DNA of 64,000 nt, from assembly GCF_030013595.1 (NCBI RefSeq), contig NZ_CP122770.1; one strand, given 5' to 3'. The notes below the pieces were generated by a model that searched no databases, was not told the origin of the DNA, and saw nothing but the letters and a program-made list of their open reading frames with translations. Origin of the DNA: Escherichia coli (GTDB lineage Bacteria > Pseudomonadota > Gammaproteobacteria > Enterobacterales > Enterobacteriaceae). Shown here one piece after another: positions 1-64,000 of this stretch (positions within the stretch are counted from its first letter, which is position 1; each line of letters opens with the position of its first letter). Position numbers and translations under genes: made by a program.

Positions 1-89
1 CGCCCCTGAATGGCAAATGAAACGGGAAATGTTGAGTCAGTGTTATACAACTAAATGGCGAGATATTCCCCTGGCCAGGCTGGGTTAGT

Positions 90-506
90 TCAGTCATCTC
101 CGAACATATTTTCAGCGTTTCTTCTGGTCTGGTCTTCACCGTCATTTCTCGACAGACTCTGCTCTGTAAGAGGAGTACTGCAATCCACAGACGTATGGAG
201 ACCAGATTGTTTTTCCAGTAATTCAAGCAATTTCTTTTCAACCGAAAAAGCACCTGGTATCACGCTGGAAATCACCTTATTAATATCATCCAGAGTCGTA
301 TTTTCTGTCAGTAACTCCGATATCAGCAAAGGAAGACGTTTATCTATAGCTGCAAACGCCGCACCAGTAACTAACATCGCGCGCATGAAACGTCCCCGCT
401 CCTTCAGTTTTTCATTTGCAATGAGCTCATCTGCTATCTTATCTCCTGTCCGTTCATCCGGGAAAAGTTCAAATGAGCAGCGTCTGGATTTATTTTCATC
501 ACTCAT
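90..506 (-). CDS. parR: ParR/StbB-like centromere-binding adaptor of a type II (ParMR) partition system
   Basis: 138-aa ORF directly downstream of the ParM-like gene with a short start/stop overlap (499-506); N-terminal region follows the ParR(R1)/StbB(R100) pattern (..DKI..ERGR..RA.L..G...ELLT..TT..DI..). Confidence 0.6.
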   Translation of the reverse strand: MSDENKSRRCSFELFPDERTGDKIADELIANEKLKERGRFMRAMLVTGAAFAAIDKRLPLLISELLTENTTLDDINKVISSVIPGAFSVEKKLLELLEKQSGLHTSVDCSTPLTEQSLSRNDGEDQTRRNAENMFGDD

Positions 507-1478
507 TAGTCACACCACCTTTCATTTTTATCATTCCCATGACTAAATCAAACTGCGGGGATGAGCTCAGATAAAAGCGCTCATCAGGAACCTTAGTCAG
601 GTTCTTCACAGCCTCGGCCACAATTTCAGCCCCACCACCAACACACATTACATGTGTATAGTCGGTGAAACGGCTGATGACATCATTAACTCGTTTAATA
701 AGCAACTTCTGCCGTTCATTGATAACATTAATGATAGACTCACGCTGTTCAGCATTATAAATGCGACGGGAAAGGTAGTCAGGTTCATTACGGTGCACAA
801 TGATATTGTCAGCCTGGAATGAGCTCACTCTTGTATTAGCATGTACAGCCATCTGTTCCTTAACCCCGGATGTAATCAGGGACACGCCGATATTTGGATC
901 ACACCAGGTTTTTGTAATCCCTGTCATTTTGCTACGAACATGCGACACATCAAGAGTTGTACCACCGAGATCTACGATCAAAAGGGATTCATCATCCTCA
1001 AGCCCCGCAAGAACACTGAAACCAGCGGGAATACTTTCAGGAAGAACGGAAACACTGCGAATAACAAATGCATCACTCCCCTGCACCCGTACTTCACGCA
1101 TCACATTTTTTTCTTTCTTTCAATGTTTTGCTTATTTTTCTGATTGTTGGCGTCAAGGTATTCAGAGATCGGCAATGTGACGATGACATCAACAGGCTGC
1201 GCTTTCAGGCCGGTCTGCTGTAGCGCATGCTGAATGGCCACAACATTCACATCACTGTACTGATAGCGTGTTTCAGTCGTTACGACAGCATCAGCACTTA
1301 ATGGATCAAATGAAAACTTCTCGCCGTCGATCTCGTAATTAGCCGGGGCAGCATCATCCAGTAAACTAAAAGACCATTCCGGTTTAAAGCTGTTAGGGCT
1401 GATTAACGTTTTCACGTCACCATCCTCCAACCAGGCAAGTTTAATGTTGGTAGAACCATCATCAATAAAGATTTTCAT
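499..1478 (-). pseudogene. parM: ParM/StbA actin-like segregation ATPase, reading frame broken by a -1 shift in an A7 homopolymer
   Basis: N-terminal ORF ([16 protein letters not shown]..., start 1478 after GGAG RBS) ends ..NIERKKKM* at 1101; the C-terminal ORF continues in another frame (REVRVQGSDAF..LPESIPAGF..DLGGTTLD..). Both halves match ParM of R1 in order; adding one A to the run at 1106-1112 restores a roughly 326-aa protein. Confidence 0.75.
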
Positions 1479-1559
1479 AACCAGTCTCCGTTGCTCATAA
1501 ACAAATAGAAAAAACAAACATGCTTCATACATGCAATGTATATTCAATTATAATGAAAA

Positions 1560-1720
1560 AACGGTCTTTCTGAAAGGACAAATGCAACATAAAAACACGA
1601 TAAATTGCATGTACATTGTACACACAACTTTAAGACCAGAGGAAATCATAGATACAAAAACATTATGAAGGTTATATGTGATACATAAATGCAATATAAA
1701 AACATCGTGGACATCATGGT
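1560..1720. promoter_or_regulatory. parC-like centromere/promoter region upstream of parM with direct and inverted AATGCAAYATAAAAACA repeats
   Basis: Repeats AAATGCAACATAAAAACACGA (about 1580) and AAATGCAATATAAAAACATCG (about 1688) plus inverted ATTGCAT copies, in the position where ParMR systems carry parC. Confidence 0.4.
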
Positions 1721-1891
1721 TCAGGTTAGGGGAAAAGGAATGAAATGGTGAAACTGAGAGGAAAGGAAAGCGGTGACGAATCATGTCACCATAAACAGAA
1801 AGATGTCTAATGGGGACTCTTTAGGTACGTGAAGAATCCCCATAACGCATTTAAAAGACACACATCAGATACCCTTAAGGTATCCGATAGT

Positions 1892-2200
1892 TTATTGACC
1901 TATTGCACCATCACGTTCAAGCTTCTCTCTTATAGCCTCAATAATATATGAGCTAAAATCCAGAGATGTTTTACTGGTCGCTTTAAGTTCCGCATGAGCT
2001 TCAAAATACGACAGCGGTATGGCCTTAAGATTCTTAGCCTTCGTCCTGGCAGCCACGGGACGACCTGAAACTTCCTCTGCACCTTCATTTGGCTGAGACG
2101 GGGCTGTTGCTGTTACGGCAGAAGAAGAAGTTTGTAATCTGGCAGAATCCACCAGGTTTTTCAGTTTTTCAGCCTGTGCACTAAATTTCGCTTTGCTCAT
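1892..2200 (-). CDS. ParG-like small ribbon-helix-helix centromere-binding protein (partner of the ParA-type ATPase)
   Basis: 102-aa ORF immediately downstream of the ParA-like gene; C-terminal KAIPLSYFEAHAELKA..IIEAIREKL resembles an RHH fold; layout matches type Ib parFG/parAB operons. Confidence 0.5.
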   Translation of the reverse strand: MSKAKFSAQAEKLKNLVDSARLQTSSSAVTATAPSQPNEGAEEVSGRPVAARTKAKNLKAIPLSYFEAHAELKATSKTSLDFSSYIIEAIREKLERDGAIGQ

Positions 2201-2286
2201 GAGATAACCCAGGATGTTTGTTAGATACTTAAAAGATATCCATTAAAAGCCCAAAGGATACTATATGGATACCCAATAGACACACC

Positions 2287-2931
2287 TTACTGTTTGTTAT
2301 TTTCAATCAGATGATTGATTTCTTCGATCAGGGCAATAACTTCCTTACCTCCTGCCGAATAGCGCCCATGAACAGACTCAGTGATTCCCATCCCAGTCTC
2401 AATGACATCCTCAAATTCTGCACGAGCAGAAATGCGGCTCTTCATCAGCTTCAGATGTTTGAACGATGGCAGGATTGCATCAAGCTTAGGGAATTTCTTC
2501 TTGTTAGGATTAACTTTACAGAGATACAGGTGAGCAGTTATATCGGTCCCCATGATAGAGCTGATTTCGTCCAGTACTCCATCAAAATGCATCAAACCAA
2601 TACGTTCAGTCAGGGAGTCTTTTGAAGGGACAATAACGCAGTCTGCAAAGGCAATCGCAGTACGGGTAAGATCTGAGTCAAATCCCCCACAGTCAATAAG
2701 TAACGTCTTATCGCTGTTCTTGTAGGGAGTCATAATTTCGATTAACTCATCCACTGTTTTGGGTACTTTCACGGAAATTTCTTTTCCTTCAGGTCTCAGC
2801 CCCAGAATGATAGAAAGCCCGGTATGAGTATCCAGATCAACTGTATCAGACTTCATTTCACCAACAATGTTTACGGATGAAGTTGTCTTACCCACACCAC
2901 CTTTGGGATGCGTATTAGCAATAACAGGCAT
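2287..2931 (-). CDS. parA: ParA/ParF-family partition ATPase (small type Ib Walker-type ATPase)
   Basis: Deviant Walker A box KGGVGKTT near the N-terminus (MPVIANTHPKGGVGKTT), about 214 aa, GGAG RBS 9 nt upstream of the ATG at 2931. Confidence 0.85.
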   Translation of the reverse strand: MPVIANTHPKGGVGKTTSSVNIVGEMKSDTVDLDTHTGLSIILGLRPEGKEISVKVPKTVDELIEIMTPYKNSDKTLLIDCGGFDSDLTRTAIAFADCVIVPSKDSLTERIGLMHFDGVLDEISSIMGTDITAHLYLCKVNPNKKKFPKLDAILPSFKHLKLMKSRISARAEFEDVIETGMGITESVHGRYSAGGKEVIALIEEINHLIENNKQ

Positions 2932-2983
2932 AGTGTATCTCCAGAATCCACATGTAATACCCATAAAGCCCCCATAAGACACC

Positions 2984-3100
2984 TTTCGGATATCCAAGAG
3001 GTACTCAATAGATGTTTTTTTACTCTATACCGGTCCTGCATGTCAACAGAATATGAAATACCGATAATATATCCATGAGATATCCGAAAGGGATTTAAAA
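2984..3100. promoter_or_regulatory. GGATAYC-type repeats upstream of the ParA-like operon (candidate type Ib centromere/operator)
   Basis: CGGATATCCAAG (2990), ATATATCCATGAGATATCCGAAAG (3068-3090); related copies at 2232-2275 (AAGATATCC, GGATACTATATGGATACC) and 1879 (GGTATCCGATAG). Confidence 0.35.
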
Positions 3101-3110
3101 AAGTCAGAGC

Positions 3111-3890
3111 TTATGGAATTCTTTTGAGCATAGACACCGCATCGGACTCAGGCATCGAAAACTGCACCCGGTGCCGTGCAGCCACATCCAGTGCAAACAC
3201 CTTCGTGTAGACCTCCGTTGAGCTGATGGACTTATGCCCCATCAGACTCTGCAGGACCTTCAGCGGTATACCGGCATACAGCATATGCATCGCATAGGAA
3301 TGGCGGAACGTATGTGGCGTGACCGGGACAGAGAACGTCACACCATCAGCGGCAGCGGCGGCAACCGCCTCCCCAATCCAGGTCCTGACCGTTCTGTCCG
3401 TCACTTCCCAGATCCGCGCTTTCTCTGTCCTGCCTGTTCGTTTATTACGCCGTTCCATGGGGATTTTCAGTGTGGCCACCATCGTCTGCAGCTGGCTGAC
3501 GTACCAGGCGTCGGAGAGCGGAACCAGCCGGTGAGTCTGCTGACCGGCGGGCATTCTTCCTGCCGTCCTGGCGGCTTTTTCGGTCCGCTGCTTCAGAGTG
3601 GCCAGCTGCACAAACGGATACGGAGGCGTGAGCGAAAAATCCCCCCGCGTCAGCGCCAGTGCTTCATTAATGCGCGCACCGGTGTTCCACAGTGTGGCCA
3701 GCAGCATCTTGCGGCGCAGATCCGGGACGTAATGGAGCAGGGCGCTCACTTCAGGGGCCAGCAGGTATTTTGGCAGTTCATCATGAACCATCGACATCTG
3801 GCGGAGTGCCAGCGCTGCCGGATAATCGATGGCAACAGGAAGCTGAGCGGCATCCCGGGCATGGTGGATCGGTGCCGGCAGGTGCTGCAT
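3111..3890 (-). CDS. resD: Tyrosine site-specific recombinase, ResD-like plasmid multimer resolvase (phage integrase family)
   Basis: C-terminal catalytic region HTFRHSYAMHML...LMGHKSISSTEVYT (R..HxxR..Y signature); likely start MQHLPAPIHH at 3890; the close resemblance to F-plasmid ResD is from memory. Confidence 0.75.
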   Translation of the reverse strand: MQHLPAPIHHARDAAQLPVAIDYPAALALRQMSMVHDELPKYLLAPEVSALLHYVPDLRRKMLLATLWNTGARINEALALTRGDFSLTPPYPFVQLATLKQRTEKAARTAGRMPAGQQTHRLVPLSDAWYVSQLQTMVATLKIPMERRNKRTGRTEKARIWEVTDRTVRTWIGEAVAAAAADGVTFSVPVTPHTFRHSYAMHMLYAGIPLKVLQSLMGHKSISSTEVYTKVFALDVAARHRVQFSMPESDAVSMLKRIP

Positions 3891-3891
3891 A

Positions 3892-4305
3892 TCAGTGTTC
3901 ACTCCACGGGGAAACGTCGGGCAGTTTTTCCACAACCCGGTACTTTCCCGGATAACGGAGCTGGTTACCGCCACGCGTCCAGACGGTGACAACAAAACCC
4001 CCGCCCTGGTTGTTTTCGGGGAGCAGGCGATCGCACTGCTCACTCAGCATGTGGATCACGAACGGCGCATCGCTGCCGTCTTCAAATACCAGTTCCAGCG
4101 CATCGCGGCCATCCAGCGTTCCCTTACTGATGATGACGTACTCAGCCCCCCGCATCTCCCTGAGTAAATGTTTTGCCGCATCCGGGACAAGCAGCCTGGC
4201 TGCGCCGGCATTCCAGCTTAGGTAGACATATCCGGCCTGCGCCTGTACAGACTGCCAGTAATCCGTTCCGGCGACAGCCTGACCTTCATTCTCAATAAAA
4301 AACAT
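3892..4305 (-). CDS. Hypothetical protein, translationally coupled upstream partner of the tyrosine recombinase
   Basis: 137-aa ORF starting MFFIENEGQAVAG with AAGGAG RBS; its stop (3892-3894) lies 1 nt before the recombinase ATG; no family recognised. Confidence 0.5.
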   Translation of the reverse strand: MFFIENEGQAVAGTDYWQSVQAQAGYVYLSWNAGAARLLVPDAAKHLLREMRGAEYVIISKGTLDGRDALELVFEDGSDAPFVIHMLSEQCDRLLPENNQGGGFVVTVWTRGGNQLRYPGKYRVVEKLPDVSPWSEH

Positions 4306-4388
4306 GGGTGACTCCTTTTTTCTTTTCCGGGCAGGGACGGTCATGCGATAACGTCATCCGTCATCACTGCCCTTACCGTCACGCCGTC

Positions 4389-4411
4389 TGATAACATCAT
4401 GCCGTTATCAT
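4389..4411. promoter_or_regulatory. Inverted repeat TGATAAC-N8-GTTATCA, candidate recombination (res/rfs-like) site or operator
   Basis: Perfect 7-bp arms with an 8-bp spacer in the intergenic region upstream of the recombinase operon; a further GATAAC copy follows at about 4421. Confidence 0.25.
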
Positions 4412-4746
4412 CATCACCATGATAACAAGCATCCATATAACCACGCCGTTAAATTACCGGAGAGCCGCTTCCGTCAGATCCGACTTTCCTGAATATCACA
4501 ACTTTCCGGAAGTGTATCACGCTGAGGAAATAATCATATCGCTGTTTTCCGCCCCTGCGCGGCGCATCACAGGTCAGGGAGATGACACAACATATAGTGT
4601 CATCAGCAGCTGAATCAGGCACCACATGTTGTGCTGACGGGAGGTGGCGTTGTGTGGGGGGAGTGGGAGATCCGTCTCCGCCGGAAACCGGATCTGCGCG
4701 GCGGGAAACGGGCAAACGATATGATAATTAAGCAACACACATAAAA

Positions 4747-4795
4747 TCATATCAGATATGATTTTCATCGTTAAAAATTAAACAATATCTGATAT
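4747..4795. promoter_or_regulatory. Pair of palindromic ATATCWGATAT operator-like sites upstream of the 4874 operon
   Basis: ATCATATCAGATATGAT (4747-4763) and AATATCTGATATT (4783-4795), with further TCAGATA half-sites up to 4865. Confidence 0.3.
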
Positions 4796-4873
4796 TATCA
4801 GAAATCAGGAGCACACAAATCATGCAGGATATGATTTTTACCTGTCAGAACATTATCAGATGGAGCGTGCAGG

Positions 4874-5131
4874 ATGGATCAGGAAATGACGTTTTCACTC
4901 AGCTATGAACAACTGACCCGGTTTGCGGAAAAACGCATCCGGGAATGCAATCTGGACAGCCAGGGCGCGATTTATCTCTGCGAGTCAGCCAAAGCCGGAG
5001 CCGTGCTGATCTTCTGGCATGAACTGGCCATAAATGGCTATGCCTCAATGAATGCCATAAAGAGACAGGAGCTCATTGACGCCGACTTTCAGCGCCTCAG
5101 AAACCTCATCTGGCCGGAGGATGACAGGTAA
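4874..5131 (+). CDS. Hypothetical 85-aa protein, first gene of a two-gene module
   Basis: ORF with GGAG RBS; its stop overlaps the start of the next gene (TAATGA at 5128-5133), suggesting translational coupling. Confidence 0.45.
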   Translation: MDQEMTFSLSYEQLTRFAEKRIRECNLDSQGAIYLCESAKAGAVLIFWHELAINGYASMNAIKRQELIDADFQRLRNLIWPEDDR

Positions 5132-5721
5132 TGACCCAGAGCCGCCGACCGTCGCCACTGCAGCGGAGAGTGCTGATTGTGCTGGCTGCCCTTGACGAAA
5201 AACGGCCGGGTCCCGTGCTGACGCGGGACCTGGAACGGGTGCTGGAGCGAAGCGGGGAAGCCCCGGTCTACGGGCCAAACCTGCGCGCCTCCTGCCGTCG
5301 TCTGGAGAATGCCGGCTGGCTGCGTACCCTGCGCGCTCCGAACCTGCAGCTGGCAGTGGAGCTGACGGACGCCGGCCGGGCCGTGGCACAGCCTCTGCTG
5401 CTGGCAGAACAGGACCGCCTCCGGGCAGAACAGCGTGCGGCAGAAGTCGTCGTACTGCCGCTGGTCCCGGCAGCAGGTCTGCCCGCAGACGGCACTTCTG
5501 CCACTGATCTGGCGGTGGAGCTGAACGGCATGACGTATCAGGCCTGCCGTGGGGATTTTGTGGTACGTCTCGACGGCAGCACCTGTCTGCAGTTATGGAA
5601 TAAAGAAGGCAGGGTGGTACGCCTGGAGGGCGATCCGCTGGAAGTGGCGCAGTGGCTGCAGGCCTGTCACGATGCCGGAATGGAGGTTCGTGTACAGGTT
5701 AATGAAAGCGTCACCCCGTAA
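5131..5721 (+). CDS. Hypothetical 196-aa protein with an N-terminal winged-helix-like DNA-binding region; markedly GC-rich
   Basis: N-terminal LQRRVLIVLAALDEKRPGPVLTRDLERVLERSG..RRLENAGWLRT resembles MarR/wHTH domains; GC content visibly higher than neighbouring genes. Confidence 0.5.
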   Translation: MTQSRRPSPLQRRVLIVLAALDEKRPGPVLTRDLERVLERSGEAPVYGPNLRASCRRLENAGWLRTLRAPNLQLAVELTDAGRAVAQPLLLAEQDRLRAEQRAAEVVVLPLVPAAGLPADGTSATDLAVELNGMTYQACRGDFVVRLDGSTCLQLWNKEGRVVRLEGDPLEVAQWLQACHDAGMEVRVQVNESVTP

Positions 5722-5738
5722 AAACATACCAGCACGGT

Positions 5739-5954
5739 TTACACGTTATCCCATGGTGGCAGCAGGTTAACTTTCCTGCGCCACCAGTGGAAAGAGGCCA
5801 TGAGCAGTCCGAACAAAAAACCACCCGTGATACTTATAATAATGGCCTCACCTGCCACCATTCCTGACGGCCCCCAGTAGATAAACCACATTGCACATCC
5901 CCAGGAAATGCCCCATAAGCTCCCCATCAACAGCGTGACCTGCCAGAACGGCAT
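5739..5954 (-). pseudogene. 3' portion of a small inner-membrane protein gene split by the IS66-family insertion
   Basis: 71-aa hydrophobic ORF abutting the IS end; after removing the IS and one copy of the target duplication, the minus-strand frame joins in phase with an upstream segment (..MDSKKMWRSNYA, ATG at 8759) to give a roughly 100-aa two-TM protein. Confidence 0.5.
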
Positions 5955-6048
5955 AAAGGGTAATGGCGGAAGCCGGATACCCAGCCGCCAGAGAATACGC
6001 AGAAGAGGAGGGGCATAAGTAAGCGGCTCGCCAGAACCGTATTGATAT

Positions 6049-7620
6049 TTACTGAGAGGTCAGATCAACTTTCCAGGGCAACAGATCGCGTACCCGGTTT
6101 GCCGGCCAATCCTGGATATGCTCAATGACGTAACGCAGCCATTTTTCTGGTTCCACATTGTTCAGACGGCATGTGCCGATCAGCGAGTACAACACCGCCG
6201 CATGTTCGCCACCGCTGTCGGAACCCGCGAAGAGCCAGTTTTTCCGGCCTACGGCCACTCCCCGTAAGGCGTTCTCTGCGATGTTGTTGTCGATTTCCAC
6301 CCAGCCATTACTGCAGTACACGTTCAGGGCCTCCCACTGTTTCAGCAGGTATGCGAACGCTTTTGCCGTATCCGAGTGACGCGACAGTGTTTTCATCTGT
6401 TCCTGTATCCAGTCATACAGTGACTGCATCAGTGGAGCCGCTCTGGCTTTTCTTGCTGCCAGACGCTGTTCTGCTGAACATCCCCGGACTTCTGCCTCGA
6501 TGACATACAGTTCACCGATACGCTGCAGGGCTTCCGTGGTGATGTCGGTTGGCACTCTTGCATGCACATCGTGGATTTTTCTCCGGGCATGGGCCATACA
6601 CGCGGCTTCCGTTATTCTGCCGGATTCGTATAACGCCCGGTAACCACCGTAAGCATCTGCCTGAAGCACACCGCTGTAACCGGCCAGGTGATTCTGTGGA
6701 TGGATACCTTTCCGGTCCGGGCTGTACGCGAACCAGACCGCCGGGGGCATCTGTGAACCGGCGTTACGGTCATCACGGACATAGACCCACAGCCGGGCAG
6801 TTCTTGTTTTACCACTGCCCGGCTCCTGGACCGGAACGGGGATATCATCCGCATGGACTTTACCGGGCATCAGCACATACTGGCGCAGCACGTCATACAG
6901 CGGCTCCAGCAGTTCAGCAACGGCACCGGTCCAGCGCCCCAGCGTGGCGCGGCTCAGTTCCACGCCCTGACGAAGGTATATTTCTGACTGGCGGTATAAC
7001 GGCAGATGGTCTGCATACTTCCCGGTGACGATATGAGCCAGAAGCCCCGCTCCGGCATAACTGCGTGCAATGGGTTTTGAAGGTACTGGTGCCTGCACGA
7101 TATGGTCGCACCGGCAACAGGCCAGTTTCGGACGTTGTGTTTCGATAACCTTAAAAGCGCTGCTGATAAGCTCCAGTTGCTCTGACACATCACACCCCAG
7201 AGGACTGAGGTCACCACCACAGGCCGGGCAGCATTCCTCTTCCGGCCGGATGACCCGGGTTTCACGGGGAAGTGAGGCCGGTAACGGCTTACGGGCTGAA
7301 GACTGGCGCAGGGCGGATGGCAGTACCGGGTCATATTGCTCATCCAGCGTTTCCGCCATTTCTTCCTGAAGTGCGCTGATTCGCTCCTGGGCTTCCTGTA
7401 TCTGCCGTTCGGTTTTAGCGCGAAGTTTTTCTGAGCTTTTACCGAACTGCATGCGCTGCAGTTTCGCAACCAGCGCCTTCAGCCGGTTGATTTCGGAAGC
7501 ATAAGCCGCCACCCGCTGTGAGAGCAGGCGGTTGTATTTCGCCATCTGGCGGATGGTGTCCTGTTGCGTCTGCAACAGTGCCCGCAGGCGGGCATTCTCA
7601 TGAGCAAGTGAGGTGTCCAT
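6049..7620 (-). CDS. tnpC: IS66-family transposase TnpC
   Basis: 523-aa protein with the zinc-finger-like CCPACGG..CCRCDH segment and conserved central and C-terminal regions typical of IS66 TnpC. Confidence 0.9.
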
Positions 7621-7639
7621 ATCCTCACTTTACAACGGG

Positions 7640-7987
7640 TTATATGCGGATGCCAGCGCGTTCCGTTCGTTTCGGGTGCTTCCAGTCGATGCCTTCGAGA
7701 AGCATGGACAACTGAGCCGGAGTAAGGTGAACCTTTCCATCGCGGGTGACCGGCCAGACGAAGCGGCCCCGCTCCAGGCGTTTGGTGAAGAGGCACAGTC
7801 CGTCACTGTCAGCCCACAGCACTTTTATCTGGTCACCCCGGCGTCCGCGGAAGATGAACAGATGCCCGGAGAACGGGTCATCCTTCAGGACGTTCTGAAC
7901 TTTTGAGGCCAGGCCGTTAAAGCCATTTCGCATATCGGTGATACCGGCAACCAGCCAGATACGCGAACCGGCAGGGAGAGATATCAT
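7640..7987 (-). CDS. tnpB: IS66-family accessory protein TnpB
   Basis: 115-aa ORF (MISLPAGSRIWLVAGITDMRNGFNGLA...) in the conserved middle position of IS66 elements. Confidence 0.85.
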   Translation of the reverse strand: MISLPAGSRIWLVAGITDMRNGFNGLASKVQNVLKDDPFSGHLFIFRGRRGDQIKVLWADSDGLCLFTKRLERGRFVWPVTRDGKVHLTPAQLSMLLEGIDWKHPKRTERAGIRI

Positions 7988-8637
7988 CAGTGGCTGCTCC
8001 CTTTCATTTCGCGGATAAGTGTCTGTAATAACGCCGGTGTCAGTTCACCTTTCAGCCTGAGAGTTCCGGCCGGCAGAACCAGCTCGCAGCACAGACTGTC
8101 TGGCAGTGTATTTATCTGTTCAGGTATCTGCACTGGTGCCGGGATTTTATTATCCGGCTCCGGAGTTAACGTCACGGGAAGTAGCGATGTTTCATGTTCG
8201 CCGGGCGGTTGCAGGCCACCGTTACGCCAGAGATGCCGCCAGTTAAAGAGCAGGTTATCGTTAATTCCATTCTCTCGAGCTATTTGTGCGACACAAGCAC
8301 CGGGTAAAAGAGTTTGCTGAACCAGTCTCCATTTAAACTCCGGTGAAAATCGGTTCCGGCGGGGTTTCTCTGCTTTCACAGGCTGAGTCACGGTCGGGGC
8401 TGAAGGGTATCGCCCCGGGAAAAGAGCCCGGGCCAGTTGCCCGCAGGAATATTCACCGGAAAGAGGCCAGTCAGTGAATACCTGGTGAAATCGCCTCACC
8501 AGAGAAAAAATGGCGGTTTTGCTGACACCGGTCTGCGCAGAAATGCGCGGGTACGACAGTGACTCGTCAAATCTCAGCTGTAGCACACGCAGGATCAATT
8601 CCGGATTGTCTGCCAGTACCGCTTTTCGTGCATTCAT
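7987..8637 (-). CDS. tnpA: IS66-family accessory protein TnpA (orf1)
   Basis: 216-aa ORF first in the IS66 operon; its stop overlaps the tnpB start; HTH-like N-terminus. Confidence 0.7.
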   Translation of the reverse strand: MNARKAVLADNPELILRVLQLRFDESLSYPRISAQTGVSKTAIFSLVRRFHQVFTDWPLSGEYSCGQLARALFPGRYPSAPTVTQPVKAEKPRRNRFSPEFKWRLVQQTLLPGACVAQIARENGINDNLLFNWRHLWRNGGLQPPGEHETSLLPVTLTPEPDNKIPAPVQIPEQINTLPDSLCCELVLPAGTLRLKGELTPALLQTLIREMKGSSH

Positions 8638-8926
8638 CTTAAATGTCCCTTTACTGCGAAAATGGACATTAGTATCGGAAACAGGAAAGGGAGGCGAAAG
8701 ACGGTTTAAATGAGACGGTTACGGGCATAATTGCTCCGCCACATCTTTTTGCTGTCCATCAGGGCAATGGCCCGGGCTTTTTTCTGCTCAAAGGTCACAG
8801 GAGCACCTCCGTTCCATGATGTAAACGTGACACAGCTTATTGTTATTGATTATTATTATCATGCTGTGGTTGTGTTGTCATGCATCAGTACACTGACAAA
8901 AGTGCAAAAGAAAGGAAAACAGGCAG

Positions 8927-9262
8927 ATGAACAGAAAATATTATTTTAATAATATGTGGTGGGGATGGGTGACGGGGGGATATATGCTGTATATGTCATG
9001 GGATTATGATTTTAAATACAGATTACTGTTCTGGTGTATTTCTCTCTGCGGAATGGTTTTGTATCCGGTTGCAAAATGGTATATTGAAGATACAGCTCTG
9101 AAATTTACCCGGCCTGATTTCTGGAACAGCGGTTTTTTTGCTGATACACCTGGGAAAATGGGATTGCTTGCTGTTTATACGGGTACTGTTTTCATATTAT
9201 CTCTTCCGTTAAGTATGATATATATTCTTTCTGTTATTATAAAAAGGCTGTCTGTAAGATAG
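8927..9262 (+). CDS. iia: Colicin Ia-type immunity protein (inner-membrane protein)
   Basis: 111-aa hydrophobic protein (MNRKYYFNNMWWGWVTGGYMLYMSWDY...) convergent with and immediately 3' of the colicin gene; the 111-aa length fits Ia rather than Ib immunity (from memory). Confidence 0.85.
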   Translation: MNRKYYFNNMWWGWVTGGYMLYMSWDYDFKYRLLFWCISLCGMVLYPVAKWYIEDTALKFTRPDFWNSGFFADTPGKMGLLAVYTGTVFILSLPLSMIYILSVIIKRLSVR

Positions 9263-9283
9263 ACAGCCTGTCTTATATTTTAT

Positions 9284-11164
9284 TTAAATACCCCAGAACT
9301 TATTCGCTTTTTCCACAAGCGATTCATCAATCAGCGCACCGGTGACAGCCATCAGTAAACCATACCCGATAATGCCTAAAGCGCTTCCGGTAAGAATACT
9401 GAAGACCAGTGCAACAAGAGCCGTTGCGGCATTGCCTGCTATAATGGCTTCTGTTTTAACAAAAAGAGGACGCCAGTTCTCTGTCCGGACAGCCTTACCA
9501 AACTCAGTGATCCAGTCAGCAAGACTTGTAAATTTTCCTGCATATCCCAGTCCCCGACTGAATCTGTTCAGATTAGACGATATATCAGACAGCTTCACAG
9601 ACTCAAGGGCTGCGGCAATCGCTGCACGATCTTTTGCATTAATTTTTTTGTTAATGTCAGCCCGGTACTTTTCATACGTTTTTAATGCCTCTTCAACATT
9701 ACGTATTTTCTTCCCTTTAGCCTGCCCGGCCATCTCTCTGGCTAACTGCTCAGCTTTTGCACCATATTTTTCTGAAACTGATTTCAGGAACTCTGTTGTG
9801 AAATTAATTGCGTCTTTCGTTGCCTTCAGTTCATCCTGTTTTCTTTTCTCTTCCGCTATCTTCTGATTGATGCCGGCAAGCTGGTTACGGATATTCTCTT
9901 TTTCCTTCAACAGGGCATTAAGAGCGTCATTTGCATGCTTTTGCTCATTTGTTCTGGCACTGAGGTTATTTCTCGCCGAATTTACCGCAGATTCAGCAGA
10001 GGTGATTTTATTTCTGGCATCAAGCAATCGTTGCCGTAACTTATCCCATTCAGCAACTTCAGCATTATAAATTTTCTTGTCACCTTCCACATCCTCTGTC
10101 ACCACCGGATTCCGGTCATTCAGAATATTGCGTTTATAATCCAGACCGGAATGGGTCAGAAGATAATTCAGGTTTGCACGGTTATCGATGACTGCGCTGG
10201 TTGTGATTTTTATCGTACCGGCAAATCTCGGATCACCGCTCACAACAATAGAATGATTTGTTGATGAACGCCCCGGGAATTTTTCAGGGGAAACTATCGT
10301 TTTGCCGTCAGGCGTGTTTTTCTGTTGCGTCAGCTGTTGTTCAGCTCTGGTTAATGCATTACGGGCCGTGTTAAGCGATTCCGTCACTGAACTGAGTTTA
10401 TTCCGGGCCTCTGAAATGGCCCTGTCATTCCGTGTCTGCTGCCCGAGCAGACGGGCCTGTTGTGCATCAAGAACGGCAAGGGCTGCCCCGCCATTTTTTT
10501 CCAGCTCTGACAACCGCGTGTCCAGAATACCTTTTCTGCGCTCGTATTCAGCAAGCATATCAGCGGCCTTCTTGTCTGCGTTCTGCGCATCCTTCTGCCG
10601 TTTTTCAGCCTGTTCGATTAACGACCTGGCCTCCCGGGGAGATATACGAAGAGAATCAGCATCAGCAAACAGCATCCGGCTCTCTGTATGCAGCCGGAGG
10701 GCATCATATCCGGCGATTTCAGTACGGAATCCGTATTCTCTCAGCTCTGCCTGCAGGAGTCTGAACTCCTGTCGTGTAATATCAGCGGCATCTGCGTTTC
10801 CGGCACGGAGTGTTTTCAGTGTGTTTTCATCTTTTTCCCTTGCAGCAATCGCCGCAGAGAGGCGTTTTCCGGCTTCAGTACGCTTATTCTCATTCTCTTT
10901 CTGCTGCGCGCTGAGCGTGTTTTTGTACGCTGTGATTTCCTTGTCCCTTTTTTCGATATCACTTCGGGTTGGGGAATCATCAACCCACTCGTTTCCGCCC
11001 CAGATGGTTTTGTTCCCGAAGGAACTCCATGCAGGCGGGGTACCATGAAAGACATCGACACGTGGAGGGTTTACATAAATATCAACGGCCATAATTTCAT
11101 GGCCATCTGAATCATACCCCAGCGATTCTGCACCGGGATTTGTAATACGTACAGGGTCAGACAT
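9284..11164 (-). CDS. cia: Colicin Ia (or Ib) pore-forming bacteriocin, 626 aa
   Basis: Full-length match by recollection to colicin Ia/Ib: N-terminus MSDPVRITNPGAESLGYDSDGHEIMAVDIYVNPPRVDVFHG, long coiled-coil central region, C-terminal channel domain with hydrophobic hairpin ..AGNAATALVALVFSILTGSALGIIGYGLLMAVTGALIDESLVEKANKFWGI. Confidence 0.95.
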   Translation of the reverse strand: MSDPVRITNPGAESLGYDSDGHEIMAVDIYVNPPRVDVFHGTPPAWSSFGNKTIWGGNEWVDDSPTRSDIEKRDKEITAYKNTLSAQQKENENKRTEAGKRLSAAIAAREKDENTLKTLRAGNADAADITRQEFRLLQAELREYGFRTEIAGYDALRLHTESRMLFADADSLRISPREARSLIEQAEKRQKDAQNADKKAADMLAEYERRKGILDTRLSELEKNGGAALAVLDAQQARLLGQQTRNDRAISEARNKLSSVTESLNTARNALTRAEQQLTQQKNTPDGKTIVSPEKFPGRSSTNHSIVVSGDPRFAGTIKITTSAVIDNRANLNYLLTHSGLDYKRNILNDRNPVVTEDVEGDKKIYNAEVAEWDKLRQRLLDARNKITSAESAVNSARNNLSARTNEQKHANDALNALLKEKENIRNQLAGINQKIAEEKRKQDELKATKDAINFTTEFLKSVSEKYGAKAEQLAREMAGQAKGKKIRNVEEALKTYEKYRADINKKINAKDRAAIAAALESVKLSDISSNLNRFSRGLGYAGKFTSLADWITEFGKAVRTENWRPLFVKTEAIIAGNAATALVALVFSILTGSALGIIGYGLLMAVTGALIDESLVEKANKFWGI

Positions 11165-11205
11165 TCGGTATCTCCTTCATCCTCTGAGGAAAACAAATGA
11201 ATTAA

Positions 11206-11270
11206 CTGCTTACGCATATGGATACATATACAGTATTAATTTATTAAGGAGAAAATGGCATGTCAAGATT
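11206..11270 (-). promoter_or_regulatory. Colicin promoter with overlapping LexA (SOS) operator
   Basis: Minus strand reads TTGACA (-35, 11261-11266) ...TAATAAATTAATA... then TACTGTATATGTATCCATATGCGTAAGCAG (11206-11236), containing the CTGT-N8 LexA half-sites typical of colicin operators, followed by GAAGGAG RBS and the ATG. Confidence 0.6.
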
Positions 11271-11442
11271 TGATGATAGTGATTATCATTAACATGAAGT
11301 GATGTTACACCGTTCAGAAAGCCTGCTGACGCTGTGGCAGCATCACAGTCTGGGTATTCTCTGGTGCAATACAAAAACCGGACTTTCCCGTAACAACAGA
11401 CAATGTTACGGGAAAAGTTACAGAACTGAGCCACAAAATATC

Positions 11443-12789
11443 TCAGTACCTGAGATGCATAAAAACACCGTACATATGTTTCTTAAAAGGGGGATGATCG
11501 TTATCCAGCCATTTCGGTGGATCGGTATGCAGAACACCAATCTGCTTCATGCCGGTATGCTGCCTGGATTTTCTCGCGCAGTAATCACTGTCTTCATATC
11601 CCATCGTTTCGATGACCACTCTGGCCGTCTTTCCGTCAGGAGCCCTTGCTGTGACAATGAAATCCGGCAGTACATATTTCTTTTCACCATTAACATAAAC
11701 TTCTGTATCAAACAGGGGCCTTTCCAGACTTAATTCCGGCGTACCTGGCTTTCTTTTAAGCCAGCTGGCCACATTCAGAAGAGCAGTGAGCGTGTTTCGT
11801 TCCAGTTTGCTGTCCACAGGCACCGGACATGTCAGTTGATAAAGAGCATGAGCATACCCTTCACTGCAGATGATTCTGCCATCGGCACTCCGGCAAAAAG
11901 CAAGAATAACCCAGTAAGGGGGACGTATTCCGCCCTGCGCTTCACCATTAATACTGATCCCCCGCACAGGTCTGATGACCTGAATATTACCGTTCGCCCA
12001 GTGAATTTCCACAGCATCACGACAGATGTGCTGCGCCATAAAAATCTGAAAGAACATATGCTTTCTTCTGGCAGGCCAGTGTCGTTCTGAATTCTCCAGC
12101 GTTTCCATTAACCGCTCCTGAGACCTTTCAGACATTCCTGGCCGGAAATGGATAATTTCAGATAAGGCTCTTCCCCGAATATACTCCTGCTGTAGTGTAA
12201 CCTGCCGTATGGCATCAAGACACTCACGATAATTAGTCCGGATACGGGGATTAGCCAGGGAATCCAGTTTATTCAGCCCTGCATCTTCAATAAGCGACAG
12301 GAGTAAACGGCCAAGGCGCGGACGTTTCTTGCGAACGGAGGAGCGCTCACCATTATGGTAAGCAGAGCGGGCCTGCAGTCTGATAACAGAATTACTGTCA
12401 TCAGGTGGTAAAAAGTTTCTGTAATTTATACGGGTGCTAACGGGATGCCGGCTTGCTCCGAAGGATGTTTCCTCTTCATTTCCGGATAACTGACGATACA
12501 TGGGGCATTCAGGTGCATGCTCATGATTAAAACTGGACAGATAAAGAGTACCCGTATTGTTTTTAAGAGCAGCAAAATTCATGGCCGGCGAATCTCCCGG
12601 AATACAGTCACACTGTAACCATGCATCATACTCACGCATTTCCCGGAGAAGAGCATTGGCCAGGTTATGTTGTGCCATGGTTGCTGGCCTTTTCAGTCCA
12701 CAGACCGTCTTTACTGCAGTCTCTTCCTCACTGCTAAGCTCCCGAATCACTTTGCCCCGGGGATTCTTCTTTACAAGTATCATTGGCAT
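11443..12789 (-). CDS. Hypothetical 448-aa protein with a Cys/His cluster and a possible nuclease-like C-terminal region
   Basis: Long ORF with GGAG RBS before ATG at 12789 (MPMILVKK..); motifs CDCIPGD and HEHAPECP; C-terminal YVLPDFIVTARAPDGKTARVVIETMGYE loosely resembles a restriction-endonuclease-like core; no family assigned. Confidence 0.6.
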   Translation of the reverse strand: MPMILVKKNPRGKVIRELSSEEETAVKTVCGLKRPATMAQHNLANALLREMREYDAWLQCDCIPGDSPAMNFAALKNNTGTLYLSSFNHEHAPECPMYRQLSGNEEETSFGASRHPVSTRINYRNFLPPDDSNSVIRLQARSAYHNGERSSVRKKRPRLGRLLLSLIEDAGLNKLDSLANPRIRTNYRECLDAIRQVTLQQEYIRGRALSEIIHFRPGMSERSQERLMETLENSERHWPARRKHMFFQIFMAQHICRDAVEIHWANGNIQVIRPVRGISINGEAQGGIRPPYWVILAFCRSADGRIICSEGYAHALYQLTCPVPVDSKLERNTLTALLNVASWLKRKPGTPELSLERPLFDTEVYVNGEKKYVLPDFIVTARAPDGKTARVVIETMGYEDSDYCARKSRQHTGMKQIGVLHTDPPKWLDNDHPPFKKHMYGVFMHLRY

Positions 12790-13142
12790 AATGAAAGCAC
12801 TCCTTATGTACATGCTTAAACAGTAAGTAAAATATACAAAGAACCCCCCATGAAACAAAGGCAGAGATGAACTGTGCGCCCCGATATCTTCTTCTGATAT
12901 CCTTTCAAATGAATTGTTTTTATTTATATCATGACAACATTAAAGTGAGAGAATATATCAACCATGTTTCTGTCAGGGTTCAGTAGAATATCAATTCGAC
13001 TGTCACGCCATAACTGTAACTACCTCGAGTATAAATATTCAGAGAATGGACTTATTAGCCATGAAAAATCACCTGATGGGAAATTTACTAATTTATGGAT
13101 TGTGATATTATTAAAGAGTAAAACCAGCCAGCCGAGGTATTT

Positions 13143-13736
13143 ATGGGAAAAAATCAGGAAGAAAGGAAAACTCCCGTCATTGTGGTGAAAAAACGTCGTA
13201 CTTTTTCGCCACCGTCCTTATCCGAAAAAACAGATATTATCGCACCTGTATTTACTGAACAGACGGCAGAATCAGCCCCCGCCGGAATAAATTCATCTGC
13301 CGTCGAAACACATATCCCCGAAGCGCCAGCCAGGAAGAAGAAAAAGAAAAGACACCGTTTTCCACGTCCCTCCCACTGGACCCGTGAGTATACTCACGAG
13401 TGCGTGGAAAAAATAAAGGCCCTGTTTCCTCATCTTCGTGCTGAAGGTGGTGGATTTATTCCCCTGAAAATTGGCATAAGCAATGATATTTCGGCATTTC
13501 TGGCAGAAAGCCCGGATACAGAACTGTCCATGGACGAATGGTTCTGTGCAGTGTCCTGCATCACCTCCCGCCGCGTATATCTGCAGCGGACCTCTGTCGC
13601 CGGCGTCCCTCGTTATGGGCTGGATGGTCATCCCGATGGGCAGGTCTCAGAAACTGAAGCACAGAGTGCTGTTCAAAGACTGGCGATAATAGAACAACGG
13701 TGGCTCAGGATGAAGGAACGGCAGACTGAGCAATAA
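13143..13736 (+). CDS. FinO/ProQ-domain RNA-binding protein (FopA-like)
   Basis: Basic N-terminal half (KKKKKRHRFPRP) followed by a FinO-like domain pattern (..EKIKALFP..GGFIPLKIGISNDI..RRVYLQRTSVAGVPRYGLDGHPDGQVSE..); a hairpin GAGTCTGcttaCAGACTC follows the stop. Confidence 0.65.
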   Translation: MGKNQEERKTPVIVVKKRRTFSPPSLSEKTDIIAPVFTEQTAESAPAGINSSAVETHIPEAPARKKKKKRHRFPRPSHWTREYTHECVEKIKALFPHLRAEGGGFIPLKIGISNDISAFLAESPDTELSMDEWFCAVSCITSRRVYLQRTSVAGVPRYGLDGHPDGQVSETEAQSAVQRLAIIEQRWLRMKERQTEQ

Positions 13737-14017
13737 ACATTTCAGATAACATCATGACATTGTGTATCAGAGTCTGCTTACAGACTCATGGATGCCACCA
13801 AAGGCTCATCAGATGTAAGGCAGAAGCGACGTAACTGCCTTTTGAAAGGAAAAAAGCGACCGCAAGGATGCAATGGATATCTGCCGCATACTGAAATAAA
13901 GTAACAAAAAAATCACCACAATCACGGGGGCTTCCTTCCTGTACTCAGGCCATACCCCCCGCACGTATAAATTTCTCAATCAACAATACAATAAAACTGT
14001 GAATAATATCATCATGA

Positions 14018-14884
14018 TTAACGCATAATTACCCGTGATTCTTTCCTGGTAACGTAAGTACAGTTATCCGGAACCTCCTCCATAATAAAAGACATGGCTC
14101 CAATTTTTACATTACTGCCTATTTTTACGTTAAGCCCGATAATACACGTATGGGCACCGATATCGACATTATCACCAATAACGATATAATTCTCTCTGCT
14201 GTCAGATTCCTTTTCGCCAATGGTCGTATTCTGCCGTATAATCACATTCTCACCGATTTTTACATTTCCGTGAATGACGACGCCTGAATGGTGGGGCAGC
14301 ACGAGGCCTTTACCAATCTGCGCCCCCAGACCAATATCACATCCATACTTTGCCATAAGCGCATTTTTTATCTTGATCGCACATTTTCGTTGTTTTTTAT
14401 TCCCCGATATATACATTTCATTAGCCAGGCGCCACCACAGAAGAAAACCTCTCTGCCTCTGCATACCGTTCCTGATAAGCCGGTGAAAAACAAACTTATC
14501 CCGCATGATAACTTCTGCTTTCCAGTATTCCAGAAGATGACGTTTTTTTCCTGAAAATAAAAACGTGCCAATATGGAAATAAGAAATCGGATTTTTTATC
14601 AACATACGCAAATTTTTAGAAAACAATGAATACAGATGTATTTTATATACACAGATAAAACCGCGCAACAGACATAAATATGACAGTAGCAATGAAAAAG
14701 CAGAGAGTGTGGGTGATACAGAAAAGTAACTGTCAGACATTAAATCTGATGCATCGATAAACAGACGCCCCAGCAGATGCACCTGTAATGCAACGATTTT
14801 GCCGTGTCTGCTACAGAAGTAATACACAAATTTCCGGGGATTCTGCCTTAGCATTTTGATATATTCAGATACGGTAAATCTCAC
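14018..14884 (-). CDS. CysE/WcaB-like hexapeptide-repeat O-acetyltransferase (serine acetyltransferase family)
   Basis: C-terminal left-handed beta-helix repeats GCDIGLGAQIGKGLVLPHHSGVVIHGNVKIGENVIIRQNTTIG...VIGDNVDIGAHTCIIGLNVKIGSNVKIG align with the CysE catalytic domain; the gene is strongly AT-rich; N-terminal start uncertain. Confidence 0.6.
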   Translation of the reverse strand: MRFTVSEYIKMLRQNPRKFVYYFCSRHGKIVALQVHLLGRLFIDASDLMSDSYFSVSPTLSAFSLLLSYLCLLRGFICVYKIHLYSLFSKNLRMLIKNPISYFHIGTFLFSGKKRHLLEYWKAEVIMRDKFVFHRLIRNGMQRQRGFLLWWRLANEMYISGNKKQRKCAIKIKNALMAKYGCDIGLGAQIGKGLVLPHHSGVVIHGNVKIGENVIIRQNTTIGEKESDSRENYIVIGDNVDIGAHTCIIGLNVKIGSNVKIGAMSFIMEEVPDNCTYVTRKESRVIMR

Positions 14885-14904
14885 TTTAGATGGACTAAGG
14901 ACTT

Positions 14905-15246
14905 ATGATATTTACAAAATTTCAATCTCTGACCCACAAGATAGATACAATGATTATTCATGATATTAAACGGGAGATGCCATTGAAATACGGGTTATAC
15001 AGGGTGGCCAAATGGTTTGCCTGGCTCGCCCACACAGGAATTTTTTGTACCTTTATTATATATATAGGGTTTTCCATCATCACTCAGCACGCCGGCCAGG
15101 AACTACCGGAGACGTTTAAACATGGATTCGCCTTGACTTTCTGTTCATTTGCAACAGCAGCTCTGGTCAGCCAGTGGATCGGAGGCGGATTGCATAGCAA
15201 ACTGGAAGAAAGAATTCGGATGAAGTGGCAGAACCACGCTCACTGA
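14905..15246 (+). CDS. Hypothetical small membrane protein, divergent from the acetyltransferase gene
   Basis: 113-aa ORF with two predicted hydrophobic helices; its stop sits inside a hairpin CACTGAC-N11-GTCAGTG (15241-15265). Confidence 0.35.
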   Translation: MIFTKFQSLTHKIDTMIIHDIKREMPLKYGLYRVAKWFAWLAHTGIFCTFIIYIGFSIITQHAGQELPETFKHGFALTFCSFATAALVSQWIGGGLHSKLEERIRMKWQNHAH

Positions 15247-15441
15247 CAGGATCACCCGGTCAGTGCACAGAGGGCGGGTGGCGAAGACTCCGGTGACTGC
15301 TCCCCGCCCGCATTGGGCGAGGATTCTCGGCGGTTCTTCGCTGACTGCACCATACCTCCCAGACAAGACTGTTCGGAATATATCGCTCTTACTGGGGGAG
15401 CAGTAAACTAAAAATGAAAAGTATTATTCCTGACTGGAATT

Positions 15442-15723
15442 TTATGGCCACTTCTGTGCGGTATGCAACACGCGCAGGACATACACTTTTCCCCACTGGC
15501 TGTCGACCTCATAAACCAGAACAAAATGGGGGTGAATAACCAGTTCCCGGGTTCCTTCCACACGACCGTTGCGACCTTTATACGGCTGCCCGGCCAGGCT
15601 GCTGGCTGAATAACCAATCCGTTCGTCCAGTTCAATGGCGGCCATCAGGTTCTGCTCCGCAATGTACTCACGAATGCGCTTCCTGTCCTGGCTGGCCAGC
15701 ATGGTCCAGAATATCTCCATCAT
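15442..15723 (-). CDS. ParE/RelE-family type II toxin
   Basis: 93-aa protein ending ..GTRELVIHPHFVLVYEVDSQWGKVYVLRVLHTAQ, typical of ParE/RelE toxins; 4-bp overlap with the upstream antitoxin gene. Confidence 0.8.
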   Translation of the reverse strand: MMEIFWTMLASQDRKRIREYIAEQNLMAAIELDERIGYSASSLAGQPYKGRNGRVEGTRELVIHPHFVLVYEVDSQWGKVYVLRVLHTAQKWP

Positions 15724-15989
15724 TTATCGGAAACCTTCCTGCTCATTTCATCCCGCCATGCAGCGGCAGAAGATTCGACCATGTCATGGGGAAGCACATC
15801 GCCGCGCTCGAGTTGCTGACGTCCTGCCGCAACCTGGTCACGGAACCAGGTATTATGCTGCCGTTCAACGGTCTGGCGCATAAAATCCCGAATTAACTGA
15901 GAGCCATTACGGTCCATGCTTTTTGCAGCGGCCATAAAAGCATCCTTCAGTTCAGCGTCGATTCTTAAACTCATATTAACCTGTGCCAT
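15720..15989 (-). CDS. RHH-type antitoxin (ParD/RelB-like) of the ParE/RelE pair
   Basis: 89-aa protein with N-terminal MSLRIDAELKDAF RHH-like segment, directly upstream of and overlapping the toxin gene. Confidence 0.75.
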   Translation of the reverse strand: MAQVNMSLRIDAELKDAFMAAAKSMDRNGSQLIRDFMRQTVERQHNTWFRDQVAAGRQQLERGDVLPHDMVESSAAAWRDEMSRKVSDK

Positions 15990-16599
15990 TTATCACCTCG
16001 TCATTACTACGTATATACACAGTATATAACGATTCAGATATCGTCACCAGGATATGCCGCGCCAGCGGCATGGAAGGCGGCACGCTGTGGTTACATGTGA
16101 TACCGGAGTAAAACCGCCGAAGCCCGGCGTCAGCCGGTACTGATTGATAGATTTCACCTTACCCATCCCCAGCCCTGCTAAGCCATACCCGCTTTCAGCC
16201 ATGAGACAGTTTCTGTGCGCGGTCGGAGTGGTCCCGACGAGGGTTTACCCGAAGTCGGGGCGTATCTCCGCGTTAGCGGGCCGTGAGGGCCGCTTACGAG
16301 CGTGTACTGAGGACTTCCAGCCAGAAGACTGGCAGCGATGACAATGTAGTTACAACATTCATAATTAAAAGCGATGTTGTTCCCGCCCTTCGGGCGGGGG
16401 CGGCCTCGCTTTTCAGTTATGAGGGGTGGGCACGGTGCTGCGTTTGTGTGGTGTTTTTTATTCCTGATGTTTTCGCGGTGGTTTCAGAACGGTGAGGTTC
16501 GGGGCCCGCGCGTTAGCGTGGGAGGTGCTTTTAGATTCTGAGCGGCGCGGCCTTGGCCGCTGCAAGCGAAGGCCTCTTTGTGTTTGTTCACGGTGGTTT

Positions 16600-16896
16600 C
16601 AGAGATAAAGACTTTCCCTGCGGCGAAGCAACGCAGGGGATTAAATAATGGGGTTAAGACTATATTGCAGGTTTGCTGTTTCAGGTTTGCAGCTTCTTAA
16701 AGTTTTTTGTTTGCGGATTTATGTGGATAACTGAAACAACGTGGCCACGTTCTGATGACTGATGCGTGGTTTTATGGGCAGATATGCCCCTCTGAGGGGA
16801 TTTAAGGTGATTACTGCGGATTTTGGGCTGAGCGGAACCAGCGCCGAAAGCCCCGGAGGGGCTGGTGATGATTCAGTGCTGAGGGAATGGTGCTGT
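16600..16896 (-). other. IncI1-type replication origin region (CIS/oriV) downstream of repZ, with a DnaA box
   Basis: DnaA box TGTGGATAA at 16721-16729 (complement of TTATCCACA); GC-rich hairpins (AGCCCCTCCGGGGCT, CCCCTCAGAGGGG) directly after the repZ stop; position matches ori location in IncI1/IncB replicons. Confidence 0.5.
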
Positions 16897-17928
16897 CTAG
16901 TGCGGCGGTGGGGCAGCCAGCGTCAGTTCAAGCTGACGCAACTCCCTGATGGCCAGTCGCTTCAGATGGTCATCGGAACAAAAATAGGCTTCATCCGGCG
17001 GCAGACGCTTCCTGAGATATTCTGCCATCTCATGAATCTGCTGGTCGGCAGGCAGTTTCTTCAGGCGTCTGGCGCGCTTACTGGCTGCTGCTTTCGCACG
17101 ACGGTGTTTCAGCGCATCCTGACTGCGCTGCAGATACCAGCGTTTTCTGGCCGCATGTACGGAGATATCTTCATCCTCACGCAGAACACCTTCCCGAATG
17201 AGCTGCTGGCGGATTTCACTTTCACGCAGTCGTTTCTGCTGCTGTTCGTGAAGTTTTACCATGTCGACGCCCAGCATCTGCCAGCCTGCCGGTGTTATCC
17301 AGACGTAACGAGGCAGACGCTGGCGGGTTTCACGGTCCCACAGGGTTTCATCTGAAACACCCAGCACACCAAAACGTACCTGTTCGGCCAGCAAACGGGA
17401 AAGGCGGGAGACCGTCACTTCCAGTTCCGGAATAACCTTCCCCTTGCTGTCTTTCGGGCTGATTTCTCTGGCCAGACGGGAAACACTCATGCCTACGGTA
17501 TGTGTGCCCGCATCACTGAAGCTGACCAGAACCGGCCAGACGGCATCGAGGAGGCGTTGTTTTTCCGGACGGAAAGCATATTTGCGACCGGCATACGTTC
17601 GTTTCTGCACGTAAAAAGGATGCAGAGACATGTGCATGCGCAGGCTCTGCTCGCCGGTCACCGGGTCCTTTTTCACCAGACGGTTGTAGGCGTGCCCGAG
17701 CTGCCCGCTCAGCGCCTTATAGCGCTCAGGACGATACCAGGACGGATTTTCGCATTTGGGTTTGGTGGAGTGCTCACCACGACGACGCTTCGTGCGCTTC
17801 CTTTCCGGTTCAACCAGGAAAGTGGTCGCCCTTCCCGCTTCATAGTCTTCCCAGAAACGGATCTGCTCTTCGGGTGCTAACTGACTCCAGTGTACTGCGT
17901 TATATGGAGTATTCTTCAGACCTGCCAC
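16897..17928 (-). CDS. repZ: RepZ replication initiator (IncI1/IncFII RepA1 family)
   Basis: Characteristic RepZ sequence (..GLKNTPYNAVHWSQLAPEEQIRFWEDYEAGRATTFLVEP...); no in-frame ATG near the 5' end, so the start is placed at the GTG at 17928 next to the repY stop; exact start uncertain. Confidence 0.9.
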   Translation of the reverse strand: MAGLKNTPYNAVHWSQLAPEEQIRFWEDYEAGRATTFLVEPERKRTKRRRGEHSTKPKCENPSWYRPERYKALSGQLGHAYNRLVKKDPVTGEQSLRMHMSLHPFYVQKRTYAGRKYAFRPEKQRLLDAVWPVLVSFSDAGTHTVGMSVSRLAREISPKDSKGKVIPELEVTVSRLSRLLAEQVRFGVLGVSDETLWDRETRQRLPRYVWITPAGWQMLGVDMVKLHEQQQKRLRESEIRQQLIREGVLREDEDISVHAARKRWYLQRSQDALKHRRAKAAASKRARRLKKLPADQQIHEMAEYLRKRLPPDEAYFCSDDHLKRLAIRELRQLELTLAAPPPH

Positions 17929-18005
17929 AAGCTGTCGCTTATGGCGGAGCGATTGTGCCGTGTATTTATACACTGCACAGGGTTGAATCTCTGGTACGGT
18001 TTCAT
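17916..18005 (-). CDS. repY: RepY leader peptide (29 aa), translationally coupled to repZ
   Basis: ATG at 18005, MKPYQRFNPVQCINTRHNRSAISDSLWQV, stop TGA at 17916-17918 overlapping the repZ 5' region, as expected for the IncI1 repY-repZ arrangement. Confidence 0.7.
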   Translation of the reverse strand: MKPYQRFNPVQCINTRHNRSAISDSLWQV

Positions 18006-18019
18006 TATACTTTACCCGT

Positions 18020-18091
18020 ATTCTGTGAGGCCCCCACTATCTTTCGTCGTTCCGCCAAGTTCGTAAGAAAGATAGTGGGGGTTTTCCTTTT
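18020..18091 (+). ncRNA. inc: Inc antisense RNA (replication-control countertranscript) with terminator hairpin
   Basis: Perfect 15-bp stem CCCCCACTATCTTTC / GAAAGATAGTGGGGG (18031-18081) with loop containing CCGCCAA (complement of the rep-mRNA rUUGGCG loop), followed by TTTTCCTTTT, on the strand opposite the rep mRNA leader. Confidence 0.55.
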
Positions 18092-18378
18092 ATGGCTTCC
18101 GGAACATCTTCAGTCTTCTGACTTACTGCCCGTACATGCCATCTCTCCTGAATGCCTTATGGCGCATTCTGCCGTCCGGCTTTCGCCGGTTTGCTCCACA
18201 GAGTGCCACTCTCTGCACAGCTAATAACAGCCGAAATATACCCGCTTTACGTTAATTTGAAAAGCATTACAACGATCTCTTCTCTTCCAGTGCCTCCTCA
18301 CTGATACCTCTAATAAGTTAATCTTGACCTACGTCAAAAAAATAAAATCTATTTTTAAAAGCAGATTTTTCTGCTTTA

Positions 18379-18527
18379 GATCTTTCTTTTGGATTAAAAG
18401 ATCGACTTTTGTCCTACTCACGATCATTTATCTTACAACCGATCTACCTAACAGAATAATATTCTGTTTTAATGCAATTAAACGATCTAAATAACCTTTA
18501 AAAAATCATTTTGTAGATCATTCGATC
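18379..18527. promoter_or_regulatory. Cluster of seven GATC (Dam) sites upstream of the rep promoter
   Basis: GATC at about 18379, 18400, 18422, 18441, 18484, 18517 and 18524 within 150 bp; near-palindrome AACAGAATAATATTCTGTT at 18451-18469. Confidence 0.3.
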
Positions 18528-18624
18528 GTAAATAGAATAATTCTTAGATGATAAAACCATTTGTTACACAACCCGCCAATTGTGTAACAACAGCCTCTAC
18601 AAGAGCATATTTGTTCATATGTTC

Positions 18625-18745
18625 GTCAGAACTGCGGATTGTCTGGACGAGGGTCAGACACCGTTTCGTGCATATGGACCAGCATGTTCGAACGCCACAA
18701 AGCAGAAGCATCATGCCTGGATCGCTTCGGCGCGGAGCGTTAAGT
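18625..18745 (+). repeat. Conserved leader element, copy A (hairpin plus GGCGCGGAGCGTT 3' motif)
   Basis: Roughly 120 nt alignable with the copies at 19690 and 39418; preceded by the palindrome TTGTTACACAA-N8-TTGTGTAACAA (18561-18590). Confidence 0.5.
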
Positions 18746-19081
18746 TTTGACGCTTTTTTGTATGTTTTTTAAGCTGTTAGTTGACTCGGTGCGTTATACT
18801 AAGTACCCTTTACTGGTCACAGGCAAAACTGTGATCGGGCGTAGGAACCCGCGTAGTCATCGTCGGCGCAGAAGTTAATTTCTTCATTTGGCGTCGTTTT
18901 TTGCCATACCATAAAGACAGGAACTTGTATTTCTTGTCGTCATCTATGGTAGCTCAGGCGGGGCAGGCATTAGCCTGGCCGGTTTCCGATGACGCCGGTA
19001 TTCCTACCCCCGTCTGGGCTATCACCAATGAGCGTAGGAACTCGGTGATAGCGTTTTTAGTTGTCATCGGAGACCTTTGCT

Positions 19082-19369
19082 ATGTCACCTCAACTGATAC
19101 AGAAACTCCCGGCCATCACTCTGTTGGAAGGCATGTTTCCCGAGCTATCAACAAACCAGCTTAAAGTCTGCGTTTTTTACGCAATGGGTGTTCCTTACGA
19201 CGCCATTGCTCAGAACTGTCGGCTTTCTCCCGAAACGGTACGAACCTACCTGAAGCGAAGCCTGAAGAATTTAAATCTGGAAGGATATGATGCACTTCGC
19301 TCTGCTGTGCTGATGCGAACTTTCGTTTTCATGATTAGCAATACAGCTAAAGAAAACGAAAAAATGTGA
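19082..19369 (+). CDS. traA: LuxR/GerE-type HTH transcriptional regulator (first of four genes in the traABCD position)
   Basis: 95-aa protein with C-terminal HTH pattern (..NQLKVCVFYAMGVPYDAIAQNCRLSPETVRTYLKRSLKNL..); GGAG RBS 9 nt upstream; name by synteny. Confidence 0.55.
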   Translation: MSPQLIQKLPAITLLEGMFPELSTNQLKVCVFYAMGVPYDAIAQNCRLSPETVRTYLKRSLKNLNLEGYDALRSAVLMRTFVFMISNTAKENEKM

Positions 19370-19689
19370 ACAGGTGTCCCCATTAAAGGGGACACTTTCA
19401 TGGAAATTGCATTTTGCACTTTACAGGCGATCCCAAATTGATAAACATAAACACCAAGCACAAGTTACTTTAATAAAGCAAATCACTTCAGACGGTGTCC
19501 CAGTTATTTGTATCTGGCTCATGCCCGATATATGGCGATCTTACTCTGAACTGACGTGCTGATGTTTTATTTCGCGTATCACAATACTGTGCCACTGTAT
19601 TGCTGATATTAGTGCTTAGCCGTTCTTTATCTGTGAGTTCGCCAAATCACCGATACAGAACGTACTAGAGTCTGCTGGTTATATGCCTG

Positions 19690-19806
19690 TCAGAACTGCA
19701 GTTTATCCAGATACGGGCTGGATACTGCTTCAGACATATGATTTAGCATATTCGCCTGACATCGCAAAATCGTCCATCATGGATCGGTTTTGCGCGGAGC
19801 GTTGAA
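19690..19806 (+). repeat. Conserved leader element, copy B, immediately upstream of the NusG-like gene
   Basis: Alignable with copies A and C; ends ..CATCATGGATCGGTTTTGCGCGGAGCGTTGAA directly before the GTG start at 19811. Confidence 0.5.
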
Positions 19807-19810
19807 CTTC

Positions 19811-20344
19811 GTGAATATAGAACACCTGAATAACCGGAACTGGTATCTTGCGCAATATAATACAGCCGGCAAAAACAGAGAATCTTTATTCTCATGGCTG
19901 AATGAGCAAAACGTCGTACCATGGACTCCATTAATAACAAGAAAGATAAGACGGGCAGACTCCAGGTGCTGTTACCGTGAAAGAATATTCGCTATTTTTC
20001 CAGGGTACTTTTTTATTCTGGCTAATTTTGACATTCAACCAGTATCGGCATTACGTCGCCATAGCGCCTTCATTGATTTCGTGAAGTTTGGCGGTGAAAT
20101 AAAACCCGTCAATAAAGATATTGTTGATGGATTAATGAAGATTTACCCGGACCCTGTGCTAAATCCGGGAGCCAAGGAAGAGCTGAATGCGGCTTCCAGC
20201 ATATGGCTGACAAAAGCACAATATCAGTATCTCCTCAGAATGGAAAATACTCTCCAGCCTGAGTCGAGGATATCCCTGCTCCTGGAACTGGTATCAAATG
20301 CCGAACATCACGGCTTTATGGAGCGCCTTGTAAACATCCCATAG
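19811..20344 (+). CDS. traB: NusG/RfaH-like transcription antitermination paralogue (TraB-like positive regulator)
   Basis: N-terminal NGN-like segment NWYLAQYNTAGKNRESLFSWLNEQNVVPWTPLI...RERIFAIFPGYFFILANFDI; start codon uncertain (GTG at 19811 or the TTG used by the ORF track at 19790). Confidence 0.6.
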   Translation: MNIEHLNNRNWYLAQYNTAGKNRESLFSWLNEQNVVPWTPLITRKIRRADSRCCYRERIFAIFPGYFFILANFDIQPVSALRRHSAFIDFVKFGGEIKPVNKDIVDGLMKIYPDPVLNPGAKEELNAASSIWLTKAQYQYLLRMENTLQPESRISLLLELVSNAEHHGFMERLVNIP

Positions 20345-20353
20345 CCAGTATTT

Positions 20354-20379
20354 CCCGGCCTTCGGGCCGGGCTTTTTTC
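20354..20379 (+). terminator. Rho-independent terminator after the NusG-like gene
   Basis: CCCGGCCttcgGGCCGGG stem-loop followed by CTTTTTT, 10 nt after the stop codon. Confidence 0.75.
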
Positions 20380-20597
20380 AATTCAAGAGAATATTCTGGA
20401 GTGAAGCCTGCACGGAGCCATCCCCACCATGGACTCCCCCTGTCTTTTGATGGAACCGTGTATTTCTTAATGGCGAAAGAAATAAAAGGCTTCACCCCAG
20501 AGTATTGATTCGTTTTATCAAAGGCCGGCCCGTGCCATCACGTGTGGCGGAGAGAACGGATACCGGTCTTCTTTTCATCTCACAGTAGGACATTCGC

Positions 20598-21281
20598 ATG
20601 ACCACGACAGAACATCCCGTGCGCCAGTTGCTCTGGTGTGCACTGAATGCCCTGAAAACGGCACAGGAAAACCACAATATAACCAGTGAAACCGGATTAC
20701 GGCATTACCTGCTTGAATGGCTTTCTGGTGCCAGCAGACATCCTGAGTTCCGTAGTCTCCCTGGCGAAATCATGGCGTTAAAAGCATTGACCGAAAAAGA
20801 TCGCAATATTCCCATCATCGGAACGCTGAATACGCTCTTTCTCAGCTCTGCCACTGTCGGGGAATGTCCGTTGTTTCGTTTTCGGGCTGCACTGGGTAAA
20901 TTACAGAAAGCAGGCTGGCGCACATATGTCTGCCCATGGCCTGAGAGGGTGTTCAATGAATCCATTGAACGGGCCTGTTCCGGGAAACGTCATCTGCTAC
21001 AACTAAGTCGCACCGAAGAGTGTTTTCTACCGACAGGCGATATGAGGGCACCAGTTACGTTGCAGCTGATCACTCCACTACACCGCAAAACTATGCAGCT
21101 TCTGGAAACGGCAGAGTTAATATTCTCCGACGAAGGATTTCAGGTGGTGAGAGGATACGAACATCAATTCGGGATCGAACGCAGAGAAACCCTCTTTCAC
21201 ACCCTATTTATCGGGCTGCCCAGCTTGCCAGAAGATGTCTGGGGTGCAACACAGGAGCAGACGACTATCACATTACACTGA
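20598..21281 (+). CDS. traC: TraC-like transfer regulator (hypothetical, 227 aa)
   Basis: ORF in the third position of the four-gene block between rep and pil; name by synteny only. Confidence 0.45.
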   Translation: MTTTEHPVRQLLWCALNALKTAQENHNITSETGLRHYLLEWLSGASRHPEFRSLPGEIMALKALTEKDRNIPIIGTLNTLFLSSATVGECPLFRFRAALGKLQKAGWRTYVCPWPERVFNESIERACSGKRHLLQLSRTEECFLPTGDMRAPVTLQLITPLHRKTMQLLETAELIFSDEGFQVVRGYEHQFGIERRETLFHTLFIGLPSLPEDVWGATQEQTTITLH

Positions 21282-21452
21282 GGATGTGTAATCCCCGGCA
21301 TACCCCGTTTCCAGTCTTCGCAGCCTGTACCGCCCTTCCTGCCGTTTCCGACATTCTTTCTGTCACTACTCGCTTGTGCCGTTTTTTCGCAACCGGTACG
21401 TGCAGTTATGACGGTACAGCTGCTTCTTTTCCCGTTCCGGAAGGAGTCTTTG

Positions 21453-21827
21453 ATGCCACAGCAACATCCCGGACGACTGCAAATACTGGTCGTCGACGCA
21501 CACTGCAAACGCAGGCTGTTTTCAACGAAAACACCGACAGACCCCGATGAACTTGCCCGACGTTTCTGCACGCCGGATAACTGTCTCGTGGTGGTACTAC
21601 GCGACAACCGCTTTCTGTTCCGACTGGAGCGTGCTCCCGGCAGCCACTGCCGCTGGCACAAGGGCAGCAGCTCCCGCCATCAGTATCTACAGGACTGGCT
21701 ATTTAAAAGTAAAAACAACTGCAAATCATTTGAAACTAACACCAATTTACTGGATAAAAATGGTAAGCCTGTGGAAATAATGGTGTGTGATGATCAGGAA
21801 CTGCATTTTTTTGTTCCAAAGAATTAA
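21453..21827 (+). CDS. TraD-position hypothetical protein (about 124 aa)
   Basis: ORF with internal ATG (MPQQHPGRLQILVVD) in the fourth position of the traABCD block; cysteine-rich C-terminal half. Confidence 0.35.
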   Translation: MPQQHPGRLQILVVDAHCKRRLFSTKTPTDPDELARRFCTPDNCLVVVLRDNRFLFRLERAPGSHCRWHKGSSSRHQYLQDWLFKSKNNCKSFETNTNLLDKNGKPVEIMVCDDQELHFFVPKN

Positions 21828-21876
21828 ACAGTTAATCCTCCTTAGTCTGTTATTTTAGTCGCCTGCCTCAGCCAAC

Positions 21877-22470
21877 ATGAAAAATAATAACGCGCCATTA
21901 TATCTCTGGTTGCTTTGGTGTACGCTTTGTCTGTACATCACTACCCCATGGCAATACTTACGTTATCCATACACTGACAACTTATCATTGCCTTATATGT
22001 TATATTTCTGTGTGGTGGTTGTGATTTGCATTTTCCCACTACTTTTCAGATGTGTACTTCTTATTGTAAGGTCTGCATCTAAATACGACTTCACATTCTT
22101 TGTGAAGAAGAAAAAGGGAAGCAAGAAATCAACTATACATCTTAGCCCCTATGCTGACACACGTTGCCCGAAGTCAATGAGGAAACACTGGGATGTATTG
22201 CTTTCTCTGATATCAAAAGCAATTAATAATGATGAAATCATTGTCATGCATTCACATCTCTTTACTCCAGCAAGAATAAATAAACTTATAAAGAGACTGG
22301 AATCTTATGATTTGAGTTTTTCAGTTATTACATACCCACGGAAAACAAGTCTGTACGAAAAATTATCAATTCCTTTTATATATCTCTTGTTTCAGTGGTC
22401 TTTCCCGCATTTGCATTCGGACGGAATGACAGTCGTCATTCGTCCTCTCCAGACCCACCACACCAATTAA
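21877..22470 (+). CDS. Hypothetical membrane protein encoded upstream of the pil operon (PilI/J/K region)
   Basis: 197-aa AT-rich ORF with two N-terminal hydrophobic helices, immediately upstream of the thin-pilus operon. Confidence 0.45.
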   Translation: MKNNNAPLYLWLLWCTLCLYITTPWQYLRYPYTDNLSLPYMLYFCVVVVICIFPLLFRCVLLIVRSASKYDFTFFVKKKKGSKKSTIHLSPYADTRCPKSMRKHWDVLLSLISKAINNDEIIVMHSHLFTPARINKLIKRLESYDLSFSVITYPRKTSLYEKLSIPFIYLLFQWSFPHLHSDGMTVVIRPLQTHHTN

Positions 22471-22610
22471 AAAATACATTTAGATATAAAAAGAATGCTC
22501 ATAAACAGGATTTTTATTTTCACAAAAAATCCCAAAACACTGGCTTAATTGGCTATCCACAACCTCACCTTTAAAATAACATGCAACATTAAAATTCAAA
22601 AGATAGAATA

Positions 22611-22802
22611 ATGAAAATACTAATCAACAATATTAAAGACCCAAGCAGACTTCTGAATGCGACTAAAACGGGACATTCAGGAGTAATTCTCTCAATACCG
22701 GTATACATTACCAATCCAATTGCACATAAAATAATGAACCCTTACTTAAAGTCCGCATTAACTAACAAACACGTATATACGAACACGGAGTCTCCGTTAT
22801 GA
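22611..22802 (+). CDS. Hypothetical small protein whose stop overlaps the pilL start
   Basis: 63-aa ORF ending at the pilL ATG (22799). Confidence 0.3.
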   Translation: MKILINNIKDPSRLLNATKTGHSGVILSIPVYITNPIAHKIMNPYLKSALTNKHVYTNTESPL

Positions 22803-23866
22803 AAAAAAACTATCTGACACTTATACTGCCGTCATTATTGTCCGGCTGTGCCGGAATTTCCGGCGGCAATAACGTGGCACCATCAGATACGCCTGCTCTG
22901 GTTTTTGTTGACGGACAAATCAGTGAGAGTGCTGGCGTCCTGGCACTTACGCAACAACGACTTTCTCCACCTAAAATAACTCCGCCCCCGAGAGTCAGCG
23001 TGCCAGAGACAGTAAAAACAGCACAGCCAGTAAGCGAATCCCGACCGTTACCTTCACCAACAATAAGTCAGAATTTCTCCCGGTTAATCATTACAGGCAA
23101 GCCTGGTAGCACCTCTGTAACACTATCGCCGACGGCCCGTAACCGGACCGTCAGTCAGTGGATAAAAACATTACTACCGGAAGGATGGAAATTCAGACAA
23201 GAGAATGCAGCCACGCCCAAACTGAATACCAAACTGGTTTCATGGTCTGCCAATGATCAGTGGACCCGTTCTCTGAACCGGTTGCTGGAAGAACAACACC
23301 TCTGGGGCCATCTGGACTGGGATAATAAAACGTTGACCGTCACAACATCGGCTGCTGCACCGGCACAGGACACGGCAACCACTATCTCGCCAGCAGCCAT
23401 GGTAACCACATCCACTTCCCCGGAGTCTTCAACGACAGCAAATAGCCAGAACAAACCACGAAACCCATTCAGGGGAAACAGCGTATCTCCGTCTACGCCC
23501 GCAGCAATCCCGACTCCGACCGGCTCTACAGTCAAGTCTATCCCACTCATGACCGGGACACCTGTCAAACCGGTATCTCAGGGTAAAGAGTGGCGTGCGC
23601 CGGCAGGCACTACATTAAGGGAAAACATTATTAAGTGGGCAGAAGAAACAAAATGCGAAAGCATGGCATCAACGCACTGGATGGTCATATGGCCACTTTC
23701 TGTAACCGATTACCGTCTTGATGCGCCTTTGATGTTCCGGGGATCATTTGAATCAGCCATGGAGCAGGTATTTGAGTTATATCGGACTGCGCAAAAACCT
23801 TTATACGCACAGGCTTCTCGCATGCAGTGCATCATTACAGTTTCTGATACAAGGGATGGTCGCTAA
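22799..23866 (+). CDS. pilL: PilL, thin-pilus lipoprotein
   Basis: 355-aa protein with lipoprotein signal (LLSGCAG); first large gene of a conserved pilL-pilV block. Confidence 0.85.
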   Translation: MKKNYLTLILPSLLSGCAGISGGNNVAPSDTPALVFVDGQISESAGVLALTQQRLSPPKITPPPRVSVPETVKTAQPVSESRPLPSPTISQNFSRLIITGKPGSTSVTLSPTARNRTVSQWIKTLLPEGWKFRQENAATPKLNTKLVSWSANDQWTRSLNRLLEEQHLWGHLDWDNKTLTVTTSAAAPAQDTATTISPAAMVTTSTSPESSTTANSQNKPRNPFRGNSVSPSTPAAIPTPTGSTVKSIPLMTGTPVKPVSQGKEWRAPAGTTLRENIIKWAEETKCESMASTHWMVIWPLSVTDYRLDAPLMFRGSFESAMEQVFELYRTAQKPLYAQASRMQCIITVSDTRDGR

Positions 23867-24303
23867 TGGGATGGCTGGTCATGGCCGTCGGCCTGACCAT
23901 TCTGATTATCACTGGTAGCTACCAGAATCAGAAGATGTCTGAAACCACAAACGCCCAGCAATATGCAAGTGCGTCTGTATGGGCAAGTCAGATACTAATG
24001 ATTGCTAATAGAATCAATGATATCAGATACGTATCAGGCCAGCAGGACGGAGTAATTTCCTCAGATAAACTGGCTCTCCCTGTCACTCCGGACTCCCGAA
24101 TTAAACATCAGTTACAACAGGGGCGTCTGTGGGTATGGATGCCTGAACAACCAGGACTTGTTGAAACTTTGCGTTCAAAAAGTCGTGGTTCTGCACTAAT
24201 AGGGATCTTCCAAAACGGGCAACTCACCTGGCTATCAGGAACTGCAACCGGTCTGACACCCCCGGCAGGCATTACTGCTGGTTCTGTCGTCTACGTTAAC
24301 TAA
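23866..24303 (+). CDS. pilM: PilM, thin-pilus biogenesis protein
   Basis: 145-aa ORF with N-terminal TM segment, coupled to pilL (overlapping start/stop). Confidence 0.8.
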   Translation: MGWLVMAVGLTILIITGSYQNQKMSETTNAQQYASASVWASQILMIANRINDIRYVSGQQDGVISSDKLALPVTPDSRIKHQLQQGRLWVWMPEQPGLVETLRSKSRGSALIGIFQNGQLTWLSGTATGLTPPAGITAGSVVYVN

Positions 24304-24316
24304 TCTGGATATATTC

Positions 24317-25999
24317 ATGAAAAAATCACACCAGCGTTCAATGAAGCTGGCGGTGCTCCCCTGCATGATCGCCGTCGCTCTTTCCATCTCCGGATGTACT
24401 TTCAGCGAAATCAACAAAATGCAGAAAAAAGCACAGGAAGACTCAGCACATGCACGGGAAAAGGTATCAGCCCTTTCGGCCCGTAAATCGCAGGCTCTTA
24501 CCTGGCTCGATAATCAATGGATAAACCCTGTTCCGGTCGCTCAGGTATCAAGAGAGAAAAAACAAACAGCTCCAGCCTGCTACATCACGCAGGCAAGAAA
24601 AGGAGAGATCACTCTGCAGGAACTGGGGCAACGTATTACTGCCGTATGCGGCATCCCTGTGATCATCACGCCTGACGCAGCCAATTCAACTCTTGAAGGA
24701 GGCGCTACCCGCCAGATGACAGGAACACTACCAGCACCAGATGAAAATGGACGTCTACCGTTAAGCAGCCTGGGCAGCACAACAATGACTACCTCCACTC
24801 AGCCATTAACGCTGAATAACCTCATGTGGCAGGGAGATATCAATGGTCTTCTGGATCTGATGGCCAGCCGGAGTGGTCTGTACTGGCGCATGGATAATGG
24901 TCGGATTGTATTCTATCTGACTGAAACCAGAACGTATCCACTTCATATGCTGAACACCAAAACCAGCAGCAGTTCCAGTGTCAGCTCTGGCTCAACAAGC
25001 ACAATGGGGGCAACAGGAGGCCAGGATAACTCAGCATCCGGTGATGCAACGTCCTCTCAGAGCACAACCGTTGGTCAGGAATACGATCTGTATGAAGATA
25101 TCCGGAAAACTATTGAAGCAATGCTGACACCAGAAAAAGGCCGTTACTGGTTATCTGCATCGAGCTCAACGCTGACAGTCACTGATACTCCAGCTGTCCA
25201 GGAAGCCGTCGCACGATATGTAGACGAACAAAACAGTATTATGAACCGCCAGGTAGCCCTGAACGTACAGGTTCTGAGCGTCAGCAATACCAGAAACGAA
25301 CAGTTCGGTCTGGACTGGAACCTTGTTTATAAATCGCTACATTCCGCCGGAGCAACGTTGAACAATGCAAGCGGAGATTTTACAGGCGCTACATCTGCAG
25401 GCGTATCAATTCTGGATACGGCAACAGGGAATGCCGCCAAATTCAGCGGTTCCAGCCTTCTGATTAAAGCACTGAGTGAACAAGGCGATGTCAGCGTTGT
25501 AACTTCACAAGAAAGCACTGTCACAAACCTGACGCCGGTACCTATCCAGATGGCAGATCAGACAGTTTACGTCGCCCAGTCAGCAACAACTACGACTACG
25601 GATGTAGGAGCAACAACAACATTAACACCGGGCATGATCACCACTGGATTCAATATGACCCTGCTGCCTTTAATTCAGAAAACAGGCAATCTCCAGTTGC
25701 AGATGAACTTTAATCTGTCTGATCCCCCAACTATCCGTAGCTTTACGTCAAAAGACGGAAACAGTTACATCGAAATGCCATATACCAAACTGCGTTCACT
25801 GAGCCAGAAGGTCAATCTGAAAGAAGGGCAATCACTTGTCGTTACTGGTTTCGATCAGAACAATACGACGACAAGTAAAGCCGGTACATTTACGCCAGCA
25901 AATCCATTATTTGGTGGTTCACAAACCGGGAAAAATGAACGCAGCACGCTTGTGATCATCATTACCCCGACTTTCCCGTCAGGAGGCAATAATGGCTGA
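24317..25999 (+). CDS. pilN: PilN, outer-membrane secretin lipoprotein of the type IV pilus
   Basis: 560-aa protein with lipoprotein signal (ISGCTF) and a secretin-like C-terminal domain. Confidence 0.85.
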   Translation: MKKSHQRSMKLAVLPCMIAVALSISGCTFSEINKMQKKAQEDSAHAREKVSALSARKSQALTWLDNQWINPVPVAQVSREKKQTAPACYITQARKGEITLQELGQRITAVCGIPVIITPDAANSTLEGGATRQMTGTLPAPDENGRLPLSSLGSTTMTTSTQPLTLNNLMWQGDINGLLDLMASRSGLYWRMDNGRIVFYLTETRTYPLHMLNTKTSSSSSVSSGSTSTMGATGGQDNSASGDATSSQSTTVGQEYDLYEDIRKTIEAMLTPEKGRYWLSASSSTLTVTDTPAVQEAVARYVDEQNSIMNRQVALNVQVLSVSNTRNEQFGLDWNLVYKSLHSAGATLNNASGDFTGATSAGVSILDTATGNAAKFSGSSLLIKALSEQGDVSVVTSQESTVTNLTPVPIQMADQTVYVAQSATTTTTDVGATTTLTPGMITTGFNMTLLPLIQKTGNLQLQMNFNLSDPPTIRSFTSKDGNSYIEMPYTKLRSLSQKVNLKEGQSLVVTGFDQNNTTTSKAGTFTPANPLFGGSQTGKNERSTLVIIITPTFPSGGNNG

Positions 26000-27287
26000 T
26001 GAAGATATCAACCCGGTAGTGCTTCTCGCAGATCCTAAAGTAAATCATCGCGTGTGGGCTGCCTGTCTTAAATGGACTCCTGTCGTAAAAAAACAGCGCG
26101 TCCCCTCACATCATAAACACAAGTCTCATGTAAAACCCAGACGGCTTACCTCCCTGAAAGTGACTGTAGGCAGCAGAAATTCCCGTGGAAAGATCAGCCG
26201 CCTTACCGGCACAGGAATACTGACCAGGCCAGAACGCAATCATTATTTTTCCCTGGCACTGGCTTTCTGCTCATGGGTCAGAAATGGATACGGTGTCTTC
26301 CGGTACAGCGATAAGGAGCTCTTATTCCTTGCTTCCATTAATGGCCAGCCTGCCGTTATGGCTGACTTATCAGGAAATGATGCCGATGTTGCCCAAAAGG
26401 TCAGCCTTTTTCTGGCGATGAACGAAGAGCCCCCCGAAAAATGGCAGGTTGTATCGTCTCTGGAACATCCTGATAACTGGGAAAGTATTATTACCCGGTT
26501 ATCATCAGCAGACCTCCGCCGTTGCAAACTTACTGTCGGCAATCGCAGCAAATTCACACTGCCTGCCGTACTGTTTTTAGTAGCAGCCGGCGCAGGCACA
26601 GTATTCTGGATGACTCAGCCAGAGCCTGATGTCGGACCGACCGCCGAGGAGATAGCTGCACGGGCAAGATTACAGTTTAAAAAGCCCGAACCACCACCGG
26701 AGCTCCCGCATCCATGGGCGTCACAACCTGTAATCAGTGATTTTCTGAAAGCCTGCGCGGACCTTCGAAAACCATCACCGGTCGCGCTAGAAGGCTGGAA
26801 ACTTACCGGTGGAACATGTACTCCCGAGACATTCACACTGATTTACGAACGACAGCCAGGAGGAACTATTGAAGGCTTTCTGGCAAGAAGCAAAGAAATC
26901 TTTAATGTTATTCCTGACTTTAACCTTAAAGATGGTGCACGCCTGGCTTCTGTAACCCGGCTACTGCCTTCCCTGCCCCGCAGGGATGAGGCAGTCCCTG
27001 CCCCCTCAGAACAACTGATGCGGGTGTTCACGTGGTTTCAGAAAAAACAGTTAACGCCGGCCATTAATGAAATAGCCATACCGGAACCATTACCAGGTAA
27101 CGATGGTGAACCAGCCCCTGTTCAGAAATGGAAAGAATATCAGTTCAGTTTATCAACGCCTGTAAATCCTGATGAGTTGTTCCCTTTATTTCAGGATACC
27201 GGCGTTCGTCTGAGCAATATCCATTTTGAATTAAACGGCGGTACTTTCAGTTATTCCTCAGAAGGTCATATTTATGCGTCCAGGTAA
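25992..27287 (+). CDS. pilO: PilO, thin-pilus biogenesis protein
   Basis: 431-aa ORF in conserved position, overlapping the pilN stop. Confidence 0.8.
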   Translation: MADEDINPVVLLADPKVNHRVWAACLKWTPVVKKQRVPSHHKHKSHVKPRRLTSLKVTVGSRNSRGKISRLTGTGILTRPERNHYFSLALAFCSWVRNGYGVFRYSDKELLFLASINGQPAVMADLSGNDADVAQKVSLFLAMNEEPPEKWQVVSSLEHPDNWESIITRLSSADLRRCKLTVGNRSKFTLPAVLFLVAAGAGTVFWMTQPEPDVGPTAEEIAARARLQFKKPEPPPELPHPWASQPVISDFLKACADLRKPSPVALEGWKLTGGTCTPETFTLIYERQPGGTIEGFLARSKEIFNVIPDFNLKDGARLASVTRLLPSLPRRDEAVPAPSEQLMRVFTWFQKKQLTPAINEIAIPEPLPGNDGEPAPVQKWKEYQFSLSTPVNPDELFPLFQDTGVRLSNIHFELNGGTFSYSSEGHIYASR

Positions 27288-27726
27288 ATCACTCATTATT
27301 CCATCCATATTTTTCTTCTCCGGTTTTTCATTTGCAACAACACAACCTCTTGTCACAATAGGAGAACTTGAAGCACAACAAAACCGGAATATTCTTTTAC
27401 AGGCAAAAGTTCAGGGCGCACAGCTACAGAAACAACTCGAAGAATCAGATGTTAATCTGTCATCTGAAACTGTTTCAGGTTTCTCTGGTATGACTGCCTC
27501 TTTGCCATCAGTTTCAGAGCAGCCGACATCTAAAAACAGAAAGGAATTGCCCGTTATTATGGAAATAAACGGCAAAGATAAACGTCTTCATGCCGTTCTT
27601 CGCATGGCTGATGGACGTCAGACAAGCGTCACCACTGGTAGCCAGCTTCCGGGTACATCCGTCACGGTGAAGTCGATCTCATTGTCTGGCGTCACGTTAA
27701 GTGATGGCACCACCCTTACTTTCTGA
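27274..27726 (+). CDS. pilP: PilP, thin-pilus biogenesis protein
   Basis: 150-aa ORF with signal peptide in conserved position. Confidence 0.8.
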   Translation: MRPGKSLIIPSIFFFSGFSFATTQPLVTIGELEAQQNRNILLQAKVQGAQLQKQLEESDVNLSSETVSGFSGMTASLPSVSEQPTSKNRKELPVIMEINGKDKRLHAVLRMADGRQTSVTTGSQLPGTSVTVKSISLSGVTLSDGTTLTF

Positions 27727-27736
27727 GTGATGTGAT

Positions 27737-29290
27737 ATGGACAAATATAATTTGAAGGATGCTCTCCTTTTTATATCCCGGGGAGACACCCATGAAATTC
27801 TCATCGAAACAAATCAGCGAACAAGACCTGACGTACAGAGTAATCTCCAGGAACTGCTAAACTTATACCCTGACATCATCCCAAAAGTAGTCTCGCTGTC
27901 TGAGTTACAGGAAGCCGGTCAGGATGATGAAAATAAAGGTCCGAAAGAACGGATTATTCATCTGAAAGATCTTGCAGATGTCAGTGAAAGTGAGAAGAAA
28001 GTTCTCTCCTATTTTGAAACGGCCAGAAAACTTGGTGCTTCAGATATTCATTTTTTAATTTCAGAGTCTATTTTCAAAGTTCGCATGAGAATATTCGGTG
28101 AACTACAAACTGTAGATGAAGATCAACCTGCGTTGGGTTATTCACTTTGCGCAACAGCCATTCTGTCAATGGCTGATGTGACTGAAACCAGTTTCTTCCC
28201 TCAAAGGGAACAGGATGCGCGCCTGTCCCCACAATTAATGCGAAAAATAGGAATATTTGGTGCACGATACAGTCACAGACCTACGGGAGATGGTCTGATT
28301 GCAGTTATGCGCCTGATACCCGATGACGGAGACAAAGTTCCCACGTTTAAGCAACTGGGCTTTATACCGGAGCAAATCCGGTTGCTGAACGTCATGCTGC
28401 GCCGCCCGGAAGGGAAAATAGTTCTGTCTGGTCCAACAGGTTCAGGTAAATCAACAACGTTACGCAGTGCCTGCCGTGTATATCTTGACGATAATCAGGG
28501 GCGACACCTGCTGACGATCGAAGATCCGCTGGAAGGACAGATTCTGGGGGCAACACAAACCCCGATTATCTGTGACAAATCCGACGAAGAGGCCGTCAAA
28601 CTGGCATGGAGTCGTGCTATTTCATCGGCAATGCGACTTGACCCCGATGCCATCATGGAAGGGGAAATGCGCGATCTTGTCTCGATGATGTCAACAACCT
28701 ACGCGGCTCAGACCGGTCACATCGTTCTGACGACATTACATACAAACTCAGCTCTGGGTATACCGGAGCGGATGATTACGATGGGTATGAATGCCGATCT
28801 TATTTGCGATGCGCAATTACTGATTGGGATGATCAGCCAGCGTCTTGTACCAACTCTGTGTCCCTCCTGCCGTATTCCATGGGAAAAGCGAGTACCTGAA
28901 CTTAGCGAAGACGACCGCGCTTACCTTGAGCGGCACTGCAATAAAGATTCACTCTGCAGTACAGATAATATCTGGTTCCGAAATCCTCACGGATGCTCCG
29001 ACTGTAATCACGACGTAATTATTAACGGCAGAAAGCGCGGTGAAATAGGTAAAGGCCTCACCGGCAGGACCGTAATTGCTGAAGTGATAGAACCTGATAA
29101 TCGCTTATTTCAGATTCTGAAAACACGCGGCAAAGTTGCAGCACGTAAATACTGGCTTGAAAACATGCATGGCATCAGTCGTGTGGAGCATCTGCTTCGC
29201 CGTATCAATGAAGGCCTGGTGGACCCTCTTGAAGCCGACAGAATCATCCCTCTGGACGAAGACGAACGCCTCAGCATCGATGATGCCTAA
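27737..29290 (+). CDS. pilQ: PilQ, type IV pilus assembly ATPase (GspE/PilB family)
   Basis: 517-aa protein with Walker A SGPTGSGKST, Asp/His boxes and a C-terminal tetracysteine motif. Confidence 0.9.
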   Translation: MDKYNLKDALLFISRGDTHEILIETNQRTRPDVQSNLQELLNLYPDIIPKVVSLSELQEAGQDDENKGPKERIIHLKDLADVSESEKKVLSYFETARKLGASDIHFLISESIFKVRMRIFGELQTVDEDQPALGYSLCATAILSMADVTETSFFPQREQDARLSPQLMRKIGIFGARYSHRPTGDGLIAVMRLIPDDGDKVPTFKQLGFIPEQIRLLNVMLRRPEGKIVLSGPTGSGKSTTLRSACRVYLDDNQGRHLLTIEDPLEGQILGATQTPIICDKSDEEAVKLAWSRAISSAMRLDPDAIMEGEMRDLVSMMSTTYAAQTGHIVLTTLHTNSALGIPERMITMGMNADLICDAQLLIGMISQRLVPTLCPSCRIPWEKRVPELSEDDRAYLERHCNKDSLCSTDNIWFRNPHGCSDCNHDVIINGRKRGEIGKGLTGRTVIAEVIEPDNRLFQILKTRGKVAARKYWLENMHGISRVEHLLRRINEGLVDPLEADRIIPLDEDERLSIDDA

Positions 29291-29302
29291 CAGGAGAACA
29301 AC

Positions 29303-30388
29303 ATGCGTGAAATGAATTTCAGTCAACGGCTGAGACGTTTCATTGTCAGAAAAACGTTCAGCGCCCCCTACAGGGTGCAGTTTTACGAAGCTCTGCGTTT
29401 TCTGCTGGAAAATAAACAGCCATTAAAGACCGCACTGGAACAGATGCGGGATGCCTGGACAGACTTTGGACGAAAATGGCATCCCTTTGCTGAACTGGCC
29501 ACAGACTGTATTGAGTCTCTTCGTGAAAACAGTGGCGAAAACTCTCTGGAATATACTCTTGGTTTATGGGTTCCCCAGGAAGAGGCTGCAGTAATCAGTG
29601 CCGGAATAAGAAGTGGTTCCATTGTGGATGCATTACAATTTGCCACCACACTTACAGATGCCAAAAAGCAACTCCATCAGGCCATATGGCAAATGGCTAT
29701 TTACCCGGTGGGGTTGTTAATCATGATGACGGGGACATTATATGTTCTTAATACAGAGCTAATACCTGTACTGAGCAAAATAAGCTCCCCTGATTCATGG
29801 AGTGGTGCTCTTGGTTTTCTCTATGGATTATCTTTGTTTGTCGATAATTACGGCGCTATATGTGCCGTTCTTTTTGCAGTGGTCACAGGTGTAATATCAT
29901 GGTCTCTGAAAAACTGGAAAAGCCGCTCTTTGGCTGACAATATAATGCCATGGAGTATTTATAAGGATATACAGGGGGCAGCATTCCTCCTGAATATGGC
30001 TGCACTTCTGAAAGCCAAAATGACAACGCTCAACTCACTGAACGTTCTTCAGGACTTTGCATCACCATGGTTAAGCACACGCCTTGACAGCATTATTTAC
30101 CGCGTACGCCAGGGGGATCACCTTGGGCTGGCTTTGCGTCAGTGCGGTTATCAGTTCCCATCCAGGGAAGCAGCCAACTTCCTGTCTTTATTACAGGGAG
30201 ATGGCGCAACGGAGCTAATCGGCAATTATGGCCAACGGTGGCTTGTACAAACGCTGGAGCGAGTAAAAAAACGAGCAGCTGTTGTGCGTTTAATTATGCT
30301 GATATTTCTTGTCATGTCACTCCTGTTACTGGTCATGGCCGTTGTAGACATTCAGTCTATTGGCGACAACAGTATGGGTAATCTTTAA
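29303..30388 (+). CDS. pilR: PilR, inner-membrane platform protein (GspF/PilC family)
   Basis: 361-aa polytopic membrane protein following the assembly ATPase. Confidence 0.85.
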   Translation: MREMNFSQRLRRFIVRKTFSAPYRVQFYEALRFLLENKQPLKTALEQMRDAWTDFGRKWHPFAELATDCIESLRENSGENSLEYTLGLWVPQEEAAVISAGIRSGSIVDALQFATTLTDAKKQLHQAIWQMAIYPVGLLIMMTGTLYVLNTELIPVLSKISSPDSWSGALGFLYGLSLFVDNYGAICAVLFAVVTGVISWSLKNWKSRSLADNIMPWSIYKDIQGAAFLLNMAALLKAKMTTLNSLNVLQDFASPWLSTRLDSIIYRVRQGDHLGLALRQCGYQFPSREAANFLSLLQGDGATELIGNYGQRWLVQTLERVKKRAAVVRLIMLIFLVMSLLLLVMAVVDIQSIGDNSMGNL

Positions 30389-30404
30389 ATAAAACGAGGT
30401 ATTT

Positions 30405-31019
30405 ATGTTAATCCAAAATATTGATGTTAACGCTCTGAAGAAAAATGAGAAAGAAACGTCTCATGACAAAGGCTGGGGTATTATGGAACAGGGTGCAATA
30501 GCACTTGTTGTAATTATCGTACTTGCCCTTGTTTTTGGTGGATTGTATATGTTGCGTTCACGAACCGGTGTGGCAAATGAAAGTTCGAACATACAGACAA
30601 TCATCACAAGTACTCAGGGGCTGCTAAAAGGTAGCGATGGATATACGTTTACCAGTGGAGCCAAAATGACGGGTGCTCTCATTCAGATGGGTGGCGTACC
30701 CAAGACCATGACAGTGCGTGGTACTCCATCATCAGGTACAGCAACGCTCTATAACTCATGGGGCGGTGCCGTAACTGTTGCTCCGGCTTCAACATCAGGT
30801 TTCAACAATGGTTTTACCGTCACCTATGAAAAAGTCCCACAGGATGCCTGTATCCAGATTGCCACACAAATCAGTCGTACTGGTTTAACTAACGGTATTA
30901 CCCTGAACAGTACGACTCACAATGATGGAAAAGTCACTACTGAAGAAGCCAGTGCGCAATGCACAGCTGATAATGGCAGCACCGGTACAAACAAACTAAT
31001 CTTCACCATCAATGGCTAA
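30405..31019 (+). CDS. pilS: PilS, type IV prepilin (major thin-pilus subunit)
   Basis: Prepilin-like leader followed by hydrophobic helix (GWGIMEQGAIALVVIIVLALVFGG) and a C-terminal disulfide-type domain. Confidence 0.85.
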   Translation: MLIQNIDVNALKKNEKETSHDKGWGIMEQGAIALVVIIVLALVFGGLYMLRSRTGVANESSNIQTIITSTQGLLKGSDGYTFTSGAKMTGALIQMGGVPKTMTVRGTPSSGTATLYNSWGGAVTVAPASTSGFNNGFTVTYEKVPQDACIQIATQISRTGLTNGITLNSTTHNDGKVTTEEASAQCTADNGSTGTNKLIFTING

Positions 31020-31028
31020 GGAGTTTTA

Positions 31029-31589
31029 ATGTCCGGGGGTAAAGTGCCCCTCAGACTTATTTCATTAATCCTGCTTTGTTCTCTTATTTATCCCGCCCGA
31101 GCTTCATACATCGCCCCCAAACAAATCTGGACTAACAAGTGGGACAATTGCTTTGCCGCCGCCGGCGCACGCTATCAAATTGAACCATTATTGTTGAAGG
31201 CCATTTCTGCCGGGGAATCTTCATTGAAGCCGGGCGCAATTAACATAAATAAGGACAGAAAAACAGGCAAAGCCAGTAGTACGGATTATGGGTTGATGCA
31301 AATAAACTCAACCCATATTCCAAAGCTTATAAAGATGGGCGTAATCAAAAAGTCTGAGGATTTAATTACCAAACCATGTCTTAATATCCATATAGGAAGC
31401 TGGATACTGGCAAGACATTTTCAGATATGTGGCGTCAGCTGGAATTGCCTTGGATCATACAATGCCGGATTCCGTAAGGACAGACATGAAACAAGAGAGC
31501 AATATGCTAATAAAGTATGGAGAATTTATCGTGACATGAAAGGGATATGCCTTCCCGGGCAGGGAGGCAGACAATGCAGACAATCGTAG
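31029..31589 (+). CDS. pilT: PilT, lytic transglycosylase (SLT domain)
   Basis: 186-aa protein with signal peptide and SLT motifs (ES...GLMQINS...Y). Confidence 0.8.
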   Translation: MSGGKVPLRLISLILLCSLIYPARASYIAPKQIWTNKWDNCFAAAGARYQIEPLLLKAISAGESSLKPGAININKDRKTGKASSTDYGLMQINSTHIPKLIKMGVIKKSEDLITKPCLNIHIGSWILARHFQICGVSWNCLGSYNAGFRKDRHETREQYANKVWRIYRDMKGICLPGQGGRQCRQS

Positions 31590-32230
31590 GCATAAGTCTC
31601 TCCCCTGTTTATATCCTCCCATTGATGTTCATATTTTCCATTATTGGACGAACTCTGTTATTCAGAGTTCGTTATTTTTTATCTGATACAGAACATCTCT
31701 GGTATAAGACACACACTGCAGTTCTGTCAGGAATATGGCTATATAGTATAGCTGTGGCATTAATTATTTTATCGCCATCCCAACTTCTCTACCGTATTCA
31801 TGCTGTTCTTATTCTTTCGTTCATGCTGCAAATGGCAGTAACGGATGCACTAACAGGCCTCTTACCGGGTACATTCACCAGGCGTTTTTTAATCGCTGGA
31901 ATATTATCACAAATCACAACTGATATATGGTGGCTCCGTGCAACAGAAATTGTCTCTGCCGCAATTGTCTTATTCTGTCTGCATAAACTGGTTAACCGCC
32001 ATCGTCTTAATATTGGCACAGGAGACCTGTGGCTTATTGCAGGTATTACCGCATGGTCAGGGCTATATAACGCCATATGGAGTGTGTTGCTGGGCGCAGG
32101 AGGATTTGTCTTATGGCATTCAACATGGTGCATAAAAGGACATAAAGAAGGCCCACTGGGTCCATGGCTGTGTCTTGGCCATGTCCTTTTGCTACTGGAT
32201 AATCTTTATCAACCACTATGGGTAATCTGA
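31574..32230 (+). CDS. pilU: PilU, prepilin peptidase
   Basis: Polytopic membrane protein; start at ATG 31574 after GGGAGG RBS gives 218 aa; conserved position before pilV. Confidence 0.8.
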
Positions 32231-33654
32231 TGAAAAAATATGACCGAGGCTGGGCATCGCTGGAAATTGGCGCGGCTTTATTGATTGTTATGATCATAGT
32301 TGCCTGGGGAGCAGGCATATGGCAGGACTATTTAAAAACCAAAGGTTGGCAGGCTGAAGCTCGTCTTGTCAGCAACTGGGCCAGTGCAGCCCGCTCTTAT
32401 ATAGGGAAAAACTACACAACTCTCCAGGCAAGTAGTACCACATCAACCCCTGCCGTTATCACGACAACCATGCTGAAAAATACCGGCTTTTTGTCCAGCG
32501 GCTTTATTGAGACAAACAGCGAGGGGCAGCGGTTACAGGCATATGTAGTTCGAAACGCCCAAAACCCGGAATTACTACAGGCAATGGTTGTATCCAGTGG
32601 TGGCACCCCTTATCCAGTGAAAGCACTTATCCAGATGGCTAAGGATATTACCACTGGTCTTGGTGGATATATCCAGGACGGCAAAACAGCCACAGGTGCA
32701 TTACGTTCCTGGTCAGTAGCTTTAAGTAATTATGGTGCCAAAAGCGGTAACGGGCATATTGCCGTACTGTTATCGACAGATGAACTTAGTGGTGCAGCAG
32801 AGGACACTGATCGTCTTTACAGATTCCAGGTCAATGGTCGCCCTGACTTAAACAAAATGCACACGGCCATTGATATGGGATCAAATAACCTGAATAACAT
32901 TGGGGCAGTAAATGCCCAGACTGGTAATTTCAGCGGCAATGTGAATGGTGTAAATGGCACTTTCAGCGGTCAGGTAAAAGGCAATAGCGGAAACTTTGAC
33001 GTAAATGTCACCGCTGGCGGTGATATCAGAAGTAATAATGGTTGGTTAATTACTCGTAACAGCAAAGGCTGGCTCAATGAAACTCACGGTGGCGGATTTT
33101 ATATGTCCGACGGATCATGGGTTCGAAGTGTAAACAACAAGGGCATCTATACCGGCGGTCAGGTGAAAGGCGGTACTGTTCGGGCTGATGGTCGCCTTTA
33201 TACTGGTGAATACTTACAACTGGAAAGAACTGCCGTTGCTGGCGCATCATGTTCGCCTAACGGCCTTGTAGGCCGCGATAATACAGGGGCAATACTTTCG
33301 TGCCAATCCGGTACGTGGAAGACTTCTGGTTCGCTCAATGGTTCTTACACAAACTTAGGTTCACATAGAGGTTCATTCTCAGGGCGGAATTCAGGGGGCA
33401 GTACATTGTTTATTTATGCATCTGGAGGTAATGGAGGATCTGCCGGAGGTGCATGTGCAAATACATCCCGACTGCAGGGATATGTTGGTGGGACGCTAAT
33501 TAGCGTGAATGCCAGTAATAACCCTGCATATGGAAAAACAGCCTTTATCAGCTTTGCTGTACCTGCAGGTACTTCCTATCAGATAACATCCTATCCAACA
33601 GAAAATACATCATGTGGTGCCGGGGTATTTTCAGTATTTGGATATCAAACTTAA
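32218..33654 (+). CDS. pilV: PilV, shufflon-variable thin-pilus tip adhesin (current C-terminal segment)
   Basis: Prepilin-like N-terminus; constant region ends at the first sfx repeat (33300-33318, encoding CQSGTW), followed by the variable C-terminus. Confidence 0.9.
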
Positions 33655-35236
33655 TTGAGCGTTACACACGACGCAATACAACCTGTCTTATGCTCGTATT
33701 TGTACCATTTGCGTGAACCTGCTGGGCTCTCAACTACCTGGCAGTAGTGGGCATCCTCTGCGTTGCCCACTCTGGCAATGGCACAGAAGTCGAATTGCCC
33801 CAGATAACCTGTGGTGGAAAGCTGAGTAACTTTGAGTTTTCCACCTATTGTCCCCACGTACCGGATTGGCACGTAGGCCAGTGCCAATCCGGTCGGTGGT
33901 CAGGGGGTAATAAAATTAATTACTCAGCATGTAATTGGTACAAATCATCCGTAGCAATGAATCACTTTATCGGCGGTAAGAGTGGTGGTTCGATCTATTA
34001 CAAGCCGATTCAATGTCCGACTGGATACATTATGACTGGAACACGCATGTACGGTATTGGTGATGGTGTTGATGAGGAACATGTCGATGCCTACTGTTGC
34101 CCCTTTAATTAAGCTCCAGCACCAGGAAGATTGAGGCATGTGACTGATATGGTCCCACCAGACTCATAATTTCCCCAAGCATAATTACTCACATACCAAA
34201 CGTTGTTTTGGTCGGAATATACCTGTTGAAAACCACCAAAGGGTGAGCCATTCAGGTAAGTCCATGAGCAATATGCATGGACCCCGAGCCTTAAATTACG
34301 AGTGTTTTTAGCTATGTTGTAGGTCTGCGTTGTGAATTGAATTTTAGGAGCGCCCCAGGTACCGGATTGGCACGTAGGCCAGCAGCGCCAGCAATTTAAT
34401 CTCAGTTCTGACACGCGACGACATAACTACATTTTCCGGTTAAATCAGCTCTAAATGTCCCTTTATGGAAATTGTATTCATCATAAAAACCACATTTAAC
34501 AATTCGATTTGCATCATAAGTTGCAACTGATCCTGCAAAGTAATTCGGCTTCCAACCTTGAGGGTTTTCTGCATTGCTCACACTCCATGAGCACTGACTG
34601 GCAGAAAACCCTGTTGGCAGCGGTATTTGCTGACCATTTGCTATACGACCAGTTATCACCGTACTACCAGAATTGCTTTTACGCCAAGTACCGGATTGGC
34701 ACTGGCCTACGTGCCAATCCGGTACCTGGAGAAAGGTAGGATCTGGTGAGCTTCAAATTGCTACAGCACAGGCCACAGGTTGGCGCTTTCCTGGAGCAAC
34801 AGCTACCTGTCCAACTGGAAAACGTGTTACAGGTGGCGGCGGAATATGCACCTCACGAACTGGTTACATATGGCTTACCAGGTCATTCCCATCAGCCAAT
34901 AACTCATGGTCGGCTGCGTGCGATACAACCGAAGATCAGAATGGTTCAATAACTGTATATGCCATTTGCCAATAAGCTATTTCAAGCAAGTAATCTTCAT
35001 AAAGTAGGACGAATACTGTGTGTAGTTTTTGGCTTGCCAAGTCATCTCGCCGTTAGAGTCAGGCATGTCAATAGGAACGACTTCTGTTTCTGCCATTTCA
35101 CGCCCGTCAATACGATAGGTGTTAATACACAGTTTAAACCTCCCTAAGACCTGTGTGTTTTTGGGATATAACGTAAATGTTTTTATATTCGTCCATATCG
35201 ACGCTGATGATGATTTCCAGGTACCGGATTGGCACG
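33300..35236. other. Shufflon: multiple-inversion region with seven 19-bp sfx repeats carrying alternative pilV 3' segments
   Basis: 19-bp repeats GTGCCAATCCGGTNNNTGG at 33300(+), 33854(-), 33880(+), 34356(-), 34684(-), 34711(+), 35218(-); every ORF in the region begins in-frame at a repeat (CQSG(T/R)W...) and so represents an alternative PilV C-terminus. Confidence 0.9.
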
Positions 35237-35286
35237 CTTGCAGAGAATGATTGTTGGCATTATTTTTTGCCTCTTTTGAGGTTAGC

Positions 35287-36441
35287 ATGCCGTCTCCACG
35301 CATCCGTAAAATGTCCCTGTCACGCGCACTGGATAAGTACCTGAAAACAGTTTCTGTTCACAAGAAAGGGCATCAACAGGAGTTTTACCGGAGCAATGTT
35401 ATCAAGCGATATCCCATTGCCCTTCGGAATATGGACGAAATAACAACCGTTGATATTGCTACATACAGAGACGTTCGTTTAGCAGAAATCAACCCCCGAA
35501 CGGGTAAACCCATTACAGGTAATACTGTACGTCTTGAACTCGCCCTTCTGTCATCTCTGTTCAATATTGCTCGTGTTGAATGGGGAACCTGTCGTACTAA
35601 CCCGGTTGAACTGGTTCGCAAGCCGAAAGTATCCTCCGGACGAGATCGCCGGCTAACGTCTTCAGAAGAACGTCGCCTTTCTCGCTATTTCCGCGAAAAA
35701 AATCTGATGTTGTATGTCATTTTCCATCTTGCCCTTGAGACAGCCATGCGGCAGGGCGAAATACTGGCCTTACGTTGGGAGCACATTGATTTGCGCCACG
35801 GTGTGGCTCATTTACCTGAAACCAAAAACGGTCACTCACGGGATGTTCCTCTGTCCAGACGTGCCCGTAACTTTCTTCAGATGATGCCCGTTAATCTCCA
35901 CGGCAATGTTTTTGATTACACCGCATCCGGCTTTAAAAATGCCTGGAGAATAGCCACACAACGACTTCGCATCGAGGACCTGCATTTTCACGATCTACGG
36001 CATGAAGCAATAAGCCGCTTCTTCGAACTGGGTAGCCTGAATGTAATGGAGATTGCTGCAATATCAGGACATCGTTCCATGAATATGCTGAAACGGTATA
36101 CTCATCTTCGTGCATGGCAACTGGTCAGTAAACTTGATGCCCGCCGGCGGCAGACACAAAAAGTGGCAGCATGGTTTGTGCCGTATCCTGCCCATATCAC
36201 GACCATCAATGAAGAAAATGGGCAGAAAGCGCATCGTATTGAGATCGGTGATTTTGATAACCTTCACGTCACTGCCACAACGAAAGAGGAAGCAGTTCAC
36301 CGCGCCAGTGAGGTTTTGTTGCGTACACTGGCCATTGCAGCACAGAAAGGCGAACGTGTCCCATCTCCCGGAGCGTTACCTGTTAACGACCCTGACTACA
36401 TTATGATTTGCCCTCTGAACCCGGGCAGCACCCCGCTGTAA
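35287..36441 (+). CDS. rci: Rci, shufflon-specific tyrosine recombinase
   Basis: Tyrosine recombinase catalytic residues (R..HDLRHE..H..Y); start MPSPRIRK gives 384 aa; directly adjacent to the shufflon. Confidence 0.9.
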
Positions 36442-36591
36442 ACATCATTCAAAACACATACAGAAAGGCGAGTTGCAACAACTCGCCAAACACATTCGAT
36501 CTGCATGATCGAAATTATTCGTTTCACCAGAAAAAACACCGAAGATACAATAACCACATGAGCTGAAAAGACTTTTTCAGTCGGAGGAACA

Positions 36592-37416
36592 ATGAGACTG
36601 AATACGACCGGTATTGCGGCCCGAATGATGCTCTCGCTGGACAAAAAAGCAATCGGCGAAAAACTCATCAACGGTCGTCAGATAAACCCGACACCTCTGC
36701 AGGTCCGTTACCCCCAAGGGGTAAGAGAAGTTCTGGGGATAATGAGCGAACAATTAGCCATATCCACCGCTGATTTAACCCGAATCCTGCTTGAGGATGC
36801 TCTTCATAATATGTTTATGCCTGCGGATAACACCACAGGGAACATAATAAGCAGAATTGAATACATCATGCTGTCGCATGATATAAATGCGCCATTACTG
36901 GCAACATTGCTGTCGCCATGGAATATCCGCTCCACGGTTATACAGGACCCGGCCAGACTTGCAGACTATCTTTCAGCTGACGCTCTCGAACATCTTGCTG
37001 AATGTTTTAATCTCAATCCGGACTGGCTGAATGGCCATGAAAACTATCCGATAGCGTTGTCCGGTGAATGGCCAGATACTGCTGATAATTTCAGAATGCT
37101 TATTAATGATAGCAGCAACACTGAAGTTATTTTCTGGCATAGTTTCCCCTTCGCAGGAAACACGAAAAGAGAATATTACGGGGTAATATTGAGACAGAAA
37201 AAAGAAATAAATGGTTCTGTAATATATCCGGCACTATCATTATCACCAACAATTCTGAACGATGAAAAAAGAAAATGGTTAACTGAATATACAACCAGGC
37301 AGAATACAACAATGTCTTTGCGACGCGTCACGTTGAGACCTGGCCTTGCCGGGAACCTTATTACAGGGCAAATACTACCTGTTAGCTTATTTAATACGTC
37401 TTTATTACCCTGGTAA
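36592..37416 (+). CDS. traE: TraE, transfer protein of unknown function
   Basis: 274-aa ORF, first gene after rci; name by synteny. Confidence 0.65.
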   Translation: MRLNTTGIAARMMLSLDKKAIGEKLINGRQINPTPLQVRYPQGVREVLGIMSEQLAISTADLTRILLEDALHNMFMPADNTTGNIISRIEYIMLSHDINAPLLATLLSPWNIRSTVIQDPARLADYLSADALEHLAECFNLNPDWLNGHENYPIALSGEWPDTADNFRMLINDSSNTEVIFWHSFPFAGNTKREYYGVILRQKKEINGSVIYPALSLSPTILNDEKRKWLTEYTTRQNTTMSLRRVTLRPGLAGNLITGQILPVSLFNTSLLPW

Positions 37417-37501
37417 ATACCAGATAGTACCAAAGTAAAAAATTACGGCACATCCGTGTCATAGCGTTGTTTTGTCTAAATTCTGATAAACAGGAAATTA
37501 A

Positions 37502-38704
37502 ATGATGAAGAAAAATCATATTACCCGCACCATCATTGCATCTGCTGTATTATTTTCCTTTAACGCTGCAGCAGCGACGTCATATTTTGAAGCACGTAAC
37601 GATGCAATGGGGGGCACCGGGGTAGCATCTTCCCATTATGGTGTGGCACCTCTGGCAAACCCGGCTTTACTGACAAAGCACAACAGCAATGATGATTTCA
37701 GCCTTCTTCTGCCGTCTGTTGGGGCACAAGTTGCTGATCCTGATGATGTATCAAATAAAGCTGATGATGTTAAAGATGACTGGGATTTGTTTGATAGTGC
37801 TGTTGATAACCAGCATGGCGTACAACAGGCAGCAGCAAATCTTAAACATCGTCTGCAGGAATTCCGCAATATCAATGCAGATGCTCAGGTAGGTGTATCA
37901 GCTGTAGCAGCCATGGCAAATGACACTCTGCCGTTTGCCCTTATGGTCAAGTCTTACGGAACTGTCAGCGTAAACGGAAAAGTAAACGATGCAGACCTGG
38001 ATTATCTGGACAAAGTTGCCAATGGAACAATTACCGACGTCGATAAGAATGCCCTGACCTCACGCGCATTCGGGCGTGCAGCTGTAATTACCGACGTCGG
38101 AATTTCATTTGCCAAAGAACTGGAAACGGCCGGACAAAAATGGTCTCTTGGCGTCACACCAAAATATCAGCGTGTGGACCTGTTTAACTACAACGTAACG
38201 GTTCGTGATTACGACAAAGACGATTTTGACGGTGACAAGTACCACAACACGAAAAACGGATTCAACGCCGATATTGGTGCTTATACAGACCTGAATGACA
38301 ACTGGACTGTCGGTCTTGTTGCCCAGAACATCATTCCACGCAGTATTGATACTAAAGTCGTCAATGGCTTTAAAGAAACCTTCAAAGTTCGTCCACAGGC
38401 AACCGCCGGTGTATCCTGGCATAATGACCTGTTTACCACTGCTCTTGACGTTGATCTGACTCCTGCCAGTGGCTTCACTTCTGACAGCAAACGTCAGTTT
38501 GCAAGTGTTGGTGCTGAATTTAACGCATGGAAATGGGCGCAATTGCGTGCCGGTTATCGTCAGAACATGGCATCAAACTCTGGAAGCGCCTTCACCGCTG
38601 GCGTTGGTATCTCTCCATTTGACGTCGTACATATCGATGTTTCCGGCCTGGTAGGAACTGACCACGATTACGGTGCAATGGCACAACTTCAGTTCACTTT
38701 CTGA
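37502..38704 (+). CDS. traF: TraF, putative outer-membrane beta-barrel protein
   Basis: 400-aa protein with signal peptide (..FSFNAAAATS) and C-terminal ..QLQFTF ending in aromatic residue. Confidence 0.7.
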   Translation: MMKKNHITRTIIASAVLFSFNAAAATSYFEARNDAMGGTGVASSHYGVAPLANPALLTKHNSNDDFSLLLPSVGAQVADPDDVSNKADDVKDDWDLFDSAVDNQHGVQQAAANLKHRLQEFRNINADAQVGVSAVAAMANDTLPFALMVKSYGTVSVNGKVNDADLDYLDKVANGTITDVDKNALTSRAFGRAAVITDVGISFAKELETAGQKWSLGVTPKYQRVDLFNYNVTVRDYDKDDFDGDKYHNTKNGFNADIGAYTDLNDNWTVGLVAQNIIPRSIDTKVVNGFKETFKVRPQATAGVSWHNDLFTTALDVDLTPASGFTSDSKRQFASVGAEFNAWKWAQLRAGYRQNMASNSGSAFTAGVGISPFDVVHIDVSGLVGTDHDYGAMAQLQFTF

Positions 38705-38763
38705 TTACTGTCCCCGCCCCCGGCACTAAACCCGGGGGTATTTTTATATTCAGTTTAAATAAC

Positions 38764-39348
38764 ATGATGAAACCACGTTCTTCTTATTCAAAAACAGCAT
38801 TCATTCTTTTATTTTCTGTTTTCCTGGTAGCGGCAGTGACAAAAGCAAAAAGCTCGCTTCCCGATATCACCCTGGAACAGGCAAAAGAAATTAATGCTGA
38901 TAACACCGTTATTTTCCTTTTCCGCCATGGAGAACGTTGCGACCGTTCAGATATGCCATGCTATTCGGATAAAAGCGGAATCACTATTACCGGTACAGAG
39001 AAAGCACAGCAGGAAGGTATTAAGTTCGCAACAATCTTCAGTGAATATGATATTTACTCCAGCAATGCGGTAAGAACCATACAAACTGCAAAATTCTTCT
39101 CCGGTAAAGAACCCGTCGTTATGGACAGTTTATCAGACTGCAATAATGATCTTTATAAGACGCTTGAATCAATCGCAAGAGAATCTCATAAAAGGAACAT
39201 AGTAATAATGACACATAATCATTGTTTATCATTTCTGGCCAGAGATAGGCTCGGCAAGAAATTCAAACCGGCGTACCTTGATGCCCTGATCATGCATTAC
39301 GATGGTACCCGACTCATACTTGACGGAAAATACAACAAAGAGGCATAG
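38764..39348 (+). CDS. traG: TraG, exported protein with a histidine-phosphatase-like RHGE motif
   Basis: Signal peptide then IFLFRHGERCDRSD (RHG catalytic signature of the histidine phosphatase superfamily); name by synteny. Confidence 0.6.
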   Translation: MMKPRSSYSKTAFILLFSVFLVAAVTKAKSSLPDITLEQAKEINADNTVIFLFRHGERCDRSDMPCYSDKSGITITGTEKAQQEGIKFATIFSEYDIYSSNAVRTIQTAKFFSGKEPVVMDSLSDCNNDLYKTLESIARESHKRNIVIMTHNHCLSFLARDRLGKKFKPAYLDALIMHYDGTRLILDGKYNKEA

Positions 39349-39417
39349 AGGATATTTGAATTTACATAAATTCTGATATACTCAGTAAGATACAAGAGTG
39401 TACGGGCACATGTGCCT

Positions 39418-39538
39418 GTCTGAATTGCAGGTTATCCGGACGAGGGCCGGGAACTGTTTCAGGGACAAGCGCCGGTACGTTCGATTCATAAATCGTCGAG
39501 TCATCCATCATGGATCGATTCGGCGCGGAGCGTTAAAG
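39418..39538 (+). repeat. Conserved leader element, copy C, upstream of traH
   Basis: Alignable with copies A and B; preceded by palindrome GGCACATGTGCC (about 39404-39416). Confidence 0.5.
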
Positions 39539-39742
39539 ATTACGCTCATATTCGTTTTATGTCTGACGACACATCAACCAGCCAGTATCAGGAATAATCA
39601 CCTTCAGTAAACTATGAGGCTATTTACCTGGCCACACTGGCATTTATTTCCGGTAACGCAAGTATAGCCGGAAACAAACATCATCCTGTCTGTACCGGAG
39701 CACCGGTATATCCCATTCTGATTTAACTGCTCAGGAATTATT

Positions 39743-40201
39743 ATGAACCGTATTATACCTGCGGGGTGTCTTGCCGCCCTTTTTCTGGCTGGCTGCAACT
39801 CCCCTTCTCAGCATACTCCTGTTCCGCGTAACTACGGTGCTGCCTCTGATGTGGCGGTTACCCGGCACACTCAGTACACATTATGGGACAAAGGTGTGTT
39901 TTCCGGCCAACTTCCGGTTTCAACGGGGTCTCATCTTCTGACAGCTAACAGCGATCGCCTTTCCTTTGACTGGGAAGGTGATGCAATTGAATTACTGAAC
40001 GAACTGGCCAGAGTCAGGGGGATGCAGTTTAACTACAATGGTGTCCGCCTGCCGTTACCAGTCAACCTTCACGTCCGGGATATGACGTTTTCCAATACGT
40101 TGAGACTTATTGAAGCCCAGACAGCCTGGAGAGCAACAATCCATCAATATCCGGGCTTGTTACAGGTCAGCTTCATGCAGCCGGAGAACCGGAAAAAATG
40201 A
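39743..40201 (+). CDS. traH: TraH, lipoprotein (DotD-like)
   Basis: 152-aa protein with lipobox LAGCNSP. Confidence 0.75.
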   Translation: MNRIIPAGCLAALFLAGCNSPSQHTPVPRNYGAASDVAVTRHTQYTLWDKGVFSGQLPVSTGSHLLTANSDRLSFDWEGDAIELLNELARVRGMQFNYNGVRLPLPVNLHVRDMTFSNTLRLIEAQTAWRATIHQYPGLLQVSFMQPENRKK

Positions 40202-41016
40202 AAGCACTCACCTCTCTCATTTTGCCAGTAATACTGCTTACTGGTTGTTCTTCTTCCCCTACCATCTCGCCAGGTGGTGTCAATACGCCACCACCTGACA
40301 TTAATGCATGGCTTAAACCACGAAGTGAAAAGCCGGATAGTCTGTCAGAAACACGCTGGAAAATGCTGACCGACGCAGGTAAAACGCTTGGATTTCGTGG
40401 TGGCAAGGCTCAGCGTTCATGGGAGCTGATTCAGGCACTCAACGCCCGGGAAAGCACACTTAATGCCTTATACGATTTCCGGCCACTGATTAGCCCGGAA
40501 GGCTGGCTACCTCCGGTTATTGATGAAGCACAGGACGTAGCTCATATCACGCCAGATCAAATCCGGACCTCTTCCCGGGTCTGGACCATCATTCGCCCTG
40601 AACGCTTTGTCAGCAATCCACCGGGCTGGCGTGACTGGCTTCTCCGGGGGCTTTCAACAACAGCCACTCCGGGTACAGAAGGCAGCGTCGTTCCAGAAGA
40701 CAGCTTGCAACGAAAAGTGTGGGAAACCGCATTACGGCAGGGATGGCAGGAAGGAAGACAAAACGCCGACCTGACGCTTGAAGCCAACCAGAAAACCCTC
40801 ACCCGTGATTACCGGGGCATGATGCTGTACTCACTTCTCTGGCGTCAGGGCATGATCACCCGTCCGGATGTTTCTGATCAAATGCAAACCGTTACAGGTG
40901 ACGGGAAAAAACTGGTTACTGGAGATCGTGTTCGTCGCCTTAAAAATCATGCGGAATTCAATCTTCAGAAATCTCACTGGCGTCCGCTTACAGGCACTGA
41001 AGGAGGCTCCCGATGA
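40198..41016 (+). CDS. traI: TraI, lipoprotein (DotC-like)
   Basis: 272-aa protein with lipobox LTGCSSS; coupled to traH. Confidence 0.75.
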   Translation: MKALTSLILPVILLTGCSSSPTISPGGVNTPPPDINAWLKPRSEKPDSLSETRWKMLTDAGKTLGFRGGKAQRSWELIQALNARESTLNALYDFRPLISPEGWLPPVIDEAQDVAHITPDQIRTSSRVWTIIRPERFVSNPPGWRDWLLRGLSTTATPGTEGSVVPEDSLQRKVWETALRQGWQEGRQNADLTLEANQKTLTRDYRGMMLYSLLWRQGMITRPDVSDQMQTVTGDGKKLVTGDRVRRLKNHAEFNLQKSHWRPLTGTEGGSR

Positions 41017-42161
41017 ATATTCCTGATGAGTTTGGTCTTTTTCCATTTCAGCGTTTCACAGCAGATGAACTACGGCATTTCTTTGTCTGGTGTGCCGCAC
41101 ATAAAGTCAGTGATGTGGATCTGACCGGTGGGTCACCAGTTTCTGTCAGTCGCTTTGGCCGACGGGTGCGTTGTTCCAGTGCAACGTTACCAACCACACT
41201 CATGTCCTCCCTGATTGATGAACTGTTCGGTCGGGAAGTCATTCCCCGTGTTCTGGCAGGCAATCCGGTTGACAGGACGATACAGATTAACGGGGATGCA
41301 TCCGGTCGCTATGGTCTTAAACGCGGAGAACGCATCCGGTTACGCTCTCACCTCATTCAGGGCACATCTGGTGCGGAGGAGAAAGCAATATCAATAACCA
41401 TGCGTGTCATCCCGACAGAAATACCGGACATCCTCTCCATGAACATTGAACCAAACCTGCTTGAAGCAATGGTCTGCAAAAGCGGTCTGGGATTTGTATG
41501 TGGTGAAACAGGGTCAGGAAAATCAACGCTGTGTGCAGCACTGTACTGTTACATTAAGAAGAATTATCCCAACGCCAAAATCGTGACATATGAAGACCCG
41601 GTGGAATATATCCTGGGAAATGAAAACGATCTGCTCCCACCGCATCAGGCAGAAATCGGGCGTGATGTGGCCAGTTTTGCTGCCGGACTGCGTTCTGCTG
41701 TACGACGTAATCCCGAAATTATCGGTGTCGGTGAAATCAGGGATAACGAAACCGCCGACGCAGCGGTACAGGCAGGCAACACCGGGCATTACTGCCTGAG
41801 CACCATGCATACGAAATCTCCTGGTGAAACGCTGGCACGTCTTCTTGGGCTGTTTCCCCCTGTCATCAGGGATTCGATGGCCTGGGCTGTCCTGTCACTG
41901 TTGCAGTTCATTCTGGTTCAGGTTCTGGTCAGAACAAATGACGGTGGTCGTAAAGCCGTCCGGGAATATATCGTCATTAACGATGAGCTTCGCGACAATC
42001 TTTCCGGAATGCCACATGCAGAGTGGGGGCATCACATTGATGCCATAATCCGGCAGGAGAAGCGCCGTATCCGGGACCAGATTCTGGAAATGTATATCCG
42101 GAATGAAGTTGACCGAAGAGAAGCGATTCTTTTTATCCCGCCAGGGGAGTTACGGTCATGA
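41013..42161 (+). CDS. traJ: TraJ, PilT/DotB-like secretion ATPase
   Basis: 382-aa protein with Walker A GETGSGKST and PilT-family architecture. Confidence 0.85.
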   Translation: MNIPDEFGLFPFQRFTADELRHFFVWCAAHKVSDVDLTGGSPVSVSRFGRRVRCSSATLPTTLMSSLIDELFGREVIPRVLAGNPVDRTIQINGDASGRYGLKRGERIRLRSHLIQGTSGAEEKAISITMRVIPTEIPDILSMNIEPNLLEAMVCKSGLGFVCGETGSGKSTLCAALYCYIKKNYPNAKIVTYEDPVEYILGNENDLLPPHQAEIGRDVASFAAGLRSAVRRNPEIIGVGEIRDNETADAAVQAGNTGHYCLSTMHTKSPGETLARLLGLFPPVIRDSMAWAVLSLLQFILVQVLVRTNDGGRKAVREYIVINDELRDNLSGMPHAEWGHHIDAIIRQEKRRIRDQILEMYIRNEVDRREAILFIPPGELRS

Positions 42162-42448
42162 AAAGAGAAGGTTTCTGGCGATATGCAACACCGCCAGTCA
42201 ACATCCAGGGCGTACCTCTGCCGTTCACCATGATTTATCTGTTTATATGCCCCTTTCCCTCCAAAACAACCTTCTGGATTTGCACCGGCATCATTTTATT
42301 TTTCGTTATTCTCGACCGTTCAGGCTGGACTGTCAGGACGATCTGTACTCGCATTTTCAGCATTCTGAGAGGGGCCATCGCCTCCGGTCGTCCATGGTGG
42401 TATCGCCACCATACGGAATCACCACGAGACTGGACTGGCCTCGATTAA
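42158..42448 (+). CDS. traK: TraK, small inner-membrane protein (IcmT-like)
   Basis: 96-aa hydrophobic protein coupled to traJ. Confidence 0.65.
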   Translation: MKREGFWRYATPPVNIQGVPLPFTMIYLFICPFPSKTTFWICTGIILFFVILDRSGWTVRTICTRIFSILRGAIASGRPWWYRHHTESPRDWTGLD

Positions 42449-42462
42449 ATTCTGGAGTCTTT

Positions 42463-43014
42463 ATGTCAGGTAAAAAAACTATCGTTACTCTGCTCCGGGT
42501 ATCGCTACTGGCATGCCCGTTACTGTTCACGACACCATCGTTTGCAATGATCGACACGCCATCCGTGAAGGTCGGCTTTTCTCCTGAAGGAAGCGCATCC
42601 GCTCTGGTGCTTGACACAATCAACAGTGCGGAAAGCTCCATCAGGATGATGGCATATTCCTTCACCGACCCGGATGTAATGCATGCGCTGGCAAAAGCGA
42701 AAAAACGCGGAGTGGACGTCCGTATTGTTGTTGATGACAAGGGGAATACGAACCGGGCAAGTCAGGAAGCGATGAAATATATCAACCTGCTGGACATTCC
42801 TCTCCGGACTGTAGATGCCTTCCCCATCCATCACGACAAAGTCATCATTGTTGACGGAAACACGGTTGAAACTGGCTCCTATAACTTCTCTCGTGCTGCT
42901 GCACGCAAGAATTCAGAGAATGTCGTTGTGCTCAAGAATATGCCGGATGTAGCCGCACAATATCTTGAACACTGGCAGGATCGCTGGAATAAGGGTACAG
43001 ACTGGAGACCCTGA
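42463..43014 (+). CDS. nuc: Nuc-like periplasmic endonuclease of the phospholipase D (HKD) family
   Basis: Signal peptide then HKD motif HHDKVIIVDGNTVETGSYNFS (HxK-x4-D-x6-GSxN); GGAG RBS 7 nt upstream of ATG 42463. Confidence 0.8.
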   Translation: MSGKKTIVTLLRVSLLACPLLFTTPSFAMIDTPSVKVGFSPEGSASALVLDTINSAESSIRMMAYSFTDPDVMHALAKAKKRGVDVRIVVDDKGNTNRASQEAMKYINLLDIPLRTVDAFPIHHDKVIIVDGNTVETGSYNFSRAAARKNSENVVVLKNMPDVAAQYLEHWQDRWNKGTDWRP

Positions 43015-43103
43015 CAAACATTTCTCCCCCGATTTTCTATCCCCCCAGCCACCCCCGGCTTCCGGCGGTGGTTTTTTTCCGTCTTTTTTCAGGAGAAGCA
43101 CTC

Positions 43104-46100
43104 ATGCCGTCTGTATCCCGCTACCGCACCTGGCTTGCCGTGCCTGCAGATGAAATAGAAGATCTCAAAAAAGCACATCCCCCGATGAACGGGCACACGC
43201 CCGTCATCTGGGACAAGGAGCACAAACTCTGGTTCGCCCGCCCGGGGGCGGACCTGTCCAGGCTGGACCGCTGGCTGCCCCGGCCACAGGACGTCTCCAT
43301 GAACGGCAGTGATCCGGTCACCGAGTTTGCCCAGGTTCTGGAGAATGCCGGACTGGTTCTGAAAGAACTGCCGGTCATGGACGGGAAAATCCACCGTGTC
43401 CCGACCGCCGATGACAAAAAAGGACAAAAAAGTGGCGCATATCGCGGATTCCTGGACGGCAGACCTGCCGGCTGGTACAGGGATTATCGCAGCGCGGATA
43501 ATTCGCCGATCACCTGGACCTTCTCCGGCGGAGAACAGACAGATCCCCGCGCAAGACTCCACCTGAAAGCGCATTCAATGCAACGCAGGGAGGACGCGGA
43601 GCGGGAACTGAAAGCACAGTACAACCGACAGGCCGCGTATGCCCGCCGCTATATCAACAAATGGCCGCAGGCCACAGCACATGAATACCTGACCCGGAAA
43701 GGCATTCAGGCTGCACCGGGGGTGCGGGTAAACAACAAAAATGAACTGGTTATTCCCTTCAGTAACCGTAACGGCGCGATACGCTCTTACCAGCGTATTC
43801 CGGTCACCGGGGGGAAAGATGCCCGCATCCTGATAGATTCGGAGAAAACCGGTAACTGGTTTGCGCTGGGCACACCGCGCAACGGTCAGCCGGTACTGTT
43901 TGCCGAGGGCTATGCCACTGCGGCCTCCCTGCACGAAGCCACGGGCCTTCCGGTACTGATGACGGTGGATGGAGGCAACATGATTGCCGTTGCCGAAAAT
44001 GCCCGGCAAAAGTGGACGCAAAGCCCCTTTATCTTCTGTGCCGACAACGATCATGCAATCCGGGTTAACAAAGGTATCGTCAGTGCAACAAAAGCCGCAG
44101 AACTGACAGGAGGATCGGTCATCTTTCCTGCGTTCACCGATGCCGAAAAAGCGCAGGGGCTGACCGATTTCAATGACCTGGACGCAAGCCGGGGACGGGC
44201 CGCTTTTCAGCATGTCATCAACGCCCAGTTAGAACACATCGGGGTTTCCACCCCCAACAGTAACACCCCGGAAATGCGCGAGGCACTGGTGATAGGCAAC
44301 CTCGTTTTTACACCGGTCCACAGTGAGGAAAAAACCATGACTCCGACAGAATATCCTGAAACATCACCCGATACAGGGCACAGCCATGACCAGGGACCTT
44401 CTCTGCCGTCCGCCACACAGCAGGAACAACCAGCTGCTTCCAGCAGTAACATTGCTGATGAAACACAGTCATTTACCAGTCACGCCACTGAAAATAACGG
44501 CAAAGATGAGCGGCACGCTGATAACGTTCAGGCGCAAACGGAAAGCTCTGTAGTTCAGGACTCCCCTGCAGAATCACCGGCGTCCCCGGAAAGTACAACG
44601 GCGTCTGCCCCTGATGAACCCGCTCATCCGGCGGAACCTCCGGAAAAAGTTGTCTCGGTGGCCACAGATAAAGACTGGCGTGAATTTGAAGCTGAACTGT
44701 CACAACCGGAAAAAAACGAGTCACAACAGGAATCCGGCACTTCACCTGAAATACCGGCCCCTGCTGCCACCACCGCATCCCCTGAAGACAGTCCCTCATC
44801 TGAAACCATGAATGAATCAGCCGAGCCATCACCTTCCCCTGATGCAGTCAAAGAGGAAATGACCGTGATGACGGAACCTGATGACAAACAAAGCACCGGA
44901 ATATCCCCGGATACTCCCCGGGAAGAGGCGGTCAACCATGTAACTGAAGACATTCCCCTTCAGCCAGAGCCGTTCCTTCCTGAGTCAGATGGCCCCGAAG
45001 AATACGAAAACTACAGCGCATATCAGGAGCTGATGAACAATGAAAATCCTGAGCATCTGCAGGAAAACAGTGATATGCCGTCGCAACCGGACACAGGCCA
45101 CGTTCAGGCTGATGAGTCAGAACTTCAGGCCACAACAGATACAGTAGAACCGGCTGTCCGGGATGCCCCCACTCCACAGCAACCTGTTCAGAGCACATCA
45201 TCTTCTGATAATACTTCATCGTTTCTCGACAAAGCGCGTGGCTTTTTTACGCGTAAAAAAACGGATTCACAGGCGCATGAGAACAGTGATCCCACACCCT
45301 CACCGGAAACCACGACGACCACACCGGCACCTGACAGTATTGTCTACGCCCCGGAACGCCCTGATGCACCGATATCGCTCAATCTGGACGAAATCATTAA
45401 ATCGCTGGAAGGTGAAGAACGAGCAGACAGAACCGTCCTGTACAAACTGGATGGCAAACCTGCCTTCATTGACCGGGTAAACCGGCTGGAAATGGTCAAC
45501 GGTGCCAGCAATGACGATCGCAGTGTTCTGGCTGCACTTGCTGTGGCCACTGATTTTTATGGTGGTGTCATTGAGCTGACGGGCAGTGATGCCTTTAAGC
45601 AAAAAGCGATGCAGTTGATCATCGAGCACAACATCAAAGTGCGCATGAAATTCCCGGATCAGCGAGCGGCGCTCGAAAAATTACGCAAGGAAATGGCTGT
45701 CGGTAAAGATACTGTTGTCACCCATAAGCCAACACCGGAACTTAACCGGAATACCCCTGAACAACCAGCAGTCCCAGACCCTGTTCAGGAAAAAGAAGCC
45801 ACACAATCCCCGGCGTCCCCAGTAGCCCCTGAAGCATCAACCGTCAGCACCGTCCCTGCATCATCACCGGCTGAACCTGGCAAAACGGCAGATGCGGCAC
45901 AAGGTGAAGAACCACCAGGAAAACTTCGCCCGGGAGAGAGCGTGACTGCCGTACTGCACAATTTTGGTCGTGCTGAATATGCACCCGGCAAAGGAGAGAG
46001 TTTCTTTGTTGAGCTTAAAAACCGCAGTGGCAGCAAACTCTACTGGGGGGAACAACTGGAAAGTCTGGTCAAAAACCATCAGAAAGGTGACGTGGTGACA

Positions 46101-46871
46101 CTGACACTTCAGAACCGCGAACAATTCATCCTCCCGGGAGAGCAAAAAGCACGTTTCCGGAATAAGTGGTCCATGGAGTCAGTTACCAACGGGATCTCGG
46201 TATCACATGATAATCCGGATAAAGGTCAGCGTATTCAAGCGATTCCGGTCGAAACCTTTATGAAAGTGGCTGCGCAAATCAGCCAGGGGTGGCCCGAAGA
46301 GATGAAAGCGTTACGTATGCCAGAAAACGTCGGCTCACATCTGTTTATCGGTGAAGACCGACATCCGGTCTCCGCGCCACAGAACGCAAATCAGGTAACA
46401 GAAATAACCAGCGCAGCCCCTGACAAGCTGACACCTGTTCTGGGATCAGTGGATAAGGATACGCGTGAACTCAACCTGCTACTTGTCCAGAGTGCCGATG
46501 AACATCTGCAGGGTGTGGTCCGGCTGAACGGCACATTGTATCCGGCACTGGCCACCCCATCAGCCGACAACAGTCAGCTGGTTATCAATGCGCTGACCGA
46601 CAAAGGTTTACGCTTTGCAGGTTATGGTGAAGCGGTAAACCACGATGCTGACAGCACGAATCGCCCCGCACCGGAGCTTATGCAGTTTCATCTGAAAACC
46701 CGGGAAGAACCGCTTTTTGCTGCTGTCTACACGCCGGAAAAACAACCTGATGCGTTGTACCGGAACCTGGGCTTCGAGCAGTCATGGCAGCAGTGGTCCA
46801 ACAGCCAAAAGCCGGAGGACAGGCAGGAAAAAACTCTGCATCAGGATCTCTCCCACAGCCCCGGCCGATGA
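43104..46871 (+). CDS. sogL: Sog DNA primase (SogL; the in-frame short form SogS is not delimited)
   Basis: About 1255-aa protein with N-terminal primase region and a long acidic Pro/Glu/Ser/Thr-rich linker; AGGAG RBS before ATG 43104; conserved position between traK/nuc and traL. Confidence 0.85.
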   Translation: MPSVSRYRTWLAVPADEIEDLKKAHPPMNGHTPVIWDKEHKLWFARPGADLSRLDRWLPRPQDVSMNGSDPVTEFAQVLENAGLVLKELPVMDGKIHRVPTADDKKGQKSGAYRGFLDGRPAGWYRDYRSADNSPITWTFSGGEQTDPRARLHLKAHSMQRREDAERELKAQYNRQAAYARRYINKWPQATAHEYLTRKGIQAAPGVRVNNKNELVIPFSNRNGAIRSYQRIPVTGGKDARILIDSEKTGNWFALGTPRNGQPVLFAEGYATAASLHEATGLPVLMTVDGGNMIAVAENARQKWTQSPFIFCADNDHAIRVNKGIVSATKAAELTGGSVIFPAFTDAEKAQGLTDFNDLDASRGRAAFQHVINAQLEHIGVSTPNSNTPEMREALVIGNLVFTPVHSEEKTMTPTEYPETSPDTGHSHDQGPSLPSATQQEQPAASSSNIADETQSFTSHATENNGKDERHADNVQAQTESSVVQDSPAESPASPESTTASAPDEPAHPAEPPEKVVSVATDKDWREFEAELSQPEKNESQQESGTSPEIPAPAATTASPEDSPSSETMNESAEPSPSPDAVKEEMTVMTEPDDKQSTGISPDTPREEAVNHVTEDIPLQPEPFLPESDGPEEYENYSAYQELMNNENPEHLQENSDMPSQPDTGHVQADESELQATTDTVEPAVRDAPTPQQPVQSTSSSDNTSSFLDKARGFFTRKKTDSQAHENSDPTPSPETTTTTPAPDSIVYAPERPDAPISLNLDEIIKSLEGEERADRTVLYKLDGKPAFIDRVNRLEMVNGASNDDRSVLAALAVATDFYGGVIELTGSDAFKQKAMQLIIEHNIKVRMKFPDQRAALEKLRKEMAVGKDTVVTHKPTPELNRNTPEQPAVPDPVQEKEATQSPASPVAPEASTVSTVPASSPAEPGKTADAAQGEEPPGKLRPGESVTAVLHNFGRAEYAPGKGESFFVELKNRSGSKLYWGEQLESLVKNHQKGDVVTLTLQNREQFILPGEQKARFRNKWSMESVTNGISVSHDNPDKGQRIQAIPVETFMKVAAQISQGWPEEMKALRMPENVGSHLFIGEDRHPVSAPQNANQVTEITSAAPDKLTPVLGSVDKDTRELNLLLVQSADEHLQGVVRLNGTLYPALATPSADNSQLVINALTDKGLRFAGYGEAVNHDADSTNRPAPELMQFHLKTREEPLFAAVYTPEKQPDALYRNLGFEQSWQQWSNSQKPEDRQEKTLHQDLSHSPGR

Positions 46872-46888
46872 GCCGGTAAGGAAGCCAT

Positions 46889-47236
46889 ATGAACATGCAT
46901 AAGTCTCTGGTTGCCGTGCTCGGCCTTATCCTGATTTCATCCACGGCAAGTGCTGCAACCTGTCGTGCGGGTAGCGCGGCACAGGCCGGTAGTAATACAG
47001 GATATGAGCGAGCACGTGCAGCTGCGGATGCATGGTCACAACGTGAAAACGATGTTTCCTCATCCCTGCAGTCCTGTCTGTCACGAATCAAAAAAATCAG
47101 CATAAACCTCCCCCAGTTCCCCAGCCTTGACGACATTCTGTCGCAGCTGGAAAACCAGGTCTGCGACGCGGTCGTGGACAAGGTGAATGAAAAGCTGCCG
47201 GGGAATATTGATCCCTGGAAGGACTACAACCTATGA
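46889..47236 (+). CDS. traL: TraL, exported transfer protein
   Basis: 115-aa protein with signal peptide; name by synteny. Confidence 0.7.
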   Translation: MNMHKSLVAVLGLILISSTASAATCRAGSAAQAGSNTGYERARAAADAWSQRENDVSSSLQSCLSRIKKISINLPQFPSLDDILSQLENQVCDAVVDKVNEKLPGNIDPWKDYNL

Positions 47237-47925
47237 CCGAAAATACCGAGCCATCCTCGCCATCACATCCGGCACCTGACCCGGAAATACTGAAGAGCAC
47301 AATCAGGGCTATGAAGCAGTCAGAACAGCGGGCAAATAATGTCCCTGCGCTGATAAAAGCGCTTTTATGTACGGGCACATGTCTTCTTATCAGTATTACT
47401 GGTAACGCCATTCAGTACTGGCACTCAACGAATGTGGAGCGCGAATATTTCGCTACAGACAATGGTCGTCTGGTCAGGCTGGCACCAACAAGTCAGCCAG
47501 CATGGAGTCAGAATGATGCAATGGCCTTTGGCAGCCAGGCACTGGCGACCGCATTCAACCTGGATTTTGTGCACTATCGTTCACAGATCTCCTCCCTGTC
47601 TCCGCGTTTTTCTGACGAAGGTTTTGTCGGATATGTGAATGCATTACAGGCATCTAACATTCTGGAGACGATCAAGAAAGAGAAGATGAATCTGACCGCC
47701 ACGACAGGTGCTGGCGTTCTGGTACGACAGGGACAAATGTCCGACGGCGTATGGTTCTGGACATTCCAGTATCCTGTCCGTATGCGTCTGGTCGGCCAGA
47801 CAACCAGCAAGCCAGAACAGTCTTTTGTTTTCGAAATCACCATCCAGCGTGTTGACCCCAGACTGAAACCATCCGGTATGGAAATCCGGCAGATGATCTC
47901 CCGTAACGCCGGACCGAACTCCTGA
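47233..47925 (+). CDS. traM: TraM (DotI-like) membrane protein
   Basis: 230 aa with one N-terminal TM segment; coupled to traL. Confidence 0.7.
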   Translation: MTENTEPSSPSHPAPDPEILKSTIRAMKQSEQRANNVPALIKALLCTGTCLLISITGNAIQYWHSTNVEREYFATDNGRLVRLAPTSQPAWSQNDAMAFGSQALATAFNLDFVHYRSQISSLSPRFSDEGFVGYVNALQASNILETIKKEKMNLTATTGAGVLVRQGQMSDGVWFWTFQYPVRMRLVGQTTSKPEQSFVFEITIQRVDPRLKPSGMEIRQMISRNAGPNS

Positions 47926-47935
47926 GATAAGTAAT

Positions 47936-48919
47936 ATGCAATCACGTTATTTACTGAGCACACTGCTCCTGGTGTGCAGCGCCGCCACGTCTGCAGATAA
48001 CGCAGGATGGCAGAACGCACGCACACCACAAACGACAAATTCTGCCAGCGATCACGTTCAGAACGCCTCCCAAAACACCGGAGGTGTTCCGGCAACACTG
48101 GTAAAAGGTGAGCTGCCTGCCCCCGGGCAGGCCAGCCCGCTGGTACAGGATGCGGCAAGGCTTGATTCTGAGCTCTCCGCCGATGAGATTCGCTCACTAC
48201 GCAGTCTCATGGCGGATAACGAGCGGGCCATCAATGCGCCCATCACCAGTGTTGTACCCCGTATCAGCTCTCTGACAGTTAATCTGTCCCCCGGTGCCAG
48301 CCTTCCTCTTGTTCGCACAGCCATGAACAACCTGAGCGTGGTGACATTTACCGATATCAACGGTTCACCATGGCCACAATCCGATCCTCCTTATAACGCG
48401 GCACCAAAACTCTTTGATGTGCAGTACAACGAGAACATGGTGACAATCACACCATTGCGGCCATGGGCATCCGGAAATATTTCTGTCTACCTGAAAGGTC
48501 TGTCGGTACCGGTCATCCTGAACGTAACCAGTGGCGAAACAGATACGCCGTCATCCAGTCAGGAAATGGACAGTCGTCTGGATCTGCGAATACCACGGCA
48601 GGGACCAACCAGCCCAGTTGTCTCCATCCCGACGGATAAGATCGCCCTGCATGATGCAACATTACAGGCATTTCTGGATGGTATTCCTCCCCGGGACCCT
48701 TCAGTTAAGAGGCTGAAATTCACAGGTAATGTCCCGGATACAACGATCTGGCAACACGGCGATGACCTTCTGGTTCGTTCCCGGGCGATGTTGCGCGATG
48801 AATTTGAACAGACCTTGTCCTCTGCCGACGGAACTCATCTCTGGAAACTTCCCGTCACCCCACTACTGACTTTCTCTGTGAATGGCCAGTCCGTTCACGT
48901 GACACCAGAACTGGAGTAA
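47936..48919 (+). CDS. traN: TraN (DotH-like) outer-membrane-associated core protein
   Basis: 327 aa with signal peptide; name by synteny. Confidence 0.7.
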   Translation: MQSRYLLSTLLLVCSAATSADNAGWQNARTPQTTNSASDHVQNASQNTGGVPATLVKGELPAPGQASPLVQDAARLDSELSADEIRSLRSLMADNERAINAPITSVVPRISSLTVNLSPGASLPLVRTAMNNLSVVTFTDINGSPWPQSDPPYNAAPKLFDVQYNENMVTITPLRPWASGNISVYLKGLSVPVILNVTSGETDTPSSSQEMDSRLDLRIPRQGPTSPVVSIPTDKIALHDATLQAFLDGIPPRDPSVKRLKFTGNVPDTTIWQHGDDLLVRSRAMLRDEFEQTLSSADGTHLWKLPVTPLLTFSVNGQSVHVTPELE

Positions 48920-48921
48920 TC

Positions 48922-50211
48922 ATGAGTGCTGAACAGGATGCCGGTAAATCCGGAAAGAAACTGGCTGCCCTGCTTGGACTGGGCAGCATCATCTTATTTG
49001 GCGGCGGCTATATCGCGTTTTCCAAACTATCAGGGAGTAACAGCGATATGCAGTCAGCCGTGAACATTAACAGTGCAGCAAGCGGCGGAACGCGCAGCGT
49101 TACCGAAACGCCTCACTATCGTGAACTGTTAAGAGCGGATAATGAACGAGGGGCCGCAGCTGCAGCCCGCAATAATCAGACGTTCATTGCCAGTCTTCCA
49201 CAGGGGCTTGATATTCCGGACACTCCGGAAAAGCAACAACAGCCTGCAGCAAAACCGGAAAACTATGCTCATCGCCAGGCTTCCGGCACACCACAGGAGG
49301 ATCGAGCAGCCAGTGAAAAACGTATGGAGCGGCTGCAAAAGCTGATTGTAAGAATAAAAGATCAGCATCCTGCCGGTAGTACACCAACCATAGCAACGGC
49401 TATGTGGAATAAATCTCCGGCAGAAACAACAGGGCAGAATGGTACGCAGCAATTCGCATTACAGAATGCCAGCCTGTCCACGCCGGTAGCAGAAAAAGGG
49501 ATACAACTGATACCTGCTCTGACCCGTATACCGGCATATATTGATACTGCAGTGGATTCTGATAACCCATCATCCAAGGTTATCGCAACCATTCCCGCTG
49601 GCCCCTGGGCAGGGGCAACGCTGTTCAGTCCGGGAGTCAAACTGGTGGGTAACGGCGTGGAGATCCATTTCGACCGGATGAGCTGGAACGGCATGGACCT
49701 TAAGGTCAATGCATATGCTCAACGGGAAGACAACCTGATGTCATCCGTGGCCAGCAATGTGAATACACGCTGGTTTAAACATATCATTCTGCCGTCAGTG
49801 TTAGGAGGTGTGGGCAGTATTGGCACACTTTATAAAGATGCCAACACGCAGGTTATTCAGGGTAACTATGGCACGGTTACCGGACGCGTGGGAATGCCCA
49901 GTGGTGAAGCTGTTGCGGGCGTTATTGCCGGTGGTATGGCGGAAAGAGGAAGTCAGATATTAACCCGCCAGGCAGAAAGTGAGCCCTATAAACAGGTAGA
50001 AGTGTATCAGCATGAAGTCGTATCAATTCTGTTTGTTGACCCGGTAATGACAAACGACGCCAGGTCATCTTCCCTTTCCAGTGGCATTTCCCCTTCAGTT
50101 AATCGTACATCACAGGCGGAACAACGCTCGCAGGCACGAATGCAGACAGCCATGGAGCAAAGAAAAGCTGTGATGCAACGTCGGTATGATGAACAACCGG
50201 AGACACCATAA
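48922..50211 (+). CDS. traO: TraO (DotG-like) core complex protein
   Basis: 429 aa with N-terminal TM segment; name by synteny. Confidence 0.7.
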   Translation: MSAEQDAGKSGKKLAALLGLGSIILFGGGYIAFSKLSGSNSDMQSAVNINSAASGGTRSVTETPHYRELLRADNERGAAAAARNNQTFIASLPQGLDIPDTPEKQQQPAAKPENYAHRQASGTPQEDRAASEKRMERLQKLIVRIKDQHPAGSTPTIATAMWNKSPAETTGQNGTQQFALQNASLSTPVAEKGIQLIPALTRIPAYIDTAVDSDNPSSKVIATIPAGPWAGATLFSPGVKLVGNGVEIHFDRMSWNGMDLKVNAYAQREDNLMSSVASNVNTRWFKHIILPSVLGGVGSIGTLYKDANTQVIQGNYGTVTGRVGMPSGEAVAGVIAGGMAERGSQILTRQAESEPYKQVEVYQHEVVSILFVDPVMTNDARSSSLSSGISPSVNRTSQAEQRSQARMQTAMEQRKAVMQRRYDEQPETP

Positions 50212-50915
50212 TGAAACCTGAAACAGAAATAGATGAAACCGGCAGCTTCGGTGAACCCGAAGAGAAACCCGCCCCCTTCTGGAAACGTTCCGTCTGGGGG
50301 ATATCTGTAGCAACATGGGGGCTATGTGCAGTCGTGTTGCTCGCAGCCATATGGTATCTGTTCCTGAGAGCGCCATCGGAAACAGGCATGCCTCCGTTTA
50401 ATGATGCGGATGCTGGCGTACAGACCTGGCAAACCACACAAGAATCATCACCTTCCGTTCAGTCCACTGATACCATGACTGTCCGGACAGGAGAAGATAT
50501 GAGCCAGCTTGCCCGGGATGTAAAAACAGAGCTGGATAACCGCGATGAAAAAATTCAGGCAACACTGAATATGCTTCACGACAGCATTAACAAGCTGGGC
50601 GAAGCTATAAAAAAGGATGAAGAATACGCACAGGAAACGCGCCGTCAGCTGGATGATATCCGGAGCCACCTGAACGGAATGATGACACAGAAAAGCGTCA
50701 CCGAATCCTCTTCCACACCGCATCCAGCAAAGAAAAAAACGTCGTCTGTACTTAACGGAATGAAAATCATGTCGATGGAAACTGGCATGGCCTGGATTCG
50801 CTGGCAGGGTAGTACCTGGGCTGTCAGAGAAGGTCAGACTCTGGGCAATGTGGTGATCCAGCGGATTGATCCGACGACCCGGACCATCATCACCAGTGCA
50901 GGGACGTTACGCTGA
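50211..50915 (+). CDS. traP: TraP (DotF-like)
   Basis: 234 aa with one TM segment and coiled-coil region; coupled start/stop. Confidence 0.7.
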   Translation: MKPETEIDETGSFGEPEEKPAPFWKRSVWGISVATWGLCAVVLLAAIWYLFLRAPSETGMPPFNDADAGVQTWQTTQESSPSVQSTDTMTVRTGEDMSQLARDVKTELDNRDEKIQATLNMLHDSINKLGEAIKKDEEYAQETRRQLDDIRSHLNGMMTQKSVTESSSTPHPAKKKTSSVLNGMKIMSMETGMAWIRWQGSTWAVREGQTLGNVVIQRIDPTTRTIITSAGTLR

Positions 50916-51442
50916 TGAACATGGATGCCCTGACCGCCATTGAGAACTTTGCCAGCAGTATTTTCAGTGCCGGAATGGATTTCCTGTTTACCTGGGGAGA
51001 ATTCATCGGGGTGATCAGCATGATTACCCTGTTTGCCCGCGCCCGTTCAGCCGGTCCGGTAAAAATGTCTCCCGGAAAATTTATTGCGGGGATGTTAACC
51101 AGCTGCATGCTCGTATCACTCCCGGCAATGATTAACGCCGGAGGCGTACAAATGGGATTCAGGGCTGACTCATTTGGCCCGATTGCATATGTACAACCTC
51201 AGACGTTTGGCGCTGCTGCTGGCGCAGCAAATGCAGTTCTGTCGCTGGCCAAGCTGGCCGGTGTTGGATTTGTAATGAACGGGATATCCATCTGGCGCAA
51301 GGCCGGACTCGATGGACATACCGCACTGAGTGCCAGTGAATCCGTCAGTAAGGGAAACGTCAAATTTATTGCCGGCGTCCTGCTGGTCTTTATCGATCGT
51401 GTCCTCAATGCCCTGCTGGCAAGCATTGGAATCGTCTTCTGA
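50915..51442 (+). CDS. traQ: TraQ (DotE-like) polytopic membrane protein
   Basis: 175-aa hydrophobic protein; coupled start/stop. Confidence 0.7.
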   Translation: MNMDALTAIENFASSIFSAGMDFLFTWGEFIGVISMITLFARARSAGPVKMSPGKFIAGMLTSCMLVSLPAMINAGGVQMGFRADSFGPIAYVQPQTFGAAAGAANAVLSLAKLAGVGFVMNGISIWRKAGLDGHTALSASESVSKGNVKFIAGVLLVFIDRVLNALLASIGIVF

Positions 51443-51492
51443 TTTTTTTCACCTTCATATAAACCACTGATATATCCATTTAAGGAGAAACT

Positions 51493-51897
51493 ATGTCACG
51501 TATTCGTGTCGTAGCGGCCCGTCTGTACGCCGCATTTATCCACGCACAACTGTTTGTAATGTCATGCCGGAGCAAACTGACTAAGTTCCTGCTGCTCATT
51601 CCCATGATGTTGCTGCCCAAAGCCGTTCTTGCCGATGGAGATCTTGCCGATATGGTTCGCAATGTCGAACAAGGTGCCAAAACAGCACAGTCATCATCAC
51701 TGACTATTGCGCAGTTCATCGGCGTAATTCTGTTTCTCGGGGGCCTGATTGGCCTGAAAAAAGTTGGGAAACAAGGGGGGATGGGACTGGCTAGTTGCAT
51801 TGTATCTATCGTCATTGGGGCGGTACTTGTCGCCGGACCTGAAATGATGAGTCGCAGCCAGAAACAGTTGGGGATTTCCTCAATTTCCATTGGCTAA
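51493..51897 (+). CDS. traR: TraR (DotP-like) membrane protein
   Basis: 134-aa hydrophobic protein; name by synteny. Confidence 0.65.
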   Translation: MSRIRVVAARLYAAFIHAQLFVMSCRSKLTKFLLLIPMMLLPKAVLADGDLADMVRNVEQGAKTAQSSSLTIAQFIGVILFLGGLIGLKKVGKQGGMGLASCIVSIVIGAVLVAGPEMMSRSQKQLGISSISIG

Positions 51898-51960
51898 TCT
51901 TGTCCAGGGCACTGGCATTTATCCGGTGCCCTTCCTGTTCGGCAATACAAGGAGGCACAT

Positions 51961-52149
51961 ATGTCTGCCTGGAGCCCGGAGCACATAACGTTACGACGAA
52001 CAGAAAACGGCAATGTGATTGCCCACGACAGTCGGGACGATCAGGAATTCATTTTTGCAGAATGCTGTTCCGATGAAATCGCAAACATCATTCTGGAAGC
52101 CGTGAAACGTTACACCAGTACGGAGCCTGCTCATGCAACACAGCATTAA
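51961..52149 (+). CDS. traS: TraS, small transfer protein
   Basis: 62-aa ORF overlapping the traT start; name by synteny. Confidence 0.55.
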   Translation: MSAWSPEHITLRRTENGNVIAHDSRDDQEFIFAECCSDEIANIILEAVKRYTSTEPAHATQH

Positions 52150-52933
52150 AGACTTGTGGTTGTATCCCTTTCCAGAAATTGATGTGGTTCATACACAGGA
52201 GCCACTGTTACCGGAACCGGAATTAACAACGCCCGGTCGATGTATCTGCTGCCGGCAAAACGTCAGGCACCGTTTCAGACTGGATGACTCATGGCCACTC
52301 AGACAGCTTACCGACACAATCAGTGACACACGAGTTCGTCTTAATAAGGCCACAGAACATCTGGATAAGTTAAAAAAGCGTGGTGAACCAGTCGCAACCG
52401 GCGAAAAGGAAAAGTACAACACGGCAGTAAAAGCCGCTGAACGGGCGCTTGAGCAGGCCCGTCTGTCTGCCAGACGTCTTTCACTCCGCCATGTACAGAA
52501 AGCTGAAATCACCAGTACAGAGTCGTTGTCAGAGAAAGAGCAGGAACTGTTTCATGAAGACGGCCCGCCTTACAGCTTATGTGCTTTCTGCCACGCCTGG
52601 CATTCACTGAATGGTTATGCCGCAGCACAGGGCGTTATGGTGTGGCTACCCGACCTTCATCCATCCACGGTCGTGGCCCTTAACCGTCGTTCATTACAGG
52701 AAGTTTTCAGTAATGATAAGTTCCGGGTCCGGCGGGGACGGGAAGCGCTCTCTGCACTGATGCAAAACAGACTGGCGGTTGAGGATAAATTCCGCAGTTT
52801 CCGCCCGGCCGATTTCGCTGACGTTTTTCGTCGCTATCCACCTTCCGGTCGTTCGCCCCTGCGTGAAAAAATGAACGGGATTGCCCTGATTCTGACACCA
52901 GATTCATTCATCAAAAAAGAATACGTTGATTGA
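52133..52933 (+). CDS. traT: TraT (DotN-like) cysteine-rich protein
   Basis: 266 aa with CICC..H and C..CHAWH motifs suggesting zinc binding. Confidence 0.7.
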   Translation: MQHSIKDLWLYPFPEIDVVHTQEPLLPEPELTTPGRCICCRQNVRHRFRLDDSWPLRQLTDTISDTRVRLNKATEHLDKLKKRGEPVATGEKEKYNTAVKAAERALEQARLSARRLSLRHVQKAEITSTESLSEKEQELFHEDGPPYSLCAFCHAWHSLNGYAAAQGVMVWLPDLHPSTVVALNRRSLQEVFSNDKFRVRRGREALSALMQNRLAVEDKFRSFRPADFADVFRRYPPSGRSPLREKMNGIALILTPDSFIKKEYVD

Positions 52934-53022
52934 TTTTTCTTCATGCCACTCCAGCGCGGGGTGGCATTAAAAAAATCAAACTGCACAAACCTCCCTCCTG
53001 TAAGTCCGGAGTTCCCTCACCT

Positions 53023-56000
53023 ATGAACATAAACCGTTTAATCTTCACTATCGAAGACTGTCTGAACACGCTATCCCGTTTCTCTGTCGCAAGCAGTTTT
53101 GTTGAGTATTGCGATTTACGTACTGTAATTGGTCTGGACAGACAGGATCGTGAACGTCGCCCATGGCTGAATTCGCCCTATATTGCAGCCACAAAGCGTG
53201 GAGAATATCTCTCTGTCTTTGAAGTCAGCGGTGCTTTCAGGGAAATGGATGAAGCATCCGACCAGACTGGCCCAGGTTCACTGGAATCGCTGATCACCAG
53301 CATGAGTGACAGCCTGAATACGGCATATAAAAACAGCGGTCATAAAATCAGCTTCGTTTTTGAGCGTGATCCTGACATGGGGAAAGAAGAAATCGAAGAC
53401 ATGGTCGCCCCACAAAAGCGCTCACTGGCTAATACAGGTATCCAGTTACAGGATGTGGTCGATGAGAAAGTCACAACACTGTCCCCATGGCTGGTCCGGG
53501 AGCGTTGCTGGCTGGCGATCTGGAGTGGACCCGACCTTATCAGCAACAGCGATCGCACCGCCCATGATGAGCTTGTCAGAAGACTGGCTGAACGGGTACC
53601 GAAAGCACGCTTTGCCCAGTCCCCCTGGCAGTGGGCCTTATCTGCACTGAAAATCCGCCACGAAGCTTTTCTTGATAATGTGGAACAGGCACTGAGACAT
53701 TCATCTGATGGCCTGATTATCCGGCTACTGGATATACACGAGGTCGGGCGTGAAATACGTCGTCAGACAGAACGGCACAGCACACCGCGTAACTGGCAAC
53801 CCCACCTGCCTGAAGATGCCCAGCCAGCGGGATATCGCTGGACTGACGATGAATCCGTACTACATGCTCCTTCATTGCATTTGCAGTTATTCAACACTCA
53901 GGTGACCACACAGGGCAACCTGGTTCAGGCGGGCGGACTCTGGCACGGAATGGTATCGATTACTTTACCTCCGCAAAATCTGCAGACGTTTAACGAACTG
54001 GTCCGTGCCGTCCCCCGCGCAGTCCCCTGGCGCATCAGAATGGATCTGATGCCCGGCGGGATGAAGGCTCTTAATCTGAAGAAAACGCTTCTGACTTACA
54101 GCAGCTTCATTTCTGCCGTTCGTCCAATGTATGAATCCGTTATGACCCTGGCGGCAACGGATGAAAAAGAACCTGTCTGCATAATGACCATCATGGCCTC
54201 CACGTGGGGAAAAACACGTGAAATATGCACACGAAACCAGGCCATTCTGAAATCGGCCATTGAAGGCTGGGGCGTATGTGGCACCACGACAACATTTGGC
54301 GATCCCCGACGCGCCTGGGTGAATACCATTCTCGCGGCATCCGGAGGCTCCGGCCCGGTTCCCCTGTATCCCCCGTTGTCACATGCCATCTCGCTTTTCC
54401 CGCTTAACAGGGCAGGCTCTGTCTGGCGAGGTAAAGGGAATCTTATGTTACATACAGAAGACGGTTCCGCATTTGAGGTTGGTCTGGCGTCATCCCAACA
54501 AAATAAACATACAGAACTGGCACCAGGCGATCCGGGACTGGGTAAATCAGTTCTGATTAATACGTTGTCGGAAATACAGATATCATCTGCTCAGAAAAAC
54601 CTGCCCTTCATTGCCTATATCGATAAGGGATACAGTGCTCAGGGACTGGTTCAGCTTATTCGCGACAGTCTTCCTCCGGAAAGAAAAGACGAAGCTGTCG
54701 GTATTATTCTGAGCAATGATCCGGAATACACCCGTAACCTTTTTGACGTGATGTACGGCGCTAAAAAGCCTATTACGCCGGAAAAGAATTTCATGTCATC
54801 TGTGCTGTGTGCTCTCTGTGTCGATACCGGTACCGGTCAACCCTGTAACCCCGGAGACACCCGACAAATTATCAACCAGCTTATCGAGCTGGCTTTTAAA
54901 GAGTACGGTGAAAATAATCCGCGACTTTATCGCGCCTCAACGGAAGAACTGGTGGATTCAGCACTGCAGGACTCGGGACTGTATGAAAAACATGATGCAA
55001 CCTGGTGGGCCAGATCAACCTGGTTCGAAGTCCGGGATATGCTCCACAATGCCGGGTATATCATGGCGGCTCAGCGGGCACATTATCAGGCAATGCCCCA
55101 GCTTCCCGAAGTGTCCTCGATGCTGGGCCATACCAGTCTCAGGGATGTTTTCGGTACTGTTCAGCGTGATGGTTCAAACGAACTTCTGCTGGACTACATC
55201 CGCCGCGCTCTCGAGCAGGGACATAACGACTACCCCATGATATCCGGGTATACCCGGTTTATGATCAACCCGGAAACCCGGGTCATCGCTGTCGATCTGA
55301 ATAATGTTGCCGGTGACAAAACGCCTGCAGGCAGGCTTAAAACCGGCATCATGTACCTGCTTGCAGGTCAGATCGCCGGTGGTGACTTCACCCTGCCACA
55401 ATACAGGGATGAAGTGTTAAAGCAGCTTCCACGGGAATACCATGAAATCGCTCTTAAACGTATTAACCAACTTGATCAGGAGGTTAAGACAAAAGTTTAT
55501 GATGAACTGCATAACGCCCGGGGCATTGACTTCATCTGGGAAAATCTGGATACCCAGGAGCGTGAGCAACGCAAGTTTGCTATCCGCACGGTTCTGAGTA
55601 CGCAGTATCTGAGGGACTACCCGGAAAGCGTTCTTAAGTCAGCAAATACTCTCTGGTTACTGCGCTACAAACCCGAAGATATCCCCGTACTGAGGGATAA
55701 CTTCAACGTGCCTGAATTTATGCTGAAACGCTTCCTGAAAATGCCGGAAGGCCCGGCACCAGATGGTAGTGGTGTTCCTGTTCTGGGAGTATTCAGGGTA
55801 AAAAGTGGCACGCTTGCGAGAATACTCAAATTTACCGTCGGTCCACTGGAGCTATGGGCGCTGAACTCATCGCCAAAAGACAGTGCCCTGCGTAAAACAC
55901 TGACAAATAAGTTAGGTTCAGTTCGGGCACGTAAGATTCTGGCCGAAAACTTCCCCAGAGGTTCTGCAACGTCATTAATTGAGCACCGGGCGGGCCAACA

Positions 56001-56067
56001 TAACAGTGACAATGTTATTGAAGAACTGGCCTCGGAGCTCATCCGAAAACAGGGATACAATCTCTGA
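53023..56067 (+). CDS. traU: TraU (DotO/IcmB-like) large secretion NTPase
   Basis: Walker A GDPGLGKSV; starting at ATG 53023 gives 1014 aa; the ORF-track start at 52930 is a TTG. Confidence 0.85.
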   Translation: MNINRLIFTIEDCLNTLSRFSVASSFVEYCDLRTVIGLDRQDRERRPWLNSPYIAATKRGEYLSVFEVSGAFREMDEASDQTGPGSLESLITSMSDSLNTAYKNSGHKISFVFERDPDMGKEEIEDMVAPQKRSLANTGIQLQDVVDEKVTTLSPWLVRERCWLAIWSGPDLISNSDRTAHDELVRRLAERVPKARFAQSPWQWALSALKIRHEAFLDNVEQALRHSSDGLIIRLLDIHEVGREIRRQTERHSTPRNWQPHLPEDAQPAGYRWTDDESVLHAPSLHLQLFNTQVTTQGNLVQAGGLWHGMVSITLPPQNLQTFNELVRAVPRAVPWRIRMDLMPGGMKALNLKKTLLTYSSFISAVRPMYESVMTLAATDEKEPVCIMTIMASTWGKTREICTRNQAILKSAIEGWGVCGTTTTFGDPRRAWVNTILAASGGSGPVPLYPPLSHAISLFPLNRAGSVWRGKGNLMLHTEDGSAFEVGLASSQQNKHTELAPGDPGLGKSVLINTLSEIQISSAQKNLPFIAYIDKGYSAQGLVQLIRDSLPPERKDEAVGIILSNDPEYTRNLFDVMYGAKKPITPEKNFMSSVLCALCVDTGTGQPCNPGDTRQIINQLIELAFKEYGENNPRLYRASTEELVDSALQDSGLYEKHDATWWARSTWFEVRDMLHNAGYIMAAQRAHYQAMPQLPEVSSMLGHTSLRDVFGTVQRDGSNELLLDYIRRALEQGHNDYPMISGYTRFMINPETRVIAVDLNNVAGDKTPAGRLKTGIMYLLAGQIAGGDFTLPQYRDEVLKQLPREYHEIALKRINQLDQEVKTKVYDELHNARGIDFIWENLDTQEREQRKFAIRTVLSTQYLRDYPESVLKSANTLWLLRYKPEDIPVLRDNFNVPEFMLKRFLKMPEGPAPDGSGVPVLGVFRVKSGTLARILKFTVGPLELWALNSSPKDSALRKTLTNKLGSVRARKILAENFPRGSATSLIEHRAGQHNSDNVIEELASELIRKQGYNL

Positions 56068-56681
56068 TGTGTACAATTCATATCACCCCACGCTGCCGGA
56101 GACCTGCCAGAGGGCAGGTATTTCTTAAAAAACTTGAGGTAAAAGGTGACAGTTTCTCATTCACTCTGCCGTCACGTGTCTTCAGGTTACATCCGGCCCC
56201 CAATCCCAGAGTGATATACGCCTCGGATGCCAGAACACAGGGAAAGGTTACAGGCATGCGGCTGTTGTTGCCGTCCAGCACAGATGAGCTGATAACAACG
56301 GCAATATGGCAGGTTTCTGTCCCGGATGAAGCACCATTCGACGTTCAGCATGTCATCCAGTGGATACTCCCTTCACCGCTGGCTTCGCTGATGTCCGATG
56401 ACACCTGGTTATGGCCATCTGTTCCCGGAACGCCGGCACTGAGTGCCGGTGACTGGCCTGTTATGGATACTGACCCTTCCACCTTACGGCGCGTCAGACG
56501 TCGTTCTTTCAGCATCATCGATAACCGGAACAGGAAAGGTTATATCACCAGGCGATATCAGTGTTTCCCACTGGCCCCACTACCTGAAGACAGAAAATAC
56601 GACAGCCTTCCTGACCTTGTGCTCCACCCCGAGCAGGAGACAATAAAATGCAAAGAAAAACATTACTCGCAGCCCTTATAG
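56067..56681 (+). CDS. traV: TraV transfer protein
   Basis: 204-aa ORF coupled to the traU stop; name by synteny. Confidence 0.6.
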   Translation: MCTIHITPRCRRPARGQVFLKKLEVKGDSFSFTLPSRVFRLHPAPNPRVIYASDARTQGKVTGMRLLLPSSTDELITTAIWQVSVPDEAPFDVQHVIQWILPSPLASLMSDDTWLWPSVPGTPALSAGDWPVMDTDPSTLRRVRRRSFSIIDNRNRKGYITRRYQCFPLAPLPEDRKYDSLPDLVLHPEQETIKCKEKHYSQPL

Positions 56682-57850
56682 CTATCCTGAATGGAACGGC
56701 ATACCAGGCTCATGCTTATTCAGTCACCGTCGTCGCCAGCCGTCCCGTTGAACAGCAGGTCGTCCCCAGAATGGAGGCCATCAAAGGTGTGCTGAGTGAC
56801 ATACTGAGTACCCAGACAGCCACGGGTACCGCTATCAATCAGAACTCTGAAAAGCTGGCAAGTGTCATTGCCCAGAACGGACAGGCGACACGTCAGCAGA
56901 TGATTTTCAGTAATGAAACTCAGCGCCTCGAGGAGGCACGGAAAAGCTTCACCGTGCCAGACTCCATCTGCAGTGAATCCGCATCAGGGATTGCAACAGA
57001 AAGCAAAAGTGCCTCAGCATCCGCAGCCTCAAAACTCAGTAAAGGTGGCGGTGTGAGCAACCGTAGCATCCGCGACCGTCTGGCCAGCGCAGCAAACTCT
57101 CCCGTGCGGGAAGCTTATGATGGCGCGGCCATACACGCCAGTTACTGTACAGAAGCAGAATATGCACGTTTTGGAGGAACCGCCGTTTGTCCTTCTGTGG
57201 GCGAAATACCAGGTGGAGACAGTCAGGTACGCTCGATTTACCACGGCGCAGGTACAGCGGACACACCTGCGGCACTGACATGGGATCAGAAGCAAATAGA
57301 TGCAGCGACTGCTTACATGAAAAACACTTCCCGCCCCTCTGCCGGTCGTGCTCTGGGTAAAGGAGAAGTGAATACCCAGAGTGGGCGAACCTACGTCGGA
57401 CTCCAGAACGAATACAACGGCATCATTGATTCTGCGTCGAATCCCCAACTGACGTTGATTGCTGACAGCACGCCTAATGAAAGCACACGTAAAGCACTGG
57501 CTGAAACACTGCAGTCAGACTCAGCGGCCGCTTACTTCGACCAGGTGGCTTCACCAGAAGCAAAAGCACGGGGATATATGAGTACCCGTGAGTTTGAAGC
57601 TTTTGAGGCTGGCCGGCGCTACGCCAACACAGCATACCTGGTGGATTTACAGGAAATGCAGGGGGATAACCTGCTCCGTGAACTGGTAAGAATCACTGCG
57701 CAAATGAACTGGCAGCTGAACGATCTGAAAGAACAGATCCGCCAGGGTAATGTTATCTCTGGCCAGCAACTGGCTCTGACTGCCCGCCAGTATTATGAAA
57801 AACAACTCGGTAGCCTTGAGAAAACAATCAATCAGGCAAACGCACGTTGA
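56648..57850 (+). CDS. traW: TraW exported transfer protein
   Basis: 400 aa with signal peptide; name by synteny. Confidence 0.65.
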   Translation: MQRKTLLAALIAILNGTAYQAHAYSVTVVASRPVEQQVVPRMEAIKGVLSDILSTQTATGTAINQNSEKLASVIAQNGQATRQQMIFSNETQRLEEARKSFTVPDSICSESASGIATESKSASASAASKLSKGGGVSNRSIRDRLASAANSPVREAYDGAAIHASYCTEAEYARFGGTAVCPSVGEIPGGDSQVRSIYHGAGTADTPAALTWDQKQIDAATAYMKNTSRPSAGRALGKGEVNTQSGRTYVGLQNEYNGIIDSASNPQLTLIADSTPNESTRKALAETLQSDSAAAYFDQVASPEAKARGYMSTREFEAFEAGRRYANTAYLVDLQEMQGDNLLRELVRITAQMNWQLNDLKEQIRQGNVISGQQLALTARQYYEKQLGSLEKTINQANAR

Positions 57851-57878
57851 AAGCTGACGTCAGAACAGGACTGAAACA

Positions 57879-58463
57879 ATGAATAAGTTACCGGAAAATT
57901 CAGACCAGACGAAAAACGTCAAAAAATCACTATCCATAACCCGCATAGCCACCCGGAGGATTATTAACATTTTTGTTCCTCTGATGGAGACTCGCCTGAT
58001 AACGAATTCTGTACAGCATATGCTGAAGCAACAAAAAAGCAGGCTGGAAAAATTTCGTCAGGTAAATAATAAAAAGGCGCAACTCTGCCTCTCGTGGGAA
58101 GAAGCTCTGCAGGCCAGCCATATGTCAGTAGACGACCTGGATCGTCGTTTCCGCCGGCGCAGAACAGTATGGCGGTTATGCTGCTGGAGTCTGCTGGCCA
58201 TCGCTTTATTCCTCAGCGGTATGCTCTTTGCCGCCTCCTCATTACCTTTGATGACACAGGTACGCGCCATCAGCACTCTTGTGTTGATTCTGTCAGGCGT
58301 CGCTCTTTGTGCTTCCAGAGCTCTGATAGTTACATACCGCCTCTGGCAGTTGCATGAACGAAAAGTCAGCGAACCCGAGCAGGGGACTTTCCGTGATTTT
58401 CTGAACGACCGCAATGGCTGGCGCAATGCCACATTAATTGCCGTAACCAGTAAACAATACTGA
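57879..58463 (+). CDS. traX: TraX membrane protein
   Basis: 194 aa with two hydrophobic segments; name by synteny. Confidence 0.6.
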   Translation: MNKLPENSDQTKNVKKSLSITRIATRRIINIFVPLMETRLITNSVQHMLKQQKSRLEKFRQVNNKKAQLCLSWEEALQASHMSVDDLDRRFRRRRTVWRLCCWSLLAIALFLSGMLFAASSLPLMTQVRAISTLVLILSGVALCASRALIVTYRLWQLHERKVSEPEQGTFRDFLNDRNGWRNATLIAVTSKQY

Positions 58464-58490
58464 TCACGTCCAGATGCCAGTACCACTGGC

Positions 58491-60728
58491 ATGTCGCCAT
58501 CCCCCTTAATTAAATCCTGTGTGGCCTTTGCCCATACGCAATTCTATTCCGGAGTTACTGTGAAAATTTTACTTCGCGCACTCTGTGCAGGCCTTGCTAT
58601 ATCCTCACTGCCGGCAATGGCTTCAGTGACCTATCAGGATATTGTGTCTGCCGCCACCAATCCTGACGATCTGTCCCGCCAGGCGCTGGTCACGATATTC
58701 GGTGATGTGGTCACCAATCCACTGTCAACCAGCGACCCCACCCTGATCGGAAGCATGTTCTGGGTGTTCAACAATATCATTGCCGTACTTGCTATCGTCT
58801 GGTGTATCTTCATTAGTATCCGCCATGTTGTGCGTTCGGGGCATCAGGGACAGGTATTCAGCGTCGGGCGCGATATTGTCGGCATACTGAGTTTCGTCGC
58901 AGGCTTTCTGATGATCGTTCCTACCGGAAATGGCTGGAGTCTCGCTCAGCTCATTATGTTATGGGGCGCATCGATAATGGGGGTTGGGTCCGCCAATGTG
59001 ATGGTGCAAGTTGCCGCTGATAATATCGCAAATGGTTATTCAATGACTGTACAGCCAGTTCAGGCATCCACACGAACAGCTGCGCGTGGCATTTTTGAAA
59101 TGGAACTATGTAAGTATGCGGTTAACGCAGGACTAAATGATTTTAATCAGACCGCCAAATCCTCGACTTCACTGATGACAGAATCAGCTAAAACCGCCAG
59201 TGGTAATTACACTGTCACGGTATCCAATGGCAGCGGTATCTGTGGTACAGCCAGCCTGTCAGTAGAAGGAAACGGAACAACAGATCAGTCGACGATTGGA
59301 AAATTCTTTAATCCCTTCAGTAAAAACGAGTACAGCGGTGTTATCTCAGCACAACGTGCAGCCATGGATAATATGATTAGCGACATGGACAACGCTGCCA
59401 GTGAGTTTGTGACAACATTTCTGGAAAAAAGAAATTCTGGCAACGGAACACTGCCGGATATCGAGACACGAATTCAGAAAGCAGCCGACGAATACGAACG
59501 TGCTGTGCAAAAATCGCTACCCACTGATAACGGAGAGCAATCCAGAAAAGAGGCTCTTAAATCTTATCTCACAACCTACGGGTGGGTAACGCTTGGCGCA
59601 TGGTATCAGACCTTTGCCACTGCTAACCAGCGTCTGGCAGAGCTGGCTGACAGAGCTCCAGCTGTAACTTCAATGTCATCACTGGGAGAAGTTGGTGATA
59701 CTGACTTATTCAGTGCGGTCATGAGTGCCTATAGGACGCAACTGCAGAATTCCTCCTATACGCCACCGCTGGGCACAGTAGTATCATCCAGTGAACAACG
59801 CATGGCAAATGCACAAGATCCGAAATCTGCCTTGTCTGAAATTATGGGCCCCCTTGTTAGTCTCACTAACAGGATTGCAACGGAAACAAGTGGCACAGGC
59901 ACAACCAGTGCTCAAATTAATCCTCTGATAAAAATGAAAAATATCGGAGATATAACAATGGTAAGTGCAGAAGGAATCTGGACTATATATACAACGGCCA
60001 GAGTTGTCGTTGCCGGTGGCAAAGATTCAATTCTTGTAAAATTCTTTAACTCACTAACAGGTGCCGCTTCGATGCTTACCGCGCTGTTTGAAGCACTTGC
60101 ACCACCTGTTTATTTTCTTTTGTTCCTGATGTTCTGTGCTGGATTTTCCTTATCAATTTACCTGCCATTCATTCCGTTTATTTTCTGGATGACAGGCATC
60201 GGGAACTGGATAGTCAGCGTATTAATAGGATGTACCGCCGGGCCGCTGTGGGCTGCAACACATCTCGGGACATCAGAAGACAGAGGAAGTCGGGCAGCCT
60301 ACGGTTATATATACTTAATTGATAGTATGATAAGGCCGCCCATCATGGTCTTTGGTTTTTTCTTTGCTTCTGTAGCCATCATCGCCGTAGGCACAATACT
60401 GAATGCATTATTTGGCGCTGCCCTGGTTAACGTACAGTTCAATTCGCTGACCGGTATTTTCAGTCTTGCTGGTTTCTTGCTGATATACGCCAGAATTTGT
60501 ACAACCACTGTAGCTGCCATATTTGCCCTTCAGGCCTACCTACCTGATCATGTTATTAACTTCCTAGGGGGACGTGATGGAGCCAACACGCTTGGCAGCA
60601 TGGCAAATTCTGTTAAAGAAATATTTATTGGAGGAAGTCGCAATATCCGACATACTCCTGGAATGAAAACAGATCGTCTTAAAGATAATACAAAAGGAAG
60701 TGACGACAAGGACGGAATAAAAGGATAA
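58491..60728 (+). CDS. traY: TraY (DotA-like) large polytopic inner-membrane protein
   Basis: 745 aa with signal sequence, large periplasmic domain and multiple C-terminal TM helices. Confidence 0.8.
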   Translation: MSPSPLIKSCVAFAHTQFYSGVTVKILLRALCAGLAISSLPAMASVTYQDIVSAATNPDDLSRQALVTIFGDVVTNPLSTSDPTLIGSMFWVFNNIIAVLAIVWCIFISIRHVVRSGHQGQVFSVGRDIVGILSFVAGFLMIVPTGNGWSLAQLIMLWGASIMGVGSANVMVQVAADNIANGYSMTVQPVQASTRTAARGIFEMELCKYAVNAGLNDFNQTAKSSTSLMTESAKTASGNYTVTVSNGSGICGTASLSVEGNGTTDQSTIGKFFNPFSKNEYSGVISAQRAAMDNMISDMDNAASEFVTTFLEKRNSGNGTLPDIETRIQKAADEYERAVQKSLPTDNGEQSRKEALKSYLTTYGWVTLGAWYQTFATANQRLAELADRAPAVTSMSSLGEVGDTDLFSAVMSAYRTQLQNSSYTPPLGTVVSSSEQRMANAQDPKSALSEIMGPLVSLTNRIATETSGTGTTSAQINPLIKMKNIGDITMVSAEGIWTIYTTARVVVAGGKDSILVKFFNSLTGAASMLTALFEALAPPVYFLLFLMFCAGFSLSIYLPFIPFIFWMTGIGNWIVSVLIGCTAGPLWAATHLGTSEDRGSRAAYGYIYLIDSMIRPPIMVFGFFFASVAIIAVGTILNALFGAALVNVQFNSLTGIFSLAGFLLIYARICTTTVAAIFALQAYLPDHVINFLGGRDGANTLGSMANSVKEIFIGGSRNIRHTPGMKTDRLKDNTKGSDDKDGIKG

Positions 60729-60798
60729 TATCAATATAAATATTGCACAACCTCCCCATCGGCATTAAAATAATAGATAGTACGAGGGGAGGCATTAT

Positions 60799-61461
60799 AT
60801 GAAAGCTAAAAAAGAAACAACAGACAGATTTCCAACCTGGTGGCTATTTTATTATGTATTAAGAAAAGCTTATTTCTTTCTTGGAATACCTTTTTTTCTG
60901 TTCTGCGCATTAGGCTTTACCGAAATGCTATGTTCTGATCGTTATTTCGGAAATAAGGTCGAAGATTATGTTGTCACTTTCGGTAGTTGGTTCTTATTAC
61001 TTGCGCCAGGCATATGGATGTACTCACGTGCAAAAACAAGGAGAGAAAAAATAAGAAAAGTTGTACAAACAATAAAAGAGTCAGGCTTCTACTCTCCAGA
61101 GAAGGGGTATGAGGGATTATCTTTAACCCAGGGAGCTTATTTCGGCATTGACCTTAAAAATGGCACAATGTTGTATGTCCGTATCTATCCAGGCAACATT
61201 ATGGATGTTATCGGTTTTGACATTCATAATTTCACTCGTACTGTAACAGACGACAAAAAACTGGAAATTCATACGAAATACATCAATCTGCCAATGGTTC
61301 CTGTTCCATCATGGTGTGCTCATCCAGAAACAGCATCAAACACCATGCACGCAATGGCAAGTCGAGGATATGATTACCCAGTCGACTTTCCTCGCCTGAT
61401 TCAGGAAAAGCGTAAGGAGTGGGAGCAGATTGCAGGCATGCCTGTAGCCGAAGTATTTTAA
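60799..61461 (+). CDS. excA: ExcA entry-exclusion protein
   Basis: 220-aa protein with N-terminal TM helices, located directly after traY. Confidence 0.7.
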
Positions 61462-61532
61462 GATAAGCTCCCTCCATAACAGCCGGTTCAAATGAGCCGG
61501 CTTTTGTTCATTACAACAGATAACTTATGCCG

Positions 61533-61748
61533 TTACCGATAAATTCGACCAAGTGCTTTAATCGCAGCAATTTTTATTTCCATATCATCACTTTGACTCA
61601 ATCTATGTAATTCACGAGTAATGTTCTCCGCCTGACACCGGCCTTCACCTAATGCATAGATCGCAGCAAGTGTAACGTCTTTTGATTTACTCTTCATCAT
61701 TTCAAACAAGAAAGTATTAGCTATCGCAGGAGGCATGCTCATAATCAA
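61533..61748 (-). CDS. Hypothetical small protein convergent with excA
   Basis: 71-aa ORF with two helical-repeat-like segments (AIYALGEG / AAIKALGRI); weak support. Confidence 0.25.
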   Translation of the reverse strand: MIMSMPPAIANTFLFEMMKSKSKDVTLAAIYALGEGRCQAENITRELHRLSQSDDMEIKIAAIKALGRIYR

Positions 61749-61976
61749 TCCTCTTCATGAAATAAACAATGGCACTCACTTACAAACAGGAGTCCACTAT
61801 CGCAAGCGACTCAACTTAGCAATATCTCTCAATTTGAATGAAAAAACCAGATGGCATGTGACAGGGAACCGTCCGCATGATGTCCGTGACCATTTAACCC
61901 CATAAGCTAACCTTGTCACAAACGGGCGCAGAACAGCCTGCCAGACAGACAACAAAACAAAAGTCCAAGATAAAAC

Positions 61977-62105
61977 ATGAATACCGGTATCTCAATGCGA
62001 AGAAATAATCTCCGTAGAAACCCCCATGAGAAAAATATCATATGGGAGAAAATCGCAATTATCACAGCCAGCGCATTCATTATTTTCGCTGTGCTCTGGC
62101 ATTAA
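61977..62105 (+). CDS. Candidate small membrane peptide (42 aa from ATG 61977; 36 aa from ATG 61995)
   Basis: Charged N-terminus (RRNNLRRNPHEKN) followed by one hydrophobic helix (IAIITASAFIIFAVLW); below the ORF-track size cut-off; weak RBS. Confidence 0.25.
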   Translation: MNTGISMRRNNLRRNPHEKNIIWEKIAIITASAFIIFAVLWH

Positions 62106-62133
62106 TTATTTTCAACACAAAAAGGAAAAAACA

Positions 62134-62310
62134 ATGAATCTGGTAGACGCCTTTGTCAAAAAAGTAATATCCGGGCCATATGAAGAATATGGAAAATGGT
62201 GGATAGATGTTGAATACATTTCATGGGGTGTTCCCGGGAAAACAAGACTGATGTTTGAGTCAAAGGAGCAGGCACTGGAAGTTAAAGAAGGGTACAAATT
62301 TTTAACGTGA
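62134..62310 (+). CDS. Hypothetical 58-aa protein
   Basis: ATG 62134 preceded by AAAAGGAAAAAACA RBS; MNLVDAFVKKVISGPYEEYGKWWIDVEY... Confidence 0.4.
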   Translation: MNLVDAFVKKVISGPYEEYGKWWIDVEYISWGVPGKTRLMFESKEQALEVKEGYKFLT

Positions 62311-62371
62311 GATCTCTTTTTTGATTAGCAGGATTTTTGACATAGTGTGGGACAAAGCATAGAATTGATTA

Positions 62372-62459
62372 TGTTAGATACAGACTGTCTTTTCCCGCCC
62401 AGAGCAACCAACTCTGTAGCGGAACAGTAAAAAAGCCGACCTCACCAGTCGGTTTTTTT
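62372..62459 (+). ncRNA. Candidate small RNA unit 1 (promoter to intrinsic terminator, about 88 nt)
   Basis: Sigma70-like promoter TTGACA (62337-62342), 17-nt spacer, TAGAAT (62360-62365); hairpin CAGAG-caaccaa-CTCTG; terminator GCCGAC-ctcacca-GTCGG plus T7 (62435-62459). Confidence 0.35.
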
Positions 62460-62618
62460 ACATCTGTTGTTTCTGCAAATCCGCCCCACCATGCCTGTTA
62501 TACCGGGAAGACTCATGTTCTGGTTACCGTCATCACGACAGAAGTGTCGCCAGACAGTGCTAACCTGCGGATTACAAGGGTGGTTGTTATCAAATGAACA
62601 GAACACTATTATAAGAAC

Positions 62619-62705
62619 GTTAGCTGAAAAGAGATTTCCTCCAGTCAGGGCCACCAACTCTGTAACGGAACAGTAAGAAAACCGACCTCATCAGTCGGTT
62701 TTTTT
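62619..62705 (+). ncRNA. Candidate small RNA unit 2 (paralogue of unit 1)
   Basis: Promoter TTGTTA (62584-62589), 17-nt spacer, TATTAT (62607-62612); conserved 3' block CCACCAACTCTGTAACGGAACAGTAA and terminator (62681-62705). Confidence 0.3.
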
Positions 62706-62771
62706 ACATTTATTACTTCTGAGTAACGACAAGCTGTACGTAGCAAGCTCCCTCTGGCGTGGAGGACGTCA

Positions 62772-62915
62772 GCGGGCTACTATAATGTTGTCTAGGCATT
62801 ACAGTAGAGCCCTTGGTTGATTGATAGAACAATCTCCCGGGGCTTTCACAAACGCTTTCAGCTTACAGCCTCAAGCTCCCCACCGCGATTTTGACGACTT
62901 TCGTATTTTGCAACA
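62772..62915 (+). ncRNA. Toxin-less duplicate of the pnd antisense/leader region (putative orphan Sok/PndB-like antisense RNA)
   Basis: About 85 percent identical over roughly 150 bp to 63735-63900, including the promoter-in-hairpin GGGCTACTATAATG...CATTACAGTAGAGCCC; the minus strand has only a truncated 28-codon mok-like ORF and no hok-like ORF. Confidence 0.4.
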
Positions 62916-62990
62916 ATATCAGGTGGTCAGCCTTTCCCGTAAACTTATGGCATGTTGCATTAATCAGGTAGAACAAATTATCATTTTTAG

Positions 62991-63078
62991 CGTCAGTTAT
63001 AGACAGCTCTTTTCTGGTCAGAGTCATCAACTTTGTAGCGTAACAGTAAAAAAGCCGGCCTCACCAGTCGGTTTTTTT
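62991..63078 (+). ncRNA. Candidate small RNA unit 3 (paralogue of units 1 and 2)
   Basis: Promoter TTGCAT (62955-62960), 18-nt spacer, TATCAT (62979-62984); hairpin CAGAG-tcatcaa-CTTTG; terminator GCCGGCctcaccaGTCGG plus T7 (63053-63078). Confidence 0.35.
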
Positions 63079-63233
63079 ACGTCTTTTGTATCTGCAAAAT
63101 CCGCCCCGCCATGCCCGTCACACCGGGGAAACTCATGCTCTGAACCTGAACCAGCCATCTCAACTTTGCCGTCTTCTGAAAAAACTGGCACATTCAGTTC
63201 GATAACTACCCATAAATACAGAGAGAAAATCCG

Positions 63234-63485
63234 ATGTCAGAAAAGTGGAGTAAAGAATTCGACTCTTGCTTTCAGGTGGGGAGCATAGAAGAAATTGCCG
63301 ATGCTCTCGAGAAACGCAGCGGAAGCGAGGAAAACGCGTTAGCCATGCTGGCAATGACAGCCTTCACACTCATGACCCGACGTGGTATCTGCGAAATGCA
63401 GAACGTGGCCCCCGATGGCAAAGGCATTCGGCTGGAGCTAATCGGCTTCAGGGGAAATGAAACAATACCGGATACGCTTCATTGA
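63234..63485 (+). CDS. Hypothetical 83-aa protein
   Basis: ORF followed by hairpin GCGGCGGCAG-aaaacc-CTGCCGCCG (63523-63548) that could also terminate the convergent pnd transcript; RBS weak. Confidence 0.3.
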   Translation: MSEKWSKEFDSCFQVGSIEEIADALEKRSGSEENALAMLAMTAFTLMTRRGICEMQNVAPDGKGIRLELIGFRGNETIPDTLH

Positions 63486-63556
63486 AGAAGAAAGGGCGCA
63501 ATGAGGTCAGCCTTCGCAACAAAGCGGCGGCAGAAAACCTGCCGCCGTGTTGCCCG

Positions 63557-63709
63557 TTAACGTTTAACTTCGTAGGCTAACGTTGCCACAAGCACTGTGT
63601 TTCCCTGCTGGAGCCGGAGTACGCAAAGCGAATCCCTCACCATCCAGACAAAACACAGAATCGTCACACAGATGACGATTAACATCATTAAAAACGTTCG
63701 CTGTGGCAT
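63557..63709 (-). CDS. pndA: PndA, Hok/Gef-family type I toxin (50 aa)
   Basis: MPQRTFLMMLIVICVTILCFVWMVRDSLCVLRLQQGNTVLVATLAYEVKR, matching the Hok family TM helix, SLC motif and LAYE C-terminus; found by manual translation (below the ORF-track cut-off). Confidence 0.9.
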   Translation of the reverse strand: MPQRTFLMMLIVICVTILCFVWMVRDSLCVLRLQQGNTVLVATLAYEVKR

Positions 63710-63767
63710 CATAGCCCCTCCATTGCCTTACGGCGGTTATCGGGCTACTATAATGTTGTCGAAGCAT
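63564..63767 (-). CDS. pndC: PndC, Mok-like overlapping reading frame needed for pndA translation
   Basis: ORF in another frame overlapping nearly all of pndA and ending 7 nt before its stop; start taken at the internal ATG (63767) within the antisense target region; start uncertain (ORF-track ATG at 63848). Confidence 0.45.
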   Translation of the reverse strand: MLRQHYSSPITAVRQWRGYDATANVFNDVNRHLCDDSVFCLDGEGFALRTPAPAGKHSACGNVSLRS

Positions 63768-63815
63768 TACAGTAGAGCCCTTGGTTGATTGATAAAAAAA
63801 TCTCCAGGGGCTTTC
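63748..63815 (+). ncRNA. pndB: PndB/Sok-like antisense RNA with promoter embedded in a hairpin
   Basis: TATAAT at 63748-63753 on the strand opposite pndCA; predicted transcript overlaps the pndC start region and ends at stem CCCTTGG...CCAGGGG followed by CTTTCT. Confidence 0.45.
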
Positions 63816-64000
63816 TGCTGTATACCGTCCACAAAACGCTTTCGGCATACAGCCTCAAGCGCCCGCAGCTATTCTAACGACTTTCGTATCTGCAACAATC
63901 CTTTTATCACACGGCTAATTCCTCTGGTTAGCTCTTATCGCCTGCAAATAAATTTTTAACCTTTCCGTTTGATTTAAATTCCAGAAATGGAGACTTTGTC

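Follow-up and report, generated by a model that had tools for sequence, protein, structure and literature searches.

The gene between traK and sogL of an IncI1-type Escherichia coli plasmid is the known nuc gene, which encodes a predicted exported endonuclease of the Nuc type

Why do conjugative plasmids by the thousand retain an exported DNase that lacks sequence specificity, although neither transfer nor, in pOXA-48, stability depends on it? This old question is raised by a short gene at positions 42463–43014 (plus strand) of the window, the 64,000-nt stretch of Escherichia coli DNA from contig NZ_CP122770.1 that was analysed here. The gene is nuc of IncI1 plasmids, which has long been known under this name and has been studied before; it is present as an ordinary, typical allele. 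The complete reading, in which the gene is the orthologue of nuc of R64, ColIb-P9 and pESBL, with close homology to Nuc of pKM101, and in which its product would be an exported DNase with an accessory role in the periplasm, is held with high confidence.

Translation of 42463–43014 gives an intact, uninterrupted reading frame of 183 codons, which is followed by a TGA stop codon and corresponds to the IncI1 'EDTA-resistant nuclease'. A ribosome-binding site (GGAG, 42454–42457, plus strand) is located 5 nt before the ATG of nuc and 5 nt after the stop codon of traK (42446–42448). The gap between this stop codon and the ATG, read directly from the sequence, is thus 14 nt. A longer open reading frame of 303 amino acids (42103–43014, plus strand) shares the frame of nuc and was rejected as a gene model. 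Its additional 120 residues have no Pfam hit and overlap the end of traJ and the complete traK gene, which are read in a different frame. Furthermore, the homology to Nuc starts at residue 33 of the short form and all database annotations start at 42463. The longer frame is regarded as an artefact of ORF calling. Two antisense reading frames (42357–42740 and 42520–42834) have no Pfam hit either and were treated as shadow ORFs.

The product contains one full PLD motif, HDKVIIVDGNTVETGSYN, at residues 124–141 (42832–42885, plus strand; regular expression H.K.{4}D.{6}GS.N). This HxK(x4)D(x6)GSxN motif comprises His124, Lys126, Asp131, Gly138, Ser139 and Asn141, and its HxK (residues 124–126) is the only one in the protein. 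The Pfam profile PLDc_2 (PF13091) is matched over positions 2–132 of 132 with an E-value of 1.1e-27 and 96.9 bits (cut-off 27). Motif and profile score, which is above the gathering threshold, place the product in the PLD superfamily. Among solved structures, the best sequence match is PDB entry 1byr, which aligns without gaps to residues 33–182 (E 5.1e-63, 215 bits). Both matches far exceed chance. The sequence identity to pKM101 Nuc (PDB entries 1byr and 1bys) is 67–68% and all active-site residues are retained.

The product was aligned with the homologues of three IncN-type plasmids, one IncFII(K) Klebsiella plasmid and one Salmonella diarizonae plasmid. In these six proteins His124, Lys126, Asp131, Gly138, Ser139 and Asn141 are invariant, as is the stretch Asn150-Ser-Glu-Asn153, which includes Glu152. 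The alignment equates His124, Lys126, Ser139, Asn141 and Glu152 with His94, Lys96, Ser109, Asn111 and Glu122 of 1byr, which we take to be the active-site residues of Nuc. The Nuc enzyme family was reportedly crystallised in 1999.

The AlphaFold2 monomer model of the nuc product has a mean pLDDT of 80. Residues 1–24 are modelled with pLDDT values under 50, in keeping with a signal peptide. A Foldseek search with this model ranks 1byr first, with a TM-score of 0.94 (target-normalised) and an r.m.s. deviation of 1.6 Å over 152 aligned columns at 67% identity. Helicobacter pylori NucT, Zucchini/MitoPLD and FAM83 follow far behind with identities of about 20%. Identity across the mature domain, active-site residues and fold assign the product to the Nuc-type single-HKD endonucleases. 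The sequence-only reading had proposed a PLD-family nuclease with a complete HKD motif, located between traK and a primase gene. The motif is confirmed as a single full copy, the nuclease assignment is borne out as a prediction by the resemblance to the characterised Nuc endonuclease, and the gene lies between the two named neighbours (traK at 42158–42448, sogL at 43104–46871).

Since the PLD superfamily also includes lipid enzymes, the product could be thought to modify phospholipids, as a phospholipase or a cardiolipin-synthase-like enzyme, and not to be a nuclease. Cardiolipin synthases and 'mitochondrial cardiolipin hydrolase' (MitoPLD/Zucchini) are indeed matched, but weakly (E-values of 1e-6 to 1e-9, compared with 5e-63 for Nuc). 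The protein has a single HKD domain, not two, and PMC5714352 describes even Zucchini as a nuclease. A lipid-modifying function is therefore exceedingly improbable. Zucchini/MitoPLD (PLD6) and DrmC of DISARM systems share the single-HKD PLD fold that dimerises into one active site. They are distant relatives (about 20% identity) with other cellular locations and partners, and the nuc product, which scores below the family cut-offs, belongs to neither family.

Within the Nuc family, the protein shares with Nuc of the IncN plasmid pKM101 the HKD motif together with the active-site Ser, Asn and Glu residues, a mature length of 155 residues (as predicted here) and, for the predicted signal peptide, a final xFA. 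Both genes reside on conjugative plasmids and are positioned after a gene for a VirB11-type ATPase. In contrast to pKM101, which has a transfer system of the MPF_T type, the type IV secretion system (T4SS) encoded here is MPF_I and traK is inserted between the ATPase gene and nuc. pKM101 Nuc additionally has a C-terminal extension of three residues, and the sequences of the two signal peptides are unrelated.

The nuc genes of R64, ColIb-P9 and pESBL-EA11 are the same gene in the same position (traK-nuc-sogL). This location in an MPF_I transfer region and the near-identity to named nuc genes identify the gene as IncI1 nuc. nuc of pESBL-EA11 (11483–12034; E. coli O104:H4) is 98.4% identical at the DNA level, and the two proteins differ in two non-catalytic residues (Q101R and A119V). 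PMC4288162 lists these coordinates, 11483–12034, in its Tn-seq table under 'EDTA-resistant nuclease, Nuc'. Depositors have labelled the gene 'conjugative transfer endonuclease' (pPIMMR) or 'nuc: EDTA-resistant nuclease' (LC567097, LC567070 and LC567064), and the protein identity to nuc of LC567097 and LC567070 is 98.9–99.5%. PGAP assigns the label 'phospholipase D family protein', which is carried by the records with 100% protein identity. The allele is identical to that of many IncI plasmids of E. coli and Salmonella.

The sequence-only reading had also placed a signal peptide in front of the nuclease domain, and the N-terminus does have the three-part layout of a Sec-type signal peptide. Residues 1–28 (MSGKKTIVTLLRVSLLACPLLFTTPSFA; 42463–42546, plus strand) comprise a basic n-region (Lys4, Lys5 and Arg12), a hydrophobic core (Val13–Phe22; Kyte-Doolittle mean over nine residues up to 2.4) and a c-region (TTPSFA) that fits the −3/−1 rule, its residues at these positions being Ser and Ala. 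Cleavage by signal peptidase I is predicted after SFA, at Ala28. It would leave a single-HKD PLD-fold domain of 155 residues starting with Met29 (residues 29–183; 42547–43011, plus strand; 17.3 kDa and no Cys according to ProtParam). The crystallised mature chain of pKM101 Nuc (1byr_A) also has 155 residues and begins immediately past the aligned AFA of the IncN homologue. From these features and from homology we infer that the product is exported to the periplasm via the Sec pathway. The charged Arg12 lies within the N-terminal hydrophobic stretch and Cys18 follows LLA in a loosely lipobox-like arrangement; the exact processing site is therefore uncertain.

A lipobox follows the pattern [LVI][ASTVI][GAS]C and is preceded by an uncharged hydrophobic stretch (six residues in the PROSITE-type rule). 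The sequence LLAC at residues 15–18 is a loose fit to this pattern, and the product might thus be a lipid-anchored nuclease of the periplasm, processed by signal peptidase II and lipidated at Cys18, instead of a soluble one. H. pylori NucT, according to PMC5714352, is a periplasmic protein associated with the membrane. However, the −2 residue of LLAC is Leu and not Ala, Ser, Thr, Val or Ile, and Arg12 lies inside the six residues that should be uncharged, so that about five hydrophobic residues remain before the Cys. Cys18 is not conserved among the IncN homologues, and the alignment with mature pKM101 Nuc favours cleavage after SFA28. Because of Arg12 in the preceding stretch and the lack of conservation of Cys18, a lipoprotein is improbable and a soluble periplasmic protein is preferred.

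H. pylori NucT (PDB entry 6ehi) resembles the predicted soluble nuclease in its single-HKD PLD fold and its periplasm-targeting signal, and it is cation-independent (PMC5714352). The identity is only about 22%, and the best score against the NCBIfam equivalog for Helicobacter NucT is 50.8 bits (cut-off 297), which places the nuc product outside this group. NucT has features of its own: it contains an extra basic loop, prefers single-stranded DNA, is chromosomally encoded and has been linked to competence and to the salvage of purines.

The window contains the backbone of an IncI1-type conjugative plasmid with the standard IncI1 transfer region. The gene order is traE-F-G-H-I-J-K, nuc and sogL, and continues with traL-M-N-O onward. 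Pfam and NCBIfam models support the neighbours (DotD-like TraH, T4SS_TraI, the T2SSE-type ATPase TraJ, IcmT/TraK and the Toprim/LPD7 primase). The upstream gene traK (42158–42448, plus strand) is annotated as traK in pPIMMR and matches the IcmT/TraK family model NF038220 of NCBIfam (E 1.3e-9) with 38.1 bits, just under the 40-bit cut-off. The downstream gene sogL (43104–46871, plus strand) has matches to Toprim_3, LPD7 and DUF5710 in Pfam and is annotated as 'conjugative transfer DNA primase'.

This neighbourhood bears on the possibility that the product is a cytoplasmic anti-phage nuclease of the PLD type, comparable to DrmC of DISARM or to DpdK. The DrmC models of PADLOC match with up to 61 bits, and NCBIfam gives E-values of 1e-12 for DrmC and 4e-4 for DpdK. 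These scores miss the curated cut-offs by far (48 versus 133 bits for DrmC, NF038319; 20 versus 100 bits for DpdK), whereas the match to Nuc (215 bits) is far stronger. Partner genes of DISARM or Dpd (drmA, drmB or a methylase) are absent from the surroundings, where all neighbours are tra genes, and the predicted signal peptide points to the periplasm. Score and missing partners set the product apart from DISARM DrmC, and a cytoplasmic defence nuclease is scarcely credible here. A predicted exported endonuclease of the Nuc type remains the preferred assignment.

A promoter scan found no sigma-70-like promoter on the plus strand between traH and nuc, and there is no terminator in this interval either. 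The sole promoter hit near nuc is on the minus strand (42336–42308), and shuffled sequences give more hits than this region does. Since no promoter-like site or terminator lies in between, nuc is probably co-transcribed with traH-traK.

Between the stop codon of nuc and the ATG of sogL, a GC-rich hairpin (43047–43073) is followed by a run of T (the element ends at 43078, plus strand). RNA folding gives −17.2 kcal/mol with a z-score of −3.6, and none of 200 shuffled sequences folds as well. The hairpin is conserved in pESBL, in a Shigella IncI plasmid and in pPIMMR, and the sole substitution within it is in the loop. The scan for terminator consensus sequences missed this hairpin, which was revealed by folding, probably because of an internal C-C mismatch. 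The element at 43047–43078 looks like a candidate intrinsic terminator or attenuator; placed amid the genes of the transfer operon, it may control expression of the primase.

The start of sogL differs between sources, with a GTG at 43068 in the ORF list and an ATG at 43104 in the database annotation. An in-frame ATG at 44337 (plus strand) within sogL is accompanied by a GAGG ribosome-binding site and fits the known internal start of the shorter protein SogS, in agreement with the coordinates that PMC4288162 gives for SogS. A long low-complexity region, acidic and rich in Pro, Ser and Thr, makes up the middle third of SogL.

Elsewhere in the window, a shufflon of the R64 type (33850–35245) follows the pilV region. 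A repeated inverted site of about 19–30 nt with the core GTGCCAATCCGGT is found at 33852, 34353, 34682/34702 and 35215, and the adjacent recombinase-sized ORF (35251–36441) is rci by position. Positions 1–22000 are an accessory and maintenance region with ParA- and integrase-like genes. On the minus strand, it contains an IS66-family transposase-sized ORF (6049–7620), a colicin Ia-sized ORF (9284–11164) and a replication initiator (16897–17973). At least 80% of this region is covered in one place by only five plasmid records; thus, its composition is much more mosaic than that of the tra genes.

A segment of 1.6 kb around nuc is found in 1370 plasmid records; the identity is at least 99% in 1023 of these, and 1327 are typed as conjugative. 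The hosts are nearly all Escherichia, Salmonella, Shigella and Klebsiella, and the matching records that were inspected are typed MOBP/MPF_I. Searching the plasmid collection with the protein (tblastn) extends the distribution to at least 5000 plasmid records with nuc homologues, at least 4533 of which are typed as conjugative. This agrees with the earlier statement that such nucleases occur on several conjugative plasmids. Among the matches listed, the plasmids span IncI, IncN, IncF(K) and others, and the hosts include Klebsiella, Escherichia, Salmonella, Enterobacter, Citrobacter, Serratia, Pseudomonas, Yersinia and more.

Gene order was compared between the window (41013–43014) and loci from three IncN (MPF_T) plasmids (L004, 1934–3462; L005, 2000–3525; L006, 1977–3525). 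In the IncN plasmids the nuc homologue is directly downstream of the gene for the VirB11-type ATPase or overlaps it. In the IncI1 plasmid (MPF_I), nuc follows the VirB11/DotB-like traJ plus traK. Accordingly, in the handful of loci inspected, the neighbourhood of a VirB11-type ATPase gene is common to two types of mating-pair formation. In one IncFII(K) plasmid the homologue adjoins repA, and in IncL/M plasmids it is located after parB, outside the tra region (PMC6112013, PMC8125031).

One IncI plasmid, pESBL-315 (NC_024980.1; locus L011, 2987–4440), retains just the first 39 nt of nuc. The annotated genes from nuc through traP are absent, which corresponds to a large deletion that begins in nuc and extends to sequence upstream of traQ. 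A specific natural loss of nuc was therefore rejected for this plasmid. As the deletion removes essential tra genes, its typing as 'conjugative' is doubtful.

Compared with the variants of pESBL and the Shigella IncI plasmid, nuc has a dN/dS of 0.09–0.11 (Nei-Gojobori), a value based on small counts of 7–8 synonymous and 2–3 non-synonymous changes. For the homologues of the IncN-type and Salmonella diarizonae plasmids the ratio is about 0.15–0.17, with synonymous sites saturated. These low ratios indicate that nuc is kept by purifying selection, although its knock-outs have no known phenotype.

The sequence-only reading had called the role of these nucleases poorly understood, and the published results support this view. 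Tn-seq of pESBL from E. coli O104:H4 showed that, of the genes from traH to traY, nuc alone can be lost without impairing transfer, and nuc, traS and traH are the genes named as non-essential in R64 (PMC4288162). nuc of R64 is a named gene upstream of sogL and its inactivation is without effect on transfer (PMC6112013, PMC8125031). By analogy with these orthologues, for which this has been shown, nuc of the present plasmid would be outside the essential transfer machinery. For pCTX-M3, a review describes a role of nuc, just downstream of parB, in the stabilisation of unstable vectors (PMC8125031). This effect was not reproduced in pOXA-48, a close relative of pCTX-M3, in which deletion of nuc left stability unchanged (PMC12365149). 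When the literature was searched for functions recently attributed to Nuc of plasmids, only these two stability results were returned.

The stabilising effect in pCTX-M3 is the basis for the proposal that Nuc helps the plasmid to be inherited stably by assisting partition or multimer resolution. In addition to the negative result for pOXA-48, IncI1 nuc is located in the tra block and not beside par genes. Furthermore, a protein exported by its signal peptide cannot reach plasmid DNA in the cytoplasm. A stability function is for this reason very improbable.

How the exported endonuclease would act can be derived from pKM101 Nuc. PMC5714352 describes the latter as a metal-independent (EDTA-resistant) DNase, active on single- and double-stranded DNA, that forms a phosphohistidine intermediate and a homodimer with one active site. 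It also reports a two-histidine mechanism in the dimer and a groove that fits double-stranded as well as single-stranded DNA. Export, dimerisation and activity of the product encoded here are presumed by analogy. nuc would be translated from the traH-traK transcript and the product exported by Sec and cut after Ala28. The mature subunits of 155 residues would then homodimerise, as in pKM101 Nuc, so that the two single HKD motifs form one active site. His124 of one subunit would attack the phosphodiester of the DNA and become covalently linked to it as a phosphohistidine intermediate, whereas its counterpart in the second subunit would protonate the leaving group and subsequently activate a water molecule. 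Such a reaction needs no metal ion, which would explain the EDTA-resistant activity that the gene name 'EDTA-resistant nuclease' implies for the IncI1 product. Single- and double-stranded DNA would both be substrates and cleavage would proceed without sequence specificity.

Most likely, Nuc is a putative accessory DNase of the periplasm that is made alongside the mating apparatus and destroys periplasmic DNA. The dimer would degrade DNA that reaches this compartment, whether stray, foreign or abortively transferred. A small benefit from its destruction would suffice to keep nuc under purifying selection. Among the possible roles, we infer a ranking with a guard or scavenger of periplasmic DNA first and a conditional role in mating next; a function in stability is unlikely.

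In the second of these roles, Nuc would act in conjugation under special conditions, such as matings in liquid or in biofilms where extracellular DNA is abundant, matings with particular recipients or the clearing of T-strand DNA leaked from the channel. Standard filter or plate matings would overlook such a contribution. The embedding of nuc in the transfer operon, 14 nt after traK, the ATPase neighbourhood shared by IncN and IncI1 plasmids and the purifying selection are all consistent with this proposal. On the other hand, neither the Tn-seq of pESBL nor mutation of R64 revealed a transfer defect (PMC4288162), and homologues on IncL/M (PMC6112013) and IncFII(K) plasmids are found outside the tra region, after parB or beside repA. 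A conditional mating role is thus a tentative and rather unlikely explanation, and the general periplasmic DNase is preferred.

The allele at 42463–43014 gives no new handle on why conjugative plasmids keep Nuc. A speculative extension of the preferred periplasmic role, put forward with low confidence, is that Nuc forms a periplasmic barrier which is deployed together with the T4SS and destroys DNA entering or crossing the periplasm of the donor. The targets may be injected phage genomes, transforming DNA or strands from competing conjugative elements. This proposal fits the adjacency to VirB11-type ATPase genes in two unrelated types of mating-pair formation, the presence of homologues in at least 5000 plasmid records and purifying selection without a transfer phenotype. 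If it is true, Nuc would be a plasmid-borne factor for competition or defence at the cell envelope rather than a transfer protein.

Follow-up and report, generated by a model that had tools for sequence, protein, structure and literature searches.

The region 61995–62310 of the window, by which we mean the whole stretch of 64,000 nt of Escherichia coli DNA that was analyzed, is interpreted here with moderate confidence as a promoter-less two-gene accessory cassette, which encodes two separate small proteins and not a toxin–antitoxin pair. The cassette appears to be common to the I-complex plasmids (IncI1, I-gamma, K, B/O, Z), and it would be transcribed rightward by read-through from the upstream gene. 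The source of this read-through would be the tra/excA operon in the plasmid studied here, and hha or a thermonuclease gene elsewhere. The first product, a peptide of 36 aa, would insert in the inner membrane by one C-terminal helix, leaving the basic N-terminus on the cytoplasmic side, and it probably binds a larger membrane protein rather than acting as a killer toxin. The second product, a protein of 58 aa, may bind single-stranded nucleic acid or a protein of DNA metabolism, and could be an accessory factor that modulates the host or the plasmid. The two genes would be tied by their position, not by mutual dependence, and neither of them seems to be needed for conjugation under laboratory conditions. 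If both products are minor accessory proteins, as is most likely, the finding is an ordinary one; the IncI1, IncK, and IncB/O plasmids are major vehicles of ESBL and other resistance genes.

Plasmid context of the cassette

The window derives from an IncI1-type plasmid, as indicated by the markers traY and excA, and its end corresponds to the traY–excA end of the IncI1-type transfer region (Table 1). The segment from 61462 to 62480 is nearly identical in more than 1,000 sequenced plasmids, and the cassette itself was found in about 1,800 sequenced plasmids. In RefSeq the 58-aa ORF is labeled as a hypothetical protein, and the peptide ORF is mostly left without annotation by PGAP, so that the peptide gene is absent from most annotations.

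Table 1. Coordinates of the cassette and of neighboring features in the window
Feature	Position	Strand	Basis or remark
DotA/TraY ORF, 745 aa	58491-60728
ExcA	60799-61461		RefSeq annotation of identical plasmids
Predicted intrinsic terminator after excA	61481-61502
HEAT-repeat ORF, 71 aa	61533-61748	opposite to excA and cassette
Two-gene cassette, ~330 bp	61993..62320	+	homology breakpoints
Peptide ORF, 42 aa, MNTGISMRRNNLRRNPHEKNIIWEKIAIITASAFIIFAVLWH	ATG 61977 to TAA 62105	+	ORF list, hydropathy
Optional 6-codon N-terminal extension MNTGIS	61977..61994	+	not conserved
Conserved peptide core, 36 aa from Met7, MRRNNLRRNPHEKNIIWEKIAIITASAFIIFAVLWH	61995..62105	+
Shine-Dalgarno AGGA of 58-aa gene, 7 nt before ATG	62123..62126	+	read from sequence
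58-aa protein gene, MNLVDAFVKKVISGPYEEYGKWWIDVEYISWGVPGKTRLMFESKEQALEVKEGYKFLT, cytoplasmic	62134..62310	+
AgrB-like gene 1	62374-62461		59 bits (threshold 40)
AgrB-like gene 2	62620-62707		51 bits (threshold 40)
AgrB-like gene 3	62993-63080		38 bits, below threshold 40
sok match (Rfam)	62739-62880	-
sok match (Rfam)	63707-63864	-
PndA/Hok ORF	63557-63712	-	'Hok/Gef family protein' label at corresponding position in related plasmids

The comparison of I-complex plasmids revealed three different contexts upstream of the cassette. In the window, R64, and p130SW, excA is followed by the HEAT-repeat gene on the opposite strand; in pk88 and pE-T654-NDM-5, excA is followed by hha on the plus strand; and in the IncK/Z/B/O plasmids the cassette is preceded by the thermonuclease gene nuc, also on the plus strand. 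The left breakpoint of homology was located at query position 94 (window 61993) in the comparison with the excA-hha plasmids, and the right breakpoint at query position 422 (window 62321) in the comparison with R64, which is about 10 nt past the stop codon of the 58-aa gene. Between these breakpoints the peptide and 58-aa genes are always adjacent, at a distance of 26–28 nt, in all I-complex plasmids.

A scan for promoters did not detect any sigma-70-like site on the plus strand upstream of the pair. The lack of such a site, together with the unrelated upstream contexts, all of them oriented alike, and the fact that homology begins at the ATG of the peptide, suggests that the cassette has no promoter of its own. 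Two features of the window argue against read-through from excA, which are the predicted terminator after this gene and the intervening HEAT-repeat gene on the opposite strand.

The 58-aa gene and its phage relatives

The 58-aa ORF represents a genuine gene, and the comparison with its IncK/Z counterpart showed, at the level of codons, that it is under strong purifying selection. The copies in the IncK/Z/B/O plasmids are identical to that in the window at about 78% of the nucleotides and 84% of the amino acids. The 38 differences between the window and IncK/Z sequences are distributed 5/6/27 over the three codon positions (p = 2e-6), with 20 codons changed synonymously and nine by conservative replacement, which corresponds to a dN of 0.089 and a dS of 2.58. 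The ORF was also intact in 67 of 69 metagenome loci, although the location of the search pattern within the ORF itself makes this a biased sample.

The description of this ORF as well initiated, given in the earlier note, was borne out by the presence of the AGGA sequence 7 nt before the ATG, at the equivalent position of which the IncK/Z plasmids have AAGGTG. On the other hand, the 29-nt gap given there had to be corrected, as the ATG is at 62134, not 62135, and is separated from the stop codon of the peptide by 28 nt. The AGGA region is unpaired in the predicted minimum-free-energy fold. The fold of the region 62040–62160 was no better than those of shuffled sequences (z −0.09), and the same was true of its IncK/Z equivalent (z +0.77). 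For this reason the presence of an RNA switch before the 58-aa start was rejected.

The corresponding gene of the IncI1 plasmid pTF2 (NC_032100.1), HTE32_RS00140 (WP_001707309.1), has the HEAT-repeat gene on one side and the dqlB/pnd region on the other. It is annotated in the same frame as encoding 94 aa, and the last 58 residues of this model have a single difference, G14E, from the window protein. The 36-codon extension is not likely to be real, because its frame contains a stop codon in IncK/Z, and because its changes are two synonymous versus 15 replacement. Hence, as judged from the sequence comparison, the true product of HTE32_RS00140 is most likely 58 aa long, and its start would not be that of the 94-aa RefSeq model on which the published knockout and proteomics study relied.

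Lack of translation of either ORF, which the earlier note named as refuting its proposal, does not apply to the 58-aa ORF, whose pTF2 orthologue was quantified by TMT proteomics as 'protein 140' (PMC12211044). The level of this protein was about twofold higher in a constitutive-SOS lexA mutant and in the presence of cefotaxime, and was unchanged in the presence of ciprofloxacin (PMC12211044). The tra expression of pTF2 was likewise increased in the lexA mutant and with cefotaxime, and unchanged with ciprofloxacin (PMC12211044). Since the two responded alike in all three cases, protein 140 appears to track tra expression, and this tra-like behavior is compatible with the model of a promoter-less cassette transcribed by read-through. 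The gene of protein 140 does not have an SOS box, and its deletion affected neither the SOS levels nor the conjugation frequency, which was determined with the deletion mutant as the donor (PMC12211044). The same deletion also takes out most of the peptide, so that its effects are not separable by gene.

The 58-aa protein is a member of a known and widespread but uncharacterized phage and plasmid family. It matches phrog_8110 with an E-value of 1.9e-19, residues 1–57 being aligned to positions 1–58 of the 59 positions of the profile, and the conserved pattern of this family is MNLxDAxVTEVLxxPYxxYGKWWVxVxYxSxG...LMFxTxEEAxxVxxGYxFL. A search space of 1.8 billion representative proteins yielded 194 representative clusters, nearly all of which are about 58 aa long and start with MNL, and homologues in Aeromonas, Pseudomonas, crAss-like, and Bacteroides phages were detected using tblastn. 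This family, to which proteins of Vibrio phage ICP1 (ORF214), Pseudomonas phage AH02 (gp18), and Aeromonas phage 4L372XY (gp175) belong, has its length and its MNL start in common with the window protein. The window copy differs from these phage genes in that it resides on a conjugative plasmid and is preceded by a plasmid-specific membrane peptide. In the phage and prophage-like contexts the homologues are located in early, replication, or recombination modules, as exemplified by the arrangements Erf-SSB...integrase and AAA_24-DUF669-helicase, and by positions beside a Gam-like gene or before a primase-like zinc-finger protein. There were no matches of the 58-aa protein to Pfam, NCBIfam, or PADLOC models, and the Pfam scan of 83 family members gave only scattered chance matches. 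Domain fusions were rejected as a clue to function, as the longer 'homologues' of 91–300 aa turned out to be over-extended starts or read-through gene calls, each with an internal MNL start. A literature search found no paper naming the RefSeq accessions or the PHROG number, and neither the peptide nor the 58-aa sequence is present in the supplements of the Salmonella small-protein census.

Structure modeling predicted with high confidence that the 58-aa protein is a small OB-like beta-barrel, and this predicted fold is shared with the PHROG 8110 members (TM-score of about 0.9 to BFVD models). The predicted barrel is shorter than the canonical five-stranded OB barrel, and the sequence identity to OB domains, including those of eS28, IF1/eIF1A, SSB, PriB, and RPA, is 6–17%. 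The comparison of the predicted structure with the PDB using Foldseek gave nothing significant, and the matches among viral models were only to uncharacterized proteins, from Vibrio phage ICP1 and from Klebsiella and Bacillus phages. The plasmid copy, being present in tractable E. coli, would be a convenient way into this phage family.

The membrane peptide, known toxins, and the 58-aa protein

The small membrane peptide reported in the earlier note was recovered as an ORF of 42 aa, probably 36 aa. Its N-terminal half has a strongly basic character, and at the C-terminus it ends in some 20 hydrophobic residues; within residues 21–42 the Kyte-Doolittle mean over 15 residues reaches 2.79. The predicted architecture consists of a basic cytoplasmic N-terminus and a single C-terminal transmembrane helix, with nothing after the helix. 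The second methionine (Met7, ATG 61995) is most likely the conserved start, which would give a product of 36 aa. Consistent with this start, the IncK/Z homologue MKQKNISKQINGKNTVWEKIAIFTAALFLIFAVCWS has exactly 36 aa, and its Met1 is aligned to Met7 without any gap. The MNTGIS extension is absent from IncK/Z, where a stop codon is located five codons upstream, and the excA-hha plasmids have MNKHIQYIP in its place. The homology between plasmid contexts starts at about 61993, and in the excA-hha type it extends from the ATG at 61995. A recognizable Shine-Dalgarno sequence was not found before the peptide in any plasmid type compared.

The peptide resembles the toxins of the Hok/PndA and DinQ/DqlB systems in its small size, its single helix, its predicted inner-membrane location, and its place in the same segment of the plasmid. 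It also shares the generic property of type I toxins of being a small hydrophobic membrane peptide, with its 36–42 aa and hydrophobic stretch of about 20 residues. However, it differs from both systems in that neither a sequence match nor a cognate antisense RNA was found, and in having its charge at the N-terminus, with nothing following the helix. A 5′ leader complementary to an AgrB sRNA, which is characteristic of DinQ/DqlB, was not found at the cassette. The statement of the earlier note that the peptide is unlike Hok agrees with these data, as there was no family match at E ≤ 1, and the genuine PndA/Hok gene is found elsewhere, 1.5 kb downstream from the pair.

These similarities raise the question of whether the peptide could be a third type I-like membrane toxin, beside pndA and the dqlB found elsewhere, which would be repressed by an RNA and have the 58-aa gene as a mere neighbor. 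Its small size, basic N-terminus, and single helix would fit this explanation, and so would the lack of a Shine-Dalgarno sequence, which is shared by many tightly repressed toxins. The peptide gene also adjoins the dqlB/agrB and pnd loci, and the repeated frameshifts in its N-terminal half could be expected for a costly gene. We nevertheless regard this explanation as unlikely. At E ≤ 1 the peptide had no match among the toxin models, including those of Hok, DinQ, and DqlB, and in the case of the DinQ/DqlB models (NF041472, NF041473) the control DqlB of plasmid L005 was detected with an E-value of 5.3e-19. No Rfam family covers the region 61977–62310, the sok matches being located further downstream (Table 1), so that the pair has no recognized counterpart of the overlapping Sok-type antisense RNA and mok-like leader of Hok/Gef (PndA) toxins. 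The minus-strand promoter scan over the pair detected only two weak sites (9/12), neither of which is conserved in IncK/Z, so an antisense promoter was rejected, and no terminator was found on the opposite strand over the pair. The mRNA region folds no better than shuffled sequences, as described above. Finally, of 71 metagenome loci nearly all keep the helix frame open up to the shared stop codon, which points to maintenance of the gene and not to its decay.

Repression by the neighboring sRNAs was also considered. Three orphan AgrB-like antitoxin sRNA genes are located directly downstream from the cassette (Table 1), and a tblastn search of the whole window did not detect a dqlB/DinQ ORF. 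By contrast, dqlB directly follows the 58-aa gene, and is convergent to it, in R64, pk88, and the IncK/Z plasmids, and in pTF2 dqlB is also downstream. The three AgrB-like RNAs have differing 5′ recognition regions, and each of them pairs with a different dqlB leader class of other I-complex plasmids with an energy of −51 to −62 kcal/mol, as compared to −26 to −40 kcal/mol for the non-cognate pairs. The pairing of the three RNAs to the region 61900–62320, calculated using RNAduplex, had energies of −22 to −29 kcal/mol, which is within the range of the shuffled controls (mean −24 to −25 kcal/mol, best −33 to −45 kcal/mol). The control of the peptide/58-aa mRNA by AgrB was rejected on this basis, which is a further argument against an RNA-repressed third toxin. 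The only trans target for the AgrB-like RNAs found within the window was each gene's own complement. These orphan antitoxin sRNA genes may be a more interesting lead than the cassette. We also observed a second sok-like RNA, which is degenerate and is not followed by a toxin ORF.

Another group of small proteins to which the peptide could be compared are MgtS, AcrZ, and MgrB, which are small E. coli inner-membrane regulators that act by binding larger membrane proteins. The peptide is similar to them in its size (about 30–50 aa), in the single helix, and in the lack of enzymatic potential. On the other hand, it is encoded on a plasmid and has no sequence similarity to these proteins, so that this is an analogy and not a family assignment.

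The earlier note further proposed that the two ORFs could be a small toxin or exclusion determinant and its partner. This proposal did not gain support, as the 58-aa protein belongs to a phage family in which it is free-standing, the two genes are disrupted independently, and there is no conserved antisense element. A membrane peptide is located upstream of the 58-aa homologue in only one of nine non-plasmid loci, that of the distant Pseudomonas phage AH02, where the stop codon of a 43-aa membrane peptide overlaps the start of the homologue. In plasmid L014 the peptide is intact and the 58-aa gene carries the W22stop mutation, while the opposite arrangement, with the N-terminus of the peptide frameshifted and the 58-aa gene intact, is found in plasmids L004 and L015. 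In plasmid L005 the 58-aa gene is likewise intact, and the last part of the helix has been lost through a deletion of 26 nt between two direct repeats of 15 nt; in deletions of this type the reading frame of the peptide continues to a stop codon that forms an ATGA overlap with the start of the 58-aa gene. Moreover, 11 metagenome loci have an altered peptide and an intact 58-aa gene. Because each gene is found disrupted alone, and because eight of the nine non-plasmid loci have no peptide, the two genes do not appear to be a dependent pair. The data thus argue against a toxin–antitoxin pair made of the peptide and the 58-aa protein; such a pair would be expected to be kept or lost together, with the toxin never intact without its antidote, and plasmid L014 contradicts this expectation.

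A looser arrangement, in which the peptide as a membrane anchor or toxin cooperates with the 58-aa protein as a soluble partner or antidote, perhaps in an exclusion or envelope function, also seems unlikely to us. This explanation would account for the constant adjacency of the genes at 26–28 nt, for their movement as one cassette, for the overlapping arrangement in phage AH02, and for the location of the IncI1 cassette just after traY–excA. It is at odds with the eight non-plasmid loci without a membrane peptide, and with the finding of either gene broken beside an intact other one. In addition, the IncK/Z cassette follows a nuclease gene and not excA, and the pTF2 deletion affecting both genes left the conjugation frequency unchanged. 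A related view is that the peptide could be a new I-complex membrane effector, either of a toxin class or a modulator of type IV secretion or exclusion, which would be buffered by, or work with, the mini-OB protein. We see little chance that this is the case; if it were, the cassette would be a new two-protein addiction, exclusion, or anti-defence module.

Coding signal in the peptide ORF

The peptide ORF is probably a genuine gene for a small membrane protein, with a coding signal that appears weaker than that of the 58-aa ORF but real. The length of 36 aa and the position of the stop codon are equal in IncI1 and IncK/Z despite nucleotide identity of only about 65%. Over the 21 codons of the helix, where nucleotide identity is 65%, the differences from IncK/Z are distributed 6/4/12 by codon position (p = 0.03), and the codon changes include eight that are synonymous and six conservative replacements of one hydrophobic residue by another. 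When this region was read in the other two forward frames, 15 replacement changes stood against only 0–2 synonymous ones. Of the reverse frames, the best had six synonymous and nine replacement changes and was interrupted by a stop codon. The 16 N-terminal codons are more diverged (48% nucleotide identity), with the length and the basic character of this part preserved. In the variant of plasmid L017 (protein P0226) two mutually compensating frameshifts restore the 36-aa ORF. In a common IncK/Z variant a deletion of 1 nt puts the N-terminus of the peptide out of frame, and creates a new in-frame ATG precisely where the helix begins, which gives the sequence MEKIAIFTAALFLIFAVCWS.

The peptide ORF could alternatively be a translated leader, that is an upstream ORF that tunes or feeds the translation of the 58-aa gene, with the peptide itself having no function. 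The short spacing of 28 nt, the lack of its own Shine-Dalgarno sequence, the freedom of the N-terminal sequence to vary, and the 26-nt-deletion variant, in which the ORF ends in the ATGA overlap with the 58-aa start, are all consistent with such a role. We find it improbable, given that the amino acids of the helix are conserved across saturated synonymous divergence, with only conservative replacements, that the 58-aa gene has a good, unpaired Shine-Dalgarno sequence and no structure to open, and that the phage homologues are expressed without such a leader. It is very unlikely that the peptide ORF is unexpressed and stays open by chance or because of a DNA or RNA constraint, with the 58-aa gene as the only real one; the omission of the peptide by PGAP, the missing Shine-Dalgarno sequence, the thin statistics (21 codons, p = 0.03), and the common IncK/Z lineage with its N-terminus out of frame could be understood in this way, but not so the same length and stop codon in IncI1 and IncK/Z, the wobble bias confined to the peptide frame, the compensating frameshift pair, or the ATG gained by the frameshifted lineage exactly at the start of the helix.

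For the peptide as a small membrane protein, no match was found in Pfam, NCBIfam, PHROG, or PADLOC at E ≤ 1, and a profile search showed that its family is confined to the I-complex plasmids.

AgrB-like sRNA genes and the dqlB remnant

Downstream from the two-gene cassette, three AgrB-like antitoxin sRNA genes were identified, and no dqlB or dinQ toxin ORF was found in the whole 64 kb window. The 5′ recognition sequence differs among all three copies, and each of them paired strongly with a separate class of dqlB leader from other plasmids of the I-complex, with energies of −51 to −62 kcal/mol, while the non-cognate pairs of sRNA and leader reached only −26 to −40 kcal/mol. The three orphan antitoxins may constitute an "anti-addiction" set.

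The dqlB gene itself is represented in the window by a remnant, made up of its promoter plus the initial ~88 nt of the transcript; both the toxin ORF and the AgrB-pairing site are gone. The absence of dqlB beside the 58-aa gene was also observed in 11 of the 62 metagenome loci. Some IncK/Z/B/O plasmids carry a tandem second dqlB copy. In front of this copy stands a degraded duplicate of the 58-aa gene's 3′ half together with the terminator of that gene, so the duplicated unit extended from the middle of the 58-aa gene through dqlB.

Table: Coordinates of features in the window and in the comparison loci
Feature	Position	Strand	Match or remark
71-aa ORF, HEAT-repeat models	61533-61748	-	PF13646, E 2.3e-07
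94-aa model of the 58-aa gene	62026-62310	+	start at 62026
94-aa model, locus L018	25829-26113	-	
15-nt direct repeats	62073-62087 and 62099-62113		
Region of the 26-nt deletion, pk88-type locus L005	2570-2600		
AgrB-like sRNA gene 1	62374-62461	+	Rfam RF02891, 59 bits (threshold 40)
dqlB remnant	62532-62619	-	block ~91% identical to R64
AgrB-like sRNA gene 2	62620-62707	+	Rfam RF02891, 51 bits (threshold 40)
Second Sok/PndB-like antisense RNA region, degenerate	62739-62880	-	67.5 bits (threshold 59)
AgrB-like sRNA gene 3	62993-63080	+	Rfam RF02891, 38 bits (threshold 40)
83-aa ORF	63234-63485	+	WP_001291964-type
PndA ORF, intact pnd locus	63557-63712		
sok match, intact pnd locus	63707-63864		
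Second dqlB copy with preceding 58-aa gene fragment, IncK/Z/B/O locus L004 (also L015)	3270-3535		tandem
43-aa membrane peptide, Pseudomonas phage AH02 (L010)	2373-2504		

Annotation and variants of the cassette

In some RefSeq records, including that of pTF2 (HTE32_RS00140, WP_001707309.1), the 58-aa gene is annotated with a 94-aa model, whose N-terminal extension runs over the peptide gene in a different frame and is not conserved. Because of this overlap, the published deletion of "gene 140" (PMC12211044) took out most of the peptide gene as well.

The direct repeats GCATTCATTATTTTC and GCATTAATTATTTTC stand on either side of a stretch of 26 nt that is missing in pk88-type plasmids. This deletion changes the end of the peptide helix to ...IIFNTKRKKQ, and creates an ATGA in which the peptide stop overlaps the start codon of the 58-aa gene. 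In phage AH02 the stop of a 43-aa membrane peptide, MNIEKNLERLVYCLILGMICIFFAGLCVGLLGLIISSMWGAIR, also overlaps the start of the 58-aa homologue; among the nine non-plasmid loci examined, this was the only one with a membrane peptide placed ahead of a 58-aa gene.

Neighboring ORFs and the pnd region

The region between excA and the cassette contains, on the opposite strand, the 71-aa HEAT-repeat ORF, in place of which other IncI1 plasmids have a forward-oriented hha gene. The 83-aa ORF located between the AgrB-like genes and pnd is conserved and corresponds to a RefSeq hypothetical protein of the WP_001291964 type; searches of Pfam and NCBIfam returned no match to it. No hok/pndA ORF was found behind the degenerate Sok/PndB-like region, which is ~91% identical over 80 nt to the copy at 63736-63815, and the intact pnd locus lies 1 kb beyond it.

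Follow-up and report, generated by a model that had tools for sequence, protein, structure and literature searches.

Between excA and pnd, the window (the entire 64-kb stretch of Escherichia coli DNA that was analysed) contains three 88-nt promoter-to-terminator units on the plus strand, here termed u1, u2 and u3 (Table 1). A repeat finder groups them into a single family of three 107-nt copies (62373-62479, 62619-62725 and 62992-63098; 75-81% identity), and their alignment reveals a common block, AACTyTGTArCGkAACAGTAA, together with a near-identical terminator. The original prediction of three paralogous units of about 88 nt sharing these two elements is thus borne out. It had placed the units in no known family and had suggested a covariance-model search; against Rfam, this search returned an existing family, AgrB (RF02891, gathering score 40 bits). 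With 59.4 bits (E = 9e-9) and 50.7 bits, respectively, u1 and u2 match the model over its full length (positions 1-84), while u3, with 37.7 bits (E = 5.6e-4 in 3.5 kb), falls 2.3 bits short of the gathering score; it can be aligned with the family over its full length and has kept hairpin and terminator. The units are also orthologous to agrB at the same locus of sister plasmids. On sequence grounds, they are three agrB genes, AgrB being the RNA antitoxin that acts antisense in the DinQ/DqlB family of type I toxin-antitoxin systems. The family is known and the arrangement apparently undescribed: the literature on agrB and IncI1, on orphan or anti-addiction type I antitoxins and on IncI1 transcriptomes and transcription start sites yielded neither a description of the array nor expression data. 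Two other families were rejected. Only the terminator part of the units matches OrzO-P of Zor-Orz (Rfam RF02083, threshold 60 bits), with 27-30 bits, and the sok model of Hok/Sok (pnd) has no match in any of the three units, its matches being separate elements; that the architecture is not that of hok/sok had therefore been recognized correctly.

Table 1. Features of the array and its surroundings (window positions; L-numbers denote loci used for comparison).
Feature	Position	Strand	Remarks
ORF58 (58-aa hypothetical protein, WP_001054900 family)	62134-62310	+	Conserved left border of the dqlB/agrB slot, I-complex
Deletion junction	62311-62336		ORF58 stop region joined directly to agrB(A) promoter
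u1 promoter	62337-62365	+	TTGACA-17-TAGAAT, 11/12; passes promoter scan
u1	62374-62461	+	AgrB-family sRNA gene, recognition type A; 2 differences from L010 agrB(A)
Post-agrB flank copy 1	62462-62540		With minus-strand pseudo-ORF MSLPGITGM...; truncated relative to copy 2
agrB(B) upstream region	62541-62619		Remnant dqlB(B) promoter and first mRNA bases, plus agrB(B) promoter
u2 promoter	62584-62612	+	TTGTTA-17-TATTAT, 9/12; passes promoter scan
u2	62620-62707	+	AgrB-family sRNA gene, recognition type B; 5 differences from L010 agrB(B)
Degenerate second pnd (hok/sok-type) leader/antisense copy	62739-62880	-	Toxin CDS replaced by u2
u3 candidate promoter	62955-62984	+	TTGCAT-18-TATCAT, 8/12; read by eye, below scan threshold
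u3	62993-63080	+	AgrB-family sRNA gene, type C-like, most diverged copy; 12/88 positions differ from L009 agrB(C)
Post-agrB flank copy 2, full length	63081-63233		Up to ORF83; with minus-strand pseudo-ORF MSFPGVTGM...
ORF83 (hypothetical protein, WP_001291965)	63234-63485	+	Conserved right border of slot
Intact pnd (Hok-family) type I TA	63557-63864	-	pndA CDS 63557-63712; sok-type leader/antisense 63707-63864

The same slot, bordered by excA and ORF58 on one side and by ORF83 and pndA on the other, holds an intact dqlB and one divergent agrB in sister IncI1, K, B/O and Z plasmids. The canonical order ORF58 - dqlB (minus strand) - agrB (plus strand) - flank - ORF83/pndA or trbA was found in L006, L007, L008, L009 and L015; ORF58 and ORF83-pndA-trbA form the frame in L006, L007, L009 and L015, and a variant frame is present in L008 and L010. 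The dqlB gene is of type A in L008, of type B in L006 and of type C in L009, which is pESBL-EA11. ORF58, for which no NCBIfam match was found, is 97.7-99.4% identical to its counterparts in L006, L008 and L009, and ORF83 is 98.8-99.6% identical to those in L006 and L009. Inside the slot, collinearity with sister loci extends over u1 and u2 including their promoters (agrB(A) and agrB(B), respectively), over the region upstream of u2 (L006 3301-3378 and L010 2178-2254) and over flank copy 2 (L006 3467-3617 and L009 2090-2240). Compared with L008, 354 bp are absent (L008 1603-1956), comprising the dqlB terminator, coding sequence, 5′UTR with the target site, and promoter. In direct comparison, the window reads 'gagatctcttttt/tgattagcagg' where L008 reads 'gagatctcttttt/gttaaaggg...tatactact/tgattagcagg', i.e., a clean deletion took out the whole toxin transcription unit. 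To judge from its make-up, L010 is an intermediate form between the canonical locus and the array: it carries dqlB(A), agrB(A), agrB(B) and, after agrB(B), the same pnd relic, with junctions identical to those of the array. This relic matches the Rfam sok model with 67.5 bits (gathering score 59; 37 model positions are replaced by 21), and its repeats D2 and D5 share 90-91% identity with the leader of the intact pnd (63736-63864).

The original prediction missed what we regard as the main point, namely that the toxin partner is absent and that three copies with three target specificities are present. When a DqlB HMM was run in six frames, nothing was found at E <= 1 in the 64-kb window, in the complete plasmid NZ_CP122766.1 (L004+L005), whose locus is identical to this one, or in the ColIb-P9 segment, and every canonical locus, as control, scored 66-70 bits; dqlB is thus also absent in ColIb-P9 itself. 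In the window and the complete plasmid, tblastn with DinQ and DqlB detected no toxin and blastn with the K-12 dinQ and IncX3 dqlB loci gave no match, and when the NCBIfam DqlB model NF041473 was applied to all small ORFs around the array, the control alone matched. The pTF2 "LexA box" of dqlB was found neither in the window nor in the loci then compared, and its absence is consistent with deletion of the toxin unit. No DinQ/DqlB toxin gene lies beside agrB, and the three antitoxins are orphans.

A promoter of its own had been claimed for each unit. The promoter scan bears this out for u1 and u2; for u3 it is plausible, both hexamers of the candidate and an AATCAGG spacer motif also occurring in the IncX3 agrB promoter. 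The u1 promoter region differs at two positions from that of agrB(A) in L008 and at one from that in L010. Intrinsic terminators are predicted on the plus strand at 62427-62461, 62673-62707 and 63046-63080 and on the minus strand at the same hairpins, in agreement with the earlier proposal that they could act in both directions; in total, 2.6 kb contain 10 terminator-like sites, as opposed to 2.3 +/- 1.6 in shuffled sequences. The central hairpin CAGAG-N7-CTCTG, in which u2 and u3 have G-U pairs, likewise stood up to scrutiny, its pairing being kept over 10 family members including K-12 agrA/agrB and IncX3 agrB: 92.9% of the cells are paired compared with 38-52% when the partner is slid, and two pairs are changed on both sides. 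The fold of u1 has a z-score of -6.3, and its minimum free energy structure agrees for central hairpin and terminator; in u2 and u3 the central hairpin appears in the centroid structure only, not in the minimum free energy structure, and in u3 it is shifted by one pair. The 5′ tail is probably largely unpaired according to the Rfam AgrB model, free-energy folds being ambiguous there with weak alternative pairings. The units are thus predicted to be free-standing genes of about 85 nt, each possessing a sigma-70 promoter and a Rho-independent terminator of its own, and the view that they are independent small-RNA genes and not 3′ fragments of a protein gene is supported.

In characterised AgrB members, the first 31-35 nt pair with the 5′UTR of the toxin mRNA. 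The agrB RNA pairs with dinQ via its 5′ 31 nt (PMC3567139), and this duplex occludes the SD sequence and is a substrate of RNase III (PMC5066626). Over 34 positions, u1 pairs with the type A dqlB 5′UTR (L008) through 27 Watson-Crick and 3 G-U pairs (-51.4 kcal/mol; cognate duplex -52.5), u2 with type B (L006) also through 27 and 3 (-47.4 kcal/mol; cognate -52.1), and u3 with type C (L009) through 26 and 5 (-50.4 kcal/mol; cognate -63.3). Non-matching combinations of unit and allele reach -22 to -37 kcal/mol, and shuffled sequences about -15 +/- 3.5. By these predicted duplexes, the three units carry three 5′ recognition sequences, each matching one dqlB 5′UTR allele of the sister plasmids. Complementarity of the 5′ tails to a toxin 5′UTR exists in trans only; within the window and the complete plasmid, complementary stretches do not go beyond 14 nt. 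Relative to the cognate duplexes, only two mismatches are new, one at position 5 of u2 (in the seed), the other at position 15 of u3. In u1 and u2, one recognition-tract change each falls where the cognate duplex already has a mismatch, and four of the five changes that separate the u3 tract from its nearest cognate are transitions preserving a G-U pair. This pairing-preserving trend is not statistically significant.

Antitoxin activity in the form of pairing-dependent protection has been shown for the pOXA-48 and IncX3 homologues (PMC12365149, PMC12317039) and may be shared by the units. On pOXA-48, dqlB/agrB acts as an addiction module that depends on base pairing: protection is lost with a 4-nt mismatch and regained with a compensatory change, and cells that lose the plasmid are rescued from killing if agrB is provided in trans (PMC12365149); dqlB-agrB of IncX3 stabilises its plasmid (PMC12317039). 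Given this effect of a 4-nt mismatch and the new mismatches in u2 and u3, cross-neutralisation is not guaranteed. The plasmid dqlB/agrB modules (pOXA-48 of IncL, pOXA-484 of IncX3; annotated in IncI1, K, B/O and Z plasmids, e.g., pESBL-EA11) resemble the array in sRNA family, slot, u1/u2 promoters and the logic of pairing a 5′ tail with a 5′UTR (PMC12365149, PMC12317039), and the IncX3 agrB terminator matches that of the units in sequence over the segment compared. In contrast to these modules, the array lacks dqlB, has three agrB genes instead of one, and its recognition sequences match alleles of other plasmids and not a target in cis. The K-12 dinQ-agrA-agrB locus shares with it tandemly duplicated agr genes with their own promoters, A-run/T-run terminators, a homologous central hairpin and a 5′ antisense region of 31 nt, agrA being a paralogue with degraded complementarity (PMC3567139); it differs in that the toxin is kept, a promoter is controlled by LexA and both agr copies are aimed at one target. 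The hok/sok type is represented by neighbouring pnd and by the degenerate leader between u2 and u3, whereas the antisense region of the units is trans-encoded and divergent rather than overlapping.

A toxin-less antitoxin could counteract the toxin that a competing element encodes, which is the concept behind anti-addiction modules and orphan antitoxins (PMC12548467). The examples in the literature retrieved are chromosomal TA systems and an antitoxin encoded by a phage, whereas the array is plasmid-borne, RNA-based, multi-specific and of putative function. To our knowledge, protein (type II) antitoxins account for the classic cases of anti-addiction; chromosomal ccd reportedly protects against the ccd of the F plasmid, and a plasmid-competition view of post-segregational killing is said to go back to Cooper and Heinemann.

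The best explanation, to which we give somewhat better than an even chance, is an orphan agrB array of three specificities at a toxin-deleted dqlB slot that would provide cross-immunity to the dqlB of sister plasmids. It starts from family membership, locus orthology, toxin absence and allele-specific complementarity, which we take as established; from these we infer expression and actual neutralisation, and an arrangement that may be selected or merely tolerated. Each unit would yield, from a sigma-70 promoter of its own, a transcript of about 88 nt, and each 5′ tail would pair with the matching dqlB 5′UTR allele A, B or C. As there is no cis target, only dqlB mRNAs of other I-complex plasmids in the same cell are left to act on, and a host carrying the array would be immune to post-segregational killing by those plasmids (cross-immunity or anti-addiction). 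The array thus amounts to a cassette of antitoxins with three specificities and no toxin, which may be a remnant left by decay or may serve, at the RNA level, as an anti-addiction device against plasmid competitors. That such a multi-specificity RNA cassette has been selected for anti-addiction, so that a plasmid of the ColIb-P9 type, equipped against the three dqlB alleles circulating in the I-complex, could invade cells and displace an incompatible dqlB+ resident without killing of the host, is a tentative and rather doubtful proposition; if true, it would be direct evidence for an arms race in type I TA recognition sequences and, as far as we know, a plasmid-borne anti-addiction system of type I (RNA) without precedent.

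A sizeable chance, clearly short of even, must be given to the array being nothing but debris of type I TA modules once arranged in tandem (dqlB-A, dqlB-B, a second pnd and dqlB-C'), the toxins of which were lost one by one and the units of which, perhaps still transcribed, have no selected function and decay slowly. Antitoxins would outlast toxins here because toxin loss is harmless and antitoxin loss lethal. Truncated remnants fit this picture, i.e., the dqlB(B) promoter stub (62541-62583), whose -10 element is damaged from TATAAT to TGTAAT, and the pnd leader without its coding sequence. In L014, IS66 has inserted into dqlB next to an intact agrB, an independent inactivation of the toxin and as such what neutral decay would lead one to expect. 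Constraint on the units beyond that on the spacers was looked for and not found in the comparison with L010 (divergence 2.3% for u1, 5.7% for u2 and 5.1% for the spacer between them), and u3 is 13.6% diverged from its nearest cognate agrB(C), compared with 7.2% for its flank relative to L009, so that its drift looks more like relaxed constraint than maintenance. The distribution, too, appears to be that of a single lineage: DNA queries against PLSDB retrieved the array from about 280-330 records, nearly all at least 99% identical, it is present in 137 of 5,426 complete E. coli genomes, and of the apparent architecture variants, H27 proved to be the same array, H29 an array truncated by IS100 and H30 a canonical locus disrupted by IS66. 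Persistence could then simply reflect recent common descent. What speaks against mere debris is that promoter, central hairpin and a perfect terminator are kept in all three units, the u1 promoter matching the consensus at 11 of 12 positions, that the recognition tracts changed mostly in ways that preserve pairing (the trend that fell short of significance), and that three specificities in one slot are not expected from a single decaying TA system. Even a relic, if expressed, would act on matching dqlB mRNAs by cross-neutralisation, and the difference from the cross-immunity array therefore mainly concerns selection, not chemistry.

Other targets would be chromosomal dinQ/dql, for example with the effect of damping an SOS-induced toxin after conjugation, or ORF83, ORF58 or pnd. 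The units and chromosomal agrA/agrB are indeed members of one family, the pairing of the units with the K-12 dinQ site comprises 16-24 Watson-Crick pairs of 34 (for u1, 24 plus 3 G-U), and ORF58 transcripts would run into u1, since the dqlB terminator is deleted. Yet the duplexes with K-12 dinQ, at -27 to -35 kcal/mol, are weaker than that of agrA (-42.7), which gives no protection against DinQ (PMC3567139); in the 5,426 E. coli genomes, the three 5′ tails match 579 places, of which just 3 lie on a chromosome, and for targets on the plasmid itself the 14-nt limit on complementarity given above applies. We therefore rejected chromosomal dinQ as a target and consider this whole group of readings very improbable. 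The original prediction, in turn, envisaged a new sRNA or cis-antisense family with the minus-strand ORFs abutting u1 and u3 (MSLPGITGMVGRI / MSFPGVTGMAGRI) as partners. These ORFs are present as letters, and their first 13 codons are similar beside u1 and u3, but their reading frames are not conserved. The DNA in question is the flank found 3′ of agrB in every locus examined (L006, L008, L009, L010 and L015, with 1-nt indels) and repeated within the array (D4, 62477-62522 vs. 63097-63142, 85% identity); the ORF copies differ by single-base indels, that of L006 stops after 13 codons and u2 has none, and the peptides are not hydrophobic and lack an NCBIfam match. We take the ORFs to be non-coding flank DNA and not genes. 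Because they converge on the bidirectional terminator, a transcript would miss the recognition part of the sRNA, and with the units matching an existing Rfam family, the chance that this reading is right is close to negligible.

Recent work has identified DqlB/AgrB as a major stability module of carbapenemase plasmids such as pOXA-48 and IncX3; most I-complex plasmids carry it. The array, in turn, belongs to a widespread IncI1 lineage including ColIb-P9 and many plasmids of the CMY-2/CTX-M era, which keeps three antitoxin RNAs of different specificity and no toxin. If the RNAs work, post-segregational killing by competing plasmids would be cancelled, with effects on plasmid displacement, the outcome of incompatibility and curing strategies based on TA activation. 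If the array is a relic only, it documents how tandem type I TA modules decay step by step, starting with the toxin. Surveys and databases anchored on toxins (T1TAdb, dqlB HMM searches) would probably overlook loci of this kind, given how they are built. As to the immediate surroundings, the intact pnd is a neighbour outside the array (Rfam sok 131.7 bits, NCBIfam Hok-family matches, annotated as Hok/Gef), and excA, itself a plasmid-against-plasmid determinant, adjoins the array.

The array has the architecture that the original prediction had ascribed to it: a repeat finder returned one family with three 107-nt copies between ORF58 and ORF83, the aligned units vary in their first third and then share a conserved block and an almost identical terminator, each unit has terminator-like hairpins predicted for either strand, and consensus promoters were predicted upstream of units 1 and 2, with TTGCAT-18-TATCAT as the only candidate for unit 3. 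Contrary to the earlier statement, the units can be placed in a known family. When 60500-64000 was scanned with Rfam, all three matched AgrB (RF02891) over its full length with 59.4, 50.7 and 37.7 bits, the last value lying below the gathering score of 40 bits, and a scan of the whole window at gathering thresholds gave units 1 and 2 as AgrB matches. When the three units were aligned with agrA and agrB of strain K-12 and four plasmid agrB genes, the central hairpin and the terminator were retained (92.9% paired cells versus 38-52% with slid partners), and the IncX3 agrB terminator is the same as that of unit 1 over the compared segment. It is near certain that the units are AgrB RNAs and that they are orphans.

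Plasmid homologues reportedly received the name dqlB/agrB, for toxin and antisense antitoxin, in 2016. In the type I toxin-antitoxin locus dinQ of E. coli, AgrB acts as the antisense antitoxin and pairs through its 5' 31 nt with the dinQ 5'UTR, while the tandem paralogue agrA has poorer complementarity to dinQ and does not protect (PMC3567139). In the agrB-dinQ duplex, the Shine-Dalgarno sequence is sequestered and RNase III cleavage occurs (PMC5066626). In 2025, dqlB/agrB on pOXA-48 and IncX3 plasmids were described as base-pairing-dependent addiction modules, and 67.4% of IncI1 plasmids were reported to carry dqlB (PMC12365149, PMC12317039). This RNA family is already known, as are its mechanism and its occurrence on IncI1 plasmids; literature searches turned up no report of three agrB genes, each of a different specificity, arrayed without a toxin. 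Toxin-anchored resources are expected to miss such arrays by design.

The window is part of an IncI1 (I-complex) conjugative plasmid. Its 2.1-kb excA-to-pnd interval is 100% identical to that of many IncI1 plasmids, and the array is 100% identical to that of ColIb-P9 (NC_002122.1). In sister plasmids of the IncI-gamma/K1 (NZ_CP103332.1, L006; pSPA440915, L007; pESBL-EA11, L009; CP057756.1, L015) and IncK2/Z groups (NZ_CP043263.1, L008), the interval behind ORF58 contains a minus-strand dqlB and one plus-strand agrB, followed by the same flank and then by ORF83-pndA or trbA. Three allelic types occur, in each of which the site in the dqlB 5'UTR matches that in the accompanying agrB: type A (L008, L010) starts with TTAGATACAGACTG, type B (L006) with TTAGTTGAAAAGAG and type C (L007, L009) with TCAGTTATAGACAG. 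Units 1 and 2, including their promoters, are agrB(A) and agrB(B), and unit 3 is an agrB of C-like type that has diverged and has a promoter resembling that of IncX3. In the IncI1/B/O plasmid NZ_CP036181.1 (L010), the order is dqlB(A)-agrB(A)-agrB(B)-pnd relic and the junctions are those of the window; this plasmid therefore represents a toxin-bearing intermediate form of the array. L010 is also a natural toxin-antitoxin module with an extra, non-cognate antitoxin, agrB(B), of other specificity.

Positions of features in the window and in comparison loci
Feature	Sequence	Position (strand)
Rfam hits to C4 antisense RNA and PK-repZ	window	18942-19029 (+), 17941-18089 (-)
traY	window	58491-60728
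excA	window	60799-61461
Small HEAT-repeat ORF	window	
42-aa ORF	window	61977-62105 (+), overlapping 61916-62080 (-)
94-aa ORF of some RefSeq records	window	62026-62310
ORF58	window	62134-62310
Expected ORF58 read-through	window	62311-62461
Unit 1	window	62374-62461 (+)
Unit 2	window	62620-62707 (+)
pnd relic leader	window	62739-62880 (-)
Unit 3 promoter candidate	window	62955-62984
Unit 3	window	62993-63080 (+)
WP_001323923.1 ORF	window	63027-63191 (-)
WP_001323923.1 ORF	L011 (ColIb-P9)	1199-1363
ORF83	window	63234-63485
pndA with sok-type leader	window	63557-63864
Intact pnd leader	window	63707-63864
Segment absent from window	L008	1603-1956
dqlB(A)-agrB(A)-agrB(B)-pnd relic	L010	1656-2560
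IS66-family insertion in dqlB(B)	L014	957-1040
Reported LexA box	L006	3238-3258

Compared with L008, exactly 354 bp are absent from the window, spanning the dqlB terminator, coding sequence, 5'UTR with target site and promoter, and the agrB(A) promoter is directly joined to the ORF58 stop region. A DqlB profile that gives 66-70 bits in every canonical locus found nothing at E<=1 in six-frame translations of the 64-kb window, of the complete plasmid NZ_CP122766.1, whose array locus is identical to that of the window, and of the ColIb-P9 segment; tblastn, blastn and NCBIfam likewise gave no toxin match. Nor does the window or NZ_CP122766.1 contain a complement of more than 14 nt to the 5' tails of the units. 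Because the deletion took the dqlB terminator, ordinarily situated behind ORF58, transcripts of ORF58 should continue into unit 1 and end at the terminator of that unit, which should give the ORF58 mRNA an agrB(A) 3'UTR. In the IncI1 plasmid NZ_CP147072.1 (L014), an IS66-family element interrupts dqlB(B) after about six codons, whereas agrB(B) and the target site in the 5'UTR are intact; here the toxin was inactivated independently and the antitoxin was kept. In L006, the reported dqlB 'LexA box' is flanked on one side by the agrB target site and on the other by the likely promoter of dqlB, and for pTF2 such a box has been reported 119 nt upstream of the IncI1 dqlB (PMC12211044). Whereas the LexA boxes of K-12 dinQ overlap the promoter, the plasmid box appears to reside within the transcribed 5'UTR, and plasmid dqlB may therefore not be under SOS control.

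Predicted pairing of the units with dqlB 5'UTRs in the family register (energies in kcal/mol)
Pair	Base pairs of 34	Unit	Cognate agrB
Unit 1 x dqlB A	27 WC + 3 GU	-51.4	-52.5
Unit 2 x dqlB B	27 WC + 3 GU	-47.4	-52.1
Unit 3 x dqlB C	26 WC + 5 GU	-50.4	-63.3

Energies of -22 to -37 kcal/mol were obtained for non-matching combinations of unit and allele, and of about -15 +/- 3.5 kcal/mol for shuffled sRNAs. With K-12 dinQ, the units reached -27 to -35 kcal/mol, which is weaker than the non-protective agrA (-42.7 kcal/mol). The 5' tails matched 579 places in 5,426 complete E. coli genomes and, since 576 of these are on plasmids, the plausible targets are dqlB mRNAs of other I-complex plasmids and not host genes.

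By homology, each unit would give rise to a constitutive RNA of about 88 nt, the 5' tail of which is expected to be accessible by analogy with the Rfam AgrB model, single-sequence folds being ambiguous in that region. Pairing of this tail with the matching dqlB 5'UTR would block translation and promote RNase III cleavage. As there is no cis target, the sole effect would be in trans, such that a cell harboring the array plasmid would tolerate loss of a plasmid with type A, B or C dqlB. If post-segregational killing is viewed as a matter of plasmid competition (reviewed in PMC12548467), this tolerance would constitute an anti-addiction function, adjoining excA. The array gives a cheap and sharp experimental prediction.

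Cross-neutralization in trans is likely, if the units are expressed, but we consider it rather unlikely that the array has been selected for this effect. Several observations speak against such selection: the array comes down to essentially a single lineage (137 E. coli genomes, about 280-330 PLSDB records), units 1 and 2 are conserved no better than their spacer in comparison with L010, the divergence of unit 3 exceeds that of its flank, and units 2 and 3 each have one new mismatch in the seed region. Furthermore, toxin-first loss also occurred by the IS66 insertion in L014, as neutral decay predicts.

The conserved agrB 3' half was found at 4,216 places in 3,222 PLSDB records, mostly with one copy per plasmid and with three in the ColIb-P9 group. 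Further records with type B agrB number about 830, those with type C about 820 and those with type A about 60-110. The Salmonella plasmid CP074645.1 (137.7 kb) has five separate matches to the 3' half, the most copies in the sample.

Between units 2 and 3 lies a second, degenerate leader of the pnd (hok/sok) type (Rfam sok, 67.5 bits), the toxin coding sequence of which is replaced by unit 2. Of the antisense (PndB/Sok-like) promoter it retains the TATAAT, and the hairpin downstream is also kept; it might therefore still produce an antitoxin RNA, the fourth orphan, with about 91% identity to its counterpart from the intact pnd.

The short minus-strand ORFs that had been noted next to units 1 and 3 do not stand as genes: they lie in DNA found downstream of agrB at every locus, single-base indels distinguish their copies, that of L006 ends after 13 codons, unit 2 lacks such an ORF, and NCBIfam gave no family match. 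For ColIb-P9, RefSeq lists a 54-aa hypothetical protein antisense to unit 3, WP_001323923.1, whose ORF extends over the sRNA terminator and non-coding flank DNA and which, by the same argument from flank DNA and indels, is probably an annotation artefact. Just upstream of ORF58 lies a 42-aa ORF whose C-terminus is hydrophobic (…EKIAIITASAFIIFAVLWH); it does not resemble DinQ/DqlB and matched nothing in NCBIfam. RefSeq records differ nearby, some listing a 94-aa and others a 58-aa ORF. Elsewhere in the window, Rfam matched a C4 antisense RNA (77.5 bits) beside PK-repZ, the repZ pseudoknot (194.5 bits).

Follow-up and report, generated by a model that had tools for sequence, protein, structure and literature searches.

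What is a second leader of the pnd killer gene doing about 1 kb from the working pnd locus of its plasmid, with no toxin gene behind it? To address this question, we analyzed a 64-kb window, i.e., the whole stretch of DNA considered here, whose positions 62300-64000 (1.7 kb) are 100% identical to the Shigella sonnei plasmid ColIb-P9 (NC_002122.1). This part of ColIb-P9 sits in the IncI1 transfer region, with excA on one side and trbA on the other. In a published comparison, trbA-traY has been described as 'a very variable region', where intergenic sequence is duplicated upon insertion (PMC8004404).

A pnd-type leader between agrB-like genes

The second leader, which we refer to as the orphan, is placed between the second and the third of three agrB-like sRNA genes that share one strand. 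It covers positions 62768-62916, and its paralogue at 63736-63898 is the leader of the resident pnd locus. Both sequences align without a gap over 62768-62847 and 63736-63815 with an identity of 91% (MAFFT and repeat finding), and the 75-nt core that would encode the antisense RNA is 93.3% identical between orphan and resident (BLASTN, E=3e-26). Within the first hairpin, 16 nt of the resident sequence (TGCTGTATACCGTCCA) are deleted from the orphan. Past this gap, 62850-62880 and 63834-63864 share an identity of 90%, and a fainter similarity reaches the TTGTTG -35 box that both leaders have in common (62911-62916 and 63893-63898, respectively). Left of 62774, the similarity between the orphan and pnd collapses.

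The Rfam family RF01794 is 'sok' by name, while its model spans the region from the 5' end of the hok mRNA to the toxin AUG. It matches the minus strand of the window twice, i.e., at 63707-63864 with 131.7 bits and at 62739-62880 with 67.5 bits. The match to the orphan lies above the gathering score of 59, with an E-value of 8e-13 as computed for the 64-kb window. Model positions 1-157 are aligned to the orphan, in which the insert of the first hairpin comprises 21 nt compared to 37 nt in the model. The orphan thus possesses a hok-type 5' leader with its tac end and target hairpin. A similarity to the 5' region of pnd had been proposed in an earlier note on this DNA, and both the identity of the core and the RF01794 match bear it out. 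The note had also extended the element leftwards to include 62640-62707, a segment that is unrelated to pnd and instead belongs to an agrB-like sRNA gene. The features of the region are collected in Table 1.

Table 1 Features of the excA-trbA region in the window (a point in the strand column denotes a hairpin assigned to neither strand).
Feature	Positions	Strand	Basis or remark
94-aa hypothetical ORF	62026-62310	+	annotated neighbour of the orphan region
Promoter of agrB-like gene 1, TTGACA-17-TAGAAT	62337-62365	+	promoter scan
agrB-like antitoxin sRNA gene 1, class V1	62374-62461	+	RF02891, 59.4 bits
Promoter of agrB-like gene 2, TTGTTA-17-TATTAT	62584-62612	+	promoter scan
agrB-like antitoxin sRNA gene 2, class V2	62620-62707	+	RF02891, 50.7 bits
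Bidirectional terminator hairpin	62678-62705	.	found on both strands by terminator scan (minus: 62702-62678)
pndC/mok-like ORF remnant, 28 codons, MPRQHYSSPLTSSTPEGACYVQLVVTQK	62713-62799	-	ORF list; not hydrophobic
Orphan hok/pnd-type mRNA leader	62739-62880	-	RF01794; aligned to the resident leader
Putative antisense (PndB-like) promoter region	62755-62786	+	coordinates and Rfam consensus
Antisense-target hairpin	62777-62807	.	minimum-free-energy fold of the leader RNA
Predicted ~60-nt PndB-like antisense RNA	62790-62849	+	fold; 5' end inferred by homology with R1 Sok
Predicted orphan leader promoter	62888-62916	-	homology with the resident pnd promoter
agrB-like sRNA gene 3, class V3, weaker	62993-63080	+	RF02891, 37.7 bits, E=3.5e-4; no promoter called
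83-aa hypothetical ORF	63234-63485	+	annotated neighbour of the orphan region
pndA ORF	63557-63712	-	Hok/Gef family annotation in NC_002122; trbA comes next
Resident intact pnd locus	63557-63898	-	leader 63707-63864, promoter up to 63898; RF01794, 131.7 bits

Parts retained and parts lost

The orphan leader consists of a tac-like 5' end, a truncated first hairpin, the antisense-target hairpin and a degenerate Shine-Dalgarno/start region of the toxin. The tac-like element is formed by the 5' end of the leader (GGGAGCUUGAGG), and the outer part of the first stem is also kept. The predicted promoter of the leader comprises a -35 box TTGTTG (62916-62911), a 17-nt spacer and a -10 box CAAAAT (62893-62888), which would place +1 near 62880. 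For comparison, the resident pnd mRNA promoter reads TTGTTG, 16 nt, TAGAAT. The predicted orphan promoter scores under the threshold of the consensus scanner.

The antisense-target hairpin is formed by an 11-bp stem and a 9-nt loop (CCUAGACAA) containing the sequence CUAG, which conforms to the YUNR (U-turn) motif as reportedly defined by Franch et al. in 1999; the resident loop carries UUCG. The pndC-like AUG (minus strand) and the antisense -10 box (plus strand) both fall within this hairpin. In the 3' arm, TACTAT (62778-62783) overlaps with a perfect TATAAT (62781-62786), so that the -10 box embedded in a hairpin is indeed found as the earlier note had described it. The note had further stated that this box would drive an antisense RNA. 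Here, the box itself stands, but the expectation of a transcript has to be toned down, as the -35 position of the orphan reads TGGCGT with only 2/6 matches to the consensus at a spacer of 17 nt, while the resident TTGCCT shows 4/6. The antisense -35 is conserved across the family (AAGGCAA in mRNA sense, Rfam consensus) and has been replaced in the orphan. The promoter scan called the antisense promoter neither in the orphan nor in the resident locus. Judging from the hexamers, both orphan promoters look weaker than their resident counterparts.

The antisense RNA predicted for the orphan has a single-stranded 5' tail of ~14 nt (GUCUAGGCAUUACAG), followed by a stem-loop (62807-62847) and UUUC. 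It shares the tail-plus-hairpin layout with the resident PndB and is predicted to fold with -19.1 kcal/mol compared to -24.4 kcal/mol for the latter. Of its 60 nt, 55 are complementary to the resident leader.

On the minus strand, the pndC/mok-like remnant extends from its ATG (62799-62797) to a stop codon at 62715-62713, and a terminator-like hairpin (62702-62678) follows 11 nt beyond, which agrees with the 28-codon mok-like remnant running into a terminator that had been noted earlier. The coupling of mok/pndC to a toxin frame is lost, as the orphan frame closes at 62713, compared to 94 codons of the resident pndC frame, and the toxin frame is absent. The last ~40 positions of RF01794, which correspond to the stretch from the Shine-Dalgarno sequence of the toxin to its AUG, fit the orphan poorly and end with CUACG instead of AUG. 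About 30 nt past this degenerate start region, the sequence enters the terminator of an unrelated sRNA gene. This hairpin belongs to agrB-like gene 2 and likely also provides the 3' end of the orphan leader RNA. A transcript from the orphan would stop there, ~205 nt from +1, and lacks the 3' fold-back inhibitory element (fbi), which in hok-type mRNAs pairs with the 5' tac element (PMC9841398).

A TBLASTN search with PndA and R1 Hok as queries over the whole of ColIb-P9, i.e., the window plus the remaining 29.6 kb (L009), returned pndA (63709-63560) as the only ORF of the Hok family; no hok-like ORF had thus been missed by the earlier note. No additional sok match was found in the remaining 29.6 kb. 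On either strand of 62300-63100, no ORF of 20 aa or longer was Hok-, DinQ- or DqlB-like. A hidden toxin of another family was excluded by inspection of the same ORFs together with TBLASTN. A 23-aa ORF (MRSAFLLFRYRV...) is repeated in the three agrB-like copies; it lies within terminator hairpins and was not taken as a gene. As the toxin ORF, the toxin start codon and the 3' fold-back element are all missing, the orphan, judging from its sequence, is incapable of post-segregational killing.

The agrB-like genes lie next to the pnd remnant and form no part of it. The type I toxin-antitoxin systems related to them are dinQ-agrAB in E. coli and dqlB-agrB on plasmids, and AgrB serves as the antitoxin of DinQ (PMC3567139, PMC12365149, PMC12317039). 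dqlB-agrB is a recently validated addiction module reported in 67% of IncI1 plasmids (PMC12365149, PMC12317039). Relative to the RF02891 gathering score of 40, genes 1 and 2 score above and gene 3 just below; the classes V1-V3 are defined by the variable 5' region. Genes 1 and 2 have good sigma-70 promoters. No DinQ or DqlB homologue is present anywhere in ColIb-P9 (best E>1), and the flanking repeats therefore lack the cognate dinQ/dqlB of an AgrB-plus-toxin pair. The 5' region of each agrB-like gene matches a different dqlB-leader class of other plasmids with scores of 21, 22 and 24, while genuine agrB-dqlB pairs from the same plasmid score 20-21, 22-26 and 30-32. Elsewhere, each agrB class also occurs next to its toxin with no other antitoxin present, and the V1-V2-V3 run without dqlB occurs in 14 loci. 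ColIb-P9 thus carries four toxin-less type I antitoxin modules within ~700 bp.

Distribution, loop alleles and origin

Positions 62700-62995 are matched by 1,653 plasmid records, 318 of which (~19%) hold at least 80% of the stretch, in 275 cases at an identity of at least 99%. The other records match via their own pnd leader only. R64 and pCol1B9_SL1344 each possess one pnd and a dqlB toxin and no orphan; the orphan is thus not ancestral in IncI1, a possibility that the earlier note had raised. As pCol1B9_SL1344 lacks it, transcription-start data sets from SL1344 cannot bear on the orphan.

A sample of 131 pnd-type leaders was drawn from plasmids and metagenomes, the latter including 97 contigs retrieved by a degenerate pnd-leader pattern. 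A PndA-like ORF accompanies 104 of them, positioned 32 nt downstream of the leader (mRNA sense) and 18 nt in one. Of the 27 toxin-less leaders, 19-20 belong to the ColIb type and share the 16-nt deletion, seven represent a second type and one is disrupted by IS21 (L066). None of the 19-20 copies with the deletion has a PndA-like ORF within 500 nt. The orphan copies are near-invariant (7 distinct sequences among 19) and too alike to read selection from them. An IS100 variant (L011) and a finQ variant (L002) of the region turned out to be simple insertions, which are uninformative on the origin of the orphan.

Judging from its sequence, the orphan did not arise by recent copying of the resident leader, and the word 'duplicate' used in the earlier note does not describe it well. 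Both leaders diverge by 7-18%, depending on the segment, and differ in their recognition loop, which reads GTCTAGGC in the orphan (CUAG in mRNA sense) and GTCGAAGC in the resident (UUCG). Their homology stops exactly at the -35 box of the cassette itself, so no flanking DNA was co-duplicated, and the upstream sequence of the orphan is private with respect to the resident. Other IncI plasmids contain a second toxin-less pnd fragment 298 nt on the trbA side of their pnd leader, where it adjoins a cargo ORF or ISEcp1. Directly left of CGGGCTAC, the orphan and this second fragment agree at 19/24 nt, while the resident is unrelated there. Moreover, the pnd homology of the second fragment breaks within the same 16-nt stretch that is deleted in the orphan, and the breakpoints of both orphan types lie in the long first hairpin. 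Given this private upstream sequence and the breakpoint common to the two types, both descend from a pnd-like lineage other than that of the resident, and this lineage was possibly already toxin-less. An intact parent locus with the 16-nt deletion was found neither in plasmids nor in metagenomes or GTDB species genomes. The 21-mer spanning the deletion junction had 0 matches in the GTDB species genomes, where the general pnd-leader pattern likewise had 0. In a distant BLASTN search with the right half of the orphan, the matches fell either into the orphan group with an identity of at least 99% or among ordinary pnd leaders with at most 84%, and none was intermediate.

The Y and N of YUNR are the only positions that distinguish the two loop alleles CUAG and UUCG. 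On the DNA level, TAGG (CUAG) is the commonest allele among intact pnd loci (53/104), while the own pnd of ColIb-P9 carries GAAG (UUCG). Intact pnd loci with the TAGG/CUAG allele are also found on pSH14-009_99, pCol1B9_SL1344, an IncK2/Z plasmid and an IncF plasmid. The resident partner of the orphan has GAAG or TGAG in 12 loci and TAGG, i.e., the allele of the orphan, in two. The orphan of L038 carries the GAAG allele of the resident exactly (62793 T>G and 62795 G>A). Conversely, the residents of L026 and L035 carry the allele of the orphan, and over 452 nt they differ from ColIb-P9 only at the two loop bases and at 63909, which lies outside the locus. The resident leaders of L007 and L003 also differ at only two loop bases over 452 nt. 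Among otherwise near-identical resident leaders, the differences cluster at 63760-63763. In 59 distinct intact loci, which were retrieved by a search pattern that had fixed the flanking bases, the six most variable transcribed sites include loop positions 63761 and 63763. In replicons with two intact pnd loci (L008, L102 and L103), the loop alleles differ in 3/3 pairs. These observations suggest that the loop sets the specificity of the antisense RNA, and the allele pattern in the orphan-resident pairs fits occasional short-tract gene conversion.

Decay, antidote and other readings of the orphan

We consider it probable that the orphan derives from a second pnd-type type I toxin-antitoxin cassette of the hok/sok family, which has lost its toxin half and kept its 5' half. 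The way in which the homology fades through the Shine-Dalgarno/start region and then ends fits a decayed second toxin locus best, which was one of the options considered in the earlier note. Both the weakened promoters and the patchy distribution are in line with neutrality. The orphan would then have been left behind when cassettes were replaced in the excA-trbA region of IncI plasmids, which is prone to recombination. Such a module could be lost without lethality only if the toxin goes and the antidote stays, so antidote-only remnants are to be expected. If transcribed, the orphan would give rise to a ~60-nt PndB-like RNA and a ~205-nt non-coding leader RNA. Both would mainly pair with each other, and the resident pndA mRNA could be a further partner of the small RNA. 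At most, the orphan would serve as a weak extra or cross-reactive antidote. Moreover, the orphan and the resident leader appear to swap short sequence tracts. Several observations speak against mere decay. The antisense gene proper appears intact, with its perfect TATAAT, an unbroken tail, a YUNR target loop and a terminator hairpin predicted to fold with -19 kcal/mol. The core, with its 93% identity to the resident, is better conserved than its flanks, which could reflect selection rather than conversion, although gene conversion with the resident could alone explain this similarity. A CUAG orphan beside a UUCG resident is what a cross-protective antidote would look like, and the co-oriented run with three agrB-like genes looks more organised than random debris.

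The main rival reading is that the orphan has been retained as an antidote-only (anti-addiction) module, which we regard as possible but rather unlikely. Here, a PndB-like RNA with a CUAG tail would neutralise the pndA mRNA of rival IncI, IncK and IncF plasmids or boost protection against the resident, and ColIb-type plasmids would escape post-segregational killing when displacing an incompatible competitor. The orphan has kept intact its -10 box and tail as well as the hairpin and the target loop, and its allele equals the commonest allele of intact pnd loci and differs from that of its own resident. The consistently different alleles in dual intact replicons and the variability of the loop point in the same direction, as does the parallel next door, where dqlB is missing and the three agrB-like genes match three different dqlB-leader classes. 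Experimentally, an antitoxin alone defuses pnd and dqlB addiction, and antitoxin-only constructs neutralise either system (PMC5330492, PMC12365149). Against this stand the loss of the family-conserved antisense -35 (TGGCGT) and an extra mismatch in the terminator stem of the orphan (-19.1 versus -24.4 kcal/mol). Furthermore, orphan and resident share one allele in L026 and L035, the L038 orphan has that of the resident, and the 2-nt difference in the tail may leave the specificity unchanged. The copies are too alike to reveal selection, and 81% of the matching plasmid records do without the orphan. An extension of this idea strikes us as distinctly unlikely, namely that the remnant belongs to a deliberate 'antidote array', in which agrB-like V1, V2, the PndB-like RNA and agrB-like V3 each match a different rival toxin class. 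The toxins addressed would be those of rival plasmids of the IncI complex, with three classes of dqlB leader and the CUAG allele that is common in pnd. If true, the array would give ColIb-type plasmids immunity to killing by competitors, while their own killer, which in ColIb-P9 has the switched loop UUCG, stays effective, and would represent an RNA-level arms race between incompatible plasmids.

The short-tract exchange described above could also mean that the orphan is mainly a recombination substrate, i.e., a homology patch or allele reservoir for converting the resident loop and for cassette exchange among IncI plasmids. The exactly two resident-type substitutions in the L038 orphan, the residents of L026 and L035 with their differences confined to the loop bases and 63909, the breaks of both orphan types in the long first hairpin and the documented high variability of the region (PMC8004404) are in line with it. 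However, conversion follows from any repeat and says nothing of why the repeat is maintained, and recombination between plasmids with different resident alleles would give the same patterns. We therefore deem this function very unlikely. Least credible of all, in our judgement, is a decoy (sponge), in which the ~205-nt leader RNA, constitutively 'open' without fbi, would titrate PndB and tune the activation of the resident pndA. We know of no precedent for a PndB-type decoy in the hok family. The leader has retained an intact target hairpin, its tac-like 5' end and a promoter (TTGTTG-17-CAAAAT) and has no fbi partner, and the predicted duplex between the resident PndB and the orphan leader amounts to -91 kcal/mol. 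In hok/sok, only the 3'-processed open form is bound by Sok (PMC9841398). Yet the -10 box of the leader promoter is weakened (CAAAAT), the first hairpin is 16 nt shorter and may fold differently, the antisense RNA of the locus itself would occupy the decoy, and a reduced level of antidote would be costly for the host of the plasmid. A single-strand promoter (Frpo/ssi-type), which the -10 box in a hairpin had brought to mind, was rejected as the locus lies in the transfer and not in the leading region; the leading region of ColIb-P9 (L009) itself contains no sok-like match.

With the orphan read as a decayed cassette, several implications arise. For annotation, the second 'sok' assigned here by Rfam could pass for a second addiction system, though its toxin is absent. 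The remnant would document the order of decay of a type I cassette, with the toxin going first and the antidote RNA being left, and would mark the excA-trbA region of IncI plasmids as a turnover site for toxin-antitoxin cassettes. If expressed, the remnant and the agrB-like genes would be natural RNA antidotes that defuse the addiction modules of competitors. This would be relevant to plasmid-plasmid competition and to antitoxin-only curing strategies (PMC5330492, PMC12365149). In the searchable literature, we found no published description of this particular remnant.

In comparison to known systems, the orphan resembles pnd (pndA/pndB/pndC of IncI1 and IncB plasmids, e.g. R483 and R64) in its leader architecture, with an identity of 82-93% over the segment bounded by the mRNA promoter and the antisense -10 box, and in its target hairpin with the pndC AUG, its YUNR loop and the predicted antisense tail and terminator hairpin. 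It differs from pnd by the absence of the pndA ORF, the start codon and fbi, by the 16-nt deletion, by the degenerate antisense -35 and by CUAG in place of UUCG. The setting recalls dinQ-agrAB and dqlB-agrB, as the flanking agrB-like genes are also toxin-less, lie on the same strand and repeat the theme of an antitoxin without a toxin. However, these systems employ an unrelated RNA and toxin family, and the agrB antitoxin is trans-encoded while pnd relies on a cis-antisense RNA.

Chromosomal ccdA-like genes are said to protect against plasmid-borne ccd (Saavedra De Bast et al., 2008). The concept of such orphan antitoxins as 'anti-addiction' modules has been reviewed (PMC12548467). Similar to these, the orphan keeps an antitoxin gene without a toxin and could neutralise the related toxin of a competitor. 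Unlike the ccdA-like cases, which concern a type II protein antitoxin with experimental support, it would act through a predicted antisense RNA with a weakened promoter.

Decayed loci of the hok family are well known, for instance from the E. coli chromosome. The chromosomal hok/sok loci of E. coli K-12 have reportedly been inactivated by IS elements, point mutations and rearrangements (Pedersen and Gerdes, 1999). As in these relics, killing is lost in the orphan while parts of the regulatory RNA region persist. In contrast to them, the toxin has been cleanly deleted, and the orphan resides on a conjugative plasmid with an intact paralogue nearby and recurs with hardly any change in ~19% of the matching records. 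Among the sampled leaders, the IS21-disrupted pnd leader of L066 provides an example of IS inactivation of the K-12 type.

Recognition loops of pnd-type loci

Across the resident pnd locus of the window and the compared plasmid and metagenome loci L003-L108, the recognition loop, where the 5' tail of the Sok-like antisense RNA PndB faces the pndA mRNA leader, is a hot spot of polymorphism. At least six alleles occur (TGTCTAG, TGTCGAA, TGTTGAG, TGTTCAT, TGTCGAT and CGTTCAC), and in some leaders the loop is the sole difference, the remaining sequence being identical across 452 nt. A YUNR motif is preserved in CUAG and in UUCG, the alleles seen most often. Two intact pnd loci on one replicon carry two different loop alleles.

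Loop alleles may also have moved between the resident and the orphan, the toxin-less leader remnant. One metagenomic copy of the orphan (L038) differs from that of ColIb-P9 in its loop alone, which is exactly the resident's (GAAG), and the orphan-type loop is present in the residents of L026 and L035. The pattern suggests gene conversion of short tracts between the two copies.

Another toxin-less pnd fragment recurs in L004, L010, L025, L039, L096, L099 and L100. It comprises the Sok-like half only, with loop CGTTCAC, and lies 298 nt from the resident pnd leader in the direction of trbA, where it borders inserted cargo (either ISEcp1 or an ORF of 317 aa). Private upstream sequence is common to this fragment and the ColIb-P9 orphan, and L100 holds the resident pnd together with both orphan types.

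The agrB-like sRNA genes near the orphan

The variable 5' regions (V1, V2 and V3) of the three agrB-like antitoxin sRNA genes near the orphan each match a separate class of dqlB leader, and no dinQ or dqlB toxin was found anywhere in the plasmid that bears them. On other IncI plasmids, each class is found as the sole antitoxin adjoining its toxin. The V1-V2-V3 run without dqlB occurs in 14 loci.

A conserved 23-codon minus-strand ORF (MRSAFLLFRYRV...) is common to 3/3 of the agrB-like repeats. Its start falls within their terminator hairpin, and it is probably no gene but a side effect of the repeated sequence.

Other addiction and RNA elements

Coordinates of the features
Feature	Position	Strand	Remark
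Resident pnd target loop / PndB 5' tail	window 63757-63763		equivalent position compared in L003-L108
L038 orphan	~300-600	reverse	loop site equivalent to window 62793/62795
Second toxin-less pnd fragment	L004:1490-1606; L010:1760-1880		
agrB-like antitoxin sRNA genes (n=3)	window 62337-62461, 62584-62707, 62993-63080	+	RF02891
23-codon ORF copies	window 62374-62445, 62620-62691, 62993-63064	-	within agrB-like repeats
Intact pnd-type Hok genes (n=2)	L008 375-527, 1623-1775		
C4 antisense RNA match	window 18942-19029	+	Rfam RF01695, 77.5 bits
repZ pseudoknot (PK-repZ)	window 17941-18089	-	
TnpB-family RNA-guided endonuclease gene	L009:14583-15758		ColIb-P9 record 32482-33657

On the IncF plasmid pN16EC0140-1 (L008), a vapBC type II toxin-antitoxin pair lies between two intact pnd-type Hok genes with differing loop alleles (TGTCGAT vs TGTCTAG), which places three addiction modules inside 1.5 kb. 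The window also has a match to the C4 antisense RNA family, to which the immunity RNA of phages P1 and P7 belongs; the repZ pseudoknot is ~0.9 kb away from this match. The leading region of ColIb-P9 contains a TnpB-family RNA-guided endonuclease gene, flanked by psiA and ardA, whose site is occupied by another ORF in pCol1B9_SL1344.
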